Source of the DNA: Bacteroidota bacterium
GTDB lineage: Bacteria > Bacteroidota > Bacteroidia > Bacteroidales > UBA1715
Direction of reading: 5' to 3'
Assembly (NCBI GenBank): GCA_009786075.1
Contig: WQTX01000006.1
Location: forward strand, 99 to 64,098
Length of the DNA stretch: 64,000 nucleotides
A program made the translations under genes and the position numbers. Positions 1-64,000 of the stretch are shown here, piece by piece; position 1 is the stretch's first letter, and each line of letters opens with the position of its first letter. The notes beneath the pieces were generated by a model, which saw only the letters and a program-made list of their open reading frames with translations, made no database searches and had not been told where the DNA came from.

Positions 1-140
1 CGAAGACAAAAAGACACGAAGAATAAGAATGAATTATAATTCACGTTGATATTACTCCGTTATTCAATTATTCAGTTATTCGCAAAAAAAATCCCATTGC
101 GCAAGCACAACAGGATTTTTTATAATTTACAATTTGTAAT

Positions 141-914
141 TTACAATGTAGTTAATGCATCACCAAACACTAAACCAAGTTTAAAGCGCACCATTTGGTT
201 CCACATTTTTTGTTGTGGTAAATAGTCGGTAGAAGCATACGTCATTTTTCCGGTAATATACTCAATTCCGGTCATAACAAACCTATAGCGGATATTTAAA
301 CCGCACGAAATTGTTCCTACACTACCTCCTATGCGCACTTCCTCTCGGATTAATTTATCTTTTCCGGCAACGCCCTCATTTTCATTAGTAAAAATTCTAT
401 CTTTCACTCCGTCGTAAAACAACAGGCGATATGCATTAACACCCACTGTTGGGCGCCATTTTCCATACAAATCTATGCAAAATCCTTGAAATGGACTAAA
501 TGTAATCATTGGACCCACATTCATAGAATAGTTTGCGAATAAATCGTACGATTTTACTTTATTCCCATCGTCTGCACGTCCCTTTTTGTCCACCCAATCA
601 TCGAAACGAAATAAGTTCATACCCAAATCCAGGAAATCCCATACAATTGCAAATTTCAAACCATCGGTAGGTTCAAAACTGTGGAAGTAAAACGTTGTTC
701 CCGATTCAAGAGCCATACCAAAGGTTTTCGCATCATATTGGTTTTGGTAGAATTTTTTCAGATTGTCGCCACTTGTGCGGTCTTCCAGTTTTCCCCATTT
801 CAATATGGGAGCTTGGTACGAAAATGTTAAAAACGTAGCATCAAAAACATCGCCTTGTGCAAAAAGCGAACTGCCCAGCGCAGCTAAAAGAAGTGTAGAA
901 ATAATTTTTTTCAT
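141..914 (-). CDS. Hypothetical exported protein, probable outer-membrane beta-barrel
   Basis: 257-aa ORF with Sec signal (MKKIISTLLLAALGSSLFA), alternating aromatic/hydrophobic strands, C-terminal VRFKLGLVF. Confidence 0.6.
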   Translation of the reverse strand: MKKIISTLLLAALGSSLFAQGDVFDATFLTFSYQAPILKWGKLEDRTSGDNLKKFYQNQYDAKTFGMALESGTTFYFHSFEPTDGLKFAIVWDFLDLGMNLFRFDDWVDKKGRADDGNKVKSYDLFANYSMNVGPMITFSPFQGFCIDLYGKWRPTVGVNAYRLLFYDGVKDRIFTNENEGVAGKDKLIREEVRIGGSVGTISCGLNIRYRFVMTGIEYITGKMTYASTDYLPQQKMWNQMVRFKLGLVFGDALTTL

Positions 915-1003
915 AATGGTTAATTTTTAGAGTTATAAAATATAAAGTACAAAAATAACAGTATTTTTGTATAAAAAAAATAATTTAACTTTTTTCGCAC
1001 ATA

Positions 1004-2350
1004 ATGCTCAATTGGAACACGCTACTTTCGCACAAACGACTTGGTTTTGAACACGAAATTCAAACCGCAAATGATGTTATACGCTCTGATTTTCAGCGCG
1101 ATTACGACCGGCTGATTTTTTCATCGCCATTTCGCCGCTTGCAAAATAAAACGCAGGTTTTCCCCTTGCCGGGAAGTATTTTTGTGCACAATCGCCTGAC
1201 GCATAGTTTAGAAGTTGCTTCGGTGGGGCGTTCTTTGGGCAATTTGCTTTCGGTTGGTTTGTGCGAAAAGCACCCCGAAATTGCCCGTGATACGCTTTTT
1301 AGCATTGGCTCGATTATTTCGGCAGCCTGCATTGCCCACGATTTGGGCAATCCGCCGTTTGGTCATTCGGGCGAACAAACTATTTCGCATTATTTTACTC
1401 TATATGATAAAAATAATTTACAAAACCTTATTAGTGAAAGTCAATTAGCTGATTTTCAAAATTTTGAGGGAAATGCTAATGCCTTTCGACTGCTCACGCA
1501 TCAATTTACCGGCAGGCGCAAAGGCGGTTTTGCCTTGACCTTTGCCACGCTTGGCACTTTGCTTAAATACCCCTGTTCGTCCACCGATTTGAAGGAAGGA
1601 AGAAGTCCCTACGAAAAATATGGCGTGTTTCAAAGCGAATTGCCGATTTTAGAAACTGTGGCGCACGAATTGGGTTTGAAAAAATTAAGCCAAACCGGAA
1701 ACGTGTATGGCAGACACCCCTTAGTGTATTTGATGGAAGCGGCAGACGATATTTGTTATCAAATAGTGGATTTGGAAGATGCGTACCGTTTGGGGATTTT
1801 AACCGGCGAACAAACAAAAAATCTGATGTTGGCGTTTTTTGTCGGCGAAGAAAAACAAACAATTTTAACGCAAATCAACGTTTTAAGCGATGAAAATGAG
1901 CAGATTGTAATTTTGCGTTCACGCACCATAAGCCGCCTTGTAGATGAATGTATGTCGGTGTTTTGGCGTAATTACGATGCCATTATGAATTGCGATTTTC
2001 ATTCGTCGCTTACCAAGCAATTGACCGGCGTAGCAAAAGATGCCCTTTGCGAAGTTTCAACGGTGGCAAACAATACAATTTACAATTCGCGCGAAGTGAT
2101 TGAAATTCAAATTGCCGGGCACCGTATTTTAACCGAACTCCTGACCGAATTTATTGGTGCTATGATACACAACAATTCGCTTTACACCCAGCAATTGCTG
2201 CAATTATTGCCAAGCCAACTTTCGCTCAATTCTTCGCATGTGTACGATAATTTATTTTCAATAGTCGATTTTATTTCGGGCATGACCGATGTGTATGCAC
2301 TCGAAATTTACAGGAAAATTAAAGGGATTTCGTTTTCGGTTATTCGGTAA
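1004..2350 (+). CDS. dgt: dGTP triphosphohydrolase (HD family)
   Basis: RSDFQRDYDR, RRLQNKTQVF, HNRLTHSLEV, HDLGNPPFGHSGE, EAADDICY, DFISGMTD motifs. Confidence 0.93.
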   Translation: MLNWNTLLSHKRLGFEHEIQTANDVIRSDFQRDYDRLIFSSPFRRLQNKTQVFPLPGSIFVHNRLTHSLEVASVGRSLGNLLSVGLCEKHPEIARDTLFSIGSIISAACIAHDLGNPPFGHSGEQTISHYFTLYDKNNLQNLISESQLADFQNFEGNANAFRLLTHQFTGRRKGGFALTFATLGTLLKYPCSSTDLKEGRSPYEKYGVFQSELPILETVAHELGLKKLSQTGNVYGRHPLVYLMEAADDICYQIVDLEDAYRLGILTGEQTKNLMLAFFVGEEKQTILTQINVLSDENEQIVILRSRTISRLVDECMSVFWRNYDAIMNCDFHSSLTKQLTGVAKDALCEVSTVANNTIYNSREVIEIQIAGHRILTELLTEFIGAMIHNNSLYTQQLLQLLPSQLSLNSSHVYDNLFSIVDFISGMTDVYALEIYRKIKGISFSVIR

Positions 2351-2446
2351 TATGCTTTGCGATAAACGCTACGCTGATAAATTACTTCGTGATAAATTTT
2401 ATCTTTTTTATCGTGCGAAGCACATTTATCGCCGCAGGCATTTATC
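2351..2446. repeat. Mirror array of GATAAA/TTTATC units between convergent genes
   Basis: GATAAA at 2361, 2376, 2391 (15-nt period) followed by TTTATC at 2398, 2407, 2425, 2441. Confidence 0.6.
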
Positions 2447-2505
2447 TATTCATCCAGCATGAAAAGCTGATAATTTGACTTTTTAGACAGCCTCGCTAAA
2501 GAAAT

Positions 2506-5500
2506 TTACCTAATCAAAGTAATATACCCCTTCACAAACTGTTCTTTGTCTTTACTATCAATGTAACGAATTGTGTATGAGTACGTTTCCATAGGTTGGT
2601 CTTCGCCGTTGTAGCGTCCGTTCCAGCCATGGTTTAGGTCGTTACTTTCGAATAGTAATTGCCCCCAGCGGTTGTAGATTTTTACTTCTAAAAATTCTTT
2701 TATACCCCAGCCCCGCACAAATGCTATATCGTTGTTGCCGTCGCCATTGGGCGTGAATGCTTGTGGCAGTGCTGCTTTTGTTTCTATCACAATTTGAAAT
2801 TGAATGTAAGCATTTTCCTCGAAACAACCCAAAGTGTCGTACATATATATACGATACTGAACTTCGAGCGGAAAATCCAAACAGCTCGGGTAGCCCGGCG
2901 TGCCGCATTCCAAGTGAATATTGGGGCTTATGCAATGCGTGCAACTCAAATAATCACTTGGCGACCATTCGTAAAACACTCCTTCCATCGGCGTATTGTT
3001 TACATTATATATTTGTCCGGCAATCAATTTTGAATCGGGACGAGCTGTAAGCATCAATTGAGTAGGCGTACGGTAATACAGCAATGCCGAATCGGGCGCA
3101 CCTTGATAACGTGGACGTTGCTGTACAAATACATACAAACTATCATGTTCCACACAACCATATTGCGATATAATTTCGGCGTATGCTCTGCCCGTTTGCC
3201 GTGGCGTGTACAGCGTAATTGCCGAATTTGGGTCGCTAAAATATTGCGCAGGTTTCCACGCAATAGTACTAAAATCGCCTTGCGCTTTGATTGTGGTACT
3301 TTCGCCCACGCACAGCAGGCTATCGTAATCGAACTGTACGTATGGTTTGGGGTAAAAATAAATTTTCTTTGTTCTTTCGTCGTTACACGCCACGCCTTCA
3401 ATTGCGAGACTTACTTCATACGGCTCATCGCGGCTCACAAATGTATGTATTGGATTTTTTTCGGTAGAAGTTGTGCCGTCGCCAAAATTCCACTTATAGG
3501 TATTATTTTTTACACCTACCGAAGTATTGATAAAATTAACCGTATGGGGCGCACAGCCAACTTCGTCCAAATCGTCGATTCCACGCAAAAAGTTTGCCTC
3601 TACGGGGTGCAATTCTATCAGGCGGAATATATCTTGCGGTTTGCAATTGGGCGCATCTACGATGTATTGCACTCTGAAACGTTTATTTTCGGTGTCGGGC
3701 AAAGTGGAATAGGCATGAACTGCCTGTTTCAAATCGGTAAAATTTAAAACACCATCGCCAAACGACCAATACGATGTGTAGTTATCAACACTCACGGCAC
3801 GGGTACGGGTAAAAGTAACGTCTTCGCCCACACATACCAAATATTTATTTGCTTCAAATTCCACTTCGTAACCCGGAACAAAAATTTCTGCCGTTTTTGT
3901 ATCGAGTTCGCAGCCGTAGTAATCGGAACGAGTAATGAGTTCAATACTTTGCATGCCGTAATTTAAAAACGTAATTGCTCGTGGCGTGCTTGCATTCGAC
4001 ACGAGTGTTCTTTTATTGTTGTCGATTTTAAACCACTCTGCTGAGTTATATTTCCCTGAATACCAATTGTTGTCGATATACACAATAAACACCTGCCCGG
4101 GCTCTTTACATTTGTCCATATCACGTATCATAATTTGTGCCGATGCGTCTTTTACTTCAATAGTTGCCGCCGTGGTAGCCTCACACTCCCTATTAGGGTC
4201 TATGGGGCTTTTACTGTATGCCGTGAGCGAAATATTGAACACGCCGGGCACGCTTTCTTGTGTGTAGCGGTGGCGCACGGTGTCGGATTTTATATATTCC
4301 GCATTAACTATGTTGTCGCCTTGCACTATGGTGCCATCGCCAAAATCCCACGTAAATTTGTGAATATTGTTATCGTAGTAAGGATTGTTGAGGTCGCGGG
4401 TAATAATTGCATTGTGGTTTAGGCACAATTGCGGCGTAGTTACTATGAATTTTGAATTGGGCACAATTGGTTTTATGTAATCTTGTTTGGTACGGGTGTC
4501 GTAACAACCGAGAATATCGTACACTGTGAGCGAGGGCGATACAAAACTTTCGTATTCATAAAGTACCGTGTGTACGCTATCGCTGCCTTGCCAAGGAGTG
4601 CCATTGCCAAAATACCATTCCCGTTTTACAATTGTGGTGTCGGTGTCCCAACGTGTAGTATCGGAAAATACCGTTGTAAACGGCAAACAATCGGAAGTAA
4701 TGGTTGCTATAAATCCGGCTTCGGGTTTATATACTTTTACCGGAACACGCATTGAGCCGCGGCATTCGGGATAATATCTGTCTCCGGTTTCAACTTCTAC
4801 ATAGCGTATATTTTTATTGTCGAAGTAAAAAGCAGTATCAATTTGACGCCGTTCCTCGTTAAACGCTCCTTTGTTTTTTACCCAGTAGGTTTCATACCTG
4901 TCCACGTCCTGTGCATTTGCGCCCAATTGTATAAAAGCCTCACCGTTCAAACAAGGTGTAGGGTTGCTGATTGTAAAATCTATTCTCAGTTCGGTTATGG
5001 TAGTTAAATACGATACCGAATCGGAACACTCGCATTTTGTGCCGTCGCTGTAACACTCTTCATCGCCATTGTAGGCTACGACAGTAATTAGATAGGTGCC
5101 GCGCCCGTCGGGTTCTCCAAAATGCGTATGAACAGTGTCTTTAAAATCTATATAAACAGTGTCCTCATTGTGTGCAATATGCCATCGAGGCGTTAGCCTG
5201 CCACGTCTATCGAATTTTTGCAAATACCAATTCACATATTGATTGGGCGATGAATAATCAACATTTATTTTTTTAGAAAGCGCGTATGTGTAATCATAGT
5301 TATTGATACAATCTTTTCCCGAAGACACCATTTCTATAATTGGTCCGTGTACATGAATGGTGGTAGGAATATTGAGTTCCTCTACGTAATCTTGCATTTC
5401 TTCCGACCGGCAACCGTGGTCGGAAAGCATATAAAACACATAGTGCGGACCAATCGTATCGCGCAACTGTGATTGCAATTCGGGACGCATTTTCGGTGCT

Positions 5501-7347
5501 GTAAACATAGAATTTGGTTCTCCGTAGGGATTGTCCTCAGGAAATTCATAGTGCGGGTAGCGCACAAACAAGGTATCATAAAAGTGGTTCATAGGCGAAT
5601 TAACATCGTCGCCATTTTTATAGAGGAATTTCAAATCGTCCGAAGCGCACATAACCGTATCGGGGAAAATAAGGTCGGCACTTGGTTTATTGCCTACTTT
5701 TACGATTTCTTTTTCGCCGGTTAGCGGATTATCTGTTGCAAAATCATATACCACACAGCCTTTTTTCGTAGTTGCTCGTACCGCAGTTTGATATACGCCG
5801 CGTGTGTTGTATGTCCACGAGGCTTGGTCGAAAGCCGTAACATCGGTAGTGAAGGTATTGTTTTTATAATCAAAATCCCATTCTACTTTTACAATTTCAT
5901 CGCGCTCGGTATTGTAGGTTGTTACTTCGCCAAAAGTAACGTCAAGCGGTGCGCAACCGCTTTCGGCTGTAAGAATTGAAAGGTCAATCACAGGAAACAC
6001 AAGTTCTATATTATTGGGTTTTGAAATACTTTCGGTGCAACCATTGGGCGTGGTTACGGTAAGTGCATCGGAATAAATGCCTTCGTCTGCAAAATAATAC
6101 CTTGTAGTTTGCCCTTGTATTGTGTCGCCGTTTATAATCCATTCAAAAGTAGAATTGGGCACATTGCTTGTGGCAGAATACAATACATCGGTAGGTTTGC
6201 AATAAAACTCATCGGTGGATGTATAGCTTATTTGCAGGGGCGTTTCAATTTCAAATGTTTTTGTAACAGTTTTTTCGCACACACCGTTGCTTACGGTTAG
6301 TTTCATGCGTTTCATGCCGCCGGTGTTTTCGGTCAAAGAAAATGTTTGTCCGCTACCTTTACTGCTGCCGTTTTCGTAATCCCATGAATATGAAATAGTT
6401 TGAGGGTAGGCAGGAGTAGCATTCCCCTCAAATGTAATTGTTCCGTGGCAGGCTTTATTGCCGTCAATCGCTTTCCCCGCGTCCGAAATTGTAAAATCGG
6501 GCTGGTAATCAATCAGTTGAATAGCAATCGAAGCAAAAGCCTCGCAATCGTGAATTGAAGTATTTTTGAGCGTAGCGTAATATGTGCCGTAACCATTGTA
6601 GCGGTGCGAAGGACTTTTTGTAGTTGAATTTACGGGGCTGCCATCGCCAAAATTCCATTCAAAACCGGCAAGATTTGGGTCGGCGGGACTTGTGTTGGTA
6701 AATTGCACTTGCAGCGAAGGGTCGCAGGTGCGGTCTTTATCAACGGTAAAATTTGTTTGCGGCGCATCGTTGTAGGTTTTTACGCTTATGGTGTGTCGCT
6801 CACGGTTGGTGCAGCCGTTGGCATCGGTTACGGCGCAAAACACGTTGTGTGTGCCGGCGTAGGTAAAATAATGCGCGTATGGTGCTTCCATAGGGTAAGT
6901 AGCGCCGTCCGAAACAATCCACATATACGACACTATGGGCGAATCGCTTGTTTTCTCCGTAATTGAAAATTGAAAGGGTTTGTACACGCAACTTTCCGTT
7001 TTATCACTCGTTATTTGCACATCGGGGTCGTTGAATGCTTGAATGGTTTTTGAAACGGTTTCCAGCAGCATATTCGTTTTTTTATCAAACACTTTCATTT
7101 GCGCCGTATATACGCCCGGCTTCAAATACGAGTTTTCTACTTGATATATTTCTGTCGAAAATTTCCCCGGTTCCACCACCCATTCGTAACGGTAATCGGC
7201 AATAATTGCAGGGTCGGTAGTGTTGGTAAACGTAACCAACAGCGGTGTGCAACCTTGCGTTACCGAAGGAGTGAAATCGAATTGTTGCTGCGCCGAAAGG
7301 CGGGCAACTATGAAAAGCATGATTGTGAGTAGGAAATATTTTTTCAT
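2506..7347 (-). CDS. Large multi-PKD-domain T9SS substrate with type B (gliding-motility-associated) CTD
   Basis: Signal peptide, repeated W(D/N)FGDG PKD motifs, C-terminal PQAFTPNGDGNND...IYNRWG...GYITLIR. Confidence 0.9.
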   Translation of the reverse strand: MKKYFLLTIMLFIVARLSAQQQFDFTPSVTQGCTPLLVTFTNTTDPAIIADYRYEWVVEPGKFSTEIYQVENSYLKPGVYTAQMKVFDKKTNMLLETVSKTIQAFNDPDVQITSDKTESCVYKPFQFSITEKTSDSPIVSYMWIVSDGATYPMEAPYAHYFTYAGTHNVFCAVTDANGCTNRERHTISVKTYNDAPQTNFTVDKDRTCDPSLQVQFTNTSPADPNLAGFEWNFGDGSPVNSTTKSPSHRYNGYGTYYATLKNTSIHDCEAFASIAIQLIDYQPDFTISDAGKAIDGNKACHGTITFEGNATPAYPQTISYSWDYENGSSKGSGQTFSLTENTGGMKRMKLTVSNGVCEKTVTKTFEIETPLQISYTSTDEFYCKPTDVLYSATSNVPNSTFEWIINGDTIQGQTTRYYFADEGIYSDALTVTTPNGCTESISKPNNIELVFPVIDLSILTAESGCAPLDVTFGEVTTYNTERDEIVKVEWDFDYKNNTFTTDVTAFDQASWTYNTRGVYQTAVRATTKKGCVVYDFATDNPLTGEKEIVKVGNKPSADLIFPDTVMCASDDLKFLYKNGDDVNSPMNHFYDTLFVRYPHYEFPEDNPYGEPNSMFTAPKMRPELQSQLRDTIGPHYVFYMLSDHGCRSEEMQDYVEELNIPTTIHVHGPIIEMVSSGKDCINNYDYTYALSKKINVDYSSPNQYVNWYLQKFDRRGRLTPRWHIAHNEDTVYIDFKDTVHTHFGEPDGRGTYLITVVAYNGDEECYSDGTKCECSDSVSYLTTITELRIDFTISNPTPCLNGEAFIQLGANAQDVDRYETYWVKNKGAFNEERRQIDTAFYFDNKNIRYVEVETGDRYYPECRGSMRVPVKVYKPEAGFIATITSDCLPFTTVFSDTTRWDTDTTIVKREWYFGNGTPWQGSDSVHTVLYEYESFVSPSLTVYDILGCYDTRTKQDYIKPIVPNSKFIVTTPQLCLNHNAIITRDLNNPYYDNNIHKFTWDFGDGTIVQGDNIVNAEYIKSDTVRHRYTQESVPGVFNISLTAYSKSPIDPNRECEATTAATIEVKDASAQIMIRDMDKCKEPGQVFIVYIDNNWYSGKYNSAEWFKIDNNKRTLVSNASTPRAITFLNYGMQSIELITRSDYYGCELDTKTAEIFVPGYEVEFEANKYLVCVGEDVTFTRTRAVSVDNYTSYWSFGDGVLNFTDLKQAVHAYSTLPDTENKRFRVQYIVDAPNCKPQDIFRLIELHPVEANFLRGIDDLDEVGCAPHTVNFINTSVGVKNNTYKWNFGDGTTSTEKNPIHTFVSRDEPYEVSLAIEGVACNDERTKKIYFYPKPYVQFDYDSLLCVGESTTIKAQGDFSTIAWKPAQYFSDPNSAITLYTPRQTGRAYAEIISQYGCVEHDSLYVFVQQRPRYQGAPDSALLYYRTPTQLMLTARPDSKLIAGQIYNVNNTPMEGVFYEWSPSDYLSCTHCISPNIHLECGTPGYPSCLDFPLEVQYRIYMYDTLGCFEENAYIQFQIVIETKAALPQAFTPNGDGNNDIAFVRGWGIKEFLEVKIYNRWGQLLFESNDLNHGWNGRYNGEDQPMETYSYTIRYIDSKDKEQFVKGYITLIR

Positions 7348-7496
7348 GTGTTTTTTTGCTTCGTGCGAGTTTCGTATTTGTATTCTAATTTTAATTAATA
7401 TTTTTGCAAAAATAAAAAAATCGTGAAAATTCCTGTGTGTAATGCAACTATTTACCGTTTTTTTATGTTATTACAATGAATTTAAAACTATTATAA

Positions 7497-8507
7497 TTGA
7501 AAAAAATTGTATCCATTATTAGTATAGTCCTCGTTTGTGGGCAAATAGTTGCACAAGATTTGCATTTTTCGCAATTTTATGCCTCGCCGCTTACCTTGAA
7601 CCCTGCCAACACCGGTTGGTACAATGGCGATTTCCGCATAAGCGGTAATTACCGCCAGCAATGGAAGGCAATCGATGCTAAGCCGTTTTCAACTTACGCA
7701 CTTGGCGTTGAAAAACAATTTGCACAGTATTTGAATTTTTATTCTGTTGGCGTGCAATTACTGAGCGACGAATCGGGTTATGTGGGATTGAAAGTTCACA
7801 AAGCCTTACTTTCGGGTTCCTACGCCCGTAATATCAACGGGCATAGCATTTCGCTCGGCGTGCAAGGCGGTGTGGTGTACAAAACCACCAATATAGGTCG
7901 CTACACTTACGACGAACAATTTGATTTGGGCGGCAATGTGGTATTCAATCCCAAGTTGCCAACGTCGGAAATTTCACAAGACCCTATTTTATACCCGCTT
8001 TTTCATGCAGGTTTGCTGTGGAGCAAAACGTTTAACGGCAAATTTGCCCCCGAAGTCGGTTTGGCATTTTTCAACTTGAATGCTCCCAAAGAAACATTTT
8101 ACGGGACAAGCACGCAAAACACCCAATTGCCCCTGCGCACAAGTTTTTCCGTAGGTGGCGATTTTACAATTTCTCCCACTTTTATTATACAGCCTACCAT
8201 ATTATATATGGTACAACGGCAAGGGAAAGAATTTTTATTCGGCGGCAACCTTGTGTACACCGCCTTTGAACGCATAAAACCGTTTGTCGGAACGTTTATA
8301 CGCTATGGCAACTACACCAATTTCGATGCTTCTGCGTGGGTAATTGGCGCTCGCTATGGGCAATGGCGAGGCGGTGTGAGTTACGATTTCAATATTTCGT
8401 CGCTGCATACTGCCACAAGTGGCAGGGGGGCTTTTGAGGTTTCGTTAGTGTATATTACACCGAGTGCACGGAGTTCGTTGATTAAAATTCCTTGTGATAG
8501 ACTTTGA
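7497..8507 (+). CDS. PorP/SprF family T9SS membrane protein
   Basis: QDLHFSQFYASPLTLNPANTG, YRQQW, SYDFNIS...GAFEVSL motifs; TTG start. Confidence 0.9.
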   Translation: MKKIVSIISIVLVCGQIVAQDLHFSQFYASPLTLNPANTGWYNGDFRISGNYRQQWKAIDAKPFSTYALGVEKQFAQYLNFYSVGVQLLSDESGYVGLKVHKALLSGSYARNINGHSISLGVQGGVVYKTTNIGRYTYDEQFDLGGNVVFNPKLPTSEISQDPILYPLFHAGLLWSKTFNGKFAPEVGLAFFNLNAPKETFYGTSTQNTQLPLRTSFSVGGDFTISPTFIIQPTILYMVQRQGKEFLFGGNLVYTAFERIKPFVGTFIRYGNYTNFDASAWVIGARYGQWRGGVSYDFNISSLHTATSGRGAFEVSLVYITPSARSSLIKIPCDRL

Positions 8508-8546
8508 TAATTTAGACACAAGACAAATAGACATAAGACAATTCAA

Positions 8547-10649
8547 ATGAAATCAATAATAACAATCATACTTTTCCTTTGTGCAGTTTGCTTTGTGCAA
8601 GCGCAAGAATCTTCGTTGCAAAACACAAACTTTTCAGCCAACAAACTCAAACGCTTAGGTTATAATTCCCTAAAATACGGCGACACCTATTCTGCCATAG
8701 ATTTTTTTGAAGCCTATTCGGTAAAAAAAAATAATGTGCACGTAAAATATTCGCTTGCCGAATGTTACCGTGCGGCTCGTAATTACAAAGCAGCACGGGA
8801 TTTGTATTCCGAAGTGTATGAGGCAAAACCAAACGCCTATCCGTTGGCATTGTACCACAAAGCTACACTTTTGAAAACCGAAAAACGTTACGACGAAGCT
8901 CGTACACTGTTTCAAAAATTCCGGAAATCGGGTGCGGCAGTTATTGGTGGTATAGATTATAAGAAATTGACAGCCTTACAAATACAATCCTGCGACAGCG
9001 CATTGAATTGGCTTGCCAATCCGAAAAATGCCGAAATTACACACGCCAACGAAAGCATCAACAAAGCCTCAATAGAATTTTCGCCGCAATATTTAACCGA
9101 CAGCATTTTGCTTTTTGCATCGTTGCGCAGCGATACCATAGTATATACCGTGGTTGACAGGGAAATAAACAAAATGCCGCAACGCGAATTTTATATTGCA
9201 AAATTCAATAACAATTCATGGGAATTTGCCGGCGAATGGGGCGATGCCCGCTACCTGACCGCACCCAATGAGCAAATAGGCAACGGTGTGTTTTCGCCCG
9301 ATAAACGCAAATTTTATTTTACCCGGTGTGTAAAAACCAATCGTTTTGATTACGAGTGTGCCATATACGTGAGCGAAAAAATGGGCAAAACATGGGGTAA
9401 ACCCGATAGATTGCCGAATACCATAAATATGAGCGGGTATCAAAATACGCAGCCTGCGATTGGCATCAATTCCAAAACAAACGACGAAGTGTTGTATTTT
9501 GTGAGCAACCGCCCGGGTGGCAAAGGCGGTATGGATATATGGTACAGTGAATTTCAAAAAAGTAAAGGCGAGTGGACTACACCCAAAAATTGCGGAAACG
9601 CCATAAATACTCCCGGCGACGAATTGACACCATTTTTCGATATGAAAACCCGCACCTTGTATTTCAGCTCCGATGGTTTACCCGGATTGGGCGGATTAGA
9701 TATATTTAAAGCTACCGGTGAACTTGGCAAATGGATTGCTGTTGAAAACGTTGGTGCGCCCATAAATTCGCCTTTCGATGATTTATATTATGTGTTGCAC
9801 ACCAACCACAAAGACGGTGTGTTTACATCAAATCGCACCGGTTCGGTAACTGTAATGCACGAACATTGCTGCGACGATTTATATTTTTTCCGGTACAATA
9901 ATATTATAGTACTTGCCGTGAATGGTGTGGTAAAACAAAAAATAAACCAGCAAGTGAAAAATATTTTAGATGCCCAACTTGAAACCACTTTCGTTGCCGA
10001 CACATTGCCTGCCGCAAATATTCCGGTAACATTATATATGATAGATGAACAATCGAAAGAAAAAGCTGTGGTAGCACAGCAAAAAACCACGAAAGACGGT
10101 TCATATCATTTCGATGTTGAGGTTAATAAAAAGTATATAATAGAGGCGGAAAGTCCCCGAAAACCAAATCCTACACTTACGTTCAATACAAAAAATATTG
10201 AAAAATCCGACACTCTGCCGCAGTCCGATATTGTGATTGAATACATTCCGCAAATTCCGTTTATTATAAAAAATATTTATTACGATTTCGATAAATCGGA
10301 TTTGCGTCCGGAATCGAAAACGGTAATAGACACCACGTTGTTCCGAATTCTCAAAGAACATCCTCATATAATTGTAGAAATCAGCAGCCACACCGATAGC
10401 AAAGGCGACCACGATTATAATATGAAACTTTCGCAACGCCGTGCCGAAAGTGTTGTGGATTATTTAATAAAAAGCGGAATTGATAAAAATCGCCTTGTGG
10501 CACGTGGTTACGGCAAAACCCGACCAATTGCACCCAATGAAAATCCGGACGGCAGCGATAACCCCGAAGGGCGGCAAAAAAACCGTCGAACAGAGTTCAA
10601 AATCATAGGGACAATTGATAATTATGAAAAAATTATTTACGAAGAATAG
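8547..10649 (+). CDS. PorE-like TPR/PD40/OmpA-domain protein
   Basis: N-terminal TPR-like helices, PD40 repeats (YFVSNRPGGKGGMDIW), OmpA domain (IYYDFDK...SHTDSKG...LSQRRA...NRRTEF). Confidence 0.88.
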   Translation: MKSIITIILFLCAVCFVQAQESSLQNTNFSANKLKRLGYNSLKYGDTYSAIDFFEAYSVKKNNVHVKYSLAECYRAARNYKAARDLYSEVYEAKPNAYPLALYHKATLLKTEKRYDEARTLFQKFRKSGAAVIGGIDYKKLTALQIQSCDSALNWLANPKNAEITHANESINKASIEFSPQYLTDSILLFASLRSDTIVYTVVDREINKMPQREFYIAKFNNNSWEFAGEWGDARYLTAPNEQIGNGVFSPDKRKFYFTRCVKTNRFDYECAIYVSEKMGKTWGKPDRLPNTINMSGYQNTQPAIGINSKTNDEVLYFVSNRPGGKGGMDIWYSEFQKSKGEWTTPKNCGNAINTPGDELTPFFDMKTRTLYFSSDGLPGLGGLDIFKATGELGKWIAVENVGAPINSPFDDLYYVLHTNHKDGVFTSNRTGSVTVMHEHCCDDLYFFRYNNIIVLAVNGVVKQKINQQVKNILDAQLETTFVADTLPAANIPVTLYMIDEQSKEKAVVAQQKTTKDGSYHFDVEVNKKYIIEAESPRKPNPTLTFNTKNIEKSDTLPQSDIVIEYIPQIPFIIKNIYYDFDKSDLRPESKTVIDTTLFRILKEHPHIIVEISSHTDSKGDHDYNMKLSQRRAESVVDYLIKSGIDKNRLVARGYGKTRPIAPNENPDGSDNPEGRQKNRRTEFKIIGTIDNYEKIIYEE

Positions 10650-10738
10650 AAAAAATTTATTTATTTAAAAAAAAATACTACATTTGTAGGCGTTTTTTAT
10701 AGTAGAGAAGTATATATTTAATAAATTTTACACAGAGA

Positions 10739-12829
10739 ATGATACGTAAATACCTGATTTCATTGTTTTTACTGATTTTTACAGTTTCTTTTGCCACGTT
10801 TGCACAAGAAGATTTATCGAAATTAAGTGCCGGTAAATTGAAAAAAACAGGAGCTAGTTTATATGCAAAAGGTGATGTTTTTGGCGCAATTCGTCATTAC
10901 GAAGAATTGTTACGAAAAAAAGATGACTATGCAGTCATGTTTCTTCTTGCCGATGCGTACCACACAGCCCGTAATTATCCAATGGCGCAATATTGGTACA
11001 ACAAAGCCTACAAAGCCAATCCTAAAAAGAATGCGAGAGCTTTGTATCATTATGCCGCTATGCTAAAAACAGCTTCGCAGTATGAAGATGCAAGTGCGCA
11101 GTTTAAAGTATTCAAAAAAGAATACGACGTGAAGAAGTTCAAAGATGGGGCGCAATACCAGAAATTGGTGAAGAATCAAATTGCATCAATTGATACGGCA
11201 ATCAAAGCACAGGCAAATCCAAGGCAAGTGCGAGTAACGAATGTAGGCAACAATATCAATTCTCCTATGTCGGAATATATGCCGATATATCTTACGCCAA
11301 CGTCGTTTATTTACGCTACCCGTATATTCGATACTTTGAATTTTGCTCTTTCGTCGCAACCACCAACATTTAATACCGCAGTGAAATACGGTACCAATTG
11401 GTTGAACAATGGCGATTGGGAATTTAAACCCGACGGCGAAACGGTAAATATTAATCATGGTTCGTTCTCGCCCGACTTCCAACGCTTTTATTTTACTCAA
11501 TGTACACGCGATAAAAAGCATAAGGAAACTTGTAAATTATATGTATCGAAAAATGTGTTCGGAGCATGGCAAAAACCCGAAGAATTACCTGCATTTATCA
11601 ATCTTAAAGGTTCATCAGTTATACAAGTTGGCGTAGGTAACGAATCGAAAAAAGGCGATGAGGTACTGTATTTTGTAACCAATCGCCCGGGTGGGCAAGG
11701 TGGATTTGATATTTGGTACACTATATTTATGCCGAAATCGAACGCATGGCGAGAACCCAAAAACTGCGGTAATAAAATAAATACAGCCGGCGATGAAATA
11801 ACTCCTTACTATGATGTTACATCAAGAGCATTGTATTTCAGTTCAAGTGGCTGGCCCGGTCAAGGCGAATTTGATATATTTAAAGCAAACGGCGAACTTG
11901 GAAAGTGGACTGCTGCCGAAAACTTGGGTGCGCCTATCAACACTCCTTTCGACGATTATTATTTCAGTACAACTACCGATGGCAAAGAAGGTTTGTTTGC
12001 ATCGAACCGTCCGGGTAGCCAATCTGCCGGTTGGGAAGGTTGCTGCGACGATATTTACCATGTAAATTTTGCAAATGTTTTCGATATTCCTGTTGTAGGA
12101 CGTGTGTATGAAGTAGAAGACCGTGATATTTTTAATATTATCAGAACCCACTTTGAGGCGGACGATGCATCGGAAGAAATTCGTTTCTTAGCCGGAAGTA
12201 CTGTCTCATTATTTATTGGGAACAGTAACGAAAAAGTGTTTCTTGCAAGCACAAAAACCGACAAAAACGGACGATTTGAATTTGTGGTAGAGCCAAACCG
12301 TCATTATGTGCTGCAATTTGAAAATGCCCGGACTGGTACTGCGCTTATGGCGCTTTCGACACAAGGTATAGAAACTGCCGATACTATCTTTTTGAAAGAT
12401 TATGGTGTTAATTACATAACCAGAACACAACCATTTGTTTCCAAAAACATTTATTATGAATTTGGTAAATACAAACTTACCAACGAACAACGCCAAATTA
12501 TTGATACATCAATTGTAGCTTTATTGCGTACGGCTCCCGACATTATTGTAGAACTTCGCAGTCATACCGACAATATTGGTGGCGAGGATTTCAATATGAA
12601 ACTTTCACAACGCCGTGCAAACGAAATTATTAACTATGTTATAAAACAAGGTATTTCGCCGGCACGTATTTCCGGTAAAGGGTTTGGATTTTCGGTTCCA
12701 ATAGCACCGAATAACCGTCCCGACGGTAGCGACTTCCCCGAAGGGCGGGCTAAAAATCGCCGAACTGAAATACAGGTTATCGGCACTGTTTCGGGCAGTA
12801 GTTCCGGTGGCGACGATTATGATGATTAA
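10739..12829 (+). CDS. PorE-like TPR/PD40/OmpA-domain protein, paralog of the upstream gene
   Basis: Same architecture; shares segments with 8547..10649 such as FKA(T/N)GELGKW, CCDD and NRRTE. Confidence 0.88.
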   Translation: MIRKYLISLFLLIFTVSFATFAQEDLSKLSAGKLKKTGASLYAKGDVFGAIRHYEELLRKKDDYAVMFLLADAYHTARNYPMAQYWYNKAYKANPKKNARALYHYAAMLKTASQYEDASAQFKVFKKEYDVKKFKDGAQYQKLVKNQIASIDTAIKAQANPRQVRVTNVGNNINSPMSEYMPIYLTPTSFIYATRIFDTLNFALSSQPPTFNTAVKYGTNWLNNGDWEFKPDGETVNINHGSFSPDFQRFYFTQCTRDKKHKETCKLYVSKNVFGAWQKPEELPAFINLKGSSVIQVGVGNESKKGDEVLYFVTNRPGGQGGFDIWYTIFMPKSNAWREPKNCGNKINTAGDEITPYYDVTSRALYFSSSGWPGQGEFDIFKANGELGKWTAAENLGAPINTPFDDYYFSTTTDGKEGLFASNRPGSQSAGWEGCCDDIYHVNFANVFDIPVVGRVYEVEDRDIFNIIRTHFEADDASEEIRFLAGSTVSLFIGNSNEKVFLASTKTDKNGRFEFVVEPNRHYVLQFENARTGTALMALSTQGIETADTIFLKDYGVNYITRTQPFVSKNIYYEFGKYKLTNEQRQIIDTSIVALLRTAPDIIVELRSHTDNIGGEDFNMKLSQRRANEIINYVIKQGISPARISGKGFGFSVPIAPNNRPDGSDFPEGRAKNRRTEIQVIGTVSGSSSGGDDYDD

Positions 12830-12830
12830 A

Positions 12831-12864
12831 AAAAATCCCTTGCAATTCGCAAGGGATTTTTTTT
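12831..12864 (+). terminator. Intrinsic terminator (bidirectional type)
   Basis: AAAAATCCCTTGC-AATTC-GCAAGGGATTTTTTTT hairpin directly after the stop codon. Confidence 0.8.
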
Positions 12865-12879
12865 GGCACGGCTTTTGTA
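12864..12879 (+). promoter_or_regulatory. Possible sigma54-type promoter
   Basis: TGGCAC-N5-TTGT resembles the -24/-12 consensus TGGCAC-N5-TTGC, about 50 nt upstream of ATG 12931. Confidence 0.35.
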
Positions 12880-12930
12880 ATACTGATTAAAAAACAATAA
12901 TACAAATCAAAAGTATAGGAGATTTTAGTC

Positions 12931-13497
12931 ATGAAAACACGTATGTTAATCTTTGCAATTACATTCTGCTCAGTTCAAATGTTCGCATCAGAAATTATTT
13001 TTACTTCCAACAGTTCAAAACCTTTTCAAATCGTAATCGACAATTATTGCTACACTTCTGTAAATGGAATGATAGCTATAAACAATGTAAATTCAGGCAC
13101 TTACAGAGTGCAAATAGCAAGCAATCCGAATATGTTCGGCGAATTTAGAACTATCAATTATCAAACTATTCACGTAAATCCGTTCACTCGCACATTTTGC
13201 GAAGTAAATACCTTTGGCGCAATGAATATTGCCTACATTGAAGCGCTTCGTCCATCGTCAAATATGTATGTAACAGTTCATTTACATCGTCCGCCGGTAC
13301 ACAGAATAGTATATTCTCAACCAACACACCGCCATGCCCACGTAAATCACGCTGTGAATTCACGACCTGTTCCGGTACAAGCAGTTAATTCACGACCAGC
13401 CCCTACTCAAACAGTTACTTCTCGTCCGGCACCTGCACAAGCTACCGCTTCTCGTCCGGCAAGCAGCGTAACGTATGGACCCCGTAATGGTAGATAA
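12931..13497 (+). CDS. Exported hypothetical protein with low-complexity 9-aa repeat tail
   Basis: Signal peptide, beta-rich N-terminal domain, C-terminal (N/T/A)SRP(V/A)PxQxV repeats. Confidence 0.7.
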   Translation: MKTRMLIFAITFCSVQMFASEIIFTSNSSKPFQIVIDNYCYTSVNGMIAINNVNSGTYRVQIASNPNMFGEFRTINYQTIHVNPFTRTFCEVNTFGAMNIAYIEALRPSSNMYVTVHLHRPPVHRIVYSQPTHRHAHVNHAVNSRPVPVQAVNSRPAPTQTVTSRPAPAQATASRPASSVTYGPRNGR

Positions 13498-13580
13498 TTC
13501 AATGAATAACACATAATTAACGACTAACCATTAATCACTAACCACTAATCACTAAAAAAAATACCCAATCTTTCGCAACG

Positions 13581-13624
13581 CCCCCCATGCTTTGTATTCG
13601 CAACCAAAGCGTGGGGATTTTTTT
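13581..13624 (+). terminator. Intrinsic terminator
   Basis: CCCCATGCTTTG...CAAAGCGTGGGG followed by a T run. Confidence 0.65.
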
Positions 13625-13646
13625 GTTTTTGCACCTTACATAAGCC

Positions 13647-13672
13647 GTCATTCCTGCCTACGCAGGAATGAC
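13647..13672. repeat. REP-like palindrome, GTCATTCCTGC family
   Basis: GTCATTCCTGCCTACGCAGGAATGAC, near-identical to the arms at 23861-23936. Confidence 0.8.
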
Positions 13673-13698
13673 AGAAAACATTTTTCAATGTGCCTTTT

Positions 13699-14568
13699 TT
13701 ATTTGCGAACGTCAAAGCCTAATTGCAGCTTATTGCGCAGGATTTCAAAAAAATTCATATCGTTGAATTGTACGGTAAAAATATCGAAAGGCGATTTTTT
13801 GATAAGCATTTTGGGTAATATTTCTACTTGTTCCGACAGATAATCACCCGAAATAAAAAAGTCGGTAAATTCGCCGTGAGCTTCAATTTCAATTACGCTA
13901 TTATCGGGAATTATAATGGGGCGCACCGTGAGCGAATGTGGTGCAATAGGTACAATTGCCAGCGTGTTGCTTTCGGGCGTTATAATTGGTCCGCCCAAAC
14001 TGAGTGCATATCCGGTGGAGCCGGTAGGAGTGGAAATAATAATACCATCTGCCCAAAATGAATACACAGGCACACCGTTTATGGAAAGTTTTAAACGAAT
14101 GAGTTTCAGGTTGTTGCTTTTTTGTATGGTTATTTCGTTCAGTGCCATGCCTTGTATGGTAGGCGTGCTTTCCGAAACGTAATTGAGCACTGTGCGAGTA
14201 CAAATTGAAAACTGTTTTTTCTCTAATTTTTCTACATAGTCCAGTATTTTTTCGGGCATCACATCGGCTAAAAATCCGAGTTTGCCAAAATTAATTCCCA
14301 ACAATAGAGTTTCGTATTTGTAGAAAAAATGAGCGCATTTCAAAAACGTGCCGTCGCCACCCAAACTGAATACAAAATCAACCGGCATATCGCTTGCCGT
14401 ACTGTATTCGATGCAATCAAAAGTTTTAAAGCCTTTGGCGCGTAGTTTTTTTGCAAATTCATGGTAAATAGATATTGTATGCGGCGTGCTGGTAAGCGTT
14501 TTTATAACCGCTTCTATTTCGGGATAATAATCTTCGACAATGCCAAATCCAAAAAGTGCAATATTCAT
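13699..14568 (-). CDS. nadK: NAD kinase
   Basis: SLGGDGTFL, GINFGKLGFL, ALNE, ADGIIISTPTGSTGYALSLGGP. Confidence 0.95.
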   Translation of the reverse strand: MNIALFGFGIVEDYYPEIEAVIKTLTSTPHTISIYHEFAKKLRAKGFKTFDCIEYSTASDMPVDFVFSLGGDGTFLKCAHFFYKYETLLLGINFGKLGFLADVMPEKILDYVEKLEKKQFSICTRTVLNYVSESTPTIQGMALNEITIQKSNNLKLIRLKLSINGVPVYSFWADGIIISTPTGSTGYALSLGGPIITPESNTLAIVPIAPHSLTVRPIIIPDNSVIEIEAHGEFTDFFISGDYLSEQVEILPKMLIKKSPFDIFTVQFNDMNFFEILRNKLQLGFDVRK

Positions 14569-14649
14569 GTTTGTAGGTTTTAGGGAACGAGGAGTTTAGG
14601 AAACTAAGGTAAAAATAGTAAAAGAGTTGAGAAAAAAGCTAAAATGTGA

Positions 14650-16446
14650 TTATTTTTTCTTTGTTCTTTTTTTCTTCACAACCGGTTTAAACACAAAGTT
14701 TTGTTCAAACGATTGTGGCAAAGATATATCTTTTATATCGAGTTGCAAAGTGGTTTTTCCGTTAAACGTATTTATGGTAAGCGAAAAACAAATATCAATT
14801 CCTTGCGAAAGTGAATGATTTTGCAGCTGTTCCCATTTATGCGCCAAGCCAAAAGCAATTCCATCGACATCGTCGGGCAAGTTTTCGAAATGGAATTTTA
14901 CGTGAGTGCGGTCATTTCCTATAATTCGCGTTCGTTCGCCAACCGGCATATTGCGCATTACAAACACCGGACGCATATTTTTTGGTCCAAAGGGTGCTAA
15001 GCGCAATTTTTGTTCATACAAATCCATGGTAATATCAGCCGGTGTAAGTTCGGCATCAATCAATATGCTTGGCTGTAATTGTTCGGGCGTAATTGTCCGG
15101 GCAACTACGGTTTCAAATGTTTGAATAAATTCTTCCAAATTCTCTTTTCTCAAAGTCAATCCGGCTGCGTATTTGTGCCCACCAAAATTTGTGAGCAAAT
15201 GCGAACATTGGTCAATAGCTTGATACAAATCGAATCCATGCACCGAACGTGCCGAAGCACAAATTACATCGCCGTCGCCGCAAAATACCACGCTTGGTTT
15301 GTAGTGGTGTTCCACAATTCTCGAAGCCACAATCCCAATCACGCCTTTGTGCCATTCGGGAGCATACACCACGCAGGTATATTTTTCGTGCATCGGGTCA
15401 ATTGTTTCAATATTGTATAAAGCATTTTTGGTAATTTCTGTATCTATTTCTTTGCGCTCTTTGTTGTATACCTCTATATCTTTGCAAATTTCGTATGCTT
15501 CACATGCGTTCTCGCAGAGCAATAATTCTACCACTGTTTTAGCATGGCGTATTCGTCCGGCGGCATTAATTCGCGGGCTGATTTTAAACACCACATCGGA
15601 AACCGTAACTTTTGTTTTAAACACGCCGGCACTGTCCAAAATTGTCCGCAAAGCAAGCGTGGGTTTTTCCTGCATTTTCCACAAACCGTTGAACATAAAA
15701 ATGCGGTTTTCGTCAACCACAGGCACTATATCGGCAGCTATGCTCAACGCCAAAATATCTAAATAACAAAACAAATATTCTTTGAGTGGCAAGTTATTTT
15801 CTATGCACAACGCATGAATTAACTTAAAGCCCACACCGCAACCCGACAATTCTTTGAACGGGTAATTGCAATCTTTTTGTTTGGGATTTAAAATTGCCAA
15901 GGCATCGGGTACAACTTCGCCAACTTCGTGGTGGTCGCACACAATAACATCTATGCCGTGAGTTCGTGCCTGTGCAATAGTTTCTATTGCCTTTATGCCG
16001 CAATCCAAAGTTATAATTAAATCCACACCTTTTTGCACAGCCCACGTTATACCTTGCTGTGAAACTCCGTAGCCTTCTTTTTCCCTGTCGGGAACGTAAA
16101 AATACAAATTACCAATACCCAAACATCGCAGGAACGAATACACAATGGAAACCGCCGTAGTACCGTCCACATCGTAATCGCCATACACCAAAATAGTTTG
16201 CTTTTTTTCTATCGCCTCGCAAATTCTATCAACGGCTTTGCGCATATCTTTCATCAAAAACGGATTGTAAATTTCCGGTAATGATTGTTTGAGGTTCAAA
16301 AATTTTTGAGCGTTTTCAACTGTTTTTACATCACGCAGCACCAATAATTGGGCAATTATAGGCGAAATATTCAGCTTTTCTGCTAAATCCTGTATGAGTA
16401 TGCGTGAATTTTGGCATGGTTTTATGCGCCATGTGTGGTGTTTCAT
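14650..16446 (-). CDS. recJ: Single-stranded-DNA exonuclease RecJ
   Basis: YGDYDVDG, DCGI, DHH, PRINAAGR, GGHKYAAG motifs; start placed at the second Met, which overlaps the Fic stop as ATGA. Confidence 0.95.
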   Translation of the reverse strand: MKHHTWRIKPCQNSRILIQDLAEKLNISPIIAQLLVLRDVKTVENAQKFLNLKQSLPEIYNPFLMKDMRKAVDRICEAIEKKQTILVYGDYDVDGTTAVSIVYSFLRCLGIGNLYFYVPDREKEGYGVSQQGITWAVQKGVDLIITLDCGIKAIETIAQARTHGIDVIVCDHHEVGEVVPDALAILNPKQKDCNYPFKELSGCGVGFKLIHALCIENNLPLKEYLFCYLDILALSIAADIVPVVDENRIFMFNGLWKMQEKPTLALRTILDSAGVFKTKVTVSDVVFKISPRINAAGRIRHAKTVVELLLCENACEAYEICKDIEVYNKERKEIDTEITKNALYNIETIDPMHEKYTCVVYAPEWHKGVIGIVASRIVEHHYKPSVVFCGDGDVICASARSVHGFDLYQAIDQCSHLLTNFGGHKYAAGLTLRKENLEEFIQTFETVVARTITPEQLQPSILIDAELTPADITMDLYEQKLRLAPFGPKNMRPVFVMRNMPVGERTRIIGNDRTHVKFHFENLPDDVDGIAFGLAHKWEQLQNHSLSQGIDICFSLTINTFNGKTTLQLDIKDISLPQSFEQNFVFKPVVKKKRTKKK

Positions 16447-17534
16447 TTGCTTTGTCCTCCGTTTTCTATGATTTGCCAAAAGCCATCTCTTTTCCCATTT
16501 ACTCGTTCTAATAAATTTTTATTCTGCAAATTAGAGGTAATTGTTTTTACCGTTCTTTCCGATTTTTGTATATGCAAAGCAATCTCCTTTTGCGTTGCTT
16601 TAGGATTATCTTTTAAAAATTCTAACACAAAATGTTCTTCCAAAGTGCAATTCAAAGTGCAAAATTTGCTCTTTGGAATTTCGTTTTCGGCAGTTTTTGC
16701 ACTTTGAAAATCTGCCTTCTCTTTCCAATCCACTCTCAAATACCTGTTTTTCAACTCATTTTTTTCGCCAAACAATAAATTTCCAAAAAACAGCATCAAA
16801 TATTCTGTAGTTGCGTGAATATTATTTGTCCAATCGTTGTAATTAGCCCGCACAAGCGCATTACGAAAATACCACGAATGCTGGGCAAAAGGCGTATTGT
16901 CGATTTTAAAACCAAAAGAGCGCAAATATTTTATTGCAAAAACGGCAGTTGTGCGCGTGTTTCCTTCGCCAAAAGCGTGAATTTGCCATACACCCGAAAT
17001 AAATTTCACAATACGCCGAATGGACTGATGAAAGTCGGCATTTTTGTAATCATACTGTTTTTCTTGATTAAAGTCGTAATCAAGCGTAGCACTAATTTGT
17101 GGCGCATTGGCATAAAGCACCGATTTTCCATTCAATACCCATTCTGCCTTACTTATATTGTAATCACGAATTTTTCCTGCAAACTTGTAAATACCCGTAA
17201 AAAGTTGCCTGTGAATGGCAATATATTCTAACGGCGAGAAAGAAAACGTTTCGTTTGACAGGATTTTAACAATGCGAGCGGAAACCGTATCGGCTTCTTC
17301 GGTGCGGTCGTCATCATCGGTTCTTACGGTTTTTGTTTTGTAATAACTGTCTATGCGATATTGCACTTCATCAATAGTAATATCGCCCTCAATGTTTTGT
17401 ATGGCAGTTTGAATAAGATATTCCGACGGTTTCAAGCCATCGACCTGCTGTAAGCCGATAGCCGTTTGCCAAATAAAGCCCTTCTCTTTTTTGTCGGGCT
17501 CGGTTTGCCTTACGTATTCTTCAAAATCAATCAT
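16443..17534 (-). CDS. Fic family protein with VbhA-like N-terminus and C-terminal HTH
   Basis: Fic motif HAFGEGNTRTT; N-terminal WQTAIGLQQVDGLKPS; C-terminal winged HTH (ATQKEIA...SERTVK...GFW). Confidence 0.88.
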   Translation of the reverse strand: MIDFEEYVRQTEPDKKEKGFIWQTAIGLQQVDGLKPSEYLIQTAIQNIEGDITIDEVQYRIDSYYKTKTVRTDDDDRTEEADTVSARIVKILSNETFSFSPLEYIAIHRQLFTGIYKFAGKIRDYNISKAEWVLNGKSVLYANAPQISATLDYDFNQEKQYDYKNADFHQSIRRIVKFISGVWQIHAFGEGNTRTTAVFAIKYLRSFGFKIDNTPFAQHSWYFRNALVRANYNDWTNNIHATTEYLMLFFGNLLFGEKNELKNRYLRVDWKEKADFQSAKTAENEIPKSKFCTLNCTLEEHFVLEFLKDNPKATQKEIALHIQKSERTVKTITSNLQNKNLLERVNGKRDGFWQIIENGGQSK

Positions 17535-17546
17535 AATGATTTATTT

Positions 17547-19235
17547 TTACACCTTCGCATCTTTTTTCCGGATTTCATTCCGGCGAATTTTCCCTGAAAC
17601 GGTTTTCGGCAATTCTTCCACAAATTCCACTATACGAGGATATTTATAAGGAGCTGTTACTGCCTTCACGTGGTTTTGCAACTCTTTTTTCAATTCTTCC
17701 GAGGGCGAAAATGTTTTTGCCAACACAATTGTTGCCTTCACCACCTGTCCGCGCATAGGGTCTTCGGCGGCAGTTACCGCACATTCCAGCACCGACGGGT
17801 GTTCCAGCAGCGCATTTTCCACCTCAAAAGGACCAATTCGATAGCCCGAACATTTGATAACATCGTCGCTTCTGCCCACAAACCAAAAATAGCCGTCGGC
17901 ATCGCACCAAGCCATATCGCCTGTTTTGTAAATTCCTTTTTCTCTATTCCAGCAGGCGCGGGTGGTTTCTTCGTCTAAATAATATTCTTTAAACAATCCT
18001 GTGGGGTGTTTTTCGTTTATTCCCGTAACCGAAATCACGCCAATATCGCCTTTTTCACATTCATGGTCGTGGTCGTCTAAAAGTTTAATTCCGTACAGCG
18101 GCGCAGGTTTTCCCATTGAGCCGGGGCGCACTTCGTACCAACCAAAATTTGCCAACAGCACCGAACCTTCCGATTGTCCGAAACCTTCGTGAATTGCCAA
18201 TCCGGTTTTTTGCTGAATTTGATGATACACTTCGGGATTCAGCGGTTCGCCTGCCACACTTGCGTGTTGAATAAAACTAAAATCCACGCCCGACAAATCT
18301 TCTTTAATCAAATAGCGGTAAATGGTAGCAGGCGCACAAAATGTTGTAGGACGTATAATTCCTATGGCTTTGAGCATCAACGCCGGAACAAATTTTTCGG
18401 TATCGTAAGCACCAATTGCCGCTCCGCAAATCCACTGTCCGTAAATTTTGCCCCACGCAAATTTCGCCCAGCCGCTATCGGTTTGTGTCCAATGTATGGT
18501 ATTATTTTGCACGTGTTGCCAATAAAGTGCCGTTACAATGTGCCCCAACGCCAGCGTGTGGTCGTGTAGCGCCATTTTGGGCATTCCCGAAGTTCCCGAT
18601 GAAAAATAAATCAACGACGCTTCGTCGGATTTGTTCTCAATTCGTTCCAAACACGGGGAAGCCTGCGCTATTTCCTTCTGAAAATCTATGTAACCTTGCG
18701 GCAATTCTTTTGGGCTTTTTGTAAGCGTATCGCCCACTGTGGCAATGGTTTGCAAAGTTTCGCATTCTTCTTTTGCCTTTTGAATGTAACCAAGCAATTC
18801 ATTGTCGTCCACGGTTACAATCATTTTTATATGTGCCAAATTGCAACGGTAAACTATATCTTTCGTGGTTAATTGATAGGTAGCCGGAATACAAATTGCG
18901 CCAATTTTGCACAATGCAGTCATGCACCACCATACTTCGGGACGTTGTTTTAAAATCAACATCACCACATCGCCTTTTTTTATGCCGAGTTTTAGGAAGG
19001 CATTTGCCGCTCTGTCCGACAATTCTTTTGCTTCGGCAAAAGTGTAGCGTTTGGTTTCAAAGCGGTCGTCGCACCATAAAAGCGCCAATTTTTCAGGTTC
19101 TAATCGCGCCCATTCATCTACAATATCGTAACCGAAATTAAAGTTTTCAGGCACATTTACACTATAATTTTCTATAAAATCTTCATACGATGAAAATTCC
19201 ACTCTTGGCAAGTATTTTTTTACTAATTGATTCAT
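17547..19235 (-). CDS. Acyl/acetyl-CoA synthetase (AMP-binding)
   Basis: YFSSGTSGMPK, GFGQSE, TGD, GRSDDVIK, PKTVSGKI. Confidence 0.92.
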   Translation of the reverse strand: MNQLVKKYLPRVEFSSYEDFIENYSVNVPENFNFGYDIVDEWARLEPEKLALLWCDDRFETKRYTFAEAKELSDRAANAFLKLGIKKGDVVMLILKQRPEVWWCMTALCKIGAICIPATYQLTTKDIVYRCNLAHIKMIVTVDDNELLGYIQKAKEECETLQTIATVGDTLTKSPKELPQGYIDFQKEIAQASPCLERIENKSDEASLIYFSSGTSGMPKMALHDHTLALGHIVTALYWQHVQNNTIHWTQTDSGWAKFAWGKIYGQWICGAAIGAYDTEKFVPALMLKAIGIIRPTTFCAPATIYRYLIKEDLSGVDFSFIQHASVAGEPLNPEVYHQIQQKTGLAIHEGFGQSEGSVLLANFGWYEVRPGSMGKPAPLYGIKLLDDHDHECEKGDIGVISVTGINEKHPTGLFKEYYLDEETTRACWNREKGIYKTGDMAWCDADGYFWFVGRSDDVIKCSGYRIGPFEVENALLEHPSVLECAVTAAEDPMRGQVVKATIVLAKTFSPSEELKKELQNHVKAVTAPYKYPRIVEFVEELPKTVSGKIRRNEIRKKDAKV

Positions 19236-19249
19236 TTATTTTTCGTTTT

Positions 19250-19822
19250 TTACGATTTCCAAGTATGATTAACATCACAAATTACTGTCAAAAATGACGC
19301 AGGAGCATCAACTGCCTGTTGATTATGAGGCAATTGCGGGTCGAAATAAATAGAGTCGCCTTGATTTAGAATATATTCTTGTTTACCTAACTTAATTCTA
19401 ACTTTTCCGGAAAGAACGTAATTATATTCCTGTCCGGGGTGCATAGCCATTGCAGGCTCGGCATCGGTAGGCAACATTTCTACCACCAAAGGCTCCATAA
19501 TACGGTCGATAAAATTGTATGCCATAGCGGAATAAGCGTAACCCGGAAACCGCTCAACATTAACTCCTTCGCCGTGTCGTACTACCGTATGTGTGTCCAT
19601 TCGCGGCTCATCGCCCGTGAGCAACACTGTTGTATTTATGCCGAACAACGCAGCAATTTCAAACAATATCGAAATAGGAATATCGGTATTTCCTTTTTCA
19701 AAACTTTGGTATTCATCGAGTGAAATGTGGAGATGTGCCGCCACCGCTTCGGGCGTAAGTTCCAAAATTTCCCTCATCTCCTTTATTCGTTCGGGAATTT
19801 GATGTAATTCTTCTTTTATCAT
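19250..19822 (-). CDS. XRE-HTH/cupin transcriptional regulator
   Basis: N-terminal HTH, C-terminal cupin (HPGQEYNYV...PH); usual partner of this synthetase. Confidence 0.9.
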   Translation of the reverse strand: MIKEELHQIPERIKEMREILELTPEAVAAHLHISLDEYQSFEKGNTDIPISILFEIAALFGINTTVLLTGDEPRMDTHTVVRHGEGVNVERFPGYAYSAMAYNFIDRIMEPLVVEMLPTDAEPAMAMHPGQEYNYVLSGKVRIKLGKQEYILNQGDSIYFDPQLPHNQQAVDAPASFLTVICDVNHTWKS

Positions 19823-19836
19823 TTTTTTATAATTAT

Positions 19837-20598
19837 CTATTCAAGAAAATCCAACTTTTGAGCTTTCAACGATTGCGTTACTTCCCGCAAAGTATCGAAT
19901 TTTCCTACGTCAATCCAAAAATCATTCGTATGGTCAAAGGCATGTATTGTTTGTGTTTGCGCCAAACGCACATACATGTCAATAATCGAAAACGCTCCCT
20001 GTTCGGTAATGCAATCAAAAATGTGCGGCGAAAGTATTTGTATGCCGCTAAATGCTTGTTGGTGCAAACACCTGCAGTCTTTCGGACGGGAAAAAATGTG
20101 TTCATGAGTAATACAGTTTTCCCAACCACACAATTGTTGTTCTTCGTCGAACAACAAATAGCGTGATGTTTCCCGTTTGCTTACCGCAAGCGTTGCCAAG
20201 GCGTTGTGTGCACAGTGATTTTCGTACATCTGTGCCAAATCAATGCTACTGATTATATCAACATTGACAACAAAAAATGGTTTTGCAGTATCAAAAAAAT
20301 CCCGAGCTTTGAGTAGTCCGCCGCCGGTGTTCATCAATTGCTCGCTTTCGTCGGAAATGCTAATGTTTACGCCAAAATCATGCGTTCGCACAAAATCAAT
20401 AATTTGCTCCGAAAAGTGGTGTACATTAATAATAATATCGGACACACCATAAAATTTCAATTTGCGAATCGCATATTCGAGCAAACTCATTCCTTGAATT
20501 TCCACTAAGGCTTTGGGCATAGTAGCCGTCATTGGTTTTAGGCGCGAGCCCAAACCGGCGGCAAATATCATTGCTTTCACGTCCGATAGTGGTTTCAT
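19837..20598 (-). CDS. Sugar-phosphate nucleotidyltransferase (MurU-like)
   Basis: AMIFAAGLGSRLKP...PKALV, TGGG, VNVD, WIDVG. Confidence 0.85.
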   Translation of the reverse strand: MKPLSDVKAMIFAAGLGSRLKPMTATMPKALVEIQGMSLLEYAIRKLKFYGVSDIIINVHHFSEQIIDFVRTHDFGVNISISDESEQLMNTGGGLLKARDFFDTAKPFFVVNVDIISSIDLAQMYENHCAHNALATLAVSKRETSRYLLFDEEQQLCGWENCITHEHIFSRPKDCRCLHQQAFSGIQILSPHIFDCITEQGAFSIIDMYVRLAQTQTIHAFDHTNDFWIDVGKFDTLREVTQSLKAQKLDFLE

Positions 20599-20637
20599 TT
20601 GTTTACATGTTTACGTCGTTTTTATTTTAAATTCTTA

Positions 20638-21846
20638 TTAGCGTTGTAAAAGATTTCGCGCCTCTTGGTTGGAAATACGTTTGCCCACATAGTAAGGCAC
20701 CACAAACGCATCGGTTATACCTTTTGCAACCATTGTTTCTCTCAATACATTGGCTTCTTCCAATGAGCGGCTTGCTCCTATGGTATATTTGTAAAGTCCG
20801 CCGTCAATTTCCTCGAAAGGCACTTGTGGCAAATTGTATTTGTTTTTCAAACTCATTGCCGTATTTGCATTGTATGTTTGCCGTGCAGATATTTGCACAC
20901 GATACACCAAACCTTCACGTGTTGTTGCCGGAGCAGTTCCCGCGCGAACCGCAGTAACTTCCGGTTGTGTTTCAACATACGTTGATGTTGCCGGTTTCGT
21001 TGTTGCCGGTTCAGCAAAGTCGAAATCAAAATCATCACTTGCTTCCGCCACTGGCGCAACGGTTTCAAAATCTTCTTCCACTACTACTTCTTCAACAACT
21101 TCTTTCACAACAGGTTGCACTGGTGTATACACTTGTTGATACGTTGGAGCCGGTTTTTTACTCGTTTTGCTAAACACATAATTAACGCCTATACCCGGCG
21201 TAAACATCATATCTCTGAATTTTGCATTTTCAACCATATCGAGCTTTGTAGCACTTGTAATATGCCATGTTACATCAAGAACTGCCGAAAATTTCGGAGT
21301 AAAACGGTATTCAAAACCCAAACCAAACGGAATAGTAATCTCTGTGGTTGTGCCCGATTCGCCTACTTTCTTTTCCTCTTCTTTTTTGTTTACTATTGTT
21401 GTTTTATATAGTGCCGATTTAAAATGTAACATTCCGGCGCCGGCTTGCGCATACACCGAAAATTTCGGTTCATCGCTGATAGCCATTAAGTCGGTAAAAC
21501 GGAATTGTACCATGGCGTTATATGTAAAATAATCTGTCCTAAATCGTTGACTTCCGTGCTTTCCTGTTCCACTAACTGCTTTTTCGTCTTCTTTATTCCC
21601 TGCCAATGCGCCCTGCATAAGAGTTCCTTTCAAATCGAAATACGGTACAAGTTCTTTTGTTACGGAAAAACCAAGATGGTATTTTGCATCTTTGAACTGG
21701 GTGGTAATATCGCCAATGGCAAACCCAATTCCGCCGGAAGCTCCAACGCCCCAACCTTGTGAAATCCAACTTTGTGCTGTTGCTACATTTAGAGTTGCAA
21801 ATGTTCCCGCCAATGCTATAAGTGCAGGTAAGAATAATTTTTTCAT
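20638..21846 (-). CDS. Outer-membrane beta-barrel protein with acidic linker and SPOR-like C-terminal domain
   Basis: Signal peptide, OmpA-type barrel strands, C-terminal VYRVQI...YKYTIG...DAFVVPY. Confidence 0.7.
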   Translation of the reverse strand: MKKLFLPALIALAGTFATLNVATAQSWISQGWGVGASGGIGFAIGDITTQFKDAKYHLGFSVTKELVPYFDLKGTLMQGALAGNKEDEKAVSGTGKHGSQRFRTDYFTYNAMVQFRFTDLMAISDEPKFSVYAQAGAGMLHFKSALYKTTIVNKKEEEKKVGESGTTTEITIPFGLGFEYRFTPKFSAVLDVTWHITSATKLDMVENAKFRDMMFTPGIGVNYVFSKTSKKPAPTYQQVYTPVQPVVKEVVEEVVVEEDFETVAPVAEASDDFDFDFAEPATTKPATSTYVETQPEVTAVRAGTAPATTREGLVYRVQISARQTYNANTAMSLKNKYNLPQVPFEEIDGGLYKYTIGASRSLEEANVLRETMVAKGITDAFVVPYYVGKRISNQEARNLLQR

Positions 21847-21921
21847 GTGTTATATTATTTTTAGAATTTCGGTAAAAGTACAAATTTCATGACAAACTGC
21901 AAACAATTTTTGAAATTAATC

Positions 21922-22653
21922 TCACATTTTCATAATTTCTTCTATTTCCAACCCAGTAAATTGTTTGATTTTTTTAAACAAATAAAATAAAACTACTACC
22001 ATAATTATAGTAGCCGGAAGCGCTATTACAGGAAAACTTAAACCTAACATTCTACTGTATTCGGCATTAAATTCGGGTGTTCCGCTGGGGCTGTGCATAA
22101 TAATTTTTGCCAACACAAAATTCATAATTGCCGAAAATCCAAACGATGCCGCTAAAAAATACGACGAACGATTGATAGTTTGTTCAAATTCCGGTTGCAA
22201 ATTTCTTTCTTCCAAAATCGCCTCTATTTTCTCCATATTCATAATATCGGGATTAAAAAGCAGTTTTTTAAGTAACGGAAACGGCGTGCGCATACTTACC
22301 AAAACCGCAATACCTATTATTAATGGTACCGATGCTTCTTTGTAAGCAATCCATTCTGTCGGAAGTTGAAAAACTCCGATAATTCCCGTCAATAAAATTC
22401 CCGCAAAACCAAGAATTGAAATAAAATTGGTTTTGCGTGCACGAAACCAATCGTATAAAAAATACCCTAACGGAAACAGCAAAGCCACAATTAAAGCCGT
22501 TGCCGGCATTGCCGTTGGCGAACTAAATAATTCACTCGAAATAATGTTGGCACCTTGCAGGCGTACAACTATTTTTTCGAAGCGATTTAAAACTAAAATC
22601 GGAATAACAATATTGAAAATGATACTCCATAAGGGGTTTTCTTTTTTTTTCAT
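21922..22653 (-). CDS. Integral membrane protein (VC0807-like)
   Basis: Multiple TM helices; NIVIP, KEASVPLIIG, FNAE...LSFPVIALP. Confidence 0.7.
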   Translation of the reverse strand: MKKKENPLWSIIFNIVIPILVLNRFEKIVVRLQGANIISSELFSSPTAMPATALIVALLFPLGYFLYDWFRARKTNFISILGFAGILLTGIIGVFQLPTEWIAYKEASVPLIIGIAVLVSMRTPFPLLKKLLFNPDIMNMEKIEAILEERNLQPEFEQTINRSSYFLAASFGFSAIMNFVLAKIIMHSPSGTPEFNAEYSRMLGLSFPVIALPATIIMVVVLFYLFKKIKQFTGLEIEEIMKM

Positions 22654-22660
22654 AAAAAAT

Positions 22661-22780
22661 TAGGGATTAGGTATTAGGGGTTAGGATTTTAGGTTGTAGG
22701 AGACGAGGTTTTTAGGTTTTAGAAACAAGGTAGTTCCCTTGTCTCCTAATTCCTCGTCTCCTTGTTTCCTCGTCTCCTAA
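22661..22780. repeat. Degenerate 7/8-nt tandem repeats in both orientations
   Basis: TAGGGAT-TAGGTAT-TAGGGGT-TAGGATT... then inverted CCTTGTCT/CCTAATT/CCTCGTCT units; related arrays at 14575-14610, 26274-26307, 63882-63925. Confidence 0.75.
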
Positions 22781-22849
22781 TAAAAAAAGCCATTTGAAAA
22801 AAATATCAAACAGCTTTTTCTAAAAATTTTATATGTTAATGGCATGTTA

Positions 22850-23008
22850 TTACCGTTTGTGGCGACCTTCGTCCGACACTGTTAATTTTTTTCTGCCTTT
22901 TGCTCTACGAGAAGCCAATACTCTACGTCCGTTTGCGGTTGCCATTCTCTCGCGGAAACCGTGTTTATTTCTTCTTTTACGTTGTGAAGGTTGAAATGTT
23001 CTTTTCAT
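22850..23008 (-). CDS. rpmH: 50S ribosomal protein L34
   Basis: [22 protein letters not shown]; start corrected to ATG at 23008; TAnnTTTG promoter at 23050-23057 (-). Confidence 0.97.
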
Positions 23009-23175
23009 TGTATCTAAACTTATTTGGTAATACTTAAAAAATTGGACTGCAAAAATACTACTTTTTTTATAACTAACAAACAATGCAAATGATTTTTCAA
23101 TAATTTTTTACCTTAATACGGCTTTAATTGATTTTATTCGTAATTTTACAATCTGAAATATCTGTTTAAATTGAT

Positions 23176-23270
23176 ATGGATTGCTTCACTATCGTTCGCA
23201 ATGACGCCCTTTTGAGGATTAGCACAAACCCACAAAAGAGCGTCATTGCGAGCAGAGCGAAGCAATCCAT
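23176..23270. repeat. Inverted REP doublet, GTCATTGCGAG...AAGCAATCC family
   Basis: ATGGATTGCTTC...CGCAATGACG (23176-23206) and CGTCATTGCGAG...GAAGCAATCCAT (23241-23270); another copy at 63973-63999. Confidence 0.8.
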
Positions 23271-23289
23271 AAGAAAAATTTAAAAATCC

Positions 23290-23835
23290 ATGAAAAAACA
23301 CTGCCTCTTTTTTCTGCTTTGTGTCAGCATTTGCACGTATTCCGTAGCGCAACGCAATCCTCAATGGGGTGAAGCGGTTGCCACAAATTTTGCAAAAAAT
23401 GTATATAAAATCGACACCGGCGTATATCGTTGTGCCCAACCTGATAGTGCAGCTTTTGCTGAACTTGCGGCAATGGGAATAACCGAAATCATAAATCTTC
23501 GTTCGTTTGACACCGATAAAAAATATACACAATCCGGCATAACGTTTCATCATATAAATATGCAGGCTGAACATTGTAATTACAAAAAAATAGTGCGAGT
23601 TTTGCAATTGATTAAAAATAGAAACGGAGCGATTGCCATTCACTGCAAGCACGGCGCCGATAGAACAGGTTTGATAATTGCCCTCTATCGCATTGTGTTT
23701 CAAGATTGGACAAAAGAAGAAGCAATTGATGAATTGAAAAACGGTGGCTATAATTTTCATGCGATTTATGGGAATATACCTCGGTATATTATGAAATTAG
23801 ATATTGAACAATTAAAGAAAAATGTAGGATTATAA
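23290..23835 (+). CDS. Exported dual-specificity/tyrosine phosphatase family protein
   Basis: HCKHGADRTG (HCx5R) active site, YRCAQP, IINLR; signal peptide. Confidence 0.88.
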   Translation: MKKHCLFFLLCVSICTYSVAQRNPQWGEAVATNFAKNVYKIDTGVYRCAQPDSAAFAELAAMGITEIINLRSFDTDKKYTQSGITFHHINMQAEHCNYKKIVRVLQLIKNRNGAIAIHCKHGADRTGLIIALYRIVFQDWTKEEAIDELKNGGYNFHAIYGNIPRYIMKLDIEQLKKNVGL

Positions 23836-23860
23836 AAAGTGAAACAGTCTCCCACCTGCC

Positions 23861-23936
23861 GTCATTCCTGCGAAGGCAGGAATCTCTTAATAAATAAGTG
23901 CTTTTTCGAGGAGATTCCTGCCTTCGCAGGAATGAC
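23861..23936. repeat. Perfect 26-bp inverted REP doublet, GTCATTCCTGC family
   Basis: GTCATTCCTGCGAAGGCAGGAATCTC ... GAGATTCCTGCCTTCGCAGGAATGAC. Confidence 0.88.
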
Positions 23937-23973
23937 ACAAGAGAGTTAGTCTGTAAATTAAAATTGAATAAAA

Positions 23974-24162
23974 ATGAATTGCGAAAAAAAACAATGCCCC
24001 TGCCCCAAAACAACCTGCGCCAGCCACGGCAAATGCTGCGACTGCGTAGTAAAACACCGAACAACCGATAGCCTGCCTTTCTGCCTGTTCCTCGACAACG
24101 ACGGCGATAAAAGTGTGGAAAATTATTATCGAAAATTGAAATTGAGATTTGAAAAAGTATAA
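23974..24162 (+). CDS. Small Cys-rich protein (DUF6485-like)
   Basis: 62 aa, CPC-x4-C-x2-HGKCCDCV-x2-H...LPFC pattern. Confidence 0.7.
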   Translation: MNCEKKQCPCPKTTCASHGKCCDCVVKHRTTDSLPFCLFLDNDGDKSVENYYRKLKLRFEKV

Positions 24163-25324
24163 AAACATATCGTCTTTTTTTTGCAGAATACTGCTTGTAT
24201 TGCTGTTTTTTGCGTGTGATGTGTGCACGGTTGTAGCACAAGAAGATGACTTGTCTCCCAAAACATCAATACCGACATTTCTTGAAGCAAAAATTTTGTT
24301 TGGTTCCGTTTTGCCGCATTATTCATATATGAATTATTTAAGCGAATCGTATCAAAAAGGTATTGCGCTACATTATACAATCATGCCCAAAAGACTAATA
24401 CTATATGATAGAATATGGAAATATCCTTCTTACGGCGTTGGGCTACGCCACATAACAATGGGAAATGCCGAAAAACTTGGCAATATTTCAACGCTTTATG
24501 CGGTGTTTGATGGTAAATTTTTTTACAAATTTTTTCGTTTTACGCCATATTACCAAATAAATACAGGATTGGCGTATGCTCACAAGAATATGAAAAAATC
24601 GCTCTACAACACTGCGGTAAGTAGTCCGCTGAGCTTTTTTGCAGCAATTAATTGTGGTGTACAATACAATATAAACTATGCTTCAAACATACGATTTGGG
24701 ATTGAACTTGAACATCTCTCGAACGGAAAAACTACAACACCGAATTTGGGATTTAATTCATTACTGTTAACGGTGGCGTATAAACAAGGTTTTCTACGTT
24801 ATAGTCAAAAATCAAGAATCAATGATTTTTCATCACCAACAACAAGCCACCACCGCATAAACCTCACCGCCGCCGGATTTTTCAAAACCGACGATTTTGT
24901 AACCGAAAAAAAATATTTTACAAGCGTATTTTTTGCCGAGTATGAATGGTTGAGCAACGCATATTGGTGGGGCTTGCAAGCCGGCGGTGATTATTTTTAC
25001 GACCGCAGCATTGCCGCTCGCAAATCTGCACCTTCAACGTGGAGCGAACACAAACGCCTTATGGACGTGGGCGTACATGCCGGAACATTTGTGAAATATT
25101 CGCACATGGTAATGTTTTTGCAAATGGGGCGTTATATTGGAAGTAACACGCAATCAGCCGATTTTTTTACTCGTGTAGGTTTGCGCTACGAATGGCAACG
25201 ATTGTTTGCCAATGTTTCGCTACGAGCGCATGGAGCTACGGCGCAGAGTGTTGAAATGGGGGTGGGGTATAAAATTAGATTAAGCCCCCTAAATCCCCCT
25301 CAGGGGGACTTAAAGAAACAATGA
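24149..25324 (+). CDS. Acyloxyacyl hydrolase / PagL-like outer-membrane barrel
   Basis: HLSNGKTTTPNLGFN motif (PagL-type H-x-SN), barrel strands; last residues encoded by a repeat element. Confidence 0.7.
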   Translation: MKKYKNISSFFCRILLVLLFFACDVCTVVAQEDDLSPKTSIPTFLEAKILFGSVLPHYSYMNYLSESYQKGIALHYTIMPKRLILYDRIWKYPSYGVGLRHITMGNAEKLGNISTLYAVFDGKFFYKFFRFTPYYQINTGLAYAHKNMKKSLYNTAVSSPLSFFAAINCGVQYNINYASNIRFGIELEHLSNGKTTTPNLGFNSLLLTVAYKQGFLRYSQKSRINDFSSPTTSHHRINLTAAGFFKTDDFVTEKKYFTSVFFAEYEWLSNAYWWGLQAGGDYFYDRSIAARKSAPSTWSEHKRLMDVGVHAGTFVKYSHMVMFLQMGRYIGSNTQSADFFTRVGLRYEWQRLFANVSLRAHGATAQSVEMGVGYKIRLSPLNPPQGDLKKQ

Positions 25325-25440
25325 AATTATGATAAAATATAGAACAAATATTGAAAGTTGCGGTTTCCTCAAGTCCCCTAAAGGGGGATTTAGGGGGCTT
25401 TTTTTTCTCTTCCTTTTCCCCCTGTGGGGGTTAGGGGGCT
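25283..25440. repeat. CCCCCTAAATCCCCC-family palindromic element spanning a gene junction
   Basis: Left end AGCCCCCTAAATCCCCCTCAGGGGGACTT; right ends AAGTCCCCTAAAGGGGGATTTAGGGGGCT (to 25399) and CCCCCTGTGGGGGTTAGGGGGCT (to 25440). Confidence 0.85.
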
Positions 25441-26114
25441 GTTCCTCTGATGCCTGCCTGCAAGGCGCGGGCAAAACGCAGGAACGTACCGTTGAACTTT
25501 CGGAATTTTCGGCATTGCACGTTCATAATATTTTCAACATTGAATTAGTGCCCGATACCTGCAATAAAATTGTGATGCGAGCCGGAAAGAATTTGCTCAA
25601 TAGCACAAAAATTGAACAAAACAATGGTGCCGTGCATTTGTATAATTCCTCACGCTGTGCCATGTTCAAAGGTTTTGAAAAAATTAATCTGCGCATACAT
25701 TTTTCAAATATCGACACGCTCAATGTGTGGGAAGCCTGCGAAATTGTGAGCGAGCAAGCTATTGAAAACAATCTCTTTATTAATATGCAGGCAACTATGT
25801 GTGATATACGTTTGCATTTAGATAATAACTCCACTAAACTCGCAAATTTAAACAAAGCCGGCGGTTTAATAGAGTTGTATGGGCAAAGCACAAATGCTAA
25901 TTTTGCAGTGAATTATACTGCACAACTCAAAGCGCACAATTTGCAAACCGAAAATACAACAATTGTGAGCACTACAATAATGGATTGCACGGTACATGCC
26001 TCGCAAAAATTAACTGCAACGGCAAATCGCAACGGCAAAATTTTATACGCAGGTAATCCTGTGGAGGTGATTGTGAAAAAAGGAACGGTTGAGGTATTAC
26101 CCCCAATCCCCTAA
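25329..26114 (+). CDS. GIN/DUF2807 beta-helix lipoprotein
   Basis: Lipobox LGGC, C-x-x-G-x-G...R-x-V-x-L-x-x-F N-terminus, G-x-I-x-Y-x-GNP C-terminal motif. Confidence 0.75.
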   Translation: MIKYRTNIESCGFLKSPKGGFRGLFFLFLFPLWGLGGCSSDACLQGAGKTQERTVELSEFSALHVHNIFNIELVPDTCNKIVMRAGKNLLNSTKIEQNNGAVHLYNSSRCAMFKGFEKINLRIHFSNIDTLNVWEACEIVSEQAIENNLFINMQATMCDIRLHLDNNSTKLANLNKAGGLIELYGQSTNANFAVNYTAQLKAHNLQTENTTIVSTTIMDCTVHASQKLTATANRNGKILYAGNPVEVIVKKGTVEVLPPIP

Positions 26115-26195
26115 AGGGGGCTTTCAGAGCAACGAAATAGACCTGAGCAACAGCACTTTCACTGTGCAAAAGTCCCCTTTAGGGGATTTAGGGGT
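26099..26195. mobile_element. ~97-bp MITE-like element (CCCCTAAAGGGG hairpin ends)
   Basis: Hairpin-bearing inverted ends; closely similar inverted copy at 44367-44464, including the internal spacer. Confidence 0.75.
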
Positions 26196-26309
26196 AAATA
26201 AAATTTGAAAAATCAAATAAAAAACACAATATTTGCAGCCGAAAAGCGTTTTAGAACAAAATTTTATTCAGTACCTATTTCCTAACCCCTAATTCCTAAC
26301 TCCTAATTT

Positions 26310-27467
26310 ATGAAAAAACTCCTATTTTTTGTATGCGCAATCGCATTATTTTCATGTTCCACAAGTAACAAAAGTCAGGACACAACCAATGCCGATGCGC
26401 CCATGAATAGCGCAGGATTTGTTATCAACCGAGGTATCAATATCAGTCATTGGCTTTCGCAATTGTATGGCACACGAGGTCAACAAGCCACATTTTTTAC
26501 CAAAGACGATGTGCGTCTGCTCGACAGCCTTGGCTACGACCACATTCGCCTGCCGATTGACGAAGAAAATTTGTGGGACGAAAACGGAAAACCAATAGCC
26601 GAAATGTTTGATTATCTCAAAAAAGCTATTCAATGGAGTTTGGAATACAATATGCGTGTGATAGTTGATTTACACATTATTCGCAGTTTCCATTTCAATG
26701 CCGGAAACGATGGCAAAGTAAACCGGCTGTTTACCGACCCCAAAGAACAGAAAAAATTCTACAAATTGTGGGAAACGTTATCGGATTCTTTGAAATCGTT
26801 CCCCGAGTCGATGGTTGCCTACGAATTGTTGAACGAACCAGATGCTCCCACTCCCGAAGATTGGAACAAACTTGTAGCCGGTGGCATAAAAACTATTCGC
26901 GCTCGCGAGCCGGAACGGGTAATTTTTGTTGGCTCAAATAAGTGGCAAATTACATCGACTTTCCCCGATTTGAAAGTTCCGAAAGGCGATAAAAATATTA
27001 TTTTGAGTTTTCACTCCTACGAACCTCTGCTGTTTACGCATTTTCGCGCCGATTGGACTGAATTTAAAGATTTCAATGATTCGGTTTCGTACCCCACAAT
27101 AATTACCCAAGAAGTTTTCGACCGCAATACGCACTTTACCCAAGGGAATTCGCCGGAATTTTTCAAAGAAGCCTTGCAAACATTCAGTCCCGAAAAATAT
27201 GAAAAAATGTTTCAACCGGCAATTATAAAAGCACGGGAATTGGGTTTGCAATTATATTGTGGCGAATTTGGCGCACTGCCCACCACGCAACGTGAGCACC
27301 GGTTACAATATTATAAAGATATAATTGAGGCGTTCAACAAAAATAACATTGCTTATGCTGCATGGGATTACAAAGGCAATTTCGGTATACGTGAGTGGGA
27401 CACCGGAACGCAACAAAATGGTGCGCTTGATAGTGAACTTTCGAATATTTTGACAGGAAAGAAATAA
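26310..27467 (+). CDS. Glycoside hydrolase family 5 lipoprotein (endoglucanase-like)
   Basis: Lipobox FSC; RGINISHW, HIRLP, VDLH, YELLNEP (acid/base), SFHSY, YCGEFG (nucleophile), AWDY. Confidence 0.92.
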   Translation: MKKLLFFVCAIALFSCSTSNKSQDTTNADAPMNSAGFVINRGINISHWLSQLYGTRGQQATFFTKDDVRLLDSLGYDHIRLPIDEENLWDENGKPIAEMFDYLKKAIQWSLEYNMRVIVDLHIIRSFHFNAGNDGKVNRLFTDPKEQKKFYKLWETLSDSLKSFPESMVAYELLNEPDAPTPEDWNKLVAGGIKTIRAREPERVIFVGSNKWQITSTFPDLKVPKGDKNIILSFHSYEPLLFTHFRADWTEFKDFNDSVSYPTIITQEVFDRNTHFTQGNSPEFFKEALQTFSPEKYEKMFQPAIIKARELGLQLYCGEFGALPTTQREHRLQYYKDIIEAFNKNNIAYAAWDYKGNFGIREWDTGTQQNGALDSELSNILTGKK

Positions 27468-27480
27468 TTTAGAACGCAAA

Positions 27481-27879
27481 CTAATTATTAATTATGTGTA
27501 CAAAATTCCCGCTACCATGATTCATGGGATGTCCCTCAACGTTTGTTTCCCATGTTACTTTTTGTCCGGCGTGCAAACCTTCAATAATTTTCGTGTCGGT
27601 CGTGTCGCTTGGTGAAACGTACAAAGTAAATTTTCCGTTTGGTGCAGGTAAATTAGTTGTAAACACGCACGAATCGGGAAGATTTGCTTGATTTGAGCCG
27701 GTAATTGAATACTTAAATAAAACTGTGCCGGTGTTGTCGGCAACTACGGTACCTTTTGTTTTTTTCTCGGTTTCGGTTTTGTTGCACGATATTAGTGAAA
27801 AACAAAGAACAAAAGCCACTACAATAGCTAAAATTCCGATAAAGGCATCGCCTACTCTGTGTTGTTGAATACTTCCCAT
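27481..27879 (-). CDS. Hypothetical lipoprotein
   Basis: Hydrophobic N-terminus ending LISC, ATG start, no overlap with neighbours. Confidence 0.6.
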   Translation of the reverse strand: MGSIQQHRVGDAFIGILAIVVAFVLCFSLISCNKTETEKKTKGTVVADNTGTVLFKYSITGSNQANLPDSCVFTTNLPAPNGKFTLYVSPSDTTDTKIIEGLHAGQKVTWETNVEGHPMNHGSGNFVHIINN

Positions 27880-28032
27880 GACTGTAAATTTTTATGTGTG
27901 TATTGTGTTAAATTTGATAATGCAATAATACACTATTTGCTATTGCAATACACTCAAATAGCTGCTGCTATTTGTCATAAAAAAGTATGATTGTTGTTTT
28001 TACAAAAAAGGGATTGCTACTTTTGCTTGGTT

Positions 28033-29103
28033 TTATTGTATTCTGTGGTAATGACAAAATAATAGTTTTCCGGTTTCGTCGTGCAAGTGCATTCCGTTGC
28101 CTTCACAGTAGCGAAACATTTTGCAATCGGCACATACACCTGTTTTTGCCCATGCTCTGTTACGGAAAGGTTGAAAACGATTTTGCCATACGTCCCAGAA
28201 ATTGTCTTGGTAAATATTTCCTTGATTGAAATTAAAACGAATGCTCGGACAAGCAGAAATTGCGCCGTCGGCAAGCACCGAACCAACGTTTATACCGGCT
28301 TGACAAGTATAAAAATGGTCTCGAACTTCCATTTCGTAATTACCTAAAAATCCCTCGCAACCATAGCTAAGGTGTATTTTTCCTTCTTTTCGAGTTTCTT
28401 GAATAAAATTAAGCACTGCCGTAAAATCTTCGTTTGAAAGTTGAAATTCAGGGTATTGAGCAGCTCGTCCAACGGGGAAAATAGTAAAAATACGCCAATT
28501 TTTCACGCCGATAGAAATCAAAAAATCTCGAAATTCGGCAAGCTGCGCAAAGTTTTTTTGATTGACACAAGTTACAATATCCCATACAAGTTCCTTTTCT
28601 TCAATCAACATTTTTACTGCATTCAAGGCTTTTTCGTAGCTGTTGGGATTTCCTCGCAACCAATTATGCGCCTCTTCAAATCCGTCTAAGCTAATTGTAA
28701 TTGAGTGCATACCCGATGCCAAAAGCGAATCTAACCGTTTGCGTGAGAGCAACATACCATTTGAAACAATTCCCCACGGAAACCCACGGCGATAGAGTTC
28801 CAAACCGCACTGTTCAAGGTCGGGACGCATCAATGCCTCGCCGCCTGTGAAAATTATAAATGTTTTGTTAGGATTTACGTGAGGGGTAATTTCATCAATC
28901 ACACGAAAAAAATCTTGTGCCGGCATATCGGGTTTTTCTGCAAAAACACGACAATCGCTACCACAGTGCAGGCACGAAAGATTGCAACGCAAGGTACATT
29001 CCCAAAACAATGTTTTCAGTTCGTGAAGTTCAGTATTATTTTTACGTAACCGGCGAAAAATTTCGAGTCCAATCCGTTTGCGGAGCGAAGGTTTTTTGTT
29101 CAT
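28033..29103 (-). CDS. Radical SAM/SPASM peptide/protein maturase (rSAM/lipoprotein system, TIGR04133-like)
   Basis: WECTLRCNLSCLHCGSDC (CxxxCxxC), TGGE, SLDG, SPASM CQAG...DGAISACP...CADC...C. Confidence 0.9.
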   Translation of the reverse strand: MNKKPSLRKRIGLEIFRRLRKNNTELHELKTLFWECTLRCNLSCLHCGSDCRVFAEKPDMPAQDFFRVIDEITPHVNPNKTFIIFTGGEALMRPDLEQCGLELYRRGFPWGIVSNGMLLSRKRLDSLLASGMHSITISLDGFEEAHNWLRGNPNSYEKALNAVKMLIEEKELVWDIVTCVNQKNFAQLAEFRDFLISIGVKNWRIFTIFPVGRAAQYPEFQLSNEDFTAVLNFIQETRKEGKIHLSYGCEGFLGNYEMEVRDHFYTCQAGINVGSVLADGAISACPSIRFNFNQGNIYQDNFWDVWQNRFQPFRNRAWAKTGVCADCKMFRYCEGNGMHLHDETGKLLFCHYHRIQ

Positions 29104-29106
29104 AGA

Positions 29107-29607
29107 TTATTCGTTTACCGATTTGTCTTCGCTCAATTCAATATCTTTTTGCAGAGTAAATTCGCCTTCATACCAACCGCTACCTCTCTTAGTTTTTACA
29201 GCATTTTTCCAATCAATAAAAATAGTATCGGCAGTAAAATAACCGCCATTTTCTACGCCATCTAAATCATAAACATACAAAGAATCTATATTGTCATAAA
29301 TTCCGGGGAAAGCGTACGGTTGTAATTGAAAATTACCATTTTCATCGGTATATGTTGGTAATTGAGAATTGTATTCAGTTTGTGGAACACCATATTCAAC
29401 ATCTATACGAGGAGCTTTAAATCCAACAAATATTCCTTTGATTGGTTTTTTATCGGCTTTGTTTGTTACTTTTCCTTTCAAAATATAGGTAGCTTCCGGT
29501 GTGCCGTATTCACACGGTGCTGAACAATTTGAAAAACCTAACAACCCCAACAATGCTGCCAAAATAGCATTGAAAGTTTTTAAAGTGAAATGATTAAATT
29601 TTTTCAT
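29107..29607 (-). CDS. Radical SAM-associated lipoprotein (TIGR04134-like)
   Basis: Signal ending GFSNC, then CEYGTP; KGKV...PIKGI, D-x-DG-x-ENGG, GWYEG; 3 bp from the rSAM start. Confidence 0.85.
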   Translation of the reverse strand: MKKFNHFTLKTFNAILAALLGLLGFSNCSAPCEYGTPEATYILKGKVTNKADKKPIKGIFVGFKAPRIDVEYGVPQTEYNSQLPTYTDENGNFQLQPYAFPGIYDNIDSLYVYDLDGVENGGYFTADTIFIDWKNAVKTKRGSGWYEGEFTLQKDIELSEDKSVNE

Positions 29608-29797
29608 CGGCGTTTTCTATTAATTCTACATCAACGTTTTTAGTTTCAAATTGAGCGGCAGGCGTGCCATATTCTGGAACAGGCGACGGCGCACCATATT
29701 TATAAGTAGGCTCACAATTTGAAAACCCAAACAATGTGAGCAAAGCAAACAAAATCGCATTCGCAACTTTTTTGTAATGTAATTGTATTGTTTTCAT
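29594..29797 (-). CDS. Short lipopeptide, putative rSAM substrate
   Basis: 67 aa, same NAIL..ALL..GFSNC signal as the neighbour, two YGxP motifs, 14-bp overlap with the next gene. Confidence 0.75.
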   Translation of the reverse strand: MKTIQLHYKKVANAILFALLTLFGFSNCEPTYKYGAPSPVPEYGTPAAQFETKNVDVELIENADEKI

Positions 29798-29819
29798 AGT
29801 ATTGTGATATTTACTTGCA

Positions 29820-29827
29820 CAAATGTA
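29820..29827 (-). promoter_or_regulatory. Bacteroidota sigmaA -7 element for the rSAM operon
   Basis: TACATTTG on the minus strand (TAnnTTTG), about 22 nt upstream of ATG 29797. Confidence 0.55.
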
Positions 29828-29961
29828 CTATTAAATTCTCACAAAGACACAAAGAATACAAAGTTTTTTAACTAAAAATTTGTTCACTAAAATTTACAAT
29901 TTACAATTTACAATTTGTAATTATTTCGTATTTTTACGCCGAATTAAAAAATCAACACAGA

Positions 29962-32900
29962 ATGATATATTTTTTTGAAAGCGTTCAAAGCAAAGTGATT
30001 GCCGTAGATTTTTCGGGCAATTTAGACAAACAAACACAGGAAAAATTGGAATGGCTTTTTAGCGGAGCAAAACTCGTAAATGCCAACGAAATAAGCGGAC
30101 AATTTATAGGGCCACGTAAGGAAATGATTACGCCGTGGAGTACCAATGCGGTGGAAATTACGCAAAATATGGGTATTCAGGGGATTGCGAGGATTGAAGA
30201 GTACAGCCCCCTAAATCCCCCTCAGGGGGGACTTCAAGAGCTGCAAAGCAGCTCTTACTCCTCCCCTGAGGGGAGGTTGGGTGGGGCTTCTGTGGGGGGG
30301 CTGTTCGACCCAATGCTACAACGTAAATACGAAAATCTTACCCAAGAAATTTTCGCAATCCACCACACCCCCGACCCAATTGAATATATTGAAAATATAG
30401 ACGAATACAACAAACAGGAAGGTTTGGCTTTGAACGCCGATGAAGTTGCGTATTTGAACGAACTTTCTGCAAAACTCGGCAGAAAATTAACCGACAGTGA
30501 AATTTTCGGATTTTCGCAAGTAAATTCGGAGCACTGCCGTCATAAAATTTTCAACGGTATGTTTGTGATTGATGGACAGGAAAAACCGTATTCATTATTT
30601 AAACTTATTCGTCAAACTACCGAGGCAAATCCAAATCGAGTAATTTCGGCATACAAAGATAATTGTGCATTTATCGACGCATCGAAAATCGAAATGTTTG
30701 TGCCCGAATCGCACAATAAATCCGATTATTTTACCATAAAAGATTTTGATTCGGTAATTTCGATAAAAGCCGAAACGCATAATTTCCCTACTACCGTAGA
30801 ACCTTTTAACGGTGCGGCAACCGGCTCAGGCGGCGAAATTCGCGACCGTATTGCAGGCGGAAAAGCTGCTTTCCCGATTGCAGGAACTGCCGTGTATATG
30901 ACTTCTTATACTCGTTTGGACAATCCAAACCGTTTGTGGGAAAATGCTACGCAGGCTCGTCCGTGGTTGTATCAAACGCCAAAAGATATTTTGATAAAAG
31001 CATCGAACGGCGCAAGCGATTTTGGTAATAAATTCGGGCAACCGCTTATTTGCGGTAGCGTTCTTACCTTTGAGCATTTTGAAAACGATAAAAAATACGG
31101 TTTCGACAAAGTAATAATGTTGGCAGGCGGTATTGGTTTTGCCAAAAAAATCGACAGCCTGAAAGACGACCCGCAAGTGGGCGACAATGTGGTGCTTTTG
31201 GGCGGCGATAATTACCGTATTGGTATGGGCGGCGGCGCAGTTTCTTCCGTTGCCACAGGCGAATTTAACAACGCAATAGAATTGAACGCCGTGCAGCGAA
31301 GTAACCCCGAAATGCAAAAACGCGCCTACAATGCCATTCGCGCTTTGGGCGAAATGGACAAAAATCCTGTGGTTTCGATTCACGACCACGGCGCAGGCGG
31401 ACATTTGAATTGTCTTTCGGAATTGGTGGAAAGCACCGGCGGAACCATTAACATTGACGCTCTGCCGATTGGCGACCCAACGCTTTCGGCAAAAGAAATT
31501 GTGGGCAACGAATCGCAAGAGCGTATGGGACTTGTGTTGCGCACCGAAGATATTGCGCTGTTGCAAGAAATTGCCGAGCGTGAACGTGCGCCAATGTACG
31601 TGATTGGAAAAACCACCGGCACGCACCAATTTACCTTTATAAATAATAAAAACGGCGAAAAACCAATTGACCTCAAACTTGAAGATATGTTTGGCAATCC
31701 GCCGAAAACCATTATGAACGACTCTACGCTTGCGCAAAATTTCAAAACTGTAGAAACGCAACAAGCTGAAATTGAAAATTATTTAAACCAAGTGTTACAA
31801 TTGGAATCGGTAAGTTGTAAAGATTATTTGACAAACAAAGTTGACCGTTCGGTAACGGGGCGCATTGCTACGCAACAATGTTGCGGCGAATTGCAATTGC
31901 CACTTAACAACTGTGGTGTGGTAGCGCTTGATTTTCAAGGCGAACGGGGAATTGCAACAGCACTCGGACACGCTCCGGCGGCGGCAATGATTTCGGCTGC
32001 AAATGGGTCAATTTTGGCAATTGCCGAATCGCTTACTAATATTGTATTTACGCCAATTCAAGACGGTTTGCAAGGAATTTCTTTGAGCGCAAACTGGATG
32101 TGGCCCTGCAAAAATGCAGGCGAAGATGCTCGCCTCTACGAAGCTGTGGAAGCCGCAAGCGATTTTGCAAAAGCGTTGAAAATCAACATTCCAACGGGAA
32201 AAGATTCGCTTTCGATGACACAAAAATACCGCGATGGCGATGTGGTGTATTCGCCCGGAACGGTTATTATTACTTCGGTTGGCGAAGTTTCCGATATTAA
32301 AAAAACGGTTGAGCCGGTTGTAAAACCAATTGACGATACAATTATAATATATGTAGATTTCGGAAAATCGGGCGAAGAATTGGGCGGCTCGGCGTTGGCG
32401 CAGGTGTTGAATGTACTTGGCACAAAAACACCAAGTGTGAGCGACCCTCGTTATTTTTCAAAAACATTTGCCACAATTCAACAATTGGTTTCCGAAGGTA
32501 AAATCTATGCCGGACACGACGTTTCGAGTGGCGGTTTATTGACTTGCCTTGCCGAAATGTGTTTTGCAAATACCACCGGCGGCTTGAAACTTTCAATCAA
32601 AGATTTCAAAAACGACGATGCCGTTGCGGTGTTGTTCAACGAAAATCCTGCGCTTGTAATTCAAATTGATAAAGCGACTTTACAAGAACTTGACAAACAA
32701 GAAATTTCATACAAAGTGTTAGGCGGAGTGCAAACCACACACGAACTAACAATAGAAACCAAAATCGAAACGTTGAATTTCTCAATCGACGATTTGCGCA
32801 CCACGTGGTACACTACTTCCTACTTGCTCGATTGCGAACAAAGCGGCGAAGAAAAAGCATTGGAACGTTTTGAAAATCATGCACAAACGCCGTTGAAATA

Positions 32901-33732
32901 TAGCTTCCCGAAAAACTTTACAGGAAAAATTTCCGACTATAATCTTAATTTGCACCGCAAAACAAAATCAGGCGTAAAAGCCGCAATTATTCGCGAAAAA
33001 GGCAGCAACGGCGACCGTGAAATGGCGTGGAGCTTGTATGCCGCAGGTTTTGATGTAAAAGACGTGCACATGACCGACCTTATTAGCGGACGTGAAACTT
33101 TGGAAGATATACAAATGATTGTATTCGTAGGCGGTTTCTCAAATTCCGACGTGTTAGGCTCGGCAAAAGGTTGGGCAGGCGCATTTTTGTACAACGAAAA
33201 GGCAAAACAGGCATTAGATAATTTCTACGCTCGCCCCGATACTATGAGTTTGGGCGTGTGCAACGGTTGTCAATTGATGATAGAATTGGGGCTTGTAAAT
33301 AGCAATCACGCTGAAAAACCCCGTATGGAACACAACGATTCACATAAATTTGAATCGAATTTTGTGGGCGTTGCCGTTCAACCAAGCACAAGCATTATGC
33401 TTAAATCGCTTGAAAACAGCGCACTCGGAATATGGATTGCGCATGGCGAAGGTAAATTCAAGTTGCCGTACGATAAATCAAAATATCAGATTGCAATGAC
33501 TTACGCTTACGCAAGTTACCCTGCAAATCCAAACGGTTCGGATTACAACGTGGCGGGAATTTCGTCGGACGATGGTCGCCATTTGGTAATGATGCCGCAT
33601 TTGGAGCGTTCTCTCTATCCTTGGAATTGGGCGCATTACGATGCTAATCGTGGTGATGATGAAATTTCGCCTTGGATTGAGGCTTTTGTGAATGCGCGAA
33701 AATGGATTGAGGGGCTGGTAAAGAAATCTTGA
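29962..33732 (+). CDS. purL: Phosphoribosylformylglycinamidine synthase (large type)
   Basis: NSEHCRHKIF, KAETHNFPT, HDHGAGG, GNESQERM, GKDSLS, GVCNGCQ, MMPHLER. Confidence 0.97.
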   Translation: MIYFFESVQSKVIAVDFSGNLDKQTQEKLEWLFSGAKLVNANEISGQFIGPRKEMITPWSTNAVEITQNMGIQGIARIEEYSPLNPPQGGLQELQSSSYSSPEGRLGGASVGGLFDPMLQRKYENLTQEIFAIHHTPDPIEYIENIDEYNKQEGLALNADEVAYLNELSAKLGRKLTDSEIFGFSQVNSEHCRHKIFNGMFVIDGQEKPYSLFKLIRQTTEANPNRVISAYKDNCAFIDASKIEMFVPESHNKSDYFTIKDFDSVISIKAETHNFPTTVEPFNGAATGSGGEIRDRIAGGKAAFPIAGTAVYMTSYTRLDNPNRLWENATQARPWLYQTPKDILIKASNGASDFGNKFGQPLICGSVLTFEHFENDKKYGFDKVIMLAGGIGFAKKIDSLKDDPQVGDNVVLLGGDNYRIGMGGGAVSSVATGEFNNAIELNAVQRSNPEMQKRAYNAIRALGEMDKNPVVSIHDHGAGGHLNCLSELVESTGGTINIDALPIGDPTLSAKEIVGNESQERMGLVLRTEDIALLQEIAERERAPMYVIGKTTGTHQFTFINNKNGEKPIDLKLEDMFGNPPKTIMNDSTLAQNFKTVETQQAEIENYLNQVLQLESVSCKDYLTNKVDRSVTGRIATQQCCGELQLPLNNCGVVALDFQGERGIATALGHAPAAAMISAANGSILAIAESLTNIVFTPIQDGLQGISLSANWMWPCKNAGEDARLYEAVEAASDFAKALKINIPTGKDSLSMTQKYRDGDVVYSPGTVIITSVGEVSDIKKTVEPVVKPIDDTIIIYVDFGKSGEELGGSALAQVLNVLGTKTPSVSDPRYFSKTFATIQQLVSEGKIYAGHDVSSGGLLTCLAEMCFANTTGGLKLSIKDFKNDDAVAVLFNENPALVIQIDKATLQELDKQEISYKVLGGVQTTHELTIETKIETLNFSIDDLRTTWYTTSYLLDCEQSGEEKALERFENHAQTPLKYSFPKNFTGKISDYNLNLHRKTKSGVKAAIIREKGSNGDREMAWSLYAAGFDVKDVHMTDLISGRETLEDIQMIVFVGGFSNSDVLGSAKGWAGAFLYNEKAKQALDNFYARPDTMSLGVCNGCQLMIELGLVNSNHAEKPRMEHNDSHKFESNFVGVAVQPSTSIMLKSLENSALGIWIAHGEGKFKLPYDKSKYQIAMTYAYASYPANPNGSDYNVAGISSDDGRHLVMMPHLERSLYPWNWAHYDANRGDDEISPWIEAFVNARKWIEGLVKKS
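30205..30302. repeat. CCCCCTAAATCCCCC-family element inserted in frame within purL
   Basis: AGCCCCCTAAATCCCCCTCAGGGGGGACTT...CTCCCCTGAGGGGAGGTTGGGTGGGGCT; left end near-identical to 25283-25311. Confidence 0.85.
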
Positions 33733-33786
33733 TGTCGCAAATTGCGATTTCAAGTTGGAATAAACACCCTAAAAAAATTACTTACA

Positions 33787-34383
33787 ATGGAATTACTGCC
33801 AATAAAAAATTTGATATACGAAATTCGAGGTTACAAAGTAATGTTGGACTTTGACCTTGCCGAAATGTACGAAGTTGAAACAAAACGTTTGAAAGAACAA
33901 GTTCGACGCAATATTGAACGCTTTCCCAATGATTTTATGTTTCAACTAACTAAAAATGAGTGGAATGAACTGGTCGCAAATTGCGACCAGTTGCCTAAAA
34001 ATATAAAACACAGCTATATTCTTCCGTCTGCATTTACCCAAGAAGGAGTAGCAATGTTGTCGGGTGTTTTGCATTCGCCTATTGCAATAGATGCCAACAT
34101 ACGTATTATGCGAGCCTTTGTAGCAGTGCGCCAATTCGTTCAAAACTCGCCTATTGATAAAACAAGCGAACTCGAACGTGAAGTAAAAGAATTAAAACAA
34201 TACATAGAAGAAGTTTTTACCGATTACAACGATATAAACGAAGATACTCGTGTGCAACTCGAACAAATAAATACTGCACTCGCCGAAATGCAGGTACAAA
34301 ACCGTTTACCTGCTAAACCCCGCCGTAGAATTGGCTTTTTTACCGAAGAACAACGGAAGAATAAGGAAGATATGATTGAATGA
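33787..34383 (+). CDS. ORF6N-domain DNA-binding protein
   Basis: IYEIRGYKVMLDFDLAEMYEVET...VRRNIERFPNDFMFQL, AFTQEGVAMLSGVL, IMRAFV, RIGF; start moved to ATG 33787. Confidence 0.9.
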   Translation: MELLPIKNLIYEIRGYKVMLDFDLAEMYEVETKRLKEQVRRNIERFPNDFMFQLTKNEWNELVANCDQLPKNIKHSYILPSAFTQEGVAMLSGVLHSPIAIDANIRIMRAFVAVRQFVQNSPIDKTSELEREVKELKQYIEEVFTDYNDINEDTRVQLEQINTALAEMQVQNRLPAKPRRRIGFFTEEQRKNKEDMIE

Positions 34384-34404
34384 AAAACAAAATAGAAATA
34401 TACA

Positions 34405-35073
34405 ATGACAACAAAAATCAAAATAATAACAATGGGGATTGCAGGTGCTTTATTGGGAATTTTCTCTTGCTTCGGACAATCAAAATCAAAACCCTCTTTT
34501 CAGGAACAGTTTGAAATTTTCACAGAATTAGGTTTTACCTTAAATCAAGGTGTTGATACGTCTGACATTAATCGTTGGGAAGGCGGCTACAAAGAATTTG
34601 AGGAACTGCCGTTTAGTTTGATGTATCAAACACTCGGATTGACAATAGAAGAAGAACCTTGGACTCCAATTACCAATAAATGTTGGGATTTTGACCTTGA
34701 AGCAATTGAAGACCACGGTGATTACATTGACATAATGAAAAATATTTCAAGAATTACAAATGGAGAACTTATATTTGAAAACCTTGAAGATTATGTTGAT
34801 ATTGAGGAAGGAAAAGCGTGGATTTCATTTACGTGTCAAGGCGACAAATATAAATGGAATTTAAAAGTTGATAATGATTGGGCGGACGGAAGTTTATTTG
34901 ATAAAGTCCAAGAATTGGCTGAAAAATACAGAACAAAAGGACGATTTACCTATTTTAATACAGGAGGACAAAATTTCGTTCTCGGTTATCACACAAAAGA
35001 AGAACTTGAAATAATTAAAGCAAAAACACGGCTCAACATAGTGTGGCTGAAAGCAAAAGGACAGATTTATTAA
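34405..35073 (+). CDS. Hypothetical protein
   Basis: 222-aa ORF with hydrophobic N-terminus; no family recognised. Confidence 0.65.
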   Translation: MTTKIKIITMGIAGALLGIFSCFGQSKSKPSFQEQFEIFTELGFTLNQGVDTSDINRWEGGYKEFEELPFSLMYQTLGLTIEEEPWTPITNKCWDFDLEAIEDHGDYIDIMKNISRITNGELIFENLEDYVDIEEGKAWISFTCQGDKYKWNLKVDNDWADGSLFDKVQELAEKYRTKGRFTYFNTGGQNFVLGYHTKEELEIIKAKTRLNIVWLKAKGQIY

Positions 35074-35398
35074 TACAATCGAGTTTGATTTAGGCTTTGC
35101 CTAAAAAACAGAAAAAACAATGATTATTGAAATCGTTGCTTTTTTATTTTGCTCTTTGGGTCTTTTATAAAAATATATTGAGTTTTTTAATTATTATAAA
35201 GCAATTATTATAAGACAATAATTATAAAGTAATAATTGCACGACACAAAATGCAAATGCAGCAAAGAGAAAAATATTGATTATTTACTTTTATATGCAAA
35301 AATTCCACGAAAAAGATTTGTAATTAAAAATAATTTGTAAATTTGCCGTCCAATTTATTGGGATAATAAAGTTTAAGTAAACAAAACAAAGTCAAGAA

Positions 35399-35842
35399 GT
35401 GGATACTTTAAGTTATAAAACAAAGTCGGCTAACAAAGCTACCGTACAAAAAGAGTGGTTCGTTGTAGATGCAACAGACCAAGTAGTAGGACGTTTGAGT
35501 TCTCAAATTGCGAAAATTATTCGTGGTAAACACAAATCATCATTCACTCCGCACGTAGATTGCGGCGACCGTGTGATAGTAATAAACGCTGAGAAAGCGA
35601 AATTTACCGGCAAAAAAATGAGCGATAAACAATACCTTCGCCACACCGGTTACCCCGGCGGACAAAGATTTGAAACTCCCGAAAGTTTATTGGTAAAAGC
35701 ACCTGCACGCATTATTGAACACGCCGTGAAAGGTATGTTGCCAAAAACAATTTTAGGTCGTCAATGTATGAAAAATTTATTTGTATATGCCGGTCCCGTT
35801 CACAATCAAGAAGCTCAACAACCAAAAGAATTAAAATTTTAA
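35399..35842 (+). CDS. rplM: 50S ribosomal protein L13
   Basis: WFVVDA, GRL, TPHVDCGD, HTGYPGG, AVKGMLP; GTG start; TAAATTTG promoter at 35338-35345. Confidence 0.98.
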   Translation: MDTLSYKTKSANKATVQKEWFVVDATDQVVGRLSSQIAKIIRGKHKSSFTPHVDCGDRVIVINAEKAKFTGKKMSDKQYLRHTGYPGGQRFETPESLLVKAPARIIEHAVKGMLPKTILGRQCMKNLFVYAGPVHNQEAQQPKELKF

Positions 35843-35850
35843 ATTGACGT

Positions 35851-36237
35851 ATGGAAGTAATTAACGCCTTAGGAAGAAGAAAAGCAGCCGTTGCCCGCAT
35901 TTATGTAAAAGAAGGTAAAGGTAGCATTACCATTAATAAAAAAGAATTACAAACGTATTTCCCCGAAGCTCGTCTTCAATACATTGTAAACCAACCTTTA
36001 CAAGCAACTGAAAAAGCAGGTGCTTTCGACATCAATGTAAATTTATGTGGAGGCGGATTTAAAGGTCAAGCCGAAGCGTTGCGTTTAGCAATTGCCCGCG
36101 CATTGGTTAAGTTCGACGAAGAAAATAAAGCGGTACTTCGCAAAAACGGTTTCTTAACTCGCGACCAGCGCGAAGTTGAGCGTAAAAAACCGGGTCAGAA
36201 AAAAGCTCGCAAGAGATTTCAATTTAGTAAACGTTAA
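35851..36237 (+). CDS. rpsI: 30S ribosomal protein S9
   Basis: GRRKAAVAR, GGGFKGQAEA, ERKKPGQKKARKRFQFSKR. Confidence 0.98.
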   Translation: MEVINALGRRKAAVARIYVKEGKGSITINKKELQTYFPEARLQYIVNQPLQATEKAGAFDINVNLCGGGFKGQAEALRLAIARALVKFDEENKAVLRKNGFLTRDQREVERKKPGQKKARKRFQFSKR

Positions 36238-36267
36238 TATTATAGTAATAACCCTATTCTAATTAGA

Positions 36268-36366
36268 GCGTTGTTTATACTCTAAACGTCTGAGACTACA
36301 AAACAATTATTAATTGTTAATTGAATTGTGCTACTCAGGGGTTGCTCCTAATTGAATGAAAACAAC
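36268..36366 (+). promoter_or_regulatory. Probable structured rpsB leader (S2 autoregulatory element)
   Basis: 138-nt rpsI-rpsB spacer with pairings GTTGTTT/AAACAAC and CTGAG/CTCAG; position typical of S2 leaders. Confidence 0.4.
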
Positions 36367-36375
36367 AAAAACAAA

Positions 36376-37191
36376 ATGGCAAGAACAGAATTTAATGAAC
36401 TGTTAGAAGCAGGTGCTCACTTCGGACACTTAAAAAGAAAATGGCACCCCGGTATGGCTCCATATATTTTTATGGAAAAAAACGGAATCCACATCATTGA
36501 CTTACACAAAACTATTGCAAAAATAGACGAATCGGCAGAAGCGCTTAAAAAAATAGCTCGCTCGGGTCGTAAAGTTTTATTTGTGGCTACGAAAAAACAA
36601 GCAAAAGAAGTAGTTGCTACAAAAGTACAGGAAATAGGTATGCCGTACATTACCGAGCGTTGGAGCGGAGGTATGCTTACAAACTTCCCTACGATTCGCA
36701 AAGCCGTGAAAAAAATGTCGTCAATCGACCGCATGGAAACTGACGGTTTGACTGCATCACTTTCAAAACGTGAAAAATTACAAATTTCTCGCCAACGTGA
36801 AAAATTAGAAAAAAACCTCGGTAGCATCGTGAGTTTAACTCGCCTTCCTGCTGCGTTGTTCGTGGTGGACGTAGTGCGTGAGCACATTGCCGTAAAAGAG
36901 GCAAAACGTTTGAATATTCCTGTTTTCGCAATTGTTGATACCAACGCAAATCCCGATATGGTTGATTTCGCAATTCCCGGAAACGATGACGCATCGAAAT
37001 CAATTGAAGTGATTTTAAGCAAAATTTGCGGAGCAATCAATGAAGGTCTTACTGAACGTAAAGTTGAGAAAGAAAAAGAAGTAAGCGCAAGCGACAAAGC
37101 AGAGAAAGAAGATGTTTCGGCAGGCTCAGCAACCGATGCTGCTGCTCCTAAAAAAACAAGTGCACGTAAACCAAGAACAATAAAAGAATAA
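36376..37191 (+). CDS. rpsB: 30S ribosomal protein S2
   Basis: LLEAGAHFGH, RWSGGMLTN, DTNANP, PGNDDA; start at ATG 36376. Confidence 0.98.
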   Translation: MARTEFNELLEAGAHFGHLKRKWHPGMAPYIFMEKNGIHIIDLHKTIAKIDESAEALKKIARSGRKVLFVATKKQAKEVVATKVQEIGMPYITERWSGGMLTNFPTIRKAVKKMSSIDRMETDGLTASLSKREKLQISRQREKLEKNLGSIVSLTRLPAALFVVDVVREHIAVKEAKRLNIPVFAIVDTNANPDMVDFAIPGNDDASKSIEVILSKICGAINEGLTERKVEKEKEVSASDKAEKEDVSAGSATDAAAPKKTSARKPRTIKE

Positions 37192-37196
37192 AAATT

Positions 37197-38027
37197 ATGA
37201 CACAGATAAGTGCTACAGAAGTTGCAAAATTACGTAAAATTACCGGTGCCGGTATGATGGACTGCAAACAAGCGTTGACAGAAAGCAATGGCGATTTTGA
37301 CGGTGCAATTGAATATTTAAGAAAAAAAGGACAAAAAATAGCTGCAAAACGTGAAGACCGCGATGCAAAAGAAGGTTGTGTACTTTCGGGAGTTTCTGCC
37401 GACGGAAAAGCAGCAAGTATTGTAGTAGTAAGTTGCGAAACCGACTTTGTTGCAAAAAATGAAGATTTTATTGCCTTCACACAATCGGTATTGAACGTGG
37501 CGTTGACAGAAAAACCAGCCGATGCAGAGGCTCTTAAAGCAATGAAAATAGGTAATGATACTATTGCCGAATTGATTACCGACCAAATGGGTAAAATTGG
37601 CGAAAAAATTGAATTGGGCTATTACGAATGTATTGCTGCCGAACAATGTTTTGCATATATACACACAGGAAATAAACTTGCAACTGTTGTAGGTTTTAAC
37701 CAAACCGGCGTTGATGCACAAGTAGGCAAAGACGTTGCAATGCAAGTTGCTGCTATGAATCCTGTTTCGGTGAGCAAAGACGACTGTCCTGCCGAAATTA
37801 TTGCAAAAGAAATCGAAATAGGCAAAGAGCAAGCTATCAACGAAGGTAAACCAGCTGAAATGGCTGAGAAAATTGCAATCGGTAAATTGAACAAATTCTA
37901 CAAAGAATCAACATTGTTGATGCAAGATTTTGTGAAAGATTCAAAAATCACTATCGAACAGTATTTGCAAGCACAAAATAAAGGGCTTACCGTTACTGCG
38001 TTTAGACGTTTTGGATTGTCGAACTAA
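37197..38027 (+). CDS. tsf: Elongation factor Ts
   Basis: LRKITGAGMMDCKQAL, CETDFVAKN. Confidence 0.98.
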   Translation: MTQISATEVAKLRKITGAGMMDCKQALTESNGDFDGAIEYLRKKGQKIAAKREDRDAKEGCVLSGVSADGKAASIVVVSCETDFVAKNEDFIAFTQSVLNVALTEKPADAEALKAMKIGNDTIAELITDQMGKIGEKIELGYYECIAAEQCFAYIHTGNKLATVVGFNQTGVDAQVGKDVAMQVAAMNPVSVSKDDCPAEIIAKEIEIGKEQAINEGKPAEMAEKIAIGKLNKFYKESTLLMQDFVKDSKITIEQYLQAQNKGLTVTAFRRFGLSN

Positions 38028-38048
38028 GACAAAAAAATGCAACAAAAT

Positions 38049-38088
38049 AAAAAAAAGGGAGTTTTATTGTTAAACTCTCTTTTTTTTT
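38049..38088 (+). terminator. Intrinsic terminator after tsf
   Basis: A run-GGGAGTTT...AAACTCTC-T run. Confidence 0.7.
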
Positions 38089-38116
38089 ACTATTTTAGCA
38101 AGCAAATTTGAAAGCT

Positions 38117-38827
38117 ATGTTAAAATATAAACGAATTTTATTAAAATTAAGTGGCGAATCTTTACAGGGTAAAGAAGGTCATGGAATAGACCCAACAGTA
38201 TTAAACACGTACGCACTGCAAATAAAAGATGCAGTAGAATTGGGCGCCGAAATAGGAATTGTTATTGGCGGCGGAAACATTTATCGAGGTTTGAAAGGTG
38301 CAAGTCAAGGTTACGATAGAGTGAAAGGCGATTATATGGGAATGTTGGCAACGGTAATCAATGCCCTTGCTTTGCAGTCGGCGCTTGAATGTATCGGCGT
38401 GCGTTCGCGAGTTATGACAGCCATTGCAATGGAACCTATTGGCGAAGCATATTCTAAAATTAGAATGGAGCATAGTCTTTCTCAAAAAGAGGTAATTATA
38501 TTTGCAGCCGGCACCGGTAATCCATTCTTTACAACCGATACCGCTGCTGCGCTCCGTGCCATAGAAATGGGTGCCGACGTGCTGCTCAAAGGTACTCGTG
38601 TTGATGGAATTTACACGACAGACCCCGAAAAAGATTCATCGGCAGTAAAATATGACAAACTTACTTTTCAAGAGGCTTACGAGAAAAAATTGCAAATTAT
38701 GGATTTGACTTCGTTTACCATGTGCAATGAAAATAAACTTCCCATTATTGTATTCAATATAAATAAAGCTGATAATTTGCAACAAATTGTACTCGGCGGA
38801 AAAGTGGGAACGATTGTGAAACCATAA
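38117..38827 (+). CDS. pyrH: UMP kinase
   Basis: RILLKLSGE, GGGNI, DYMGML, GNPFFTTD. Confidence 0.97.
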   Translation: MLKYKRILLKLSGESLQGKEGHGIDPTVLNTYALQIKDAVELGAEIGIVIGGGNIYRGLKGASQGYDRVKGDYMGMLATVINALALQSALECIGVRSRVMTAIAMEPIGEAYSKIRMEHSLSQKEVIIFAAGTGNPFFTTDTAAALRAIEMGADVLLKGTRVDGIYTTDPEKDSSAVKYDKLTFQEAYEKKLQIMDLTSFTMCNENKLPIIVFNINKADNLQQIVLGGKVGTIVKP

Positions 38828-38933
38828 ATAGACACAAGACCAATAGACTTTTAGATACAAGACAGTAATATATCTTAAAGTCTTTTGTCTAATGGTCTTT
38901 TGTCTAAAAGTCTAATATCTAAAACTCAATACT

Positions 38934-40118
38934 ATGAAAAAATCAGTCCTTATTTTAGCAGCAATTGCACTATGTTTAAGTGCATGTAAAAAGAAAGAAG
39001 TTCCGGAAGGACACATGGAGCATCAAGGGGTGTTTTACCCTAATCCGGTACCGGTGCCGTTTGATTCCGGCGATGGAAAAATTACCTACATTGAGGTGCT
39101 TGGCGCAAATTTGCAGGCAAATGCCACTCCCAGTGGCGGCGCATTGTATAGCGGAAAAACCGAAGGAGGTGTGTCTAACGGCATACGGTATTGTTATAAT
39201 AATTTAGATAGGAATTGCGATAAATACGGCTCATTGTATTCAATGGAAACTGCGTTGAACGCTAATTGGGGAACGCTGCTGAAAAATGCGGAAGCAAACA
39301 TGAACGATAAAAATAACAACGGCGTGTGGGATTTTATTGATGAAATTTCCAATCCTTCGTATATCAACGATTTAAGTCTGTCGAAATCGGCTGCTGCTGC
39401 AAAAGAATTTATGACTTTGCTTACCGAAGCAACCAAACCCAATACACCGGCACCATCGGTACAAGGAGTTATGCAAGAGGCTATTAATAGAGTAATAGCC
39501 GAGGCATTGCAGGAGGTATTGGCGGAAAACGATACTTATGTTGATGTAACACGTATTCAAGAAGTGATAAATCGAAAAGTTGAATCTGTTATTATTTATT
39601 CAGCTATTGAATACGATTGGTCAACCAACAAGCAATTAGATGCAATAGCAACTAAGGTTGCAACCAGTGTAGCCAATGCGGTGAGTGCGCAAATTGCGAA
39701 TGAGGCTTTGGCACAAATGAAAAAAGAAGCAGCAAGCAGCAATAATGTACAAGGTTTGTGTCCAGATGGTTTTCACGTACCGAGTGATTTTGATTGGATG
39801 ATATTTGAAATGGCTCTTGGCATGCCGGCTATTGATGCCATGCAATCGGGAATTGAAGTAACCAACAGAGGTGCCAAAGATAAAGTAGTTGAAAAAATGG
39901 TAAGCACACATGGCTTTGCATACGGCGGTTATATGACGGCGGAAAATGAGCTTTTTACAAGCAATAACGAAGCAGGAGTTTTCATATCGTCAAGCGTAGG
40001 CGTTGACGAAAATGGCTATTATATGTGGGTTCGCCAAATCGCCAAAAAATACACGGGCGTGGTGCGTTACAAGCATTATGAGTTGTCGGGATTGAGTATT
40101 CGGTGTTTTAAGAATTAA
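38934..40118 (+). CDS. Lipoprotein with Fibrobacter succinogenes major paralogous (FISUMP) domain
   Basis: Lipobox LSAC; CY.N...NCDKYGSLY, QGLCPDGFHVPSD.DW, GLSIRCFKN. Confidence 0.8.
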   Translation: MKKSVLILAAIALCLSACKKKEVPEGHMEHQGVFYPNPVPVPFDSGDGKITYIEVLGANLQANATPSGGALYSGKTEGGVSNGIRYCYNNLDRNCDKYGSLYSMETALNANWGTLLKNAEANMNDKNNNGVWDFIDEISNPSYINDLSLSKSAAAAKEFMTLLTEATKPNTPAPSVQGVMQEAINRVIAEALQEVLAENDTYVDVTRIQEVINRKVESVIIYSAIEYDWSTNKQLDAIATKVATSVANAVSAQIANEALAQMKKEAASSNNVQGLCPDGFHVPSDFDWMIFEMALGMPAIDAMQSGIEVTNRGAKDKVVEKMVSTHGFAYGGYMTAENELFTSNNEAGVFISSSVGVDENGYYMWVRQIAKKYTGVVRYKHYELSGLSIRCFKN

Positions 40119-40120
40119 GA

Positions 40121-40237
40121 AGCCCCTCCCGACCTCCCCTCAAGGGGAGGAGCAAAGAAATAGAAAAATCGTAAACCAGAGTTGATGAAAGTAAATCACG
40201 ACTTCAAAAAGTCCCCCTTGAGGGGGATTAGGGGGCT
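40121..40237. repeat. Palindromic element filling the spacer up to the radC ATG
   Basis: AGCCCCTCCCGACCTCCCCTCAAGGGGAGG ... AAGTCCCCCTTGAGGGGGATTAGGGGGCT. Confidence 0.82.
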
Positions 40238-40918
40238 ATGTTACCAATAAAAGAATGGGCGCAAGAAGACCGTCCGCGAGAAAAATTTTTGCTCAAAGGT
40301 ATTGGTGCTTTGTCGAATGCCGAATTGATAGCAATTTTACTTGCTACCGGTAGCCGTGAAGAATCGGCGGTTGATATTGCAAAACGAATTTTACATCAGG
40401 CAAATAATAATCTTGCCGAATTTTCGGAGTTTTCGATTGCCGATTTGAAAAAAATAAAAGGCATAGGCGAAGCAAAAGCAATAACACTGCTTGCTGCAAT
40501 AGAATTAGGTCGCCGTCGAAATGCTGCCGAAGCAGAGCAACTGCCCGCAATACGAGCAAGTAAGCATATTTTCGACCGTATGCACCCACTGTTAGCCGAC
40601 TTAAAACACGAAGAATTTCATGTATTGTACCTTAACCGGGCACATCAATTAATAGCAAGCAAACGTTTGAGCACCGGTGGCACAGCCGGAACGATAGTTG
40701 ATGTAAAATTAATAGGCAAGTATGCTATGGAATATCTTGCATCGGTATTGGTTTTGGTGCATAATCACCCGTCGGGCGCAGTGCAGCCGAGCGAAGAAGA
40801 TAAAGCAATTACGCAAAAAATAAAACAGATAGCAAGTTTTGTTGATTGCACGCTTATAGACCACGTAATTGTTGCTAAAAATGATTATTTCAGTTTTGCT
40901 GACGAGAATATGTTGTAG
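40238..40918 (+). CDS. radC: RadC (JAB-domain) protein
   Basis: DRPREK, LSNAELIAILL.TG, KGIGEAKA, HNHPSG...S..D, LIDHVI. Confidence 0.93.
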   Translation: MLPIKEWAQEDRPREKFLLKGIGALSNAELIAILLATGSREESAVDIAKRILHQANNNLAEFSEFSIADLKKIKGIGEAKAITLLAAIELGRRRNAAEAEQLPAIRASKHIFDRMHPLLADLKHEEFHVLYLNRAHQLIASKRLSTGGTAGTIVDVKLIGKYAMEYLASVLVLVHNHPSGAVQPSEEDKAITQKIKQIASFVDCTLIDHVIVAKNDYFSFADENML

Positions 40919-41050
40919 TTAATAGTTAAATCCGCCTATTTAACAAAAGAAGAATAGAAAAAATATAAACAAATAATTTACAATTAATAATTAATAATTA
41001 ATAATTAATATGTATTTTTGCCCTCTGTTTTTATTCAGGTACAATATATT

Positions 41051-42988
41051 ATGATACAAATAACTTTTCCCGATAATAGCATAAAAGAATTTGAAAAAGG
41101 AAGTACTCCGTTGCAAATAGCCGAAAGTATTAGTCCGCAATTGGCTCGTGATATTGTTGCTGCTACGGTTAATTCCGAGGCTTGGGACGTTACCCGTCCG
41201 ATTACTGAAAACGCTACACTTCAATTGCACAAATTCGATAACAAAGAGGGCAAACACGCATTTTGGCATTCATCGGCTCACCTTATGGCAGAGGCGTTGC
41301 AAGAATTGTATCCGGATATAAAATTCGGAATTGGTCCGGCTATTGAAAATGGTTTTTACTACGATGTTGATGCCGGCGACCGTGTGATTGCTGAAAAAGA
41401 TTTGGTGGCAATTGAAAATAAAATGCTTGAACTTGCTCGCGCGAAACAAGAATTTGAACGCAAAGATGTGAGCAAACAAGAGGCTTTGGATTATTTTTCA
41501 GCGAAAGATGAAATATATAAAGTTGAGTTAATCAACGATTTGGAAGACGGAACGATTACTTACTATACACAAGGTAATTTTACCGATTTGTGTCGAGGTC
41601 CGCATTTGGCAAATACCGAAGTTATAAAAGCGGTAAAATTGCTCAACATTGCCGGCGCTTACTGGCGTGGCGACGAAAAACGCAAACAATTAACTCGTAT
41701 TTATGGTATTTCGTTCCCAAAAAAGAAAATGCTCGACGAATATTTGGAATTGCTTGAACAGGCAAAATTGCGCGACCACCGGAAAATAGGCAAAGAAATG
41801 GAATTGTTTATGTTCTCGCAACGAGTTGGTCAAGGTTTGCCAATGTGGTTGCCCAAAGGTACACTTTTACGTGAGCGTTTGGAGCAGTTTTTGAAAAACG
41901 TGCAACGCAAACACGGCTATCAGCAAGTAATGACACCGCACATTGGGCAAAAGGAACTCTATGTAACTTCGGGGCATTATGCAAAATACGGCAAAGATTC
42001 ATTTCAACCGATTCATACACCGGCAGAGGGCGAAGAATTTTTGTTGAAACCTATGAATTGTCCGCATCACTGCGAAATTTATAAATTTAAACCACGTTCA
42101 TACAAAGATTTGCCTTTGCGTTTGGCTGAATTTGGAACAGTGTATCGCTACGAACAAAGCGGCGAATTGCACGGATTAACTCGTGTGCGGGGATTTACAC
42201 AAGACGATGCGCACATTTTCTGTACACCCGAACAATTGAAAGAGGAATTTTGCAAGGTAATTGATATTATTTTCCACATTTTCAAAGCATTAGATTTCAA
42301 AGAATTTGAAGCGCAAGTTTCGTTGCGTGATAAATCGAACACCGAAAAATATATAGGTAGCGATGAAAATTGGGAAAAAGCTGAACGAGCAATTATTGAG
42401 GCTGCAGCCGAAAAAGGTTTAGAAACCGTAGTAGAATACGGCGAAGCAGCATTTTACGGTCCAAAATTGGACTTTATGATAAAAGATGCAATCGGTCGCC
42501 GTTGGCAGTTGGGAACTATTCAAGTAGATTACAATTTGCCCGAACGATTTGATTTAGAGTATGTTGGCGCTGATGACCAACGTCATCGCCCGGTAATGAT
42601 ACACCGTGCGCCTTTTGGTTCAATGGAACGATTTGTGGCAGTTTTGATAGAACACACCGGCGGGAAATTCCCGTTGTGGCTCACTCCCGAACAGGCAGTT
42701 GTGATACCTGTGAGTGAAAAATATAACGATTATGCAAAAAAAGTTTTGAATTTACTAAATAATTCCGATATTCGCACCCTCGTAGATGAACGAAACGAAA
42801 AAGTGGGTAAAAAGATACGCGACAACGAGTTGAAACGTATTCCATACCTTATAATTGTTGGCGAAAACGAAGCAAACGATGGAACAATTTCGGTGCGTAA
42901 ACAAGGCGAAGGCGATAAAGGCGTGATGAAAACGGAAGATTTTATAGCGCAATTTTCGCAAGAAGTACAAGAAATGATGAATGTATAA
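41051..42988 (+). CDS. thrS: Threonine-tRNA ligase
   Basis: [50 protein letters not shown]. Confidence 0.98.
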
Positions 42989-43015
42989 CAACAAAAACCA
43001 ATATAAAAGTCCAAT

Positions 43016-43543
43016 ATGGCAGATGATTTAGCAAAAAATTTTAGAACAAATCAAGGTATTCGTGCCCGTGAGGTGCGATTGGTGGGCGAAAACGTACCGC
43101 AAGGCGTGTTTTCAATAACCGAAGCATTGCGCATAGCCGACGAAAAAGAATTAGACCTTGTAGAAGTTTCGCCCAATGCAGACCCGCCTGTGTGCCGGGT
43201 GGTTGATTTTCAGAAATTCTTGTACGACCAAAAAAAGAAACAAAAAGAAATAAAAGCAAAATCGGTAAAAGTTGTGGTTAAAGAGGTACGTTTCGGACCA
43301 AATACCGACGAACACGACTACCAGTTTAAGTTGAAACACGCTCAAAAATTTATTGAGGAAGGTGCAAAAATAAAAGCATACGTGTTTTTCAAGGGACGTT
43401 CGATTTTGTATAAAGAACAAGGCGAACAGGTGTTGAAACGATTTATTACCGACTTGGAAGATGTTGCAAAAGTTGACCAAGAACCTCGTTTGGAAGGAAA
43501 ACGTATGATAATTATGTTGAGCCCGATACCGAAAAAGAAATAA
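43016..43543 (+). CDS. infC: Translation initiation factor IF-3
   Basis: [37 protein letters not shown]. Confidence 0.97.
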
Positions 43544-43545
43544 TG

Positions 43546-43590
43546 CTTCGACTACGCTCAGCAACCGCACTTCGACAAGCTCAGCGACCG
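43546..43590. repeat. Tandem pair of CTTCGAC..GCTCAGC.ACCG REP-like units
   Basis: CTTCGACTACGCTCAGCAACCG and CTTCGACAAGCTCAGCGACCG, 24-nt period. Confidence 0.75.
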
Positions 43591-43641
43591 AAATAAAAAA
43601 AGAAATTCAAAATAATGTTTAACTATAAAAAGTGAATTAAA

Positions 43642-43836
43642 ATGCCTAAAATGAAAACTAATTCCAGCGCGAAAAAACGTTTTACGATTACCGGCTCTGG
43701 AAAAATCAAGCGAAAAAAAGCGTTTAAACGTCACATTTTAACAAAGAAAGAGACCAAACAAAAACGTAATCTTGGTCATGCTGCAATTGTTGATGCGTCC
43801 GACGTGAAAAATGTGAAACACATGCTTGTAATGTAA
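43642..43836 (+). CDS. rpmI: 50S ribosomal protein L35
   Basis: [14 protein letters not shown]...HILTKK. Confidence 0.97.
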
Positions 43837-43944
43837 TTGAGAAATTACAAAAAAATCAGTAAAAAAAGTTATAAACACAATGACCGAGCCCACTAAGAAT
43901 TGACACGAAGTTAATCGCTCATCATTAAAAAACAGTTAGAAATT

Positions 43945-44292
43945 ATGCCAAGAGCAGTAAACAACGTGGCGTCGAGAGCACGCCGAAAAAAAATCATGAA
44001 ACAGACCAAAGGATACTTTGGCGACAGAAAAAATGTGTACACAGTTGCAAAAAATGCCTTAGAAAAAGGTTTATTGTATGCGTACCGCGACCGTAAAAAC
44101 AAAAAACGTAATTTCCGTGCACTTTGGATTCAACGTATCAACGCCGAAGTTCGCAAATATGGAATGAATTATTCTCAATTTATGGGAGCAGTGATAAAAG
44201 CTGACATAAAATTAAATAGAAAAGTACTTGCCGACTTAGCCATGAACCACCAAGATACGTTCAAAGCTATTGTGATGGCGGTTAAAAAATAG
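43945..44292 (+). CDS. rplT: 50S ribosomal protein L20
   Basis: [33 protein letters not shown]. Confidence 0.98.
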
Positions 44293-44310
44293 AAAATCCA
44301 ATTTATAGGA

Positions 44311-44344
44311 AAAGAGCGAAGAAAATTTTCTTCGCTCTTTTTTT
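44311..44344 (+). terminator. Intrinsic terminator after rplT
   Basis: AAAGAGCGAAGAAA-AT-TTTCTTCGCTCTTT followed by a T run. Confidence 0.85.
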
Positions 44345-44366
44345 GCAAAATATTATTCGCCATAGC

Positions 44367-44464
44367 ACCCCTAAATCCCCTAAAGGGGACTTTTGCTCAG
44401 TGCAAGTGCTGTTGTTCGGGTCTATTTCGTTGTCCGCAAAGCCCCCTTTAGGGGGTTGGGGGGT
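44367..44464. mobile_element. ~98-bp MITE-like element, inverted copy of 26099-26195
   Basis: Reverse complement aligns along the whole length with few substitutions. Confidence 0.75.
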
Positions 44465-45098
44465 ATTCCTCCTCAAAAAAATCAACCTCGCCGGTGTGAA
44501 TATTATAATACGCTCCCACAATTTGTATTTCGTCCGCAATCTCCATTTCATGTAAAATCGAACTTTCTTTGCGAATTTTTTCGACCATCAATTGTACATG
44601 GAGTTTGCTTACGGCATCGGTAAATGCCTCGTTTTGTGTTGAAATTTCGCCGTCGAAATTAGTTTGCACTTGCAATACCGCCGGCTGAATTTTTGAAAGC
44701 ATTTGTGTAACATTGCCCATAGTTATATTGGCAATTGCCGATTTTATGGCGTAGCAACCACCGTGCCCGAGCACCAGCACCAATTTTGCTCCCGATATTT
44801 TGCAGGCAAATTCCATACTTCCCAGCACGTCGTCGTTCACAACATTGCCGGCAACCCGCAACACAAACACATCGCCAATTGCCCGGTGAAACACATCTTC
44901 AACCGGAATGCGGGCATCTAAGCACGACAATATAACCGCTTGGGGAAATACGCCAAAAGCCGCATTTTGAATGAGTTCCGAATTGTTGCGCACCGTAAGT
45001 TGGTTGTGCACAAATTCACGATTGCCTCGTTTTAAAATTTCAATTACTTGCGCCGGAGTAAGGCGGCATTGTTCTTCTTTTGATAATAGTCGGTGCAT
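44448..45098 (-). CDS. Beta-class carbonic anhydrase
   Basis: LSCLDAR (C-x-D-x-R), RVAGN, LGHGGC (H-x-x-C). Confidence 0.92.
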   Translation of the reverse strand: MHRLLSKEEQCRLTPAQVIEILKRGNREFVHNQLTVRNNSELIQNAAFGVFPQAVILSCLDARIPVEDVFHRAIGDVFVLRVAGNVVNDDVLGSMEFACKISGAKLVLVLGHGGCYAIKSAIANITMGNVTQMLSKIQPAVLQVQTNFDGEISTQNEAFTDAVSKLHVQLMVEKIRKESSILHEMEIADEIQIVGAYYNIHTGEVDFFEEEYPPTP

Positions 45099-45235
45099 GG
45101 TTGAATAACTGAATAATTGAATAACGGAGTAACTGAATTTATTTCTGCGAAAATAACAAAATTTGTGGAGAATAATTGGTTTTTGATTTTCAATGTTTTA
45201 TTTTTGTGGAATTACTAATCATAAAATTTTATATC

Positions 45236-46471
45236 ATGAAAAAATCAACAATTTTAACAACAATCGTAGCCATCGCCGCAAGCGTAGTATTTGTAGCATG
45301 TAACAAATCCGGCGACCCCGACACTTTTATATCGAAAGATGTATTGAGCGGCTATGCGCAAAAAGGTCCTTTTATTAGTGGCTCTTCGGTAACAATTTCG
45401 GAATTAAACCCTAAATTGAGCCAAACCGGTAAAACCTTTTCTACTACAATTGCCAACAATAGCGGTAATTTTGAAAAACGTGATATTGAAGCAGTTTTAC
45501 GCTATGTGGAACTGAAAGTTGACGGCTATTATTTCAATGAAGTATTGGGCGAAACGTCTTCGGGAGCATTAACATTGTATGCTTTAGCCGATATTAAAGA
45601 TGCCAATTCGGTAAACGTAAACGTGCTTACTCATTTAGAAAAACCTCGTGTGGAATATTTGGTAAAACAAGGGAAAAATTTTGCCGCAGCAAAACAACAA
45701 GCACAACGTGAAGTGCTTGCCATATTTGGTTTTGAAAATTCTGAAAATTCTTCGGAAACATTGGATTTAACCAATAATGCAGCCTTATTGGCAATTTCTT
45801 GTATTTTGCAAGGCTATTTAAGCACCGGCGATATGATGAATTTAATGGCAAACATTAGTGCCGATATTAAAGAAGACGGTACTTTGGACAATTCAGCATT
45901 AGGCGAAAAATTGACTAATAATGCCTACGCTGTTTCTCTTGCTTTGGCAGACATTCGCAGTAATATAACTGCCAAATACGCCGAGTTGGGTAGCAATGTA
46001 ACCATACCCGATTTTGAAAGTTATGTATTGTCATTTGTAAGCAATGGAACGTATTCGCCAACATCTCTTATAAAATATCCGGCAAACACTTCGTATGGCA
46101 ACAATATATTGTCAAATGCTGTTACTTCCGTAAACGATAGCGGTATTTACAGTATGGCTGCCGATGTTCCGAAAGGAATGAGTTTGAAAATTGTATTAAA
46201 AGGTGGAATATGGTATTATGAGGCACTACCTTCCGGTCCAATCAATTGGAGTATAACTCAATATGACTTCAGCAATCGACGCCAGGAATTTACTGTAACA
46301 GAAAACGGAAAGCCTTGTGATTTGAAATTTATCATACATAGCAGTGAAAATACTCAGCCATATATTACAATTGAATATTATGAAAACGGAGCTTCTACGC
46401 CAACAAAAGTTAAAAATCTGCTTATAGAAGGTTATAATTCTGTACCAATTGATAATGATACATTAAGATAA
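45236..46471 (+). CDS. Lipoprotein with QKGPF N-terminal domain
   Basis: Lipobox FVAC; GYAQKGPFISGSSV, GYYFNEV.G, NVNVLTHLE; start moved to ATG 45236. Confidence 0.72.
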   Translation: MKKSTILTTIVAIAASVVFVACNKSGDPDTFISKDVLSGYAQKGPFISGSSVTISELNPKLSQTGKTFSTTIANNSGNFEKRDIEAVLRYVELKVDGYYFNEVLGETSSGALTLYALADIKDANSVNVNVLTHLEKPRVEYLVKQGKNFAAAKQQAQREVLAIFGFENSENSSETLDLTNNAALLAISCILQGYLSTGDMMNLMANISADIKEDGTLDNSALGEKLTNNAYAVSLALADIRSNITAKYAELGSNVTIPDFESYVLSFVSNGTYSPTSLIKYPANTSYGNNILSNAVTSVNDSGIYSMAADVPKGMSLKIVLKGGIWYYEALPSGPINWSITQYDFSNRRQEFTVTENGKPCDLKFIIHSSENTQPYITIEYYENGASTPTKVKNLLIEGYNSVPIDNDTLR

Positions 46472-46494
46472 GAAAGACAAATTATTCATTTCTT

Positions 46495-46540
46495 TAATCC
46501 CTCAAATAAAATTGTAAAATTCGTTTGAGGGATTATTTTT
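46495..46540 (+). terminator. Intrinsic terminator between convergent genes
   Basis: TAATCCCTCAAA...TTTGAGGGATTA followed by a T run. Confidence 0.6.
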
Positions 46541-46590
46541 GTATGCATTCTAAACTCTAATCCCTATACTCTAAACTCTATTCACTAAAC

Positions 46591-48126
46591 CTACCCCGCC
46601 CAACTTTCCCTATCCAAACTACGATACTGAATAGCTTCGGAAATGTGGTGTGCTTCAATGTTTTCGCTACCGTCCAAATCGGCAATGGTGCGCGAAACTT
46701 TTATAATTCTATCGTAGGCGCGCGCCGAAAGACCGAGTTTTTCCATAGCCTGTTTCAAAATGCTTGAACATTCGCTATTGAGTTCGCAGTAAGTTTGCAG
46801 CATTTTTGTGTCCATTTGCGCATTGCAGTAAATTGCGGAATTTTCAAAACGCTGCTGTTGCACTTCGCGCCCACGAATAATTCTCTCACGAATTTCGGCG
46901 CTTGTTTCGGCAGTTTTTTTGCGTGTGAGTTCTTCAAACGGCACGGGAATTACCTCAATATGAATATCTATGCGGTCGAGCAGGGGACCTGAAATACGGT
47001 TTAAATATTTTTGCACCACACCGCTGCTGCACACGCAATCTTTTTCGGGGTGGTTGTAGTAACCGCACGGGCACGGGTTCATCGAAGCTATGAGCATAAA
47101 ACTTGCGGGGTAATCAACGCTAAACCGCGCACGTGAAATATTGATTTTTCTATCTTCCAACGGTTGGCGCATTACTTCGAGCACGGTGCGTTTAAATTCG
47201 GGCAATTCGTCTAAAAAAAGTACGCCATTGTGCGCAAGCGAAATTTCGCCCGGCTGCGGAAACGAACCGCCGCCAACCAAAGCAACATCGCTCACGGTGT
47301 GGTGCGGCGAACGAAATGGTCGTTGTGTCATCAACGAAACTTGCGTGCCCAATTTGCCTGCTACTGAGTGAATTTTGGTAGTTTCCAAAGCCTCGTGCAG
47401 TGTGAGCGGCGGCAGAATTGAGGCTATTCGTTTAGCAAGCATGGTTTTTCCTGCTCCGGGAGGACCTATCATTATAATATTGTGTCCACCGGCAGCGGCA
47501 ATTTCGAGCGCGCGTTTCACATTTTCCTGCCCTTTTACATCGGCAAAATCAAATTGCGATTCGTTTATATGATTGAAAAATTCTTCACGAGTGTTCACAA
47601 CCGTTTTTTCCAATTGTGCTGTGCCGTTGAAAAAATCAATCACTTCACGCATGCTTTCCACGCCGTACACGTCTAAATTATTGACCACAGCAGCTTCGCG
47701 GGCATTTTCTTTGGGCAAAATAAAACCGGTAAAACCATGTTTGCGAGCCTCGATAGCCATAGAAAGCGCGCCTTTTATGCTGTGCACGCCGCCGTCGAGC
47801 GACAGTTCGCCCATTATCAAGTATTTATCAATATTTTCGTAACGCATTTGTTCCGATGCTGCCATAACTCCCATGGCAATGGTTAAATCGTAAGCCGTGC
47901 CTTCTTTGCGAATATCGGCAGGTGCCATATTGATAGTAATTTTTTTACCGGGCAGTTTATAGCCCACGCTTCGCAACGCCGATTCTATGCGCTGCTGACT
48001 TTCTTTTACGGCATTGTCGGGCAAACCGACGATAAAAAAATTGAACCCCGTTACAACATCGGTTTCTACGGTTATTATGCGAGCGTCTATGCCATTTACG
48101 GCGCCGCCAAATGCTTTTACGAGCAT
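46591..48126 (-). CDS. comM: YifB/ComM Mg-chelatase-like AAA+ ATPase
   Basis: VGLPDNAVKES, GPPGAGKT, PFRSPHH, LFLDELPEF, NPCPCGY, SGPLLDRID. Confidence 0.93.
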   Translation of the reverse strand: MLVKAFGGAVNGIDARIITVETDVVTGFNFFIVGLPDNAVKESQQRIESALRSVGYKLPGKKITINMAPADIRKEGTAYDLTIAMGVMAASEQMRYENIDKYLIMGELSLDGGVHSIKGALSMAIEARKHGFTGFILPKENAREAAVVNNLDVYGVESMREVIDFFNGTAQLEKTVVNTREEFFNHINESQFDFADVKGQENVKRALEIAAAGGHNIIMIGPPGAGKTMLAKRIASILPPLTLHEALETTKIHSVAGKLGTQVSLMTQRPFRSPHHTVSDVALVGGGSFPQPGEISLAHNGVLFLDELPEFKRTVLEVMRQPLEDRKINISRARFSVDYPASFMLIASMNPCPCGYYNHPEKDCVCSSGVVQKYLNRISGPLLDRIDIHIEVIPVPFEELTRKKTAETSAEIRERIIRGREVQQQRFENSAIYCNAQMDTKMLQTYCELNSECSSILKQAMEKLGLSARAYDRIIKVSRTIADLDGSENIEAHHISEAIQYRSLDRESWAG

Positions 48127-48144
48127 ATTTTTTAGTGATTAAAA

Positions 48145-48180
48145 AGCCCCTCCCCAACCCTCCCCTCAAGGGAGGGAGCT
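48145..48180. repeat. Single-arm copy of the AGCCCCTCCC palindromic element
   Basis: AGCCCCTCCCCAACCCTCCCCTCAAGGGAGGGAGC, matches 40121-40153. Confidence 0.75.
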
Positions 48181-48226
48181 TGGAACTGTGGTTATTTATT
48201 AATTCTTGTGTCTAAAAGTCTCATAT

Positions 48227-48793
48227 CTAAAATTCCTGTTCTATACGTTGAATAAGAGTGTGAATGATTTTTATGTGAATTTCCTGTATTCTATCGGCAT
48301 AGCCTTGGTGCGGCACACAAATAGAATAATCGGCTTTTCCGAGCAATTCGCCGCCCGATTTTCCGGTAAGTGCAATTGTGATAACACCATGATTTTTAGC
48401 TTCTTCTATCGCTCGCAGTATATTTTGTGAATTGCCCGATGTGCTGATTGCCAGCAAAATATCACCTGGTTTTGCTACGGCTTGAATGAAACGGGCGAAC
48501 ACTTCGTCGTAACCAAAATCATTGGCAACGCACGAAATAAACGATGAATCGGAAATTGCAATAGCAGGCAAACCTTTGCGGGTTTCTCGAAATCTGCCGG
48601 TTAATTCTTCGGCAAAGTGCATGGCGTCGGTCATGGAGCCGCCGTTGCCGCAACTGTAAATGCAATGTCCGGTGCGTATTGCCGCAATCATACATTGGGC
48701 AATTTCCTCCAAATCGTTGTAAATATTGGGAATTGCCATAAAATTGCACAACACGCTGTGTGCTTCGGAGAATTCTTTTTCAAATATGGTCAT
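48227..48793 (-). CDS. gmhA: D-sedoheptulose 7-phosphate isomerase
   Basis: CGNGGS..DAMHFAEEL, NDFGY, ISTSGNS.N, RIQEIH. Confidence 0.94.
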   Translation of the reverse strand: MTIFEKEFSEAHSVLCNFMAIPNIYNDLEEIAQCMIAAIRTGHCIYSCGNGGSMTDAMHFAEELTGRFRETRKGLPAIAISDSSFISCVANDFGYDEVFARFIQAVAKPGDILLAISTSGNSQNILRAIEEAKNHGVITIALTGKSGGELLGKADYSICVPHQGYADRIQEIHIKIIHTLIQRIEQEF

Positions 48794-48943
48794 ATATTAG
48801 GGGTTAGGATTGTAATGTGCCAATTAAATAATATGCCAATGTGCCAATAAAGTAATGTGGCAATTACATATTTTTTATCTGTATCTAATTTTTTAATTGA
48901 CATATTGTAAATTGTCTTATTATCTCATTGTCGTATTGGCATA

Positions 48944-51142
48944 TTATTTTTTCTGTAATTCCACCCGTTCCACTCTACGCATTCCTTTTATTTTTTGCAA
49001 TTTTACCATTAAATTGTTCAAATGCGATAAATCAACTACATACAAGTCGAGTGTTCCTTGAAATATATCTTCTATTGATTCAATTTGCACATTGCGTATG
49101 TTTATATTCAATTGTTCGCTAATTACGTTCGCTATATCTCTCAGGACGCCAATGCGGTCTTTCCCGTCTAAGCGAATACTTACCAAAAAGGCATTGGAGT
49201 GTGAATTTTTCCAGCGCACTTCGTAGGCTTTGTGCAATAGTTGCAATTCAATAGCTTGCGGACAAGTGCTTTTGTGCAACACAAAATTCATGTCGGGTTT
49301 AAATGCAATCACGCTATCGCCGGGGATTGGGTGGCAACATTGAGCTATGGTGTAATCGGAATTATTGCTGTGCAAAATTTGTATGGTATCGTCGGGCTCT
49401 TGTTTTTCGGTTTTTTCTTCTTTTGAAAAAATTTGCGGTTTCAAAAACCGGATAATTTTATTTGTCCGTTTTCGTGTGGCACATTCTATAATTTGTGCTT
49501 CCGAAAAGATACCTTGTGCAATTTTTTCGTAAAGGTCGTCTTTGTCAATACAATCCAATCCTTTAAGTAATTTTTCGTAAACGGTATCTGTTTCCTGTAA
49601 TTTTTTGTTGTGTAATATGGTTTTCAACATTTTTTGCCCTTGCGCCACAAGTCGTTTTTGTTCCGATTTGAATACTTGTTTAAGCGCTTTACGAGCTTTT
49701 GTTGTGGTAATTATGTTCAGCCACTCTTTTTGCGGTCGTTGCGTTTTCGAAGTTAGGATTTCAATTTGGTCGCCGCTTTGAATTTTATAATCCAAACTTA
49801 CGGTTTTGGTTTTATTTATTTTTGCTCCAATGGCATGATTGCCGATTTCTCTGTGCACTTCGTAAGCAAAATCAAGCACTGTGGCGTTGGTCGGGAAACG
49901 ATGCATAGCGCCTTGGGGCGTGAATGCAAACAAATCGTTGGAAAGCAAATTGAGTTTAAAATCGTCGAGAAACGAAAGCGAATCGGAGTCGGGGCTCGAC
50001 AAACTACTGCGCACACGCTCCATCCACACTTCGAGTTGGCTTTTCTCGTACCCATCTAATTTTTTATATTTCCAGTGAGCGGCATAGCCTCGTTCGGCAA
50101 TATCGTTCATGCGCTCGGTGCGAATTTGCACTTCTACCCAATTGCCGTCGGGACCCATTACTGTGGTGTGCAAGGCTTCATAGCCATTGTCTTTTGGTGT
50201 TGCAATCCAATCACGCAAACGCTGAGGATTGGGTGTATATTTATCGGTTATAACCGAATATACTTTCCAACACATTGCTTTTTCGTCTTCGTGTGCTACA
50301 TCGGTCAAAACTATTCGCACAGCAAACACATCGTACACGTGTTCAAACGGCACATTTTGTTCTCGCATTTTATTCCAAATCGAAGTTATTGATTTCGAAC
50401 GACTTGAAATATTGTATTTTATATTTTCTTGTTCAAGAGTGAACATTATGGGCAAACAAAAACGATTGAGATAGTGCACTCGTTTTTTTTCGCTATTTTT
50501 CAATTTTTTTGAAATATCGTTGAAAATAGACGGTTGTAAGTATTTAAGGCATAAGTCTTCCAACTCCATTTTTATATTGTAAAATCCCAACCTGTGAGCC
50601 AATGGAACAAATAAGTTTAAAGTTTCATCGGCTATGCGCACTTGTTTATCGTGCGGCATGGAATCGAGCGTGCGCATATTGTGCAGGCGGTCGGCAATTT
50701 TGAGTAAAATCACACGTACATCGTCGGCTATGGTAAGAATTATTTTTTTAAAATTCTCAGCCTGACCGGCTTGCGTTTTCAGTGCATCTCTAATTTTGGT
50801 AAGTCCGTCAATAATGTGCGCTATTTTTCCGCCAAACATATCGGCAATGTCTTCAAGAGAAAGGTCGGTATCTTCCACCACATCGTGCAGCAGTGCGCAA
50901 ATTACCGCAGTTGCACCAAGTCCAATTTCGCTCGACGCTATTTTGGCAACTTCTATGGGATGCAAAATATACGGCTCGCCCGATTTGCGCCGGCTGCCAT
51001 TATGAGCCCAATTGGCAATATCAAACGCTTTGCGCACAAGCACTTCGGTCTCTTTATTTTGCGTACATTTAGGACAACTTTCGAGTATATTCTCAAATTC
51101 TTTCTCTATATTATCTTTTTCTTCTTGCGAAAATTCTGCCAT
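48944..51142 (-). CDS. relA: Bifunctional (p)ppGpp synthetase/hydrolase (Rel/SpoT)
   Basis: RKSGEPYILHP, LHDVVEDT, KIADRLHNMRTL, PKDNGYEALH, EVQIRT, TGS and ACT domains. Confidence 0.95.
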   Translation of the reverse strand: MAEFSQEEKDNIEKEFENILESCPKCTQNKETEVLVRKAFDIANWAHNGSRRKSGEPYILHPIEVAKIASSEIGLGATAVICALLHDVVEDTDLSLEDIADMFGGKIAHIIDGLTKIRDALKTQAGQAENFKKIILTIADDVRVILLKIADRLHNMRTLDSMPHDKQVRIADETLNLFVPLAHRLGFYNIKMELEDLCLKYLQPSIFNDISKKLKNSEKKRVHYLNRFCLPIMFTLEQENIKYNISSRSKSITSIWNKMREQNVPFEHVYDVFAVRIVLTDVAHEDEKAMCWKVYSVITDKYTPNPQRLRDWIATPKDNGYEALHTTVMGPDGNWVEVQIRTERMNDIAERGYAAHWKYKKLDGYEKSQLEVWMERVRSSLSSPDSDSLSFLDDFKLNLLSNDLFAFTPQGAMHRFPTNATVLDFAYEVHREIGNHAIGAKINKTKTVSLDYKIQSGDQIEILTSKTQRPQKEWLNIITTTKARKALKQVFKSEQKRLVAQGQKMLKTILHNKKLQETDTVYEKLLKGLDCIDKDDLYEKIAQGIFSEAQIIECATRKRTNKIIRFLKPQIFSKEEKTEKQEPDDTIQILHSNNSDYTIAQCCHPIPGDSVIAFKPDMNFVLHKSTCPQAIELQLLHKAYEVRWKNSHSNAFLVSIRLDGKDRIGVLRDIANVISEQLNINIRNVQIESIEDIFQGTLDLYVVDLSHLNNLMVKLQKIKGMRRVERVELQKK

Positions 51143-51271
51143 AATCGTTCTGTTTACATCACAGCAAATATAGATTTTTTTTGTTTACGAGAACAATTAC
51201 TTTGTAAATTTCCCCAAAAAACTACCAAAAACAAAATCCTTTTATTATCTTTGTACTAATTTCAAAAGCAT

Positions 51272-51532
51272 ATTCTTTATCAGTCAAACGATGCTATTGA
51301 ATTGGAAGTGTTGATTGAAAATGAAATGGTATGGTTGTCGCTTGGGCAAATGACAATGCTCTTTAATAGAGATAAATCTGTGATTTCGAGACACATACGA
51401 AACGTTTGTAAAGAGGAAGAATTAGATAGATGGGCAACTGTTGCAAATTTTGCAACAGTTCAAAATGAAAACGGAAGATTGGTTGAACGCCAAATTGAAT
51501 ATTACAGGAAAAAAACTTTTTGCTTTCAATAA
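51272..51532 (+). pseudogene. Truncated RhuM-like DNA-binding protein fragment
   Basis: ILYQ...LEVLIENEMVWLS...LF.RDKSVISRHIRN...ATVANFATVQ.E..R.VERQIEYY, then abrupt divergence and stop; no ATG before the in-frame TAA at 51257. Confidence 0.75.
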
Positions 51533-51782
51533 AATGGAAATGACAACAAGCGAATTATTGAAAAATATTTTCTGATTAACACACTAACGATTTAAAAAAT
51601 AGTACATTTGCTCAATTATAAAACCACTAAAACCCACCCGCCTATGAAAAGAATAGCGTAATAATACGCACGTTTTAAGAATTTTATGGAAAATAATATT
51701 GATGTTTTTGGGGAAACATTGCAAAAAATTCTTGTGGGGAGGAAATTGATGTATCAAATTAAGTAAGAATTTAATCATTCAG

Positions 51783-51856
51783 TTTGTTGTAATTTCAAAA
51801 ATAATACTACCTTTGTGGCGTTGAATTTGTAACACTTTTATCATATTTGTGTAACA
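51783..51856 (+). promoter_or_regulatory. SigmaA promoter and candidate operator of the AbiE pair
   Basis: TTTG (51783)-N21-TACCTTTG (51808); TGTAACA direct repeats at 51828 and 51850. Confidence 0.55.
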
Positions 51857-51875
51857 AAAAACTTTTATAAATAAG

Positions 51876-52484
51876 ATGCAAAGTATTGATACACAAATAG
51901 AAAAGAAGATAAAGCAAAACAAACGAGGAAAAATATTTTTCGGTGAAGATTTTGCGAAATTCGGTTCGCCCGATGCAATCCGTGTGGCACTGCACAGAAT
52001 GGTAAAAAAGGGTTTGCTCACTCGTGTTGCTTTTGGTATTTACTATTACCCAAAGCACGATACGGAATTACACGGCTATGTTTTCAAAGATACTCCAAGC
52101 ATTGAGGAAATTGCCCGCGCAATCGCAAAACGCGATAAATGCCGCATTGTTCCAACGGCTTCGCACGCACTGAATATGCTTGGACTTTCTACACAAGTAC
52201 CTATGAATGTGGTATATATTACCGATGGCGCGCCTCGAAGAATTAAGGTTGGCAAAGGGCGCGGCATACTGTTCAAACACACTTCCGACTTGAAACGCCT
52301 GTCGTATAAATCTCAAAAATTAATGCTTATTGTTTCCGCATTGCGCGAAATTGGCGAAGGCAGAATGACAGACGAAGAAAAAGAAATCATAAAAAAACAT
52401 TTTTCAACCGTTTCAAAAAAAGAATTTGAAACAGATATAAAATTAATTCCTGTTTGGATTAGAAAACTTTTATTGTCGTTATGA
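51876..52484 (+). CDS. AbiEi-type antitoxin (DUF6088-like)
   Basis: N-terminal wHTH (AIRVALHRMV...GIYYYP), LNMLGLSTQVP...Y.TDG..R. Confidence 0.85.
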   Translation: MQSIDTQIEKKIKQNKRGKIFFGEDFAKFGSPDAIRVALHRMVKKGLLTRVAFGIYYYPKHDTELHGYVFKDTPSIEEIARAIAKRDKCRIVPTASHALNMLGLSTQVPMNVVYITDGAPRRIKVGKGRGILFKHTSDLKRLSYKSQKLMLIVSALREIGEGRMTDEEKEIIKKHFSTVSKKEFETDIKLIPVWIRKLLLSL

Positions 52485-53485
52485 AATATTTGCAATTAAA
52501 CCGCGAGCAACAACTGTTGCTTTTGGACGAAACACATAAGAAAACCAACCTTTTAGAAGTTATCATTGAAAAAGACGAATGGGTTACTGCCGTACTTCGC
52601 GCCTTGTTTTCATTGCCTTACGCCGAACATTTGCTGTTCAAAGGCGGCACTTCGCTGAGCAAATGTTGGAATCTGATAGAGCGATTTTCGGAAGATGTTG
52701 ATATTGCGATAAACCGTGAATTGTTGGGTTTTTCAGGCGAATTGTCGAACAATCAAATCCGCAACAAATTACGCAAAACTTCCTATTTATTCATAAAGGA
52801 AAAATTAGCGCCGGATTTAGCCGAACAAATGGAAATTCAAGGAATAAACTCCGAATTATTTTCTGTGAATGTCGAATTTTCGGAAGATAGTACCAAAGAC
52901 CCTGTAATAGTGGAAGTTGCCTATAATTCAATAATTGAAGGACTTACCTATATAGCCCCTGTTGTAAAACTTGAAATTGGCTGCCGTTCAATGCGTGAGC
53001 CGTTTGAACAGGTTACAATACAGTCGCTTATTGACGAAACTTTCCAAAATACAGCATTATCGAGCAAATCGTTTGAAGTAAATGCCGTAGTGCCGCAACG
53101 CACGTTTATTGAAAAATTGTGCCTTTTACAGGAAGAATTTGCAAAACCGCAGGCACTTGTACGCGCTAACCGAATGAGCCGCCATTTATACGACATTGTA
53201 AAAATGGCAGATTCACACATTGCAGACAAAGCATTTGCAGACAAACATTTATGGACTTCGGTAGTTGAACACAGGCAGAAGTTTGTCAAAATGAAAGACT
53301 TTGATTACAACCTGCTTAAACCCGAAAATATCAGTATAATTCCCCCCGATTTTATTATTTCAGAGTGGCAACAGGATTACGAAACAATGCGCGAAACAAT
53401 GATTTATGGCAATTCGCTATCATTCAACAAATTGATAGACAAGATAAAGCACCTTAACGAGAAAATAAACAGGATTGATTGGTAA
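52481..53485 (+). CDS. AbiEii/AbiGii nucleotidyltransferase toxin (type IV TA)
   Basis: IEKDEW, FKGGTSLSK, RFSEDVD, RTFIEK, SRHLYD; ATGA overlap with the antitoxin. Confidence 0.92.
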   Translation: MKYLQLNREQQLLLLDETHKKTNLLEVIIEKDEWVTAVLRALFSLPYAEHLLFKGGTSLSKCWNLIERFSEDVDIAINRELLGFSGELSNNQIRNKLRKTSYLFIKEKLAPDLAEQMEIQGINSELFSVNVEFSEDSTKDPVIVEVAYNSIIEGLTYIAPVVKLEIGCRSMREPFEQVTIQSLIDETFQNTALSSKSFEVNAVVPQRTFIEKLCLLQEEFAKPQALVRANRMSRHLYDIVKMADSHIADKAFADKHLWTSVVEHRQKFVKMKDFDYNLLKPENISIIPPDFIISEWQQDYETMRETMIYGNSLSFNKLIDKIKHLNEKINRIDW

Positions 53486-53674
53486 GTTTTTATTTCTCCA
53501 ATCTCCCCCAATGGCATTTGGGTATTTATACTTCGGAATTTACAAATCCTCTAACAAACTTTTAAATACCCACACAAAACAAAAAATAACAGCCCAAACA
53601 AAATATTCCCGAAGTAATAATTGTTATTATCAAAATATTACTCTACTTTTGTAGGAGTTATTCATACAAAAAAT

Positions 53675-53764
53675 ATGCACAATTTTTACCCCAATATCAA
53701 TACACACAAACTTGGTAGTAAGCTAACTATCAACGCTTTGCGCTATATAAACGGGGGGGGGTAA
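53675..53764 (+). CDS. Putative 29-aa leader peptide ending in a G9 tract
   Basis: ATG 53675, MHNFYPNINTHKLGSKLTINALRYINGGG-TAA; TACTTTTG -7 element at 53644-53651; below the ORF-track cutoff. Confidence 0.55.
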   Translation: MHNFYPNINTHKLGSKLTINALRYINGGG

Positions 53765-53812
53765 ATCGCTCATTATCAGCGAATTACACAATTCGTCATA
53801 ATTCCTCATAAC

Positions 53813-53866
53813 AAAAAAATCCTTTACCGGAAACGAATGTTCGTTTTCTGTAAAGGATTTTTTATT
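53813..53866 (+). terminator. Intrinsic terminator/attenuator in the leader of the giant surface-protein gene
   Basis: AAAAAATCCTTTAC-CGGAAACGAA-TG-TTCGTTTTCT-GTAAAGGATTTTTT-ATT. Confidence 0.7.
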
Positions 53867-53896
53867 GTCCGCCCCTACAAAAAAATCAACCGAATA

Positions 53897-53930
53897 AACT
53901 TTTCCAAAGTTCTAAAACTTTGGAAAAGTT
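53897..53930. repeat. Hairpin-type repeat
   Basis: AACTTTTCCAAAGTT-CTAA-AACTTTGGAAAAGTT inverted repeat. Confidence 0.65.
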
Positions 53931-53980
53931 ATACAACAAAATAAAAAAAACTCAATAATTTCTTTTAAATCCAATTCAAC

Positions 53981-56900
53981 ATGAAACCAAAAAAACTACT
54001 CACAATCGCACTATTCGCCCTGCTCGCAGCGACGCAGGCATGGGCGCAACCAATCTGGAACGGCACCACAGCCACCAACTGGACAGGCTCCGGCAACTCC
54101 GAAGCCGACCCCTATCTGATTACCACCGCCGAACAATTAGCGGGGCTTGCAGCACAAACCAAAGCCGGAAACACCTTTAAAGGCAAGTTTATTAAACTTG
54201 CCAACGATATTTGGCTAAACGCGCCCAATACGCCTCGCGACGACCGCAACGAATGGCAACCGATAGGCGACTTTGAATATGTTGATGCGGGCGTAAAAAA
54301 CGAGAAAGGGGAACTGGAATATGTTGTAGGAACAATGTTTAGCGGCACATTCGACGGTGGCGGACACACCATTTACGGTGTGTCTAATAACGACAGTATT
54401 CCCGATAACAGCGATTGGTACGATTGGGGAAACTGGTACTTTGGTGCGACATTGAATTTTGAAGGTTTTTGTAGCGGATTTTTCGGACGCATAAACAGCG
54501 ATGCAACTATTCAGAATCTTAACCTCAAAGATGTAAATATAACAGGTTGTTACGATGTTGCCGGATTGGTTGCCACGAACAATGGTACAATACGCAACTG
54601 TAGCGTTGTGGGAGGTGTGGTAACGACAAGCACCGATGGTAGTGCAGGGGACGGAATTGCAGGAATAAATAACGGAACAATAGACAACTGCTTTGCCGAT
54701 GTAGAAACAATAGGTTGGCGAGTTAGCGGATTTGTTGGGAACAACGAAGAAAATGGCACAATAACCAATAGTTCGGCAGCGGGCAATGCGTTTAATTGGT
54801 CTGAAAAATCTAACATTATTTCCGGTTTTGTCTGCGTTAACGCCGGGTTTATCAACAACTGCTACTCTACGGGAAACGTAACGAATAATGCAGGTAATAC
54901 AAATGCCGTTGGCGCAGGATTTGTAGGAGTAAATCAAGAAACAGCTATCATTACCAACAGTTACAGCACAGGAAACGTAAGTGGTGCTATGGACGGCGTC
55001 TACAGCTTCGGCGGCGGTTTTGTAGCTGAGAATCGCGGCTATATTGCCAACTGTTACGCTCTGGGTGATGTAAGTGCTAATTGCAGGGGATTTGCGTGGA
55101 CAAATTCACATTATACCACAGATTGGTCGCTAACCGGCAACACGAATGCAACAATTATTAACTGTTTTTATGCCGGTAATTCCCTTACTATGAATGGATT
55201 TACCAACCGCAGCGGTATTTTAATCAACAATTATTTCGATGTTAAAAAAAGCGGATTTGATGTTGAAGACGGCGGTGAGCCGCGCACAACCGAATATATG
55301 CAATCGCAGGCATTTGTCGATACGCTTAATATGTTTTCGGCGTTGTTCGGATTGAATACTTGGGTACACACACCCGGCGAATACCCAAAACCAAGCGGAA
55401 CGGTTGCAACCAACCTGAGCGATTATCTGAAAGGCGGCGCTGGAACAGAAAGCAACCCCTATTTAATTGAAACAAAAGAACAGCTTAGCAATTTTGCCAC
55501 GTATGTAAATAAAGGGCATTGGTTTAACGATGAATACATACAAATGACAGCCGATATTGCTTGGAGTAACACGCCACGCGAAGAATGGGGTGCAAACCCG
55601 CCACCTTCGTTTAAACCCATAGGACACCGATTTACCAAAGCCTACACGGGCACTTCTTCTATAAGTGTAGTTTCCAAACCATTTTGTGGTACATTCAACG
55701 GCAGCGGTCATACAATCAGTAATTTGCGCATCAATAGTAATACCGATAATCAAGGATTATTCGGTTATGTGCATTATGGCGTTATCAAAAACCTCAACAT
55801 AGAGGGAGCGTATGTAAGAGGCAATTTGAACGTTGGCATACTTGCCGGTATGGTTGACCAAGGAACTATTGATAATTGCCACTCCACCGGAGAGGTTTTA
55901 GGTGCTGTGTTACCAAGCAGTACTCCAATAGGCGGATTGGTTGGAGCATTTGACGTTTCGCAACTTCGTTTATTTGCCCCAAAAGAAAATTTCCAACATA
56001 CTATAAAAAACTGTTACTCTACGGCAGAAGTAAAAAATGTTACTTCCGGCGCGATTGCAGGCGGAGGATTGCTTGGTGGGGCTTCGGCAACCGCCTCTAT
56101 CGAGAACTGTTATGCAATGGGAGGATTACATTTAATAGGCATTAGTCAGGCTTATCAAAAAAACACTTACACCACCACCACTACCAAGCCAACCAATTTC
56201 TATTCAGATAGATTTAGCAATGTTTTTTATCAAAGCAATGATGCTCCTATTGACAAAGAAGAACGAAAACCACGAACAAAGGAGTATATGCAAAGCAAAT
56301 CGTTTGTAAACGAATTGAATTACCCTGCCGCCGTGAATAACGCCACAGAAGAATGGAAATACCTGTATTGGCAATATAACGAAAACGATTATCCTACATT
56401 TACCGCCATTCTTCCGCCAACTGTTACGGTAACATTCGTGAGCAATGGCGGTAGCGAAGTCGTGGCGCAACCGGTGCTTGCCGGCAGCCACCCAATTGCG
56501 CCGCCTGCGCCCACACTCAACGGCTTTACTCTTGCCGGCTGGTACACCGATGAAGCATTGGAAAACCTGTTTACATTCGGCACTGATGTAATTGACAACA
56601 ATATAACGCTTTATGCCAAATGGGCGCCAAACTTTGCTCCCGACATAACGTGGTACACCGAAAATACGCATCTGAACGAATTTACCATATATACAGTGGA
56701 GCAACTCGCAGGCTTGGCGGCTCTTGTAAACGGTACTACATCGTGGGGAGTATTCGATTTTAAGGGAAAAACGGTAAATTTGGGCAACGATATTGCCATA
56801 AACGATACCACAAATTGGCAACAGTGGGGCATTAATCTCACGGCACAGTCGTGGACGCCAATAGGTGTAAATTATATGCAAGGATTTGAAGGAACATTCA

Positions 56901-59900
56901 ACGGCAAGGGGTACACGGTAAGTGGCGTGTATATCAACAGTTACAATGGCACTAATTTGGGATTGTTTGGTTCTATTGGTGTCAATGGGGTAATAAAAAA
57001 TCTTGGCGTTGTTGCGTCGTATGTGAGGGGAAGTACTGAACTTGGAATTTTAGCAGGACGAATTGATGGAGGCACAATAACCAATTGTTACGCTGTGGGA
57101 AATGTGGTTTCAACAAAACTTGTTTCAAGTTATATGTCTGACAGTAATGCCGGTGTATTAGTAGGCACAGCATTTAATGCAAAAATAGACAACTGTTATG
57201 CTATGGGAAGAGTAGAAGGAGGTCGCTACATTGGTGGATTAGTTGGAAACACTCCCACTACCGGTGTTACTACAATAACCAATTGCTACGCAGTAGTAGC
57301 AGTAACAGGCAAATCAGATGTCGGCGGATTAAAAGGCTACCCCAATGCAACTACGGCTATACCCAACTCCTACTACGACAGCCAAATAAGCACCCTAACC
57401 ACCACAAACGCCTCAGCCAAAGCAACACTCTCAATGAAACAAATAGCAACTTTTGCAGGTTGGGATTTCAACACAATTTGGGGCAGAAACGACAACATCA
57501 ACGGCGGTTACCCATATTTACGTATGGGCAAAACCGAGCCGAACGATGCCGATAAAACGGTTACCATTACATTTAACAGCAACGGCGGCAGCGCAGTTTC
57601 GCCCGCTTCAACGGTGGTAACCATTGGGCAAAAACTAAGCAAACCGGCAAATCCTACACGCGCAGGATTGGAATTTGCAGGCTGGTTTTCCAATAAAGAA
57701 CTGACCCAAGCGGTAGATTTCAGCGCCGATATTACATACGAAAAAGACACCACGCTCTATGCCGGTTGGCTTATTACTCTTATCAACACCACTTTCGCCA
57801 CCGAAGAATCGGTAAGCAACTGGGGGCTTAAAGGCGTAACTTGGAACAGCAGTACAAAATTGAGCTTTATCATCAGTGGGGCAACCGCCCAGGTGATGCC
57901 CCTGCTGCCTCAAAATAAAACGAATTTGAGCGTGGAACTTACAACCGTAAACGGCGCTTACTTAACCATGCAGACCTCGCCCGATAACGTTGATTATGCC
58001 GATTACGGCAAAGTTACCGCCAACAATGCAACTTCCACAGCTACCATTGCACTGCCCGACAGCACGCGCTACATTGCATTCACATCAACCGGAACTAACA
58101 CTCCGCGATTGACCGCCTTGAAAGTAAAATGGATTCTCGGCAGCGAAGACCCGTTTACCACCGTAACCTTCGACGGCAACGGCGGCTTGAACAAAAGCGA
58201 TGGCACTCCTTACGCACAGCAGGTAACGGTTGTAACGGGTATGCCGGTACAATTGCCTGCCGTTCTGCCTGTGAAACCCGGCGAGATAATCGAAGGCTGG
58301 TATTTTGATACCGAATTGACCAAGCCGTACAGTTCCAAAACAGAGATTTTGGGCGCAACCACCATTTATGCAAAATGGAAATCGGGCTACATGGACGTAA
58401 CATTCGAGAGCAACGGCGGCAGCGCTGTTGCACCAAAAAGCGTATTTATGGGCGAAAAGGTAACTGCGCCTGCAAATCCTACCCGCGCGGGTTACGTTTT
58501 TGTACGCTGGTGTACGGACGAAGGGCTGACCACCGCATTTAATTTTACCGCCACAGTAATTACCGAACCTGTTACACTCTATGCGGCGTGGAACGTGAGC
58601 TATTATGTAAGCATAAATTCGCAGGCAGAAGTAAGCAATTGGACGCTCGGCGACGGCGTAACATATAGCAACGGACAGCTGAATTTTACAAAAAGCGGGG
58701 CGTATATTGACCTTCCTGTGCTTCCTGCTTTAAGAAAAGGCATCACTATTACCATTACCGGAACATCGTACAATTATCTTTCGGTAGAGACGTCGGCAAT
58801 TGGCGGCGTAGGTATGTATACTAATCAAGGCGCATTTACCACCGCCACCAAAAACCTGCCCGACAATACCCGTTATATACGAATTACTGCAACTTCCGCA
58901 ATTTCCATTGCTTTAACTTCCATAAGAATATCGTGGCTGAACGACAGCGAAAACCCCGTAGCCACCGTAACATTTGAAACCAACGGCGGCAACGCAATTG
59001 CTCAGCGAGGCGCCATAAAGGGCATGACTTATGCACCGCCTGCACCCACAAAAACGGGGCATACGTTCAACGGCTGGTATTTGGACGAAGCGCTTGAAAC
59101 CGGATTTTCAAACACTGTCATTATTCAGGACGACGCTTTTACGCTCTACGCAAAATGGACGCCGGAACTGCGCAAGGTAACATTTAACGCCAACAGCGGA
59201 ACAGCCGTAGCACCAATTGACACCGATTACGGCACGCCAATAACCGAACCGGAAGAACCTACGCGAGCTAATTATATATTCCGTGGCTGGTACACCGACA
59301 ATACAACCTTCCTAAAACCCTTTGATTTTGCAACGCCAATAACCGCCAACATAACGCTTTACGCGAAATGGGAGGCTCTGCTTTCGGTAGTGTTCAACAC
59401 CGGCACCGGCGGAACGGTTATTCCCACACAGTGGGTAGAAACAGGCGCAACCGTGCCACAACCCGAAGACCCCGAAAGAGCGGGCTACCTATTTAAAGGT
59501 TGGGTTACAACATCGGGCGGCTCGGTGGAATTTGATTTTGCCAACCCAATTACCGTAAGCAGAACAATTTATGCAAGCTGGGCAATACTTCGCACAGTTA
59601 CTTTCAACACCGGCACCGGCGGCAGCGAAATTCCCACACAATATGTAGAAAACGGCACACCGGCGCAACGACCGGAAGAAGACCCAACAAGAGCAAACTT
59701 TGTATTTAAAGGCTGGGTAACAACTTCGGGCGGAACAACAGCATTTAACTTTGCCAACCCAATTACCGCAAACACAACGGTGTATGCACGCTGGGCAGCA
59801 GCCTACGCAATCAGTTGGAGTGTAAACGACGAAATTGTTCAATCGGAATTTGTAGAGCAGGGCGTAATACCCACATTCAACGGCGAAACGCCCGAAAAAG

Positions 59901-60976
59901 AAGCCACAGCGCAATACAGCTACACGTTCACAGGTTGGTCGCCTGCAATTACAGCAGCCACCGCCGCGCGCACCTACACGGCACAATTCAGTCAAACACT
60001 CCGTTCGTACGATGTAATTTTCAACAGCAACGGCGGCAGCAACGTAGCAAAACAAACCGTAACCTACGGAAACAAAGCCACCACCCCAACTGCTCCTACA
60101 AAAGCCGACAGCACATTCGTAGCTTGGTATTCCAACAAAGAACTAACCACAGCGTTTAATTTCACAACCACAATCACAGGCGAAATTACGCTTTACGCCA
60201 AATGGGAGTGCGCCCACGATTTTAGCGTTCCCAACATGACGCTTGCCGCCACTTGTACCCTAAAAGGCGCAGGCTATTACACCTGTTCTTTCTGTGGAGC
60301 CACCGGCAGTAATTACGAAATTCCGGCAACGGGACACTCGTTTGGCGCATGGGCTATAACCACAGCAACTACCTGCCAAGCCAAAGGCACAGAAACAAGA
60401 ACATGCAGCACATGCGGCGCAACCGAAACACGCGACATTCCACAATTGGCGCACACATTCGGCAATTGGGCTGTAACCACCGCCGCCACTTGCTCGGCAG
60501 CAGGCGAAGAAACACGCACCTGCTCAATTTGCAGCAAAGTTGAAACGCGCCCGATTGCACAATTGCCACACACTTTCGGCAATTGGACTGTAACCACTGC
60601 CGCCACTTGCGAAGCAAAAGGCACGGAAACAAGAACATGCAGCCAATGCAGCGCAACCGAAACCCAAGATATTCCCCAATTAACCGAAGGTTGCTGCGTG
60701 GGAATTGACGAAATTTCGGCAAACGAAATTATTGTGTACCCAAATCCTACGAAAGGGCAATTGACGATTTCGGGCGTAGAGACGCAATGCATTGCGTCTC
60801 TACCACAAACCGTAGAAATTTACGATAACACCGGTCGATTGGTGGAAACGTTGCAGGAGACGCGGCACGCCACGTCTCTACATGGAAACGGATTAACAAT
60901 CGACATTTCCCACCTGCCAACCGGCATTTATTTCATACAAATAAACGGCAAACGGGTGAAGGTTGTGAAAAAATAG
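53981..60976 (+). CDS. 2331-aa T9SS surface protein with GLUG-type beta-solenoids, InlB B (Listeria-Bacteroides) repeats, Cys-rich repeats and type A CTD
   Basis: Signal peptide; three PYLI/F.G.F.G.G.TI + GG(L/F)VG..NCY modules; about eight F.SNGGS...P...GY.F.GWY...TLYAKW repeats; H.FG.W...ATC...G...TCS.C repeats; VYPNP...IYD..GR...GIYFI...K CTD. Confidence 0.9.
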   Translation: MKPKKLLTIALFALLAATQAWAQPIWNGTTATNWTGSGNSEADPYLITTAEQLAGLAAQTKAGNTFKGKFIKLANDIWLNAPNTPRDDRNEWQPIGDFEYVDAGVKNEKGELEYVVGTMFSGTFDGGGHTIYGVSNNDSIPDNSDWYDWGNWYFGATLNFEGFCSGFFGRINSDATIQNLNLKDVNITGCYDVAGLVATNNGTIRNCSVVGGVVTTSTDGSAGDGIAGINNGTIDNCFADVETIGWRVSGFVGNNEENGTITNSSAAGNAFNWSEKSNIISGFVCVNAGFINNCYSTGNVTNNAGNTNAVGAGFVGVNQETAIITNSYSTGNVSGAMDGVYSFGGGFVAENRGYIANCYALGDVSANCRGFAWTNSHYTTDWSLTGNTNATIINCFYAGNSLTMNGFTNRSGILINNYFDVKKSGFDVEDGGEPRTTEYMQSQAFVDTLNMFSALFGLNTWVHTPGEYPKPSGTVATNLSDYLKGGAGTESNPYLIETKEQLSNFATYVNKGHWFNDEYIQMTADIAWSNTPREEWGANPPPSFKPIGHRFTKAYTGTSSISVVSKPFCGTFNGSGHTISNLRINSNTDNQGLFGYVHYGVIKNLNIEGAYVRGNLNVGILAGMVDQGTIDNCHSTGEVLGAVLPSSTPIGGLVGAFDVSQLRLFAPKENFQHTIKNCYSTAEVKNVTSGAIAGGGLLGGASATASIENCYAMGGLHLIGISQAYQKNTYTTTTTKPTNFYSDRFSNVFYQSNDAPIDKEERKPRTKEYMQSKSFVNELNYPAAVNNATEEWKYLYWQYNENDYPTFTAILPPTVTVTFVSNGGSEVVAQPVLAGSHPIAPPAPTLNGFTLAGWYTDEALENLFTFGTDVIDNNITLYAKWAPNFAPDITWYTENTHLNEFTIYTVEQLAGLAALVNGTTSWGVFDFKGKTVNLGNDIAINDTTNWQQWGINLTAQSWTPIGVNYMQGFEGTFNGKGYTVSGVYINSYNGTNLGLFGSIGVNGVIKNLGVVASYVRGSTELGILAGRIDGGTITNCYAVGNVVSTKLVSSYMSDSNAGVLVGTAFNAKIDNCYAMGRVEGGRYIGGLVGNTPTTGVTTITNCYAVVAVTGKSDVGGLKGYPNATTAIPNSYYDSQISTLTTTNASAKATLSMKQIATFAGWDFNTIWGRNDNINGGYPYLRMGKTEPNDADKTVTITFNSNGGSAVSPASTVVTIGQKLSKPANPTRAGLEFAGWFSNKELTQAVDFSADITYEKDTTLYAGWLITLINTTFATEESVSNWGLKGVTWNSSTKLSFIISGATAQVMPLLPQNKTNLSVELTTVNGAYLTMQTSPDNVDYADYGKVTANNATSTATIALPDSTRYIAFTSTGTNTPRLTALKVKWILGSEDPFTTVTFDGNGGLNKSDGTPYAQQVTVVTGMPVQLPAVLPVKPGEIIEGWYFDTELTKPYSSKTEILGATTIYAKWKSGYMDVTFESNGGSAVAPKSVFMGEKVTAPANPTRAGYVFVRWCTDEGLTTAFNFTATVITEPVTLYAAWNVSYYVSINSQAEVSNWTLGDGVTYSNGQLNFTKSGAYIDLPVLPALRKGITITITGTSYNYLSVETSAIGGVGMYTNQGAFTTATKNLPDNTRYIRITATSAISIALTSIRISWLNDSENPVATVTFETNGGNAIAQRGAIKGMTYAPPAPTKTGHTFNGWYLDEALETGFSNTVIIQDDAFTLYAKWTPELRKVTFNANSGTAVAPIDTDYGTPITEPEEPTRANYIFRGWYTDNTTFLKPFDFATPITANITLYAKWEALLSVVFNTGTGGTVIPTQWVETGATVPQPEDPERAGYLFKGWVTTSGGSVEFDFANPITVSRTIYASWAILRTVTFNTGTGGSEIPTQYVENGTPAQRPEEDPTRANFVFKGWVTTSGGTTAFNFANPITANTTVYARWAAAYAISWSVNDEIVQSEFVEQGVIPTFNGETPEKEATAQYSYTFTGWSPAITAATAARTYTAQFSQTLRSYDVIFNSNGGSNVAKQTVTYGNKATTPTAPTKADSTFVAWYSNKELTTAFNFTTTITGEITLYAKWECAHDFSVPNMTLAATCTLKGAGYYTCSFCGATGSNYEIPATGHSFGAWAITTATTCQAKGTETRTCSTCGATETRDIPQLAHTFGNWAVTTAATCSAAGEETRTCSICSKVETRPIAQLPHTFGNWTVTTAATCEAKGTETRTCSQCSATETQDIPQLTEGCCVGIDEISANEIIVYPNPTKGQLTISGVETQCIASLPQTVEIYDNTGRLVETLQETRHATSLHGNGLTIDISHLPTGIYFIQINGKRVKVVKK
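60776..60881. repeat. GTAG-type REP palindromes in frame within the T9SS CTD
   Basis: Perfect 28-bp GTAGAGACGCAATGCATTGCGTCTCTAC (60776-60803) and GAGACGCGGCACGCCACGTCTCTAC (60857-60881). Confidence 0.85.
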
Positions 60977-61040
60977 AAATTATTGTATTTTCATTTTCAT
61001 GCCCTAAGAGGTTGTTTAAATTTCATAAAAAAATAGTAAA

Positions 61041-61200
61041 ACCTGATTTTTACCTGATTTTGTTACAAAACAACCTAAGTAACTAAAATGTAATTCTTCT
61101 CCTAACCTGATTACCTGATTTTTAATCAGGTAATCAGGTTTTTATGAGTGTATTTCACAGATTACTTAGGTTGTTTTTTGAGAAAAATTAGGTTTAGGTA
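61041..61200. repeat. Nested symmetric inverted-repeat structure
   Basis: 17-bp perfect arms at 61104-61140 and 16-bp perfect arms at 61067-61082/61162-61177, both centred on 61122. Confidence 0.85.
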
Positions 61201-61391
61201 TAACACAGATAATCATTTTAAATTATAATTTTCATTTGTGCAAACAGAGGGCAAACCACCAAGAAAACGCAGGCTTTTAAAAAGTTATCAATAGTTTATT
61301 ACGAATAAATTAGTGTGTTTACAAAAAAATATTGTGTATTTCTTTCACTTTTAAAAAAAACTATTGTATCATTGCAAATTAAACACACGTC

Positions 61392-62312
61392 ATGAGAAAA
61401 ATTTTTATACTTTTCTTGCTTTTTGCTGTCCCGTTTGCAACACATGCTCAGCGTATATTTAATCAACATAAATATGAGCTTGTGGGTGGTGTTGGTCCCA
61501 CGTTTTTTCTTGGTGATTTAGGGGGAGGTCCGGGTTTGGGAAGGCACTCAATATTAGATTTAGACTTTTTGTCGACTCGTATAGGCGGCTCACTTGGTAT
61601 GCGTTATCTTTTAGATAACCGTTTTTCAATCTATACAGCCCTTACTGCGGGTCTGATTAGCGGTAATGATGAATTTACCGACGAACCTTCCCGCAATCGC
61701 CGCGACCTTACTTTCCGCTCGCCGGTTTGGGACTTTACTGCTCGATTGGAATATAAAATCAATCAAGAAACCCGTGGACATATTTATTTGTTGAAAGGTG
61801 TACGCGGGCAAAAAGGGAACAAATTTATATGGCGTGTCAATGCCGGTGTGGGAGTATTTTATTTCAATCCAAAAGCAGAATTCGAAGGCAAATGGTATGA
61901 ATTGCAACCATTGGGCACCGAAGGGCAAAATTTTATGGCTACTCGTAAACCGTATTCACGAGTGCAAATGTGTATTCCGGGTGGTATAGAAGTTTCGTAT
62001 GCAGCAAGCCGTTATTGGACATGGTCGTTTGAAATTGGACCTCGGTTTACATTTACCGATTATATCGACGATGTGAGTACTTCGTATGTTAATCCCGATT
62101 TGGTGGCAGGTCATGCTCCCGATGGTTATCCGAAAGAAGCGGCTCGTTATTTTTCCAATCCAAAATATGATGAAACAGACCCCGATAGAAATAGGTGGCT
62201 CAACGAAAAACGAGGAAATTCTTTCAACAACGATATGTATATAGTATGTTTATTCAAAGTACACTACAAAATGAAAGAAACATCAACCGGCGCACCTAAA
62301 TTTACTCGATAA
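61392..62312 (+). CDS. DUF6089-type outer-membrane beta-barrel
   Basis: G..F.GDLG, R.L.FRS, LQPLGTEGQ, RFTFTDYIDDVS, RGN..ND.Y. Confidence 0.8.
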   Translation: MRKIFILFLLFAVPFATHAQRIFNQHKYELVGGVGPTFFLGDLGGGPGLGRHSILDLDFLSTRIGGSLGMRYLLDNRFSIYTALTAGLISGNDEFTDEPSRNRRDLTFRSPVWDFTARLEYKINQETRGHIYLLKGVRGQKGNKFIWRVNAGVGVFYFNPKAEFEGKWYELQPLGTEGQNFMATRKPYSRVQMCIPGGIEVSYAASRYWTWSFEIGPRFTFTDYIDDVSTSYVNPDLVAGHAPDGYPKEAARYFSNPKYDETDPDRNRWLNEKRGNSFNNDMYIVCLFKVHYKMKETSTGAPKFTR

Positions 62313-62415
62313 TCTCTTTGAATTTATTAAAAAAATACTATTTATGCACATATTTACGTTTTAAGAAAATTTAACCTTTATTTTTGCGAAAAAATAGAGA
62401 GAACACTACATAAAT

Positions 62416-63180
62416 ATGACGGTTTGCAATGTGCGTAAAAAAATAATTGTAATAGCAACTATGCTATTACTTATGCCGTGTGCTTATTCGCAATTAATTC
62501 AAAATCATGCCTTAGGCTTTATGGTGGGCACTTCGCAATATAATGGCGATGTGAATATGACAAAAGCCTACTACAAACCTTTTCTTTCGGCTACGCTTAT
62601 GTATAAATTACGTTTCAATTATCATTACGTAGCACGATTTTCGTTTACCTACGGCGAATTGCAAGGGCGGGATTTGGATTTTCCGAACAATTATCAGCAA
62701 AATCGCAAATATTCTTTTTCGCGTAACAGTATTTATGAAGGTGCGGCACTGCTGGAATTTAATTTTTTGGAATTTGCCTACGATGAAAAAAAATACAGGA
62801 AATCGAAACGGGAAAATTTTTTTAGTCCCTACGTTGTTGGAGGAATTGCACTTTTTTATGCCGACCAATCGGAATTTTACGATATATTTGCAATTCCAAT
62901 GGGATTTGGACTGAAATATAGGGCTTCACCACGTGTGGAATTCAATGTGGAGTGGACTTTCCGCAAAACATTTACCGATAATTTAGATTTGTTGAATTCA
63001 CGAATTCCTGACTATGATTTGTATAAACAAGTGTGGTTTAAAGAAACAAACGATTGGTATTCCATCTTAGGATTTTCAGTGCTTTTTGCATTTAAACAGA
63101 AACAAAATAGTTGTACATTTTACAATAAAAAACCTTATGAGCGTTTTATTAAAAAAAACAAAGGAAATAGAAAAAAATAA
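62416..63180 (+). CDS. DUF6089/PorG-like outer-membrane beta-barrel
   Basis: G.S.YNGDVN, EFNF, AIPMGFGLKY, FRKTFTDNLD, NDWYS; directly upstream of uppS. Confidence 0.82.
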   Translation: MTVCNVRKKIIVIATMLLLMPCAYSQLIQNHALGFMVGTSQYNGDVNMTKAYYKPFLSATLMYKLRFNYHYVARFSFTYGELQGRDLDFPNNYQQNRKYSFSRNSIYEGAALLEFNFLEFAYDEKKYRKSKRENFFSPYVVGGIALFYADQSEFYDIFAIPMGFGLKYRASPRVEFNVEWTFRKTFTDNLDLLNSRIPDYDLYKQVWFKETNDWYSILGFSVLFAFKQKQNSCTFYNKKPYERFIKKNKGNRKK

Positions 63181-63892
63181 CCTGCCGGCACACATAGCCA
63201 TCATAATGGACGGCAATGGACGATGGGCGAAAAAACGAGGCAACATTCGTTTGCTTGGTCATAAAAAAGGTGTTGATACGGTCAATGAAATTGTAACCGC
63301 AGCAGCGGAGCTCGGTATTCAGTATCTTACGCTCTATGCGTTTTCTACCGAAAACTGGAGCCGCCCCAAAGACGAAGTGTTTGGGTTGATGGATTTGTTG
63401 GTAACGGCATTGGAAAATAATTTAAAAAAAATACAACAAAACAATGTAGTTTTGCGTACTATTGGCGATTTAAATGCGCTTCCACCAAAAACACGAGCAA
63501 AATTGAGCGACGCCTGCGAAAACACAAAGAACAACACCGGCTTGAATTTGGTGCTGGCACTCAGTTACAGTGCGCGGTGGGAAATTACGAATATGGTAAA
63601 AAGTATAGCGCAAGATTGCATTGACGGTAAAATTTCTGTTGAAAATATAGATAATACCATAATAAATTCACATCTTTGCACTCGGGAAATTCCCGACCCC
63701 GAATTGTTGATTCGCACCAGCGGAGAATACCGGATTAGTAATTTTTTGTTGTGGCAAATAGCCTACACAGAATTATATTTTACCGAAACTCTGTGGCCCG
63801 ATTTTACAAAAGAAGAATTTTTGAACGCTATTGCTGATTTTCAGAATAGGGAACGGAGATTTGGGAAAACGGGGGAGCAAGTTAGGAATTAG
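63137..63892 (+). CDS. uppS: Undecaprenyl diphosphate synthase (isoprenyl transferase)
   Basis: HIAIIMDGNGRWA, YAFSTENW.RP, LIRTSGE.RISNFLLWQ.AY, RERRFG; start placed at ATG 63137. Confidence 0.96.
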   Translation: MSVLLKKTKEIEKNNLPAHIAIIMDGNGRWAKKRGNIRLLGHKKGVDTVNEIVTAAAELGIQYLTLYAFSTENWSRPKDEVFGLMDLLVTALENNLKKIQQNNVVLRTIGDLNALPPKTRAKLSDACENTKNNTGLNLVLALSYSARWEITNMVKSIAQDCIDGKISVENIDNTIINSHLCTREIPDPELLIRTSGEYRISNFLLWQIAYTELYFTETLWPDFTKEEFLNAIADFQNRERRFGKTGEQVRN

Positions 63893-63972
63893 GGAATAGG
63901 AGACAAGGAATTAGGAAACAAGGAGTTAAAAATTGAGAATTGAAAAATAAAATTATCACATTATAAAAAAAC

Positions 63973-63999
63973 TGGATTGCTTCGTTCCTCGCAATGACG
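63973..63999. repeat. REP-like unit, GGATTGCTTCG...GCAATGAC family
   Basis: TGGATTGCTTCGTTCCTCGCAATGACG resembles 23176-23206; lies at the window edge. Confidence 0.7.
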
Positions 64000-64000
64000 T

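Follow-up and report, generated by a model that had tools for sequence, protein, structure and literature searches.

Within the window (the whole 64,000-nucleotide stretch of Bacteroidota DNA that was analysed, from a gut member of the Bacteroidales), three genes on the minus strand encode a 67-aa ORF, a 166-aa lipoprotein, and a radical SAM (rSAM)/SPASM enzyme, in that order (Table 1). In the ORF list of the window, the stop of the 67-aa ORF overlaps the start of the 166-aa gene by 14 nt, and the gap between the 166-aa stop and the ATG of the rSAM gene is 3 nt. A preliminary description had read these as three tightly coupled genes behind one promoter, and the coupling is borne out. The promoter is less certain. 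A candidate −7 box (TAnnTTTG, which we take to be the Bacteroidetes-type promoter consensus) precedes the 67-aa ORF, and TTTG elements lie 48–65 nt upstream of its ATG. The box is weak evidence for a promoter because such boxes are found across the window at a rate of 0.70 per kb per strand, and no sigma-70-type promoter was found upstream of the operon, where scan hits were at or below shuffle expectation. No terminator-like site was detected between the rSAM gene and the next ORF. A downstream ORF of 132 aa (27481–27879) was considered as part of the cassette and rejected: it has no family match and recurs at no other locus.

Table 1. Features of the three-gene operon (positions are those of the window)
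Feature	Positions	Strand	Remark
Candidate Bacteroidetes-type −7 promoter box (TAnnTTTG)	29820..29827	-	30 nt before 67-aa ATG
67-aa ORF, mini pre-lipoprotein: signal, two X-Y-G-x-P cores, acidic tail	29594..29797	-	
Signal peptide/proposed leader of 67-aa ORF, residues 1-27 (N13, G24, F25)	29717..29797	-	
Lipobox Cys28 of 67-aa ORF	29714-29716	-	
Site 1 of 67-aa ORF, K33-Y-G-A-P37	29687..29701	-	Checked against DNA
Site 2 of 67-aa ORF, E42-Y-G-T-P46	29660..29674	-	Checked against DNA
166-aa pre-lipoprotein, TIGR04134: signal, Cys28, E-Y-G-T-P, CarboxypepD_reg/transthyretin-like beta-sandwich with D-x-D-G-x-x-N-G loop	29107..29607	-	
Universal site of 166-aa protein, E33-Y-G-T-P37	29497..29511	-	Directly before beta-strand 1
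Second, clade-specific site of 166-aa protein, E71-Y-G-V-P75	29383..29397	-	Lower-confidence loop
rSAM/SPASM enzyme, TIGR04133, 356 aa	28033..29103	-	
Family-specific N-terminal helix of rSAM, residues 7-26, proposed docking site for signal helix	29026..29085	-	
CX3CX2C radical SAM cluster motif (C40, C44, C47)	28963..28986	-	Invariant in 47 sequences
SPASM auxiliary-cluster domain, residues 267-328 (PF13186)	28120..28305	-	Cys set reaches C350

The enzyme scores 632.3 bits against TIGR04133 (cut-off 425), with residues 7–356 aligned to profile positions 1–350, and matches the Pfam families PF04055 (Radical_SAM, 69.7 bits) and PF13186 (SPASM, 31.2 bits). Across 47 rSAM sequences the further cysteines C249, C267, C285, C324, C327, C333, and C350 are invariant, as is L13 near the N-terminus, with K9 and H27 nearly so. 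The predicted structure (pLDDT 91.6) places a helix at residues 7–26, and the profiles of AhbD and NirJ2 begin to align only at residue 33. The nearest solved fold is anSME (TM 0.71), followed by SkfB, PqqE, SuiB, CteB, and ChlB. Among other families, AhbD matches at 130 bits, TIGR04053/NirJ2 at 127, TIGR04103 at 102 (cut-off 725), and the MftC and PqqE models at 99 and 63. We take TIGR04103 to be the PlpX family, IPR026482. That number is the one given for the PlpX family in the literature (PMC11002830). Only 3 of 79 members of the extended clade match TIGR04103 (E ≤ 1e-40), compared with 22 that match AhbD, and the wider clade comprises 831 representatives at E ≤ 1e-30. Judged by profile comparison, the enzyme forms a large clade of its own, no closer to TIGR04103 than to AhbD or NirJ, which is neutral to mildly negative for the kinship with PlpX-type spliceases that had been proposed. 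A few fused clade members (tandem rSAMs, a sub-threshold Peptidase_M50 match, a TrmK-like methyltransferase) are remote and uninformative.

The 166-aa protein scores 106.7 bits against TIGR04134 (cut-off 39.8). With both proteins over their cut-offs and their genes adjacent, the TIGR04133/TIGR04134 pairing named in the preliminary description is confirmed. In the predicted structure (pLDDT 87.1) a helix spans residues 6–22 and strands begin at residue 38, with lower pLDDT at residues 64–84; a Foldseek search returned generic beta-sandwich matches only, at TM ~0.4. The universal site is strongly conserved among family representatives (Y34 and G35 each in 68/69, P37 in 66/69), which could be partly structural because the site abuts beta-strand 1 in full-length proteins. 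The column of the second site is occupied in only 30–34 of the 69 representatives (Y 24/30, G 28/34).

The 67-aa ORF has a predicted mature product of 40 residues with two YG cores, in agreement with the ~40-residue lipopeptide anticipated for it. Its second site aligns with the universal site of the family, Y43 and G44 being invariant. Against TIGR04134 the ORF reaches 28 bits, over profile positions 3–43 only and under the 39.8-bit cut-off; jackhmmer recovers it as a family member at E 9e-13. The two small ORFs were described as sharing a near-identical signal and four (K/E)YGxP motifs. This holds: residues 13–28 are identical at 13 of 16 positions, both segments end in Cys28, and all four sites were checked against the DNA. 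The signal also contains four synonymous changes between the two genes, and its flanks have fully diverged on both sides. Motifs of the form [EKM]YG.P occur four times in the 233 residues of the two ORFs, far above chance given 15 occurrences in the 866,273 residues of 2,238 ORFs of at least 150 aa from the same genome (0.017 per 1000 aa). Among the 14,483 ATG-initiated ORFs of at least 30 aa in this genome, these are the only two of up to 200 aa with at least two YG.P motifs.

Both proteins are putative lipoproteins, with a K/R-rich N-terminus and a predicted helix at residues 6–22, followed by G-F-S-N-C28. Asn at −1 and Phe at −3 are atypical and differ from the classical lipobox. Surface export of Bacteroidetes lipoproteins is associated with K-(D/E)2 or Q-A-(D/E)2 after the Cys, as described in the part of the source drawn on here (PMC5080379). 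Neither signal is present in the two ORFs, which continue C-E-P-T-Y-K and C-S-A-P-C-E, so the surface location suggested earlier for the lipopeptide finds no support. Acidic runs follow the Cys in some relatives.

Across the family, mean column identity is 0.48 in the signal core, 0.30 in the mature domain, and 0.16 in the linker. The signal helix follows the pattern N-x-x-L-x-x-L-L-x-L-x-G-F, and the lipobox Cys is conserved in 64 of 69 representatives. Tyr-Gly pairs are enriched (10.1 per 1000 aa in 112 unique members, compared with 2.56 genome-wide), and 54 of the 112 members have at least two. Pro stands at +2 to +4 in 134 of 182 YG sites. The position before the Tyr takes 19 different residues, with Glu the commonest (82/182) and Met second (40/182), and the +2 residue is T, S, V, or C in 128 of 182. 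Motif and Cys are separated by anything from 0 to more than 35 residues; in view of this spread and of the repetition of the motif, a role for X-Y-G-x-P as a lipoprotein sorting signal was rejected. A thioether at the lipobox Cys was likewise rejected, since substrates with several repeats lack a corresponding Cys for each of them and lipidation requires the thiol.

The arrangement recurs widely. In 75 of 81 related loci, one to five family members lie upstream of the rSAM gene, with the conserved signal followed by [E/M]-Y-G-x-P; these counts are lower bounds since ORFs were called from ATG only. Of the neighbouring genes in the window only two recur, that of the lipoprotein in 72 loci and that of the rSAM in 80, and no cofactor-pathway genes are conserved near the related loci. 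Among seven relatives' genomes with TIGR04134 over cut-off, six also have TIGR04133 over cut-off. In one variant (L100/L101), a 136-aa lipoprotein that adjoins the rSAM has the same signal, an M-Y-G-G-P site, and a coiled-coil as read from sequence. Four loci with adequate flanks (L026, L051, L064, L070) have no partner near the rSAM.

The preliminary description asked whether short ORFs occur at homologous loci, and as a class they do: members of 52–103 aa, consisting of the signal and X-Y-G-x-P cores, are present in 8 of 81 loci. The invariants common to these eight are N13, G24, Y, G, and P only. In an orthologous pair (L068/L076), dN/dS is 0.19 and conservation is limited to the signal and two LYG-x-P islands. 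In another genome (G116), a two-core member of 95 aa lies ~370 nt upstream of the rSAM gene. A profile of the short members retrieved 30 database proteins, 20 of which were inspected by sequence; they include ~22 clusters of 99–105 aa (~103 aa) and five clusters of ~101 aa, four of these with three VYGPPP repeats. One three-repeat protein (P0026) had a weak match in 1 of 401 class-sampled genomes.

A structural link between enzyme and putative substrate is suggested by prediction of the complex of the rSAM with the 67-aa ORF, where three runs gave ipSAE values of 0.72, 0.71, and 0.75 and the best of three controls gave 0.01. Of 80 solved complexes, 58 attain the same mark, as do 2 of 110 mismatched pairs; this calibration is only rough here because our own alignments and riding ligands were used. 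At least 79% of contacts agree between runs, with partner pLDDT at least 63. In the model, the signal helix is docked on the N-terminal helix of the enzyme (partner residues 6–25 with rSAM 8–33; lowest-error contacts between rSAM 12–26 and partner 9–25), and the segment from Cys28 to KYGAP is threaded into the barrel. Partner residues 25–40 contact rSAM 79–87, 107–113, 125–136, 171–175, 202–206, 246–250, 258–268, 285–287, and 339. The site within the confident interface of the best run, in the barrel/SPASM region, is site 1 and not the family-aligned site 2. The docking could still reflect generic helix–helix packing because the controls were unrelated proteins rather than hydrophobic signal peptides. 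In subtype B of the family, the N-terminal helix of the rSAM is identical at 8–10 of 26–27 positions, compared with 150–159 of 321–323 in the core, and the partners have a different signal.

The anatomy of the genes, the conservation of motif and signal, and the recurrence of domain-less members point to what would be a self-contained maturase–substrate cassette. We put at roughly 0.6 the probability that the rSAM modifies Tyr-Gly of both pre-lipoproteins before export, guided by the signal peptide, a reading that draws on sequence and on modelling. The substrates would be the 166-aa beta-sandwich lipoprotein and the 67-aa ORF, which holds little beyond a leader and two cores. In the cytoplasm, the enzyme would bind the newly made pre-lipoproteins through their conserved signal helix, using its own N-terminal helix (residues 7–26), a step supported by the complex model. 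The segment behind the lipobox Cys would then thread into the barrel, and we infer radical chemistry on the Tyr-Gly within X-Y-G-x-P. Export would follow, with the signal, acting also as leader, cut off at the lipobox Cys and the Cys lipidated. Modification is placed before export because rSAM enzymes need the cytoplasm. The YG sites are very probably the target, as had been proposed, because Tyr and Gly are near-invariant, recur in domain-less ORFs, and include one pair that the model positions in the active-site region. The use of the signal peptide as a recognition leader, also proposed earlier, is plausible given its conservation and the complex model. The reaction is probably limited to the Tyr/Gly unit since the residues beside it vary widely. 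Several points count against this model. To our knowledge, there is no precedent for a Sec/SPase II signal as the leader of an rSAM enzyme, and rSAM binding would compete with the targeting machinery. YG is missing in 5 of 113 members, and at one locus (L048) the only partner has Y-P in its place. The three-repeat VYGPPP ORFs on metagenome contigs have no rSAM within 2.5 kb and lie between unrelated genes.

One alternative is that the 67-aa ORF is a decaying, functionless partial duplicate of the lipoprotein gene, and that the 166-aa protein alone matters. A search of 5.8 billion proteins returned no same-length homologue, the sole match among the candidates being the ORF itself, and conservation can therefore be claimed for the class rather than for this ORF. 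Its score under the TIGR04134 cut-off and the absence of the whole operon from same-genus genomes point the same way. Decay nevertheless seems unlikely. The ORF is compact and leaves no frameshifted domain remnant behind it, since its stop overlaps the next start; it keeps all invariants of the class (N13, G24, Y, G, P) and has an additional YG site; and its signal core was retained while the flanks diverged. Analogous short ORFs, which are under purifying selection, arose in several lineages, and at one locus (L060) an intact rSAM has a 67-aa member as its only partner. The ORF may thus be a real mini-substrate, supported as one of a recurring class and less so as an exact ORF. DNA identical at every letter across it is present in contigs from two further studies; in the contigs of X1, X3, X4, and X5 the small ORFs showed no variants, the diverged contigs matching only the conserved rSAM. 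A further reading makes the lipoprotein a working partner or product binder of an rSAM that acts on a small molecule or cofactor, with YGxP and signal kept for folding, sorting, or SPase II. The top named families after the enzyme's own are those of tetrapyrrole enzymes (AhbD, NirJ), strand 1 of the fold directly follows the site, and the conserved D-x-D-G-x-x-N-G loop could bind a metal or ligand. We consider this very improbable: the lipoprotein is outside the cytoplasm and the rSAM inside, so the two would meet only before export; domain-less members keep the motif, whose repetition and changing distance from the Cys do not suit a sorting signal; the complex model puts the site into the barrel; and the related loci share no cofactor-pathway genes.

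If the enzyme does act on Tyr-Gly, the chemistry can be proposed only tentatively. Tyramine excision at X-Tyr-Gly, as in spliceases, is by analogy the single best candidate, although it is in itself doubtful. Known spliceases are rSAM-SPASM enzymes acting on X-Y-G, as far as the cited texts describe them (PMC11414181, PMC9811515, PMC10533398), and the PlpA2 splice tag quoted in one of them, ...P-(L/G)-Y-G-L-P-I, has the X-Y-G-x-P form seen here (PMC10533398). M-Y-G and L-Y-G are proven splice sites, Met being second commonest as X in this family, and YG-rich multi-core precursors are the hallmark by which spliceases were found. Binary spliceases have been modelled as binders of a leader helix (PMC11414181), the same logic as in our complex model. 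The varied −1 and +2 neighbours, with Gly and Pro among the latter, argue against side-chain cross-links and fit a reaction that needs only Tyr-Gly. Set against this are the TIGR04103 score below those of AhbD and NirJ2, the 3 of 79 clade members that match it, and the prevalence of Glu as X: the literature text at hand gives one acidic-X site, D-Y-G in RcsA, which is unspliced. The structure search offered no solved splicease structure for comparison, and literature searches found no published link between spliceases and TIGR04133. The distance from PlpX is compatible with splicing because spliceases occur across rSAM-SPASM diversity; the systems predicted by Scott et al. (Chem 2022) number 939 according to PMC10533398. 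An equally tentative reading keeps the same site and recognition and assigns another radical reaction at Tyr/Gly: epimerisation, C-H hydroxylation or desaturation, or a Tyr cross-link of the PqqE, MftC, or three-residue-cyclophane kind. New rSAM-SPASM chemistries are common, the nearest folds span several chemistries, and MftC and PqqE, whose models match the enzyme, are Tyr-directed. The frequent T, S, V, or C at +2 would suit the three-residue cyclophane motif with its Tyr-to-C-beta link. A fixed side-chain partner is, however, unlikely since +2 can be Gly or Pro (in coiled-coil and VYGPPP members) and X takes 19 residues, and most such reactions need no invariant Gly.

The TIGR04133 family is common in Bacteroidales, yet carries no function. 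We confirmed 143 species-level genome matches, including Parabacteroides distasonis, P. goldsteinii, and Alistipes, and Bacteroides thetaiotaomicron was over the cut-off among the control genomes. If the preferred reading of modification before export is correct, it would represent a new type of RiPP-like substrate recognition, in which the signal peptide is the leader and SPase II the leader peptidase. It is conceivable, though rather doubtful, that the TIGR04133 enzymes form a large branch of tyramine spliceases, so far unrecognised, with a Sec/lipoprotein signal as RiPP leader, and that gut and termite-gut Bacteroidales display lipid-anchored proteins and lipopeptides of 25–75 residues with alpha-ketoamide warheads. 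In that case the alpha-ketoamide groups would be protease-trapping and the 67-aa ORF a two-warhead lipopeptide, and the envelope of major gut commensals would carry protease-inhibitor groups. No natural spliceotide had been isolated and their role was unknown according to the section of PMC8868522 drawn on here. With splicing at these loci, spliceotides would gain their first native biological context, and signal peptidase II would for the first time be the leader peptidase of a RiPP. If the chemistry is not splicing, the invariant Y-G-x-P would point to a new rSAM reaction.

Known systems resemble this cassette in different respects. The spliceotide systems (PlpX/PlpY/PlpA of Pleurocapsa; RhaX/RhaA and RcsX/RasX of Rheinheimera) likewise combine rSAM-SPASM enzymes with one or several X-Y-G sites; the PlpA2 tag has the same form, binary systems are predicted to read a leader helix, and whole proteins can be substrates. 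They differ in that the enzyme here belongs to a separate clade (102 bits for TIGR04103 compared with 632 for its own family), and that a Y protein and a leader of the Nif11 or nitrile-hydratase kind are both absent from the operon. Here a Sec/SPase II signal is proposed as leader, the lipid anchor would remain on the product, and X is mostly Glu. The best structural match, anSME, is of similar length and has no RRE domain; this SPASM enzyme acts close to the N-terminus of a signal-bearing, later exported sulfatase, where it modifies a short motif. Its sulfatase motif, C/S-x-P-x-R, is in neither ORF when these are read directly, anSME families are not among the best 25 of 67 NCBIfam matches of the rSAM, and we know of no recognition through the signal peptide by anSME. 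PqqE (Glu-Tyr cross-link) and MftC (C-terminal Val-Tyr) are also SPASM enzymes that act on Tyr in a ribosomal peptide, and one of the nearest relatives with a solved structure is PqqE. Each of the two needs an RRE (PqqD or MftB), whereas no RRE is present here and the target is an internal, repeated X-Y-G-x-P with variable X. The rSAM and the 166-aa protein belong plainly to the curated pair TIGR04133 (rSAM_w_lipo) and TIGR04134 (lipo_with_rSAM), both hypoth_equivalog models with no function assigned, whereas domain-less members, the 67-aa ORF among them, score under the TIGR04134 cut-off. Beyond these definitions, the present analysis adds the X-Y-G-x-P site, the proposed pairing of signal and N-terminal helix, subtype B, and the clade of 831 representatives.

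The three genes of the operon lie close together on the minus strand, with the stop of the 67-aa ORF overlapping the start of the 166-aa ORF by 14 nt and only 3 nt between the stop of the latter and the start of the radical SAM (rSAM) gene. The 356-aa enzyme has Radical_SAM and SPASM domains (Pfam) and is a member of TIGR04133 (632 bits against a cut-off of 425, NCBIfam), and the 166-aa protein is a member of TIGR04134 (106.7 bits against 39.8). The 67-aa ORF scores 28 bits on TIGR04134, below the cut-off, and matches only the first 43 profile positions. The signal cores of the two ORFs, which end at Cys28, are identical at 13 of 16 residues, with four synonymous changes. They are followed by K-Y-G-A-P and E-Y-G-T-P in the 67-aa ORF, and by E-Y-G-T-P and E-Y-G-V-P in the 166-aa ORF. 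The genome-wide count of [EKM]YG.P is 15 over 866,273 residues, and no other ORF of up to 200 aa has two YG.P. The operon anatomy is real and far from chance. ORF calls, NCBIfam and motif counts confirm the preliminary description in its operon, its motifs and the family numbers it gave.

Features of the operon, its surroundings and related loci
Feature	Coordinates	Strand	Basis
67-aa ORF	29797..29594	minus	ORF call
166-aa ORF	29607..29107	minus	ORF call
rSAM, 356 aa	29103..28033	minus	ORF call
132-aa lipoprotein-like ORF	27481-27879	minus	
TAnnTTTG box	29820-29827		
Tandem 8-nt repeat	29880-29915		
purL ORF	29962..33732		
Palindromic repeat, three copies	25282-25400, 26100-26193, 30205-30284		
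TIGR04133 rSAM with in-frame stop, Parabacteroides gordonii	L033:4001-5065		
Subtype-B rSAM, window's genome (L105)	C84:6167-7201		
153-aa lipoprotein-like ORF, window's genome	C49:5951-6412		

Several further elements surround the operon. A 132-aa lipoprotein-like ORF starts 153 nt downstream of the rSAM gene; it has no Pfam or NCBIfam match and no counterpart in 80 related loci, and no terminator-like site was found between the two. TAnnTTTG is a promoter consensus, and of the single promoter proposed earlier there remains one such box upstream of the operon, which carries little weight since the motif is frequent in the window; a sigma-70 scan found no promoter site there. Between the operon and purL, which runs divergently, an 8-nt unit (TTGTAAAT on the minus strand) is repeated three times in tandem; it could serve as an operator or belong to the purL promoter. 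Three copies of a small GC-rich palindromic repeat have 25-nt arms about 34-44 nt apart, with 87-88% complementarity in two copies and 77% in the third. This third copy lies inside the purL ORF and is read through in frame, adding a 'SPLNPPQGG...' stretch; the repeat resembles a small mobile element or a REP-like one that the coding region tolerates.

Scanning a single genome for each species yielded 143 confirmed rSAM relatives, and 80 loci, all Bacteroidales-like, were kept. ATG-started ORFs of at least 35 aa were searched iteratively with an HMM that started from the 166-aa protein of the window, giving 113 lipoprotein-family members across 75 of 81 loci (the 80 and the window). They always lie upstream on the rSAM strand, apart from one downstream copy in L011. 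Two of the six member-less loci have no upstream DNA, and in the flanks of the others (L026, L051, L064, L070) no family member was found, six-frame stop-to-stop search included. None of the other window neighbours recurs in more than two related loci; the cassette therefore has just two components, and no gene for a protease, transporter or RRE belongs to it. Its distribution among relatives is patchy: TIGR04134 exceeds its cut-off in 7 and TIGR04133 in 9 of 41 genomes, and in a same-genus genome that is 98% complete neither does. The P. gordonii locus has an in-frame stop in its rSAM, either a pseudogene or a sequencing error, behind an intact lipoprotein gene.

Conservation was measured on 69 representatives, one per locus, taking the rSAM-proximal member of 130-200 aa and leaving out six loci where every member is long, short or cut. 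Outside the fold, conservation peaks at N13 (60/67), G24 (66/69), F25 (57/69), C28 (64/69), Y34 and G35 (68/69 each) and P37 (66/69). The mean column identity is 0.48 in the signal core, 0.16 in the linker, 0.56 in the motif block and 0.30 in the rest, so that the signal peptide, unusually, exceeds its passenger in conservation. L048 is the one representative that lacks Y-G: its only partner has Y-P there, and this partner and four distal paralogues are the 5 of 113 members without any YG. These counts are preferred to the 63-sequence alignment made for folding, which omits L048 and five near-duplicates and whose 'invariant' Y34 and G35 are slightly flattering. In the 166-aa protein the second site is part of an insertion loop, which only 30-34 of the 69 possess. 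The mature domain is modelled as a beta-sandwich (pLDDT 87.1) starting at residue 38, directly after the YG site, with only generic likeness to transthyretin/CarboxypepD_reg-like domains (TM ~0.4). Its D-x-D-G-x-x-N-G loop (residues 114-121), 86-94% conserved alongside W145 and G148, may be a metal- or ligand-binding site and could hint at the role of the lipoprotein after maturation.

Short members of 52-103 aa, lacking this domain, occur in 8/81 loci (L002, L013, L057, L058, L060, L068, L076 and the window), a 105-aa match in L003 having been dropped as cut by the contig end. When aligned, they share only N13, G24, Y-G-x-P and a charged tail. The L068/L076 pair is identical at 60 of 102 positions, concentrated in the signal and two L-Y-G-x-P islands, with a dN/dS of 0.19; the rSAM has 0.06 and the full-length lipoprotein next to the short member 0.31. 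With a profile built from all eight, 30 of 700 candidate proteins matched at E<=1e-3, and 20 of these 30 were inspected as sequences; the matches include about 22 two-site-type clusters of 99-105 aa. In five clusters of about 101 aa the signal is followed by V-Y-G-P-P-P repeats with charged linkers, three copies in four of them. In genome G116 a member of 95 aa with two sites lies about 370 nt upstream of the rSAM, and an unlinked 67-aa ORF has three YG. Directly downstream of the rSAM in L100/L101 is a 136-aa lipoprotein whose sequence reads as coiled-coil and which combines the shared signal with an M-Y-G-G-P site. What unites all the proteins found beside the rSAM is the signal together with X-Y-G-x-P, however the remainder is built, and this is the strongest argument for the Tyr-Gly unit as the target. 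Against it count three-repeat ORFs in L094, L097 and L098, which have no rSAM within 2.5 kb.

The preliminary description had asked whether the short ORF is an unconserved truncated duplicate. The class recurs, as counted above, and among 5.8 billion proteins none of similar length is homologous to the window's own ORF; it is a lineage-specific member of a recurring class. A frameshifted remnant was rejected, there being no room for the domain after the ORF, as was a recent duplication, since either side of the signal core not one residue is shared, while within the core 13/16 residues are kept and four changes are synonymous.

The N-terminal extension of the rSAM is well conserved, lies outside the reach of the AhbD and NirJ2 profiles, and is modelled (pLDDT 91.6) as a helix at 7-26, ahead of the first barrel strand. 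Predicted complexes of the rSAM (alignment n=47) and the 67-aa ORF (n=66) with SAM and three 4Fe-4S clusters gave ipSAE values of 0.72, 0.71 and 0.75, against 0.01 for the best of three controls, for which unrelated proteins and no further signal peptides were used. The same ipSAE mark is reached by 58/80 solved complexes and 2/110 mismatched pairs, a calibration that is only rough here given the runs' own alignments and riding ligands. Contact agreement was at least 79% and partner pLDDT at least 63. The lowest-error contacts place signal residues 9-25 against rSAM 12-26, and in the model partner residues 25-40 (F-S-N-C28 through K-Y-G-A-P to V40) touch segments by the GGE motif, barrel strands and SPASM cysteines C249/C267/C285. 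The confident interface of the best run holds the first site, not the family-aligned second site. These predictions lend support to a putative binding of the 67-aa ORF.

A diverged subtype B of the enzyme (463-472 bits on TIGR04133) is found in genomes G004, G005, G010 and on contig C84 of the window's genome. Compared with the window's subtype A, 8-10 of 26-27 residues are identical in the N-terminal helix and 150-159 of 321-323 in the core. Its partners, of about 121 aa, have a different signal and Y-G-T-P directly after the lipobox Cys; qualitatively, helix and partner signal appear to co-vary between subtypes. The C84 enzyme (462.8 bits) has no adjacent lipoprotein, and contig C49 encodes a 153-aa lipoprotein-like ORF with Y-G-P-G-P directly after the lipobox Cys. 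The two may form an unlinked enzyme-substrate pair, because in G004 and G010 the subtype-B rSAM lies right behind a similar partner of about 121 aa.

What the enzyme would do at Tyr-Gly is a separate question. Tyramine splicing is the leading candidate, if a doubtful one. Against it, the enzyme forms its own clade (831 representatives at 50% identity, E<=1e-30), in which all 79 classified members, down to 28% identity, have TIGR04133 as first match. It is no nearer to TIGR04103, which we take to be the PlpX family, at 102 bits against 130 for AhbD and 127 for NirJ2. PlpX itself corresponds to InterPro IPR026482. In favour of splicing, spliceases are likewise rSAM-SPASM enzymes, described as excising a tyramine equivalent from X-Y-G (PMC11414181, PMC9811515, PMC10533398), and the PlpA2 splice tag is also X-Y-G-x-P (PMC10533398, Table 1). 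Published models of binary spliceases have the leader helix gripped, and reported proven sites include M-Y-G and L-Y-G, Met being the second most frequent X in the window family; Glu, however, is the commonest, and a published acidic-X site (D-Y-G) is reported as unspliced. Also in its favour, the flanks of Y-G are highly variable, with 19 different residues at -1 and with Gly and Pro represented at +2, which makes it unlikely that the chemistry depends on one specific side chain next to the site. There is no splicease structure for comparison, and the best structural match of the rSAM is anSME (TM 0.71).

According to a review, a 2022 splicease census examined every rSAM-SPASM protein in the UniProt reference proteomes for YG-rich neighbours, with candidates in 189 genera. 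TIGR04133 may already be listed there; our literature search, whose reach did not extend to that listing, found no paper linking this family or its lipoproteins to spliceases. The wider clade also has fused members (P0067, P0068, P0070, P0147, P0148 and P0085): tandem double rSAM-SPASM proteins of 730-850 aa, a fusion whose Peptidase_M50 match is below threshold, and another that carries a TrmK-like methyltransferase.

Overall, we favour, with a probability of about 0.6, a maturase that would be guided by the signal peptide to modify Tyr-Gly of pre-lipoproteins ahead of export and for which the 67-aa ORF would be a second, minimal substrate. The proposed surface location is not borne out: both ORFs lack K-(D/E)2 or Q-A-(D/E)2, described as the lipoprotein export signal (PMC5080379). 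The suggested 'protease-inhibitor warhead' holds only if splicing is true. A bench test is worthwhile, as the prediction is sharp and the family common in gut Bacteroidales. The system is a variant of known rSAM peptide and protein maturases, possibly the spliceotides, rather than a new category.

What the first reader, a model, noticed from the sequence alone, without database searches (positions are those of the whole stretch)
53644..53980. Candidate phase-variable attenuator: poly-G leader peptide, staggered stops and a terminator ahead of a giant surface protein
Seen, in order: TAnnTTTG promoter element (53644); ATG 53675; a 29-codon ORF ending in G9 (53753-53761) then TAA; a 10-nt tandem duplication (ATTCGTCATA/ATTCCTCATA); a long hairpin with U tract (53813-53866); the 2331-aa gene. 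With G8/G11 the leader reads ...GKSLIISELHNSS and stops at 53799-53801. With G10/G7 it reads ...VNRSLSANYTIRHNSS and stops at 53809-53811, one base before the hairpin. Both slipped frames end in HNSS-stop and no frame fuses to the main ORF. Established: G tracts slip at high frequency, and ribosome position can control intrinsic terminators. Inference: tract length sets where the ribosome stops (48, 11 or 1 nt before the stem), switching or grading read-through into the surface protein without frameshifting it; G9 would be OFF. I do not know of this architecture being described in Bacteroidota.
Basis: partly seen in the sequence, partly recalled or inferred. Interest (0 to 1): 0.85.

Follow-up and report, generated by a model that had tools for sequence, protein, structure and literature searches.

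The report
Poly-G leader switch for surface protein
A short translated leader with a run of nine G's, an immediate stop codon and a strong terminator sits ahead of a giant secreted surface-protein gene; it belongs to a widespread, apparently undescribed family of poly-G switch modules in gut Bacteroidales and most likely works like a known streptococcal repeat-controlled attenuator.

Summary
The leader is not a one-off. This genome has at least four full paralogous leaders: promoter box, ATG ORF of 24-26 codons, G9-10, TAA, hairpin, terminator, secreted-protein gene. Related poly-G+TAA modules occur in 43 loci of Bacteroidales MAGs. In the same bacterial family, poly-G+TAA tracts also lie inside ORFs (hsdS, capsule and acyltransferase genes, SDR), assembled in both open and broken states, as contingency loci are. 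The closest precedent is the Streptococcus gallolyticus pil1 attenuator, where repeat number in a leader peptide decides whether the ribosome reaches a terminator. In paralogs the +1 frame runs into or through the terminator. In the window copy a 10-nt tandem duplication stops both shifted frames before the stem, so the predicted switch is weak here. It also explains the shared 'HNSS-stop'. Tract-length variation at this locus was not seen: G9 in contigs of three runs, and only contigs were available. A conserved sequence after the tract remains unexplained by the attenuator model. In one frame it reads GGG-K/N-x-L-I-I. Verdict: real, a new variant of a known kind, mechanism unproven.

The parts
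53644..53651 (+). TACTTTTG, a Bacteroidota-type -7 promoter box (TAnnTTTG). A TTG lies about 18 nt upstream.
   Evidence: It is the only + strand match in the intergenic region. It aligns with TAnnTTTG in paralogs C127, C28 and C27. Promoter function is inferred.
53675..53764 (+). Leader ORF: 29 codons ending GGG GGG GGG TAA.
   Evidence: Homologous ORFs of 24-35 codons are found in 13 of 14 leader-type loci.
53753..53761 (+). G9 homopolymer tract.
   Evidence: Contigs of runs X1, X2 and X3 bridge it with G9.
53762..53786 (+). Conserved post-tract module TAAATCGCT-CATTATC-AGCGAATTA. It comprises the stop codon in frame a, an 8/9-bp hairpin, and GKSLIISEL in frame b.
53790..53809 (+). Tandem 10-nt duplication, specific to the window copy. 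It carries the frame-b stop (53799-53801) and the frame-c stop (53809-53811).
   Evidence: It appears as a 10-column insertion relative to the three paralogs in alignment A2.
53814..53863 (+). Intrinsic terminator: a long hairpin with an A tract 5' and a T6 tract 3'.
   Evidence: (I1), (dG -20.6).
53897..53930 (+). REP-like perfect palindrome (15-nt arms). It is one of 41 copies in the genome and is usually found next to gene 3' ends.
53981..60976 (+). 2331-aa T9SS cargo protein: signal peptide, 9 Listeria-Bacteroides repeats, GLUG motif, and a Por_Secre_tail C-terminal domain.
53685..53692 (+). TTTACCCC, a perfect complement of GGGGTAAA at 53758-53765. The meaning of this possible long-range pairing is unclear.
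   Evidence: I11. One search found such a complement in only 10 of 47 loci, that is, the window and one other subfamily.

Best explanation
Positions 53644-53866 form the transcribed 5' leader of the T9SS surface-protein gene. A Bacteroidota-type promoter drives a short translated ORF. That ORF runs through a slippage-prone G9 tract into an immediately following TAA, about 50 nt ahead of a strong intrinsic terminator. The main gene has no recognisable promoter of its own, so it depends on read-through.

The leader is one copy of a multi-copy poly-G/TAA switch module found across Bacteroidales. The most likely mechanism is repeat-controlled leader-peptide attenuation, as shown for S. gallolyticus pil1. 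When the tract length puts TAA in frame (G9, as assembled), the ribosome leaves early, the terminator forms and expression is low. A length change of one base lets the ribosome run on towards the terminator and raises read-through.

In this particular copy a 10-nt tandem duplication has placed stops in both shifted frames just before the stem. The switch is therefore probably weak or partly disabled here. Without the duplication, the G10 frame would continue as the 44-codon open frame that runs through the terminator.

Shown here: anatomy, paralogy, retention of the ORF, frame geometry, and poly-G ON/OFF states in ORFs of relatives. Inferred: transcription start, translation of the leader, slippage at this tract, and the effect on termination.
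For: Anatomy.

Paralogs in this genome:
- C127, C28 and C27/C64 share the promoter box, ORF, G9-10, TAA, hairpin and terminator, followed 35-45 nt later by signal-peptide genes with no TAnnTTTG in between.
- The covariance model R1 scores them at 128-164 bits.

Wider family:
- 6 of 401 genomes of the order match the module pattern, against 0 for the reversed control.
- 43 loci were found in species-representative genomes, with tracts of G8 to G17.

Leader ORF retained:
- 13 of 14 leader-type loci have an ATG-ORF of 17-35 codons running into the tract. The chance per locus of one of at least 15 codons is 0.08-0.52.
- Orthologs L094 and L095 (95.1% identical over 3004 nt) keep the same frame through the tract despite three indels that sum to 3. 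The ORF ends inside the terminator 3' arm.

Frame geometry: the TAA frame always stops at +3. A shifted frame enters or passes the terminator in C127, C28, L035, L038, L060, L070, L076 and L095.

Frame states among the 14 leader-type loci: a in 9, b in 3, c in 2.

Tract lengths differ between orthologs: L043 has G8 with the ORF open; L058 has G9 with TAA in frame; they are 97.4% identical over 1460 nt.

Same family, within ORFs: G8+TAA occurs at 52 sites against 14 for the reversed control in 24 genomes. Tracts lie inside Acyl_transf_3, PGA_cap and DUF7033 ORFs (open), and inside SDR and HsdS ORFs (split).

Window frame a has only the TAA as a stop in 89 codons, and the frame starting at 53810 is open for 44 codons through the terminator.

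Precedent: PMC3894217, abstract and section 13.
Against: - No length variant was seen. Contigs of X1, X2 (same sample as X1) and X3 bridge the tract with G9. Contigs hide minor variants, and X1 may be the source sample.
- A 99.0%-identical strain variant of the C127 leader also keeps G9.
- In the window the b and c stops lie 13 and 3 nt before the first paired base (53814) of the predicted terminator helix. With a ribosome placed on them, the predicted terminator keeps 22 and 14 pairs respectively.
- A REP-like palindrome follows the terminator. Elsewhere it sits at gene 3' ends in 39 of 41 copies and could be a second barrier.
- One large subfamily (Paludibacteraceae/Enterocola, 10 loci) mostly lacks an ORF reading into the tract.
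- The strongly conserved sequence after the tract is not explained by the model.
- The peptide before the tract is not conserved as a protein. By eye, the differences between C127 and C28 fall 10/3/3 on codon positions 1/2/3.
- No transcript or ribosome data exist.
Confidence: 0.5

Rival explanations
1. The leader is an attenuator, but the G tract is a fixed functional element read at the RNA or ribosome level rather than a mutational switch. Ribosomes reaching GGG-GGG-GGG-TAA might stall or slip back on the homopolymer, moving into the frames that stay open. Alternatively, a C/U-rich small RNA or an RNA-binding protein might target the G run, as recalled for the H. pylori RepG-tlpB G-repeat. 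Either would set read-through physiologically.
For: - TAA directly follows the tract at every module, and much more often than the reversed control in the family (52 against 14).
- Both shifted frames are open through the CTYATTATCA form of the module.
- G9 is unchanged between strains and samples.
- The sequence after the tract is conserved well beyond what a simple repeat switch needs.
- In one subfamily and in the window, an upstream C-rich stretch is exactly complementary to the tract end plus TAA.
Against: - Tract lengths range from G8 to G17, and all three frame states occur among homologous leaders.
- ORFs carrying such tracts are found both open and broken. That is the signature of mutational switching.
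- The post-tract hairpin is only weakly supported across 48 modules: 67.6% paired against 65.0% in shuffles.
- No candidate small RNA was identified or searched for systematically.
- The upstream complement is absent from the window's own paralogs.
Confidence: 0.2
2. The window copy is a decayed or locked member of the family. The 10-nt duplication cut the shifted frames off from the terminator and a REP element was inserted. The leader now acts only as a constitutive damper, with basal read-through and no switching, while paralogs such as C127 and C28 remain functional switches.
For: - The duplication is specific to the window.
- The long open frame through the terminator is now reachable only past the TAA.
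- Constrained folds leave the terminator largely intact in all three frames.
- The window leader is the most divergent of the four, with the lowest R1 score, 127.8 bits.
- A REP palindrome lies between the terminator and the gene.
Against: - The G9 tract, the in-frame ATG ORF, the TAA and the module are all intact.
- A stop only 3 nt before the first paired base of the terminator helix (the frame c stop) may still weaken termination. In the S. gallolyticus model, stops 'within or close to' the terminator count as ON.
- A two-copy 10-nt tandem repeat can itself be lost by slippage (inference).
Confidence: 0.17
3. The conserved G-run+TAA+CTYATTATCA unit is a DNA-level element, either a recombination site or a small mobile cassette. 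Its association with leaders and ORFs would then reflect insertion or cassette exchange rather than regulation.
For: - The same roughly 25-nt sequence appears in unrelated contexts and in two different reading frames.
- It has a 9-7-9 palindromic layout in some copies.
- Its distribution among genomes is patchy.
- Several contigs of this assembly end at long G tracts.
Against: - An independent assembly joins C27 and C64 colinearly across the module.
- No loose ends or joints at the module appear in the listed rows for the laid contigs (41 loose-end rows were not shown).
- No recombinase gene was seen in the ORF lists around the nine other sites, and the window's two flanking genes are an AbiE pair. 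Most of those ORFs were not scanned against families.
- In SusC and acetyltransferase-like ORFs the module seems to replace native residues rather than add length. This was judged by eye and not tested by alignment.
- Leu codons at the conserved position vary synonymously (CTG, TTG, CTC, CTT). That points to coding constraint, not a protein-binding DNA site.
Confidence: 0.06

Closest known systems
Streptococcus gallolyticus pil1 leader-peptide/GCAGA-repeat attenuator (Danne et al. 2014, PMC3894217; abstract and section 13 read)
   Same: - The promoter-proximal leader ORF contains a slippage-prone repeat.
- The in-frame repeat number stops translation tens of nt (39 bp there, about 50 nt here) before an intrinsic terminator, giving low expression.
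- Out-of-frame numbers carry the ribosome to or through the hairpin, giving high expression.
- The regulated product is a surface structure.
   Different: - The repeat here is a homopolymer (G9) rather than a 5-nt repeat.
- The organism is Gram-negative Bacteroidales, whose translation does not rely on Shine-Dalgarno pairing.
- The element is multi-copy (at least 4 leaders per genome) and is shared with tracts inside ORFs.
- An invariant TAA and a conserved sequence follow the tract.
- In the window copy the shifted frames stop just short of the hairpin.
- Nothing here has been tested experimentally.
Classical poly-G contingency loci (Campylobacter, Helicobacter, Neisseria, Haemophilus; general knowledge, and review PMC11868660, passages read)
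   Same: - Long G tracts are far in excess of expectation.
- They are associated with surface proteins, capsule or LPS genes and type I restriction specificity genes.
- ON and OFF alleles are both present in assemblies of relatives.
   Different: - In the window the tract is not in the regulated ORF or its promoter spacer. It lies in a separate leader ORF ahead of a terminator.
- The phylum is one in which the passages I read describe phase variation only by DNA invertases.
Variable G-repeat in the H. pylori tlpB leader targeted by the small RNA RepG (Pernitzsch et al. 2014; seen only as a reference title, details recalled)
   Same: A homopolymeric G repeat of variable length sits in the 5' leader of a gene, and its length tunes expression post-transcriptionally.
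   Different: No cognate small RNA is known or was sought here. In the window the tract lies inside a conserved ORF and is followed by a terminator.
Ribosome-mediated attenuation of amino-acid operons (trp, his; textbook knowledge)
   Same: A leader peptide, a run of identical codons near its end, and a downstream intrinsic terminator.
   Different: No alternative antiterminator helix was found. The regulated genes encode secreted surface proteins, not glycine metabolism enzymes. Tract length varies among copies.

Membership tests
Repeat-in-leader-peptide transcription attenuator (S. gallolyticus pil1 type) | [quoted passage not shown] | tested here: met
   TACTTTTG at 53644, ATG at 53675, 29 codons. 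The ORF is retained in 13 of 14 leader-type loci. Transcription and translation themselves are inferred.
Repeat-in-leader-peptide transcription attenuator (S. gallolyticus pil1 type) | A slippage-prone repeat inside the leader ORF. | tested here: met
   G9 at 53753-53761 forms codons 27-29. Homologs carry G8 to G17.
Repeat-in-leader-peptide transcription attenuator (S. gallolyticus pil1 type) | An intrinsic terminator between the leader ORF and the regulated gene, with no promoter after it. | tested here: met
   A hairpin of dG -20.6 plus T6. There is no TAnnTTTG on the + strand between 53652 and 53980. Other promoter types were not excluded.
Repeat-in-leader-peptide transcription attenuator (S. 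gallolyticus pil1 type) | Out-of-frame repeat numbers place the stop within or beyond the terminator. | tested here: not met
   In the window the stops end at +40 and +50, and the predicted terminator helix begins at +53 (53814). The hairpin keeps 22 or 14 pairs. The feature is met in paralogs C127 (+98) and C28 (+71) and in L035, L038, L060, L070, L076 and L095.
Repeat-in-leader-peptide transcription attenuator (S. gallolyticus pil1 type) | Repeat-number variants coexist in the population. | tested here: inconclusive
   Only assembled contigs were available. They show G9 in X1, X2 and X3. Orthologs elsewhere differ in length.
Repeat-in-leader-peptide transcription attenuator (S. gallolyticus pil1 type) | Read-through depends on translation of the leader. 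| not testable with these tools
   This needs reporters, Term-seq or Ribo-seq.
Classical translational contingency locus | The repeat lies inside the regulated ORF, so its length sets that ORF's frame. | tested here: not met
   No frame from the tract reaches 53981. The feature is met in relatives L043/L058, L077, L113-L115, L118 and L120.
Described cis-regulatory RNA families (Rfam 15) | A match reaching a family's gathering score. | tested here: not met
   The best hit was 28.2 bits against a threshold of 94, and all hits were unrelated hairpin-type families.
G-repeat leader targeted by a small RNA (RepG-tlpB type) | A cognate C/U-rich small RNA complementary to the repeat. | not tested
   No systematic search was made.
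Amino-acid-sensing leader-peptide attenuator (trp/his type) | An alternative antiterminator helix that competes with the terminator when the ribosome stalls. | tested here: not met
   Folds with the ribosome footprint blocked at the a or b stop keep the full terminator.

The most novel reading that the evidence does not exclude
Uncultured gut Bacteroidales carry a portable poly-G/TAA switch module. It consists of G8-17, an invariant TAA in one frame, and a conserved following sequence. In one frame that sequence reads GGG-[K/N]-x-L-[I/V/F]-[I/F]-[S/N/K]-x-L, with synonymous Leu codon variation.

The same module is used in two ways: inside ORFs (hsdS, capsule and acyltransferase genes, SusC, peptidases), and inside leader ORFs placed before terminators of T9SS and surface-protein genes. 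This would define a repeat-based 'phasome' in a phylum thought to rely on DNA invertases.

The conserved post-tract sequence would add a second layer, acting as a nascent-peptide or recoding signal at the G-run/stop. If so, the element would be both a mutational and a translational switch.
Probability: 0.3. Interest if true: 0.85.

Novelty: new variant of a known kind. Interest (0 to 1): 0.68.

Why it matters
In the papers I read, phase variation in Bacteroidales is described as the work of DNA invertases. This finding points to a second, repeat-based system in gut and termite-gut Bacteroidales. It controls T9SS surface proteins, lipoproteins, capsule genes and restriction specificity.

In its leader form it couples a homopolymer tract to transcription termination through a leader peptide. 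That mechanism has so far been demonstrated only once, in a Gram-positive bacterium. It would give a directly testable handle on surface-protein heterogeneity in uncultured symbionts. It would also affect how MAG annotation pipelines treat 'frameshifted' genes and short upstream ORFs next to G runs.

Tried and rejected
Rfam scan. An E-value scan of 53300-54100 gave only sub-threshold hairpin look-alikes.

Consensus terminator scan. The simple scan missed the 53814-53863 hairpin, probably because of its 2-nt loop and one mismatch. I relied instead.

A second call returned a format error and I did not pursue it.

Expression. No RNA holder was listed for the stretch.

Tract heterogeneity. Only Logan contigs were on offer. 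The X4 contigs do not bridge the tract with 31 nt on both sides, so X4 gives no verdict.

Metagenome scan for this exact leader with any tract length of 6-14: 0 hits.

Leader peptides against known families. The window peptide and peptides from L038, L076, L083 and L095 gave no hit in NCBIfam at E up to 10. I had noticed a resemblance to double-glycine bacteriocin leaders and to extended signal-peptide regions, but both were recalled from memory, not tested, and are dropped.

Post-tract hairpin as a conserved RNA or DNA helix. Support is only marginal across 48 modules. I therefore do not treat it as a defining structure.

Long-range pairing of the tract with an upstream C-rich stretch. It is present in the window and in one subfamily only and is not general.

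Recombinase-site or mobile-cassette idea. I found no junction variants in the rows listed, no recombinase in the ORF lists I examined (most ORFs unscanned), and colinear assembly across a module.

Assembly or poly-G sequencing artefact. I rejected this for three reasons. The tracts are internal. ORFs continue in frame across several of them. The same loci were recovered in an independent metagenome assembly.

Literature. Five full-text searches, plus passages of the 2025 phase-variation review, found no description of homopolymer-tract phase variation or of a poly-G leader attenuator in Bacteroidales. One further search failed on term syntax. Supplementary files were not consulted and could hold relevant tract lists.
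Full report
OBSERVATION

- TACTTTTG at 53644-51.
- ATG at 53675.
- A 29-codon ORF ending GGG GGG GGG TAA, with G9 at 53753-61.
- A tandem 10-mer at 53790-53809.
- A 24-nt-arm inverted repeat at 53814-37 and 53840-63, with a T6 tract. Stem dG is -20.6 kcal/mol.
- The 2331-aa ORF from 53981.

The shifted frames read as claimed: GGGKSLIISELHNSS-stop at 53799-801 and GGVNRSLSANYTIRHNSS-stop at 53809-11. The leader folds far better than shuffles, with z = -7.68. The promoter box alone is not significant, with 90 matches in the window against 88 expected. It is nevertheless the only one on the + strand of the 495-nt intergenic region, and it is conserved in paralogs.

The main ORF is a T9SS cargo protein with 9 Listeria-Bacteroides repeats, a GLUG motif and a Por_Secre_tail domain. 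The two genes upstream are an AbiEi/AbiEii pair. Runs that hold the stretch are recorded as termite gut metagenomes.

THE LEADER IS NOT UNIQUE

The genome (G000, 3.18 Mb, 176 contigs) has only 25 G or C runs of 8 or more. Seven loci have G9-11 followed directly by TAA.

Four are full paralogous leaders: the window, C127, C28 and C27/C64. An independent metagenome contig shows that C27 and C64 are one locus. These four share:
- a TAnnTTTG box;
- an A-rich start context with ATG (TTG in C27);
- an ORF of 24-26 codons;
- G9-10 and then TAA;
- a hairpin of the form TAAnnnnCT-yATTAyC-AGnnnnTTA;
- a terminator 55-85 nt after the tract;
- 35-45 nt later, a gene with a signal peptide.

A covariance model of the four finds them at 128-164 bits. 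It finds weaker copies in C86 and C35. The downstream genes are T9SS cargo (window, C28, C86) or other secreted proteins (C127, C64).

WIDER DISTRIBUTION

The module pattern, allowing one mismatch, hits 6 of 401 genomes of the order. The reversed control hits none.

An exact scan of species-representative genomes gives 43 loci. All are MAGs or uncultured Bacteroidales/Bacteroidota from animal and termite guts. Tract lengths are G8 x19, G9 x9, G10 x6, and G11 to G17 x9. I estimate that only a few hits would be expected by chance.

The loci fall into three groups:
- Leader-type loci, with a terminator and a downstream signal-peptide gene. These include a Bacteroidaceae/Prevotella subfamily of 5.
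- Loci where the tract lies inside a long ORF.
- A Paludibacteraceae/Enterocola subfamily of 10, with a different upstream structure and mostly no ORF into the tract.

In the window's own family, G8+TAA occurs 52 times in 24 genomes, against 14 for the reversed control. I sampled 20 regions (22 tract sites) around these G8+TAA sites. The tracts lie inside Acyl_transf_3, PGA_cap and DUF7033 ORFs, which are open as assembled. They also lie inside an SDR and a type I HsdS ORF, where the two halves are in different frames. That is the signature of classical contingency loci.

Two orthologous pairs differ at the tract:
- L043 has G8 with the ORF open and L058 has G9 with TAA in frame. They are 97.4% identical over 1460 nt.
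- L095 has G8 and L094 has an interrupted GGGGGAGGG. They are 95.1% identical over 3004 nt.

IS THE LEADER TRANSLATED, AND DOES THE FRAME MATTER?

13 of 14 leader-type loci keep an ATG-ORF of 17-35 codons running into the tract. The chance of one of at least 15 codons is 0.08-0.52 per locus in dinucleotide shuffles. Taking one locus per subfamily and multiplying, by my own arithmetic, gives about 1e-5. The subfamilies share ancestry, so this overstates the significance.

In the L094/L095 pair, three indels around the tract sum to 3. The same frame is preserved, and it ends at a TGA inside the terminator's 3' arm.

The peptide before the tract is not conserved as a protein. What is conserved is that the frame stays open. 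This is typical of attenuator leaders.

Among the 14 leader-type loci the assembled frame is a (TAA at once) in 9, b in 3 and c in 2. The TAA frame always ends 33-55 nt before the terminator stem. A shifted frame enters or passes the stem in C127 (+98), C28 (+71), L035, L038, L060, L070, L076 and L095.

This matches the proven S. gallolyticus pil1 mechanism. There the short leader stops 39 bp before the terminator and gives low expression. Out-of-frame GCAGA repeat numbers put the stop within or after the hairpin, and the ribosome prevents its formation (PMC3894217, abstract and section 13).

THE WINDOW COPY IS THE WEAKEST CASE

A 10-nt tandem duplication is absent from the three paralogs, where alignment A2 shows a 10-column gap. 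It carries the stops of both shifted frames. It also explains why both frames end in HNSS-stop.

Frame a has no stop other than the TAA in 89 codons. The frame starting at 53810 is open for 44 codons, through the terminator and the palindrome. By coordinate arithmetic, with a single 10-nt copy this long frame would be the G10 frame, as in C127.

With the ribosome footprint blocked, the predicted terminator keeps all 22 pairs for the a and b stops. It keeps 14 pairs, closing 2 nt further from the T tract, for the c stop.

A REP-like palindrome (41 copies, 39 of them next to a gene 3' end) lies between the terminator and the gene.

Contigs of three runs from at least two samples show G9 with no difference. 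A 99.0%-identical strain variant of the C127 leader also keeps G9. Contigs cannot show minor variants.

WHAT THE MODEL DOES NOT EXPLAIN

The sequence after the tract is conserved beyond the search pattern:
- Position +24 is T in 41 of 42 loci.
- Position +23 is T in 33 of 42.
- Position +25 is A or G in 38 of 42.

The 9-7-9 hairpin is well formed in some copies: 8/9 pairs in the window and 9/9 in C127. Across 48 modules it is only marginally better than shuffles, at 67.6% paired against 65.0 +/- 1.2%.

In the less biased family sample, the conserved block varies as CTGATATTCAA, CTGATTATCAA, TTGATATTCAA and CTCATAATCAA. In frame b these are four synonymous Leu codons followed by Ile/Phe codons. 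This suggests a peptide constraint, GGG-[K/N]-x-L-[I/V/F]-[I/F]-[S/N/K]-x-L, even in leaders where that frame is not the assembled one. The CTGA variants also put a TGA in frame c.

The same nucleotides are read in frame b in some ORFs (L043, L069, L077, L113) and in frame c in others (L063, L065, L081). I cannot say whether this reflects a nascent-peptide or recoding function, dual-frame tolerance, or shared origin of a portable module.

COMPARISON AND NOVELTY

The logic is that of the pil1 attenuator, and the tract is that of classical poly-G contingency loci. The following appear to be new:
- the phylum;
- the homopolymer-in-leader form;
- its multi-copy use ahead of T9SS and secreted-protein genes;
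- the conserved TAA-plus-sequence module shared between leaders and ORFs.

Five full-text searches found no prior description. In the passages of the 2025 review that mention Bacteroides, its phase variation is described only through invertases or inversions; none mentions repeat-mediated switching there. Supplements were not seen.

VERDICT

For this copy it is only partly supported and is unproven. I put confidence in the repeat-controlled attenuator reading at 0.5, and interest at 0.68.

Noticed in passing
window 53897-53930, and 40 other places in G000 (e.g. C3:21598, C8:1191, C86:127 and 2655): A REP-like perfect palindrome family, AAC-TTTTCCAAAGTT-(3-4 nt)-AACTTTGGAAAA-GTT, with 41 copies. 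39 of 41 lie next to a gene 3' end and only 2 lie in divergent intergenic regions. Many copies also occur in a genome of another family (G031).
   Followed up: partly
window 51876-53485 (+): A DUF6088/AbiEi-like antitoxin (202 aa) and an AbiEii nucleotidyltransferase toxin (334 aa), overlapping by 4 nt, lie directly upstream of the leader.
   Followed up: partly
window 53765-53944 (+), frame of the leader ORF: After the TAA the leader's own frame stays open for 59 more codons, through the terminator and the palindrome. This is unusual for AT-rich intergenic DNA and is best explained by the 10-nt duplication having shifted an ancestral long G10-frame ORF.
   Followed up: partly
G000 C17 end (36227-36237) and C102 start (1-11): Two contigs end and begin in G11. 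Read together, they would give a short ATG ORF ending in the tract plus TAA, a hairpin, and then a TAnnTTTG box and a 320-aa ORF. This may be another module, broken by the assembler.
   Followed up: no
L113-L115 (G019:C19:1500-8350), L120 (G022:C150): Three poly-G+TAA tracts lie within 7 kb in an acyltransferase, a PGA_cap capsule gene and a DUF7033 gene. A G9 tract also splits the two specificity domains of a type I HsdS gene. Together they suggest a repeat-based phasome, including a candidate phase-variable restriction system, in the same bacterial family.
   Followed up: partly
L042, L051, L054, L056, L059, L064, L073, L079, L080, L082: A Paludibacteraceae/Enterocola subfamily. It has a conserved basic mini-ORF (starting ATGACAAGACATAGAAGCCG...) and two small hairpins. 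An AAATTACCC stretch is exactly complementary to the tract end plus TAATTT. After the module come arrays of GGTCAAGG/GGACAGT-like repeats, and then lipoprotein genes 270-470 nt downstream.
   Followed up: no
G000, many contigs (e.g. C33:6169-6224, C35:7003-7129, C36:29623-29677): A second abundant repeat family of G+C-rich palindromes of the form CCCCC-TTTA/TNA-GGGGG, often in tandem pairs. It accounts for most of the shorter G/C runs in the genome.
   Followed up: no
L102, L106 (G001:C2 and C33): Paralogous 75-78-aa ORFs of unknown family carry a G8/G9+TAA tract at their very 3' end, so tract length changes only the C-terminal tail.
   Followed up: no
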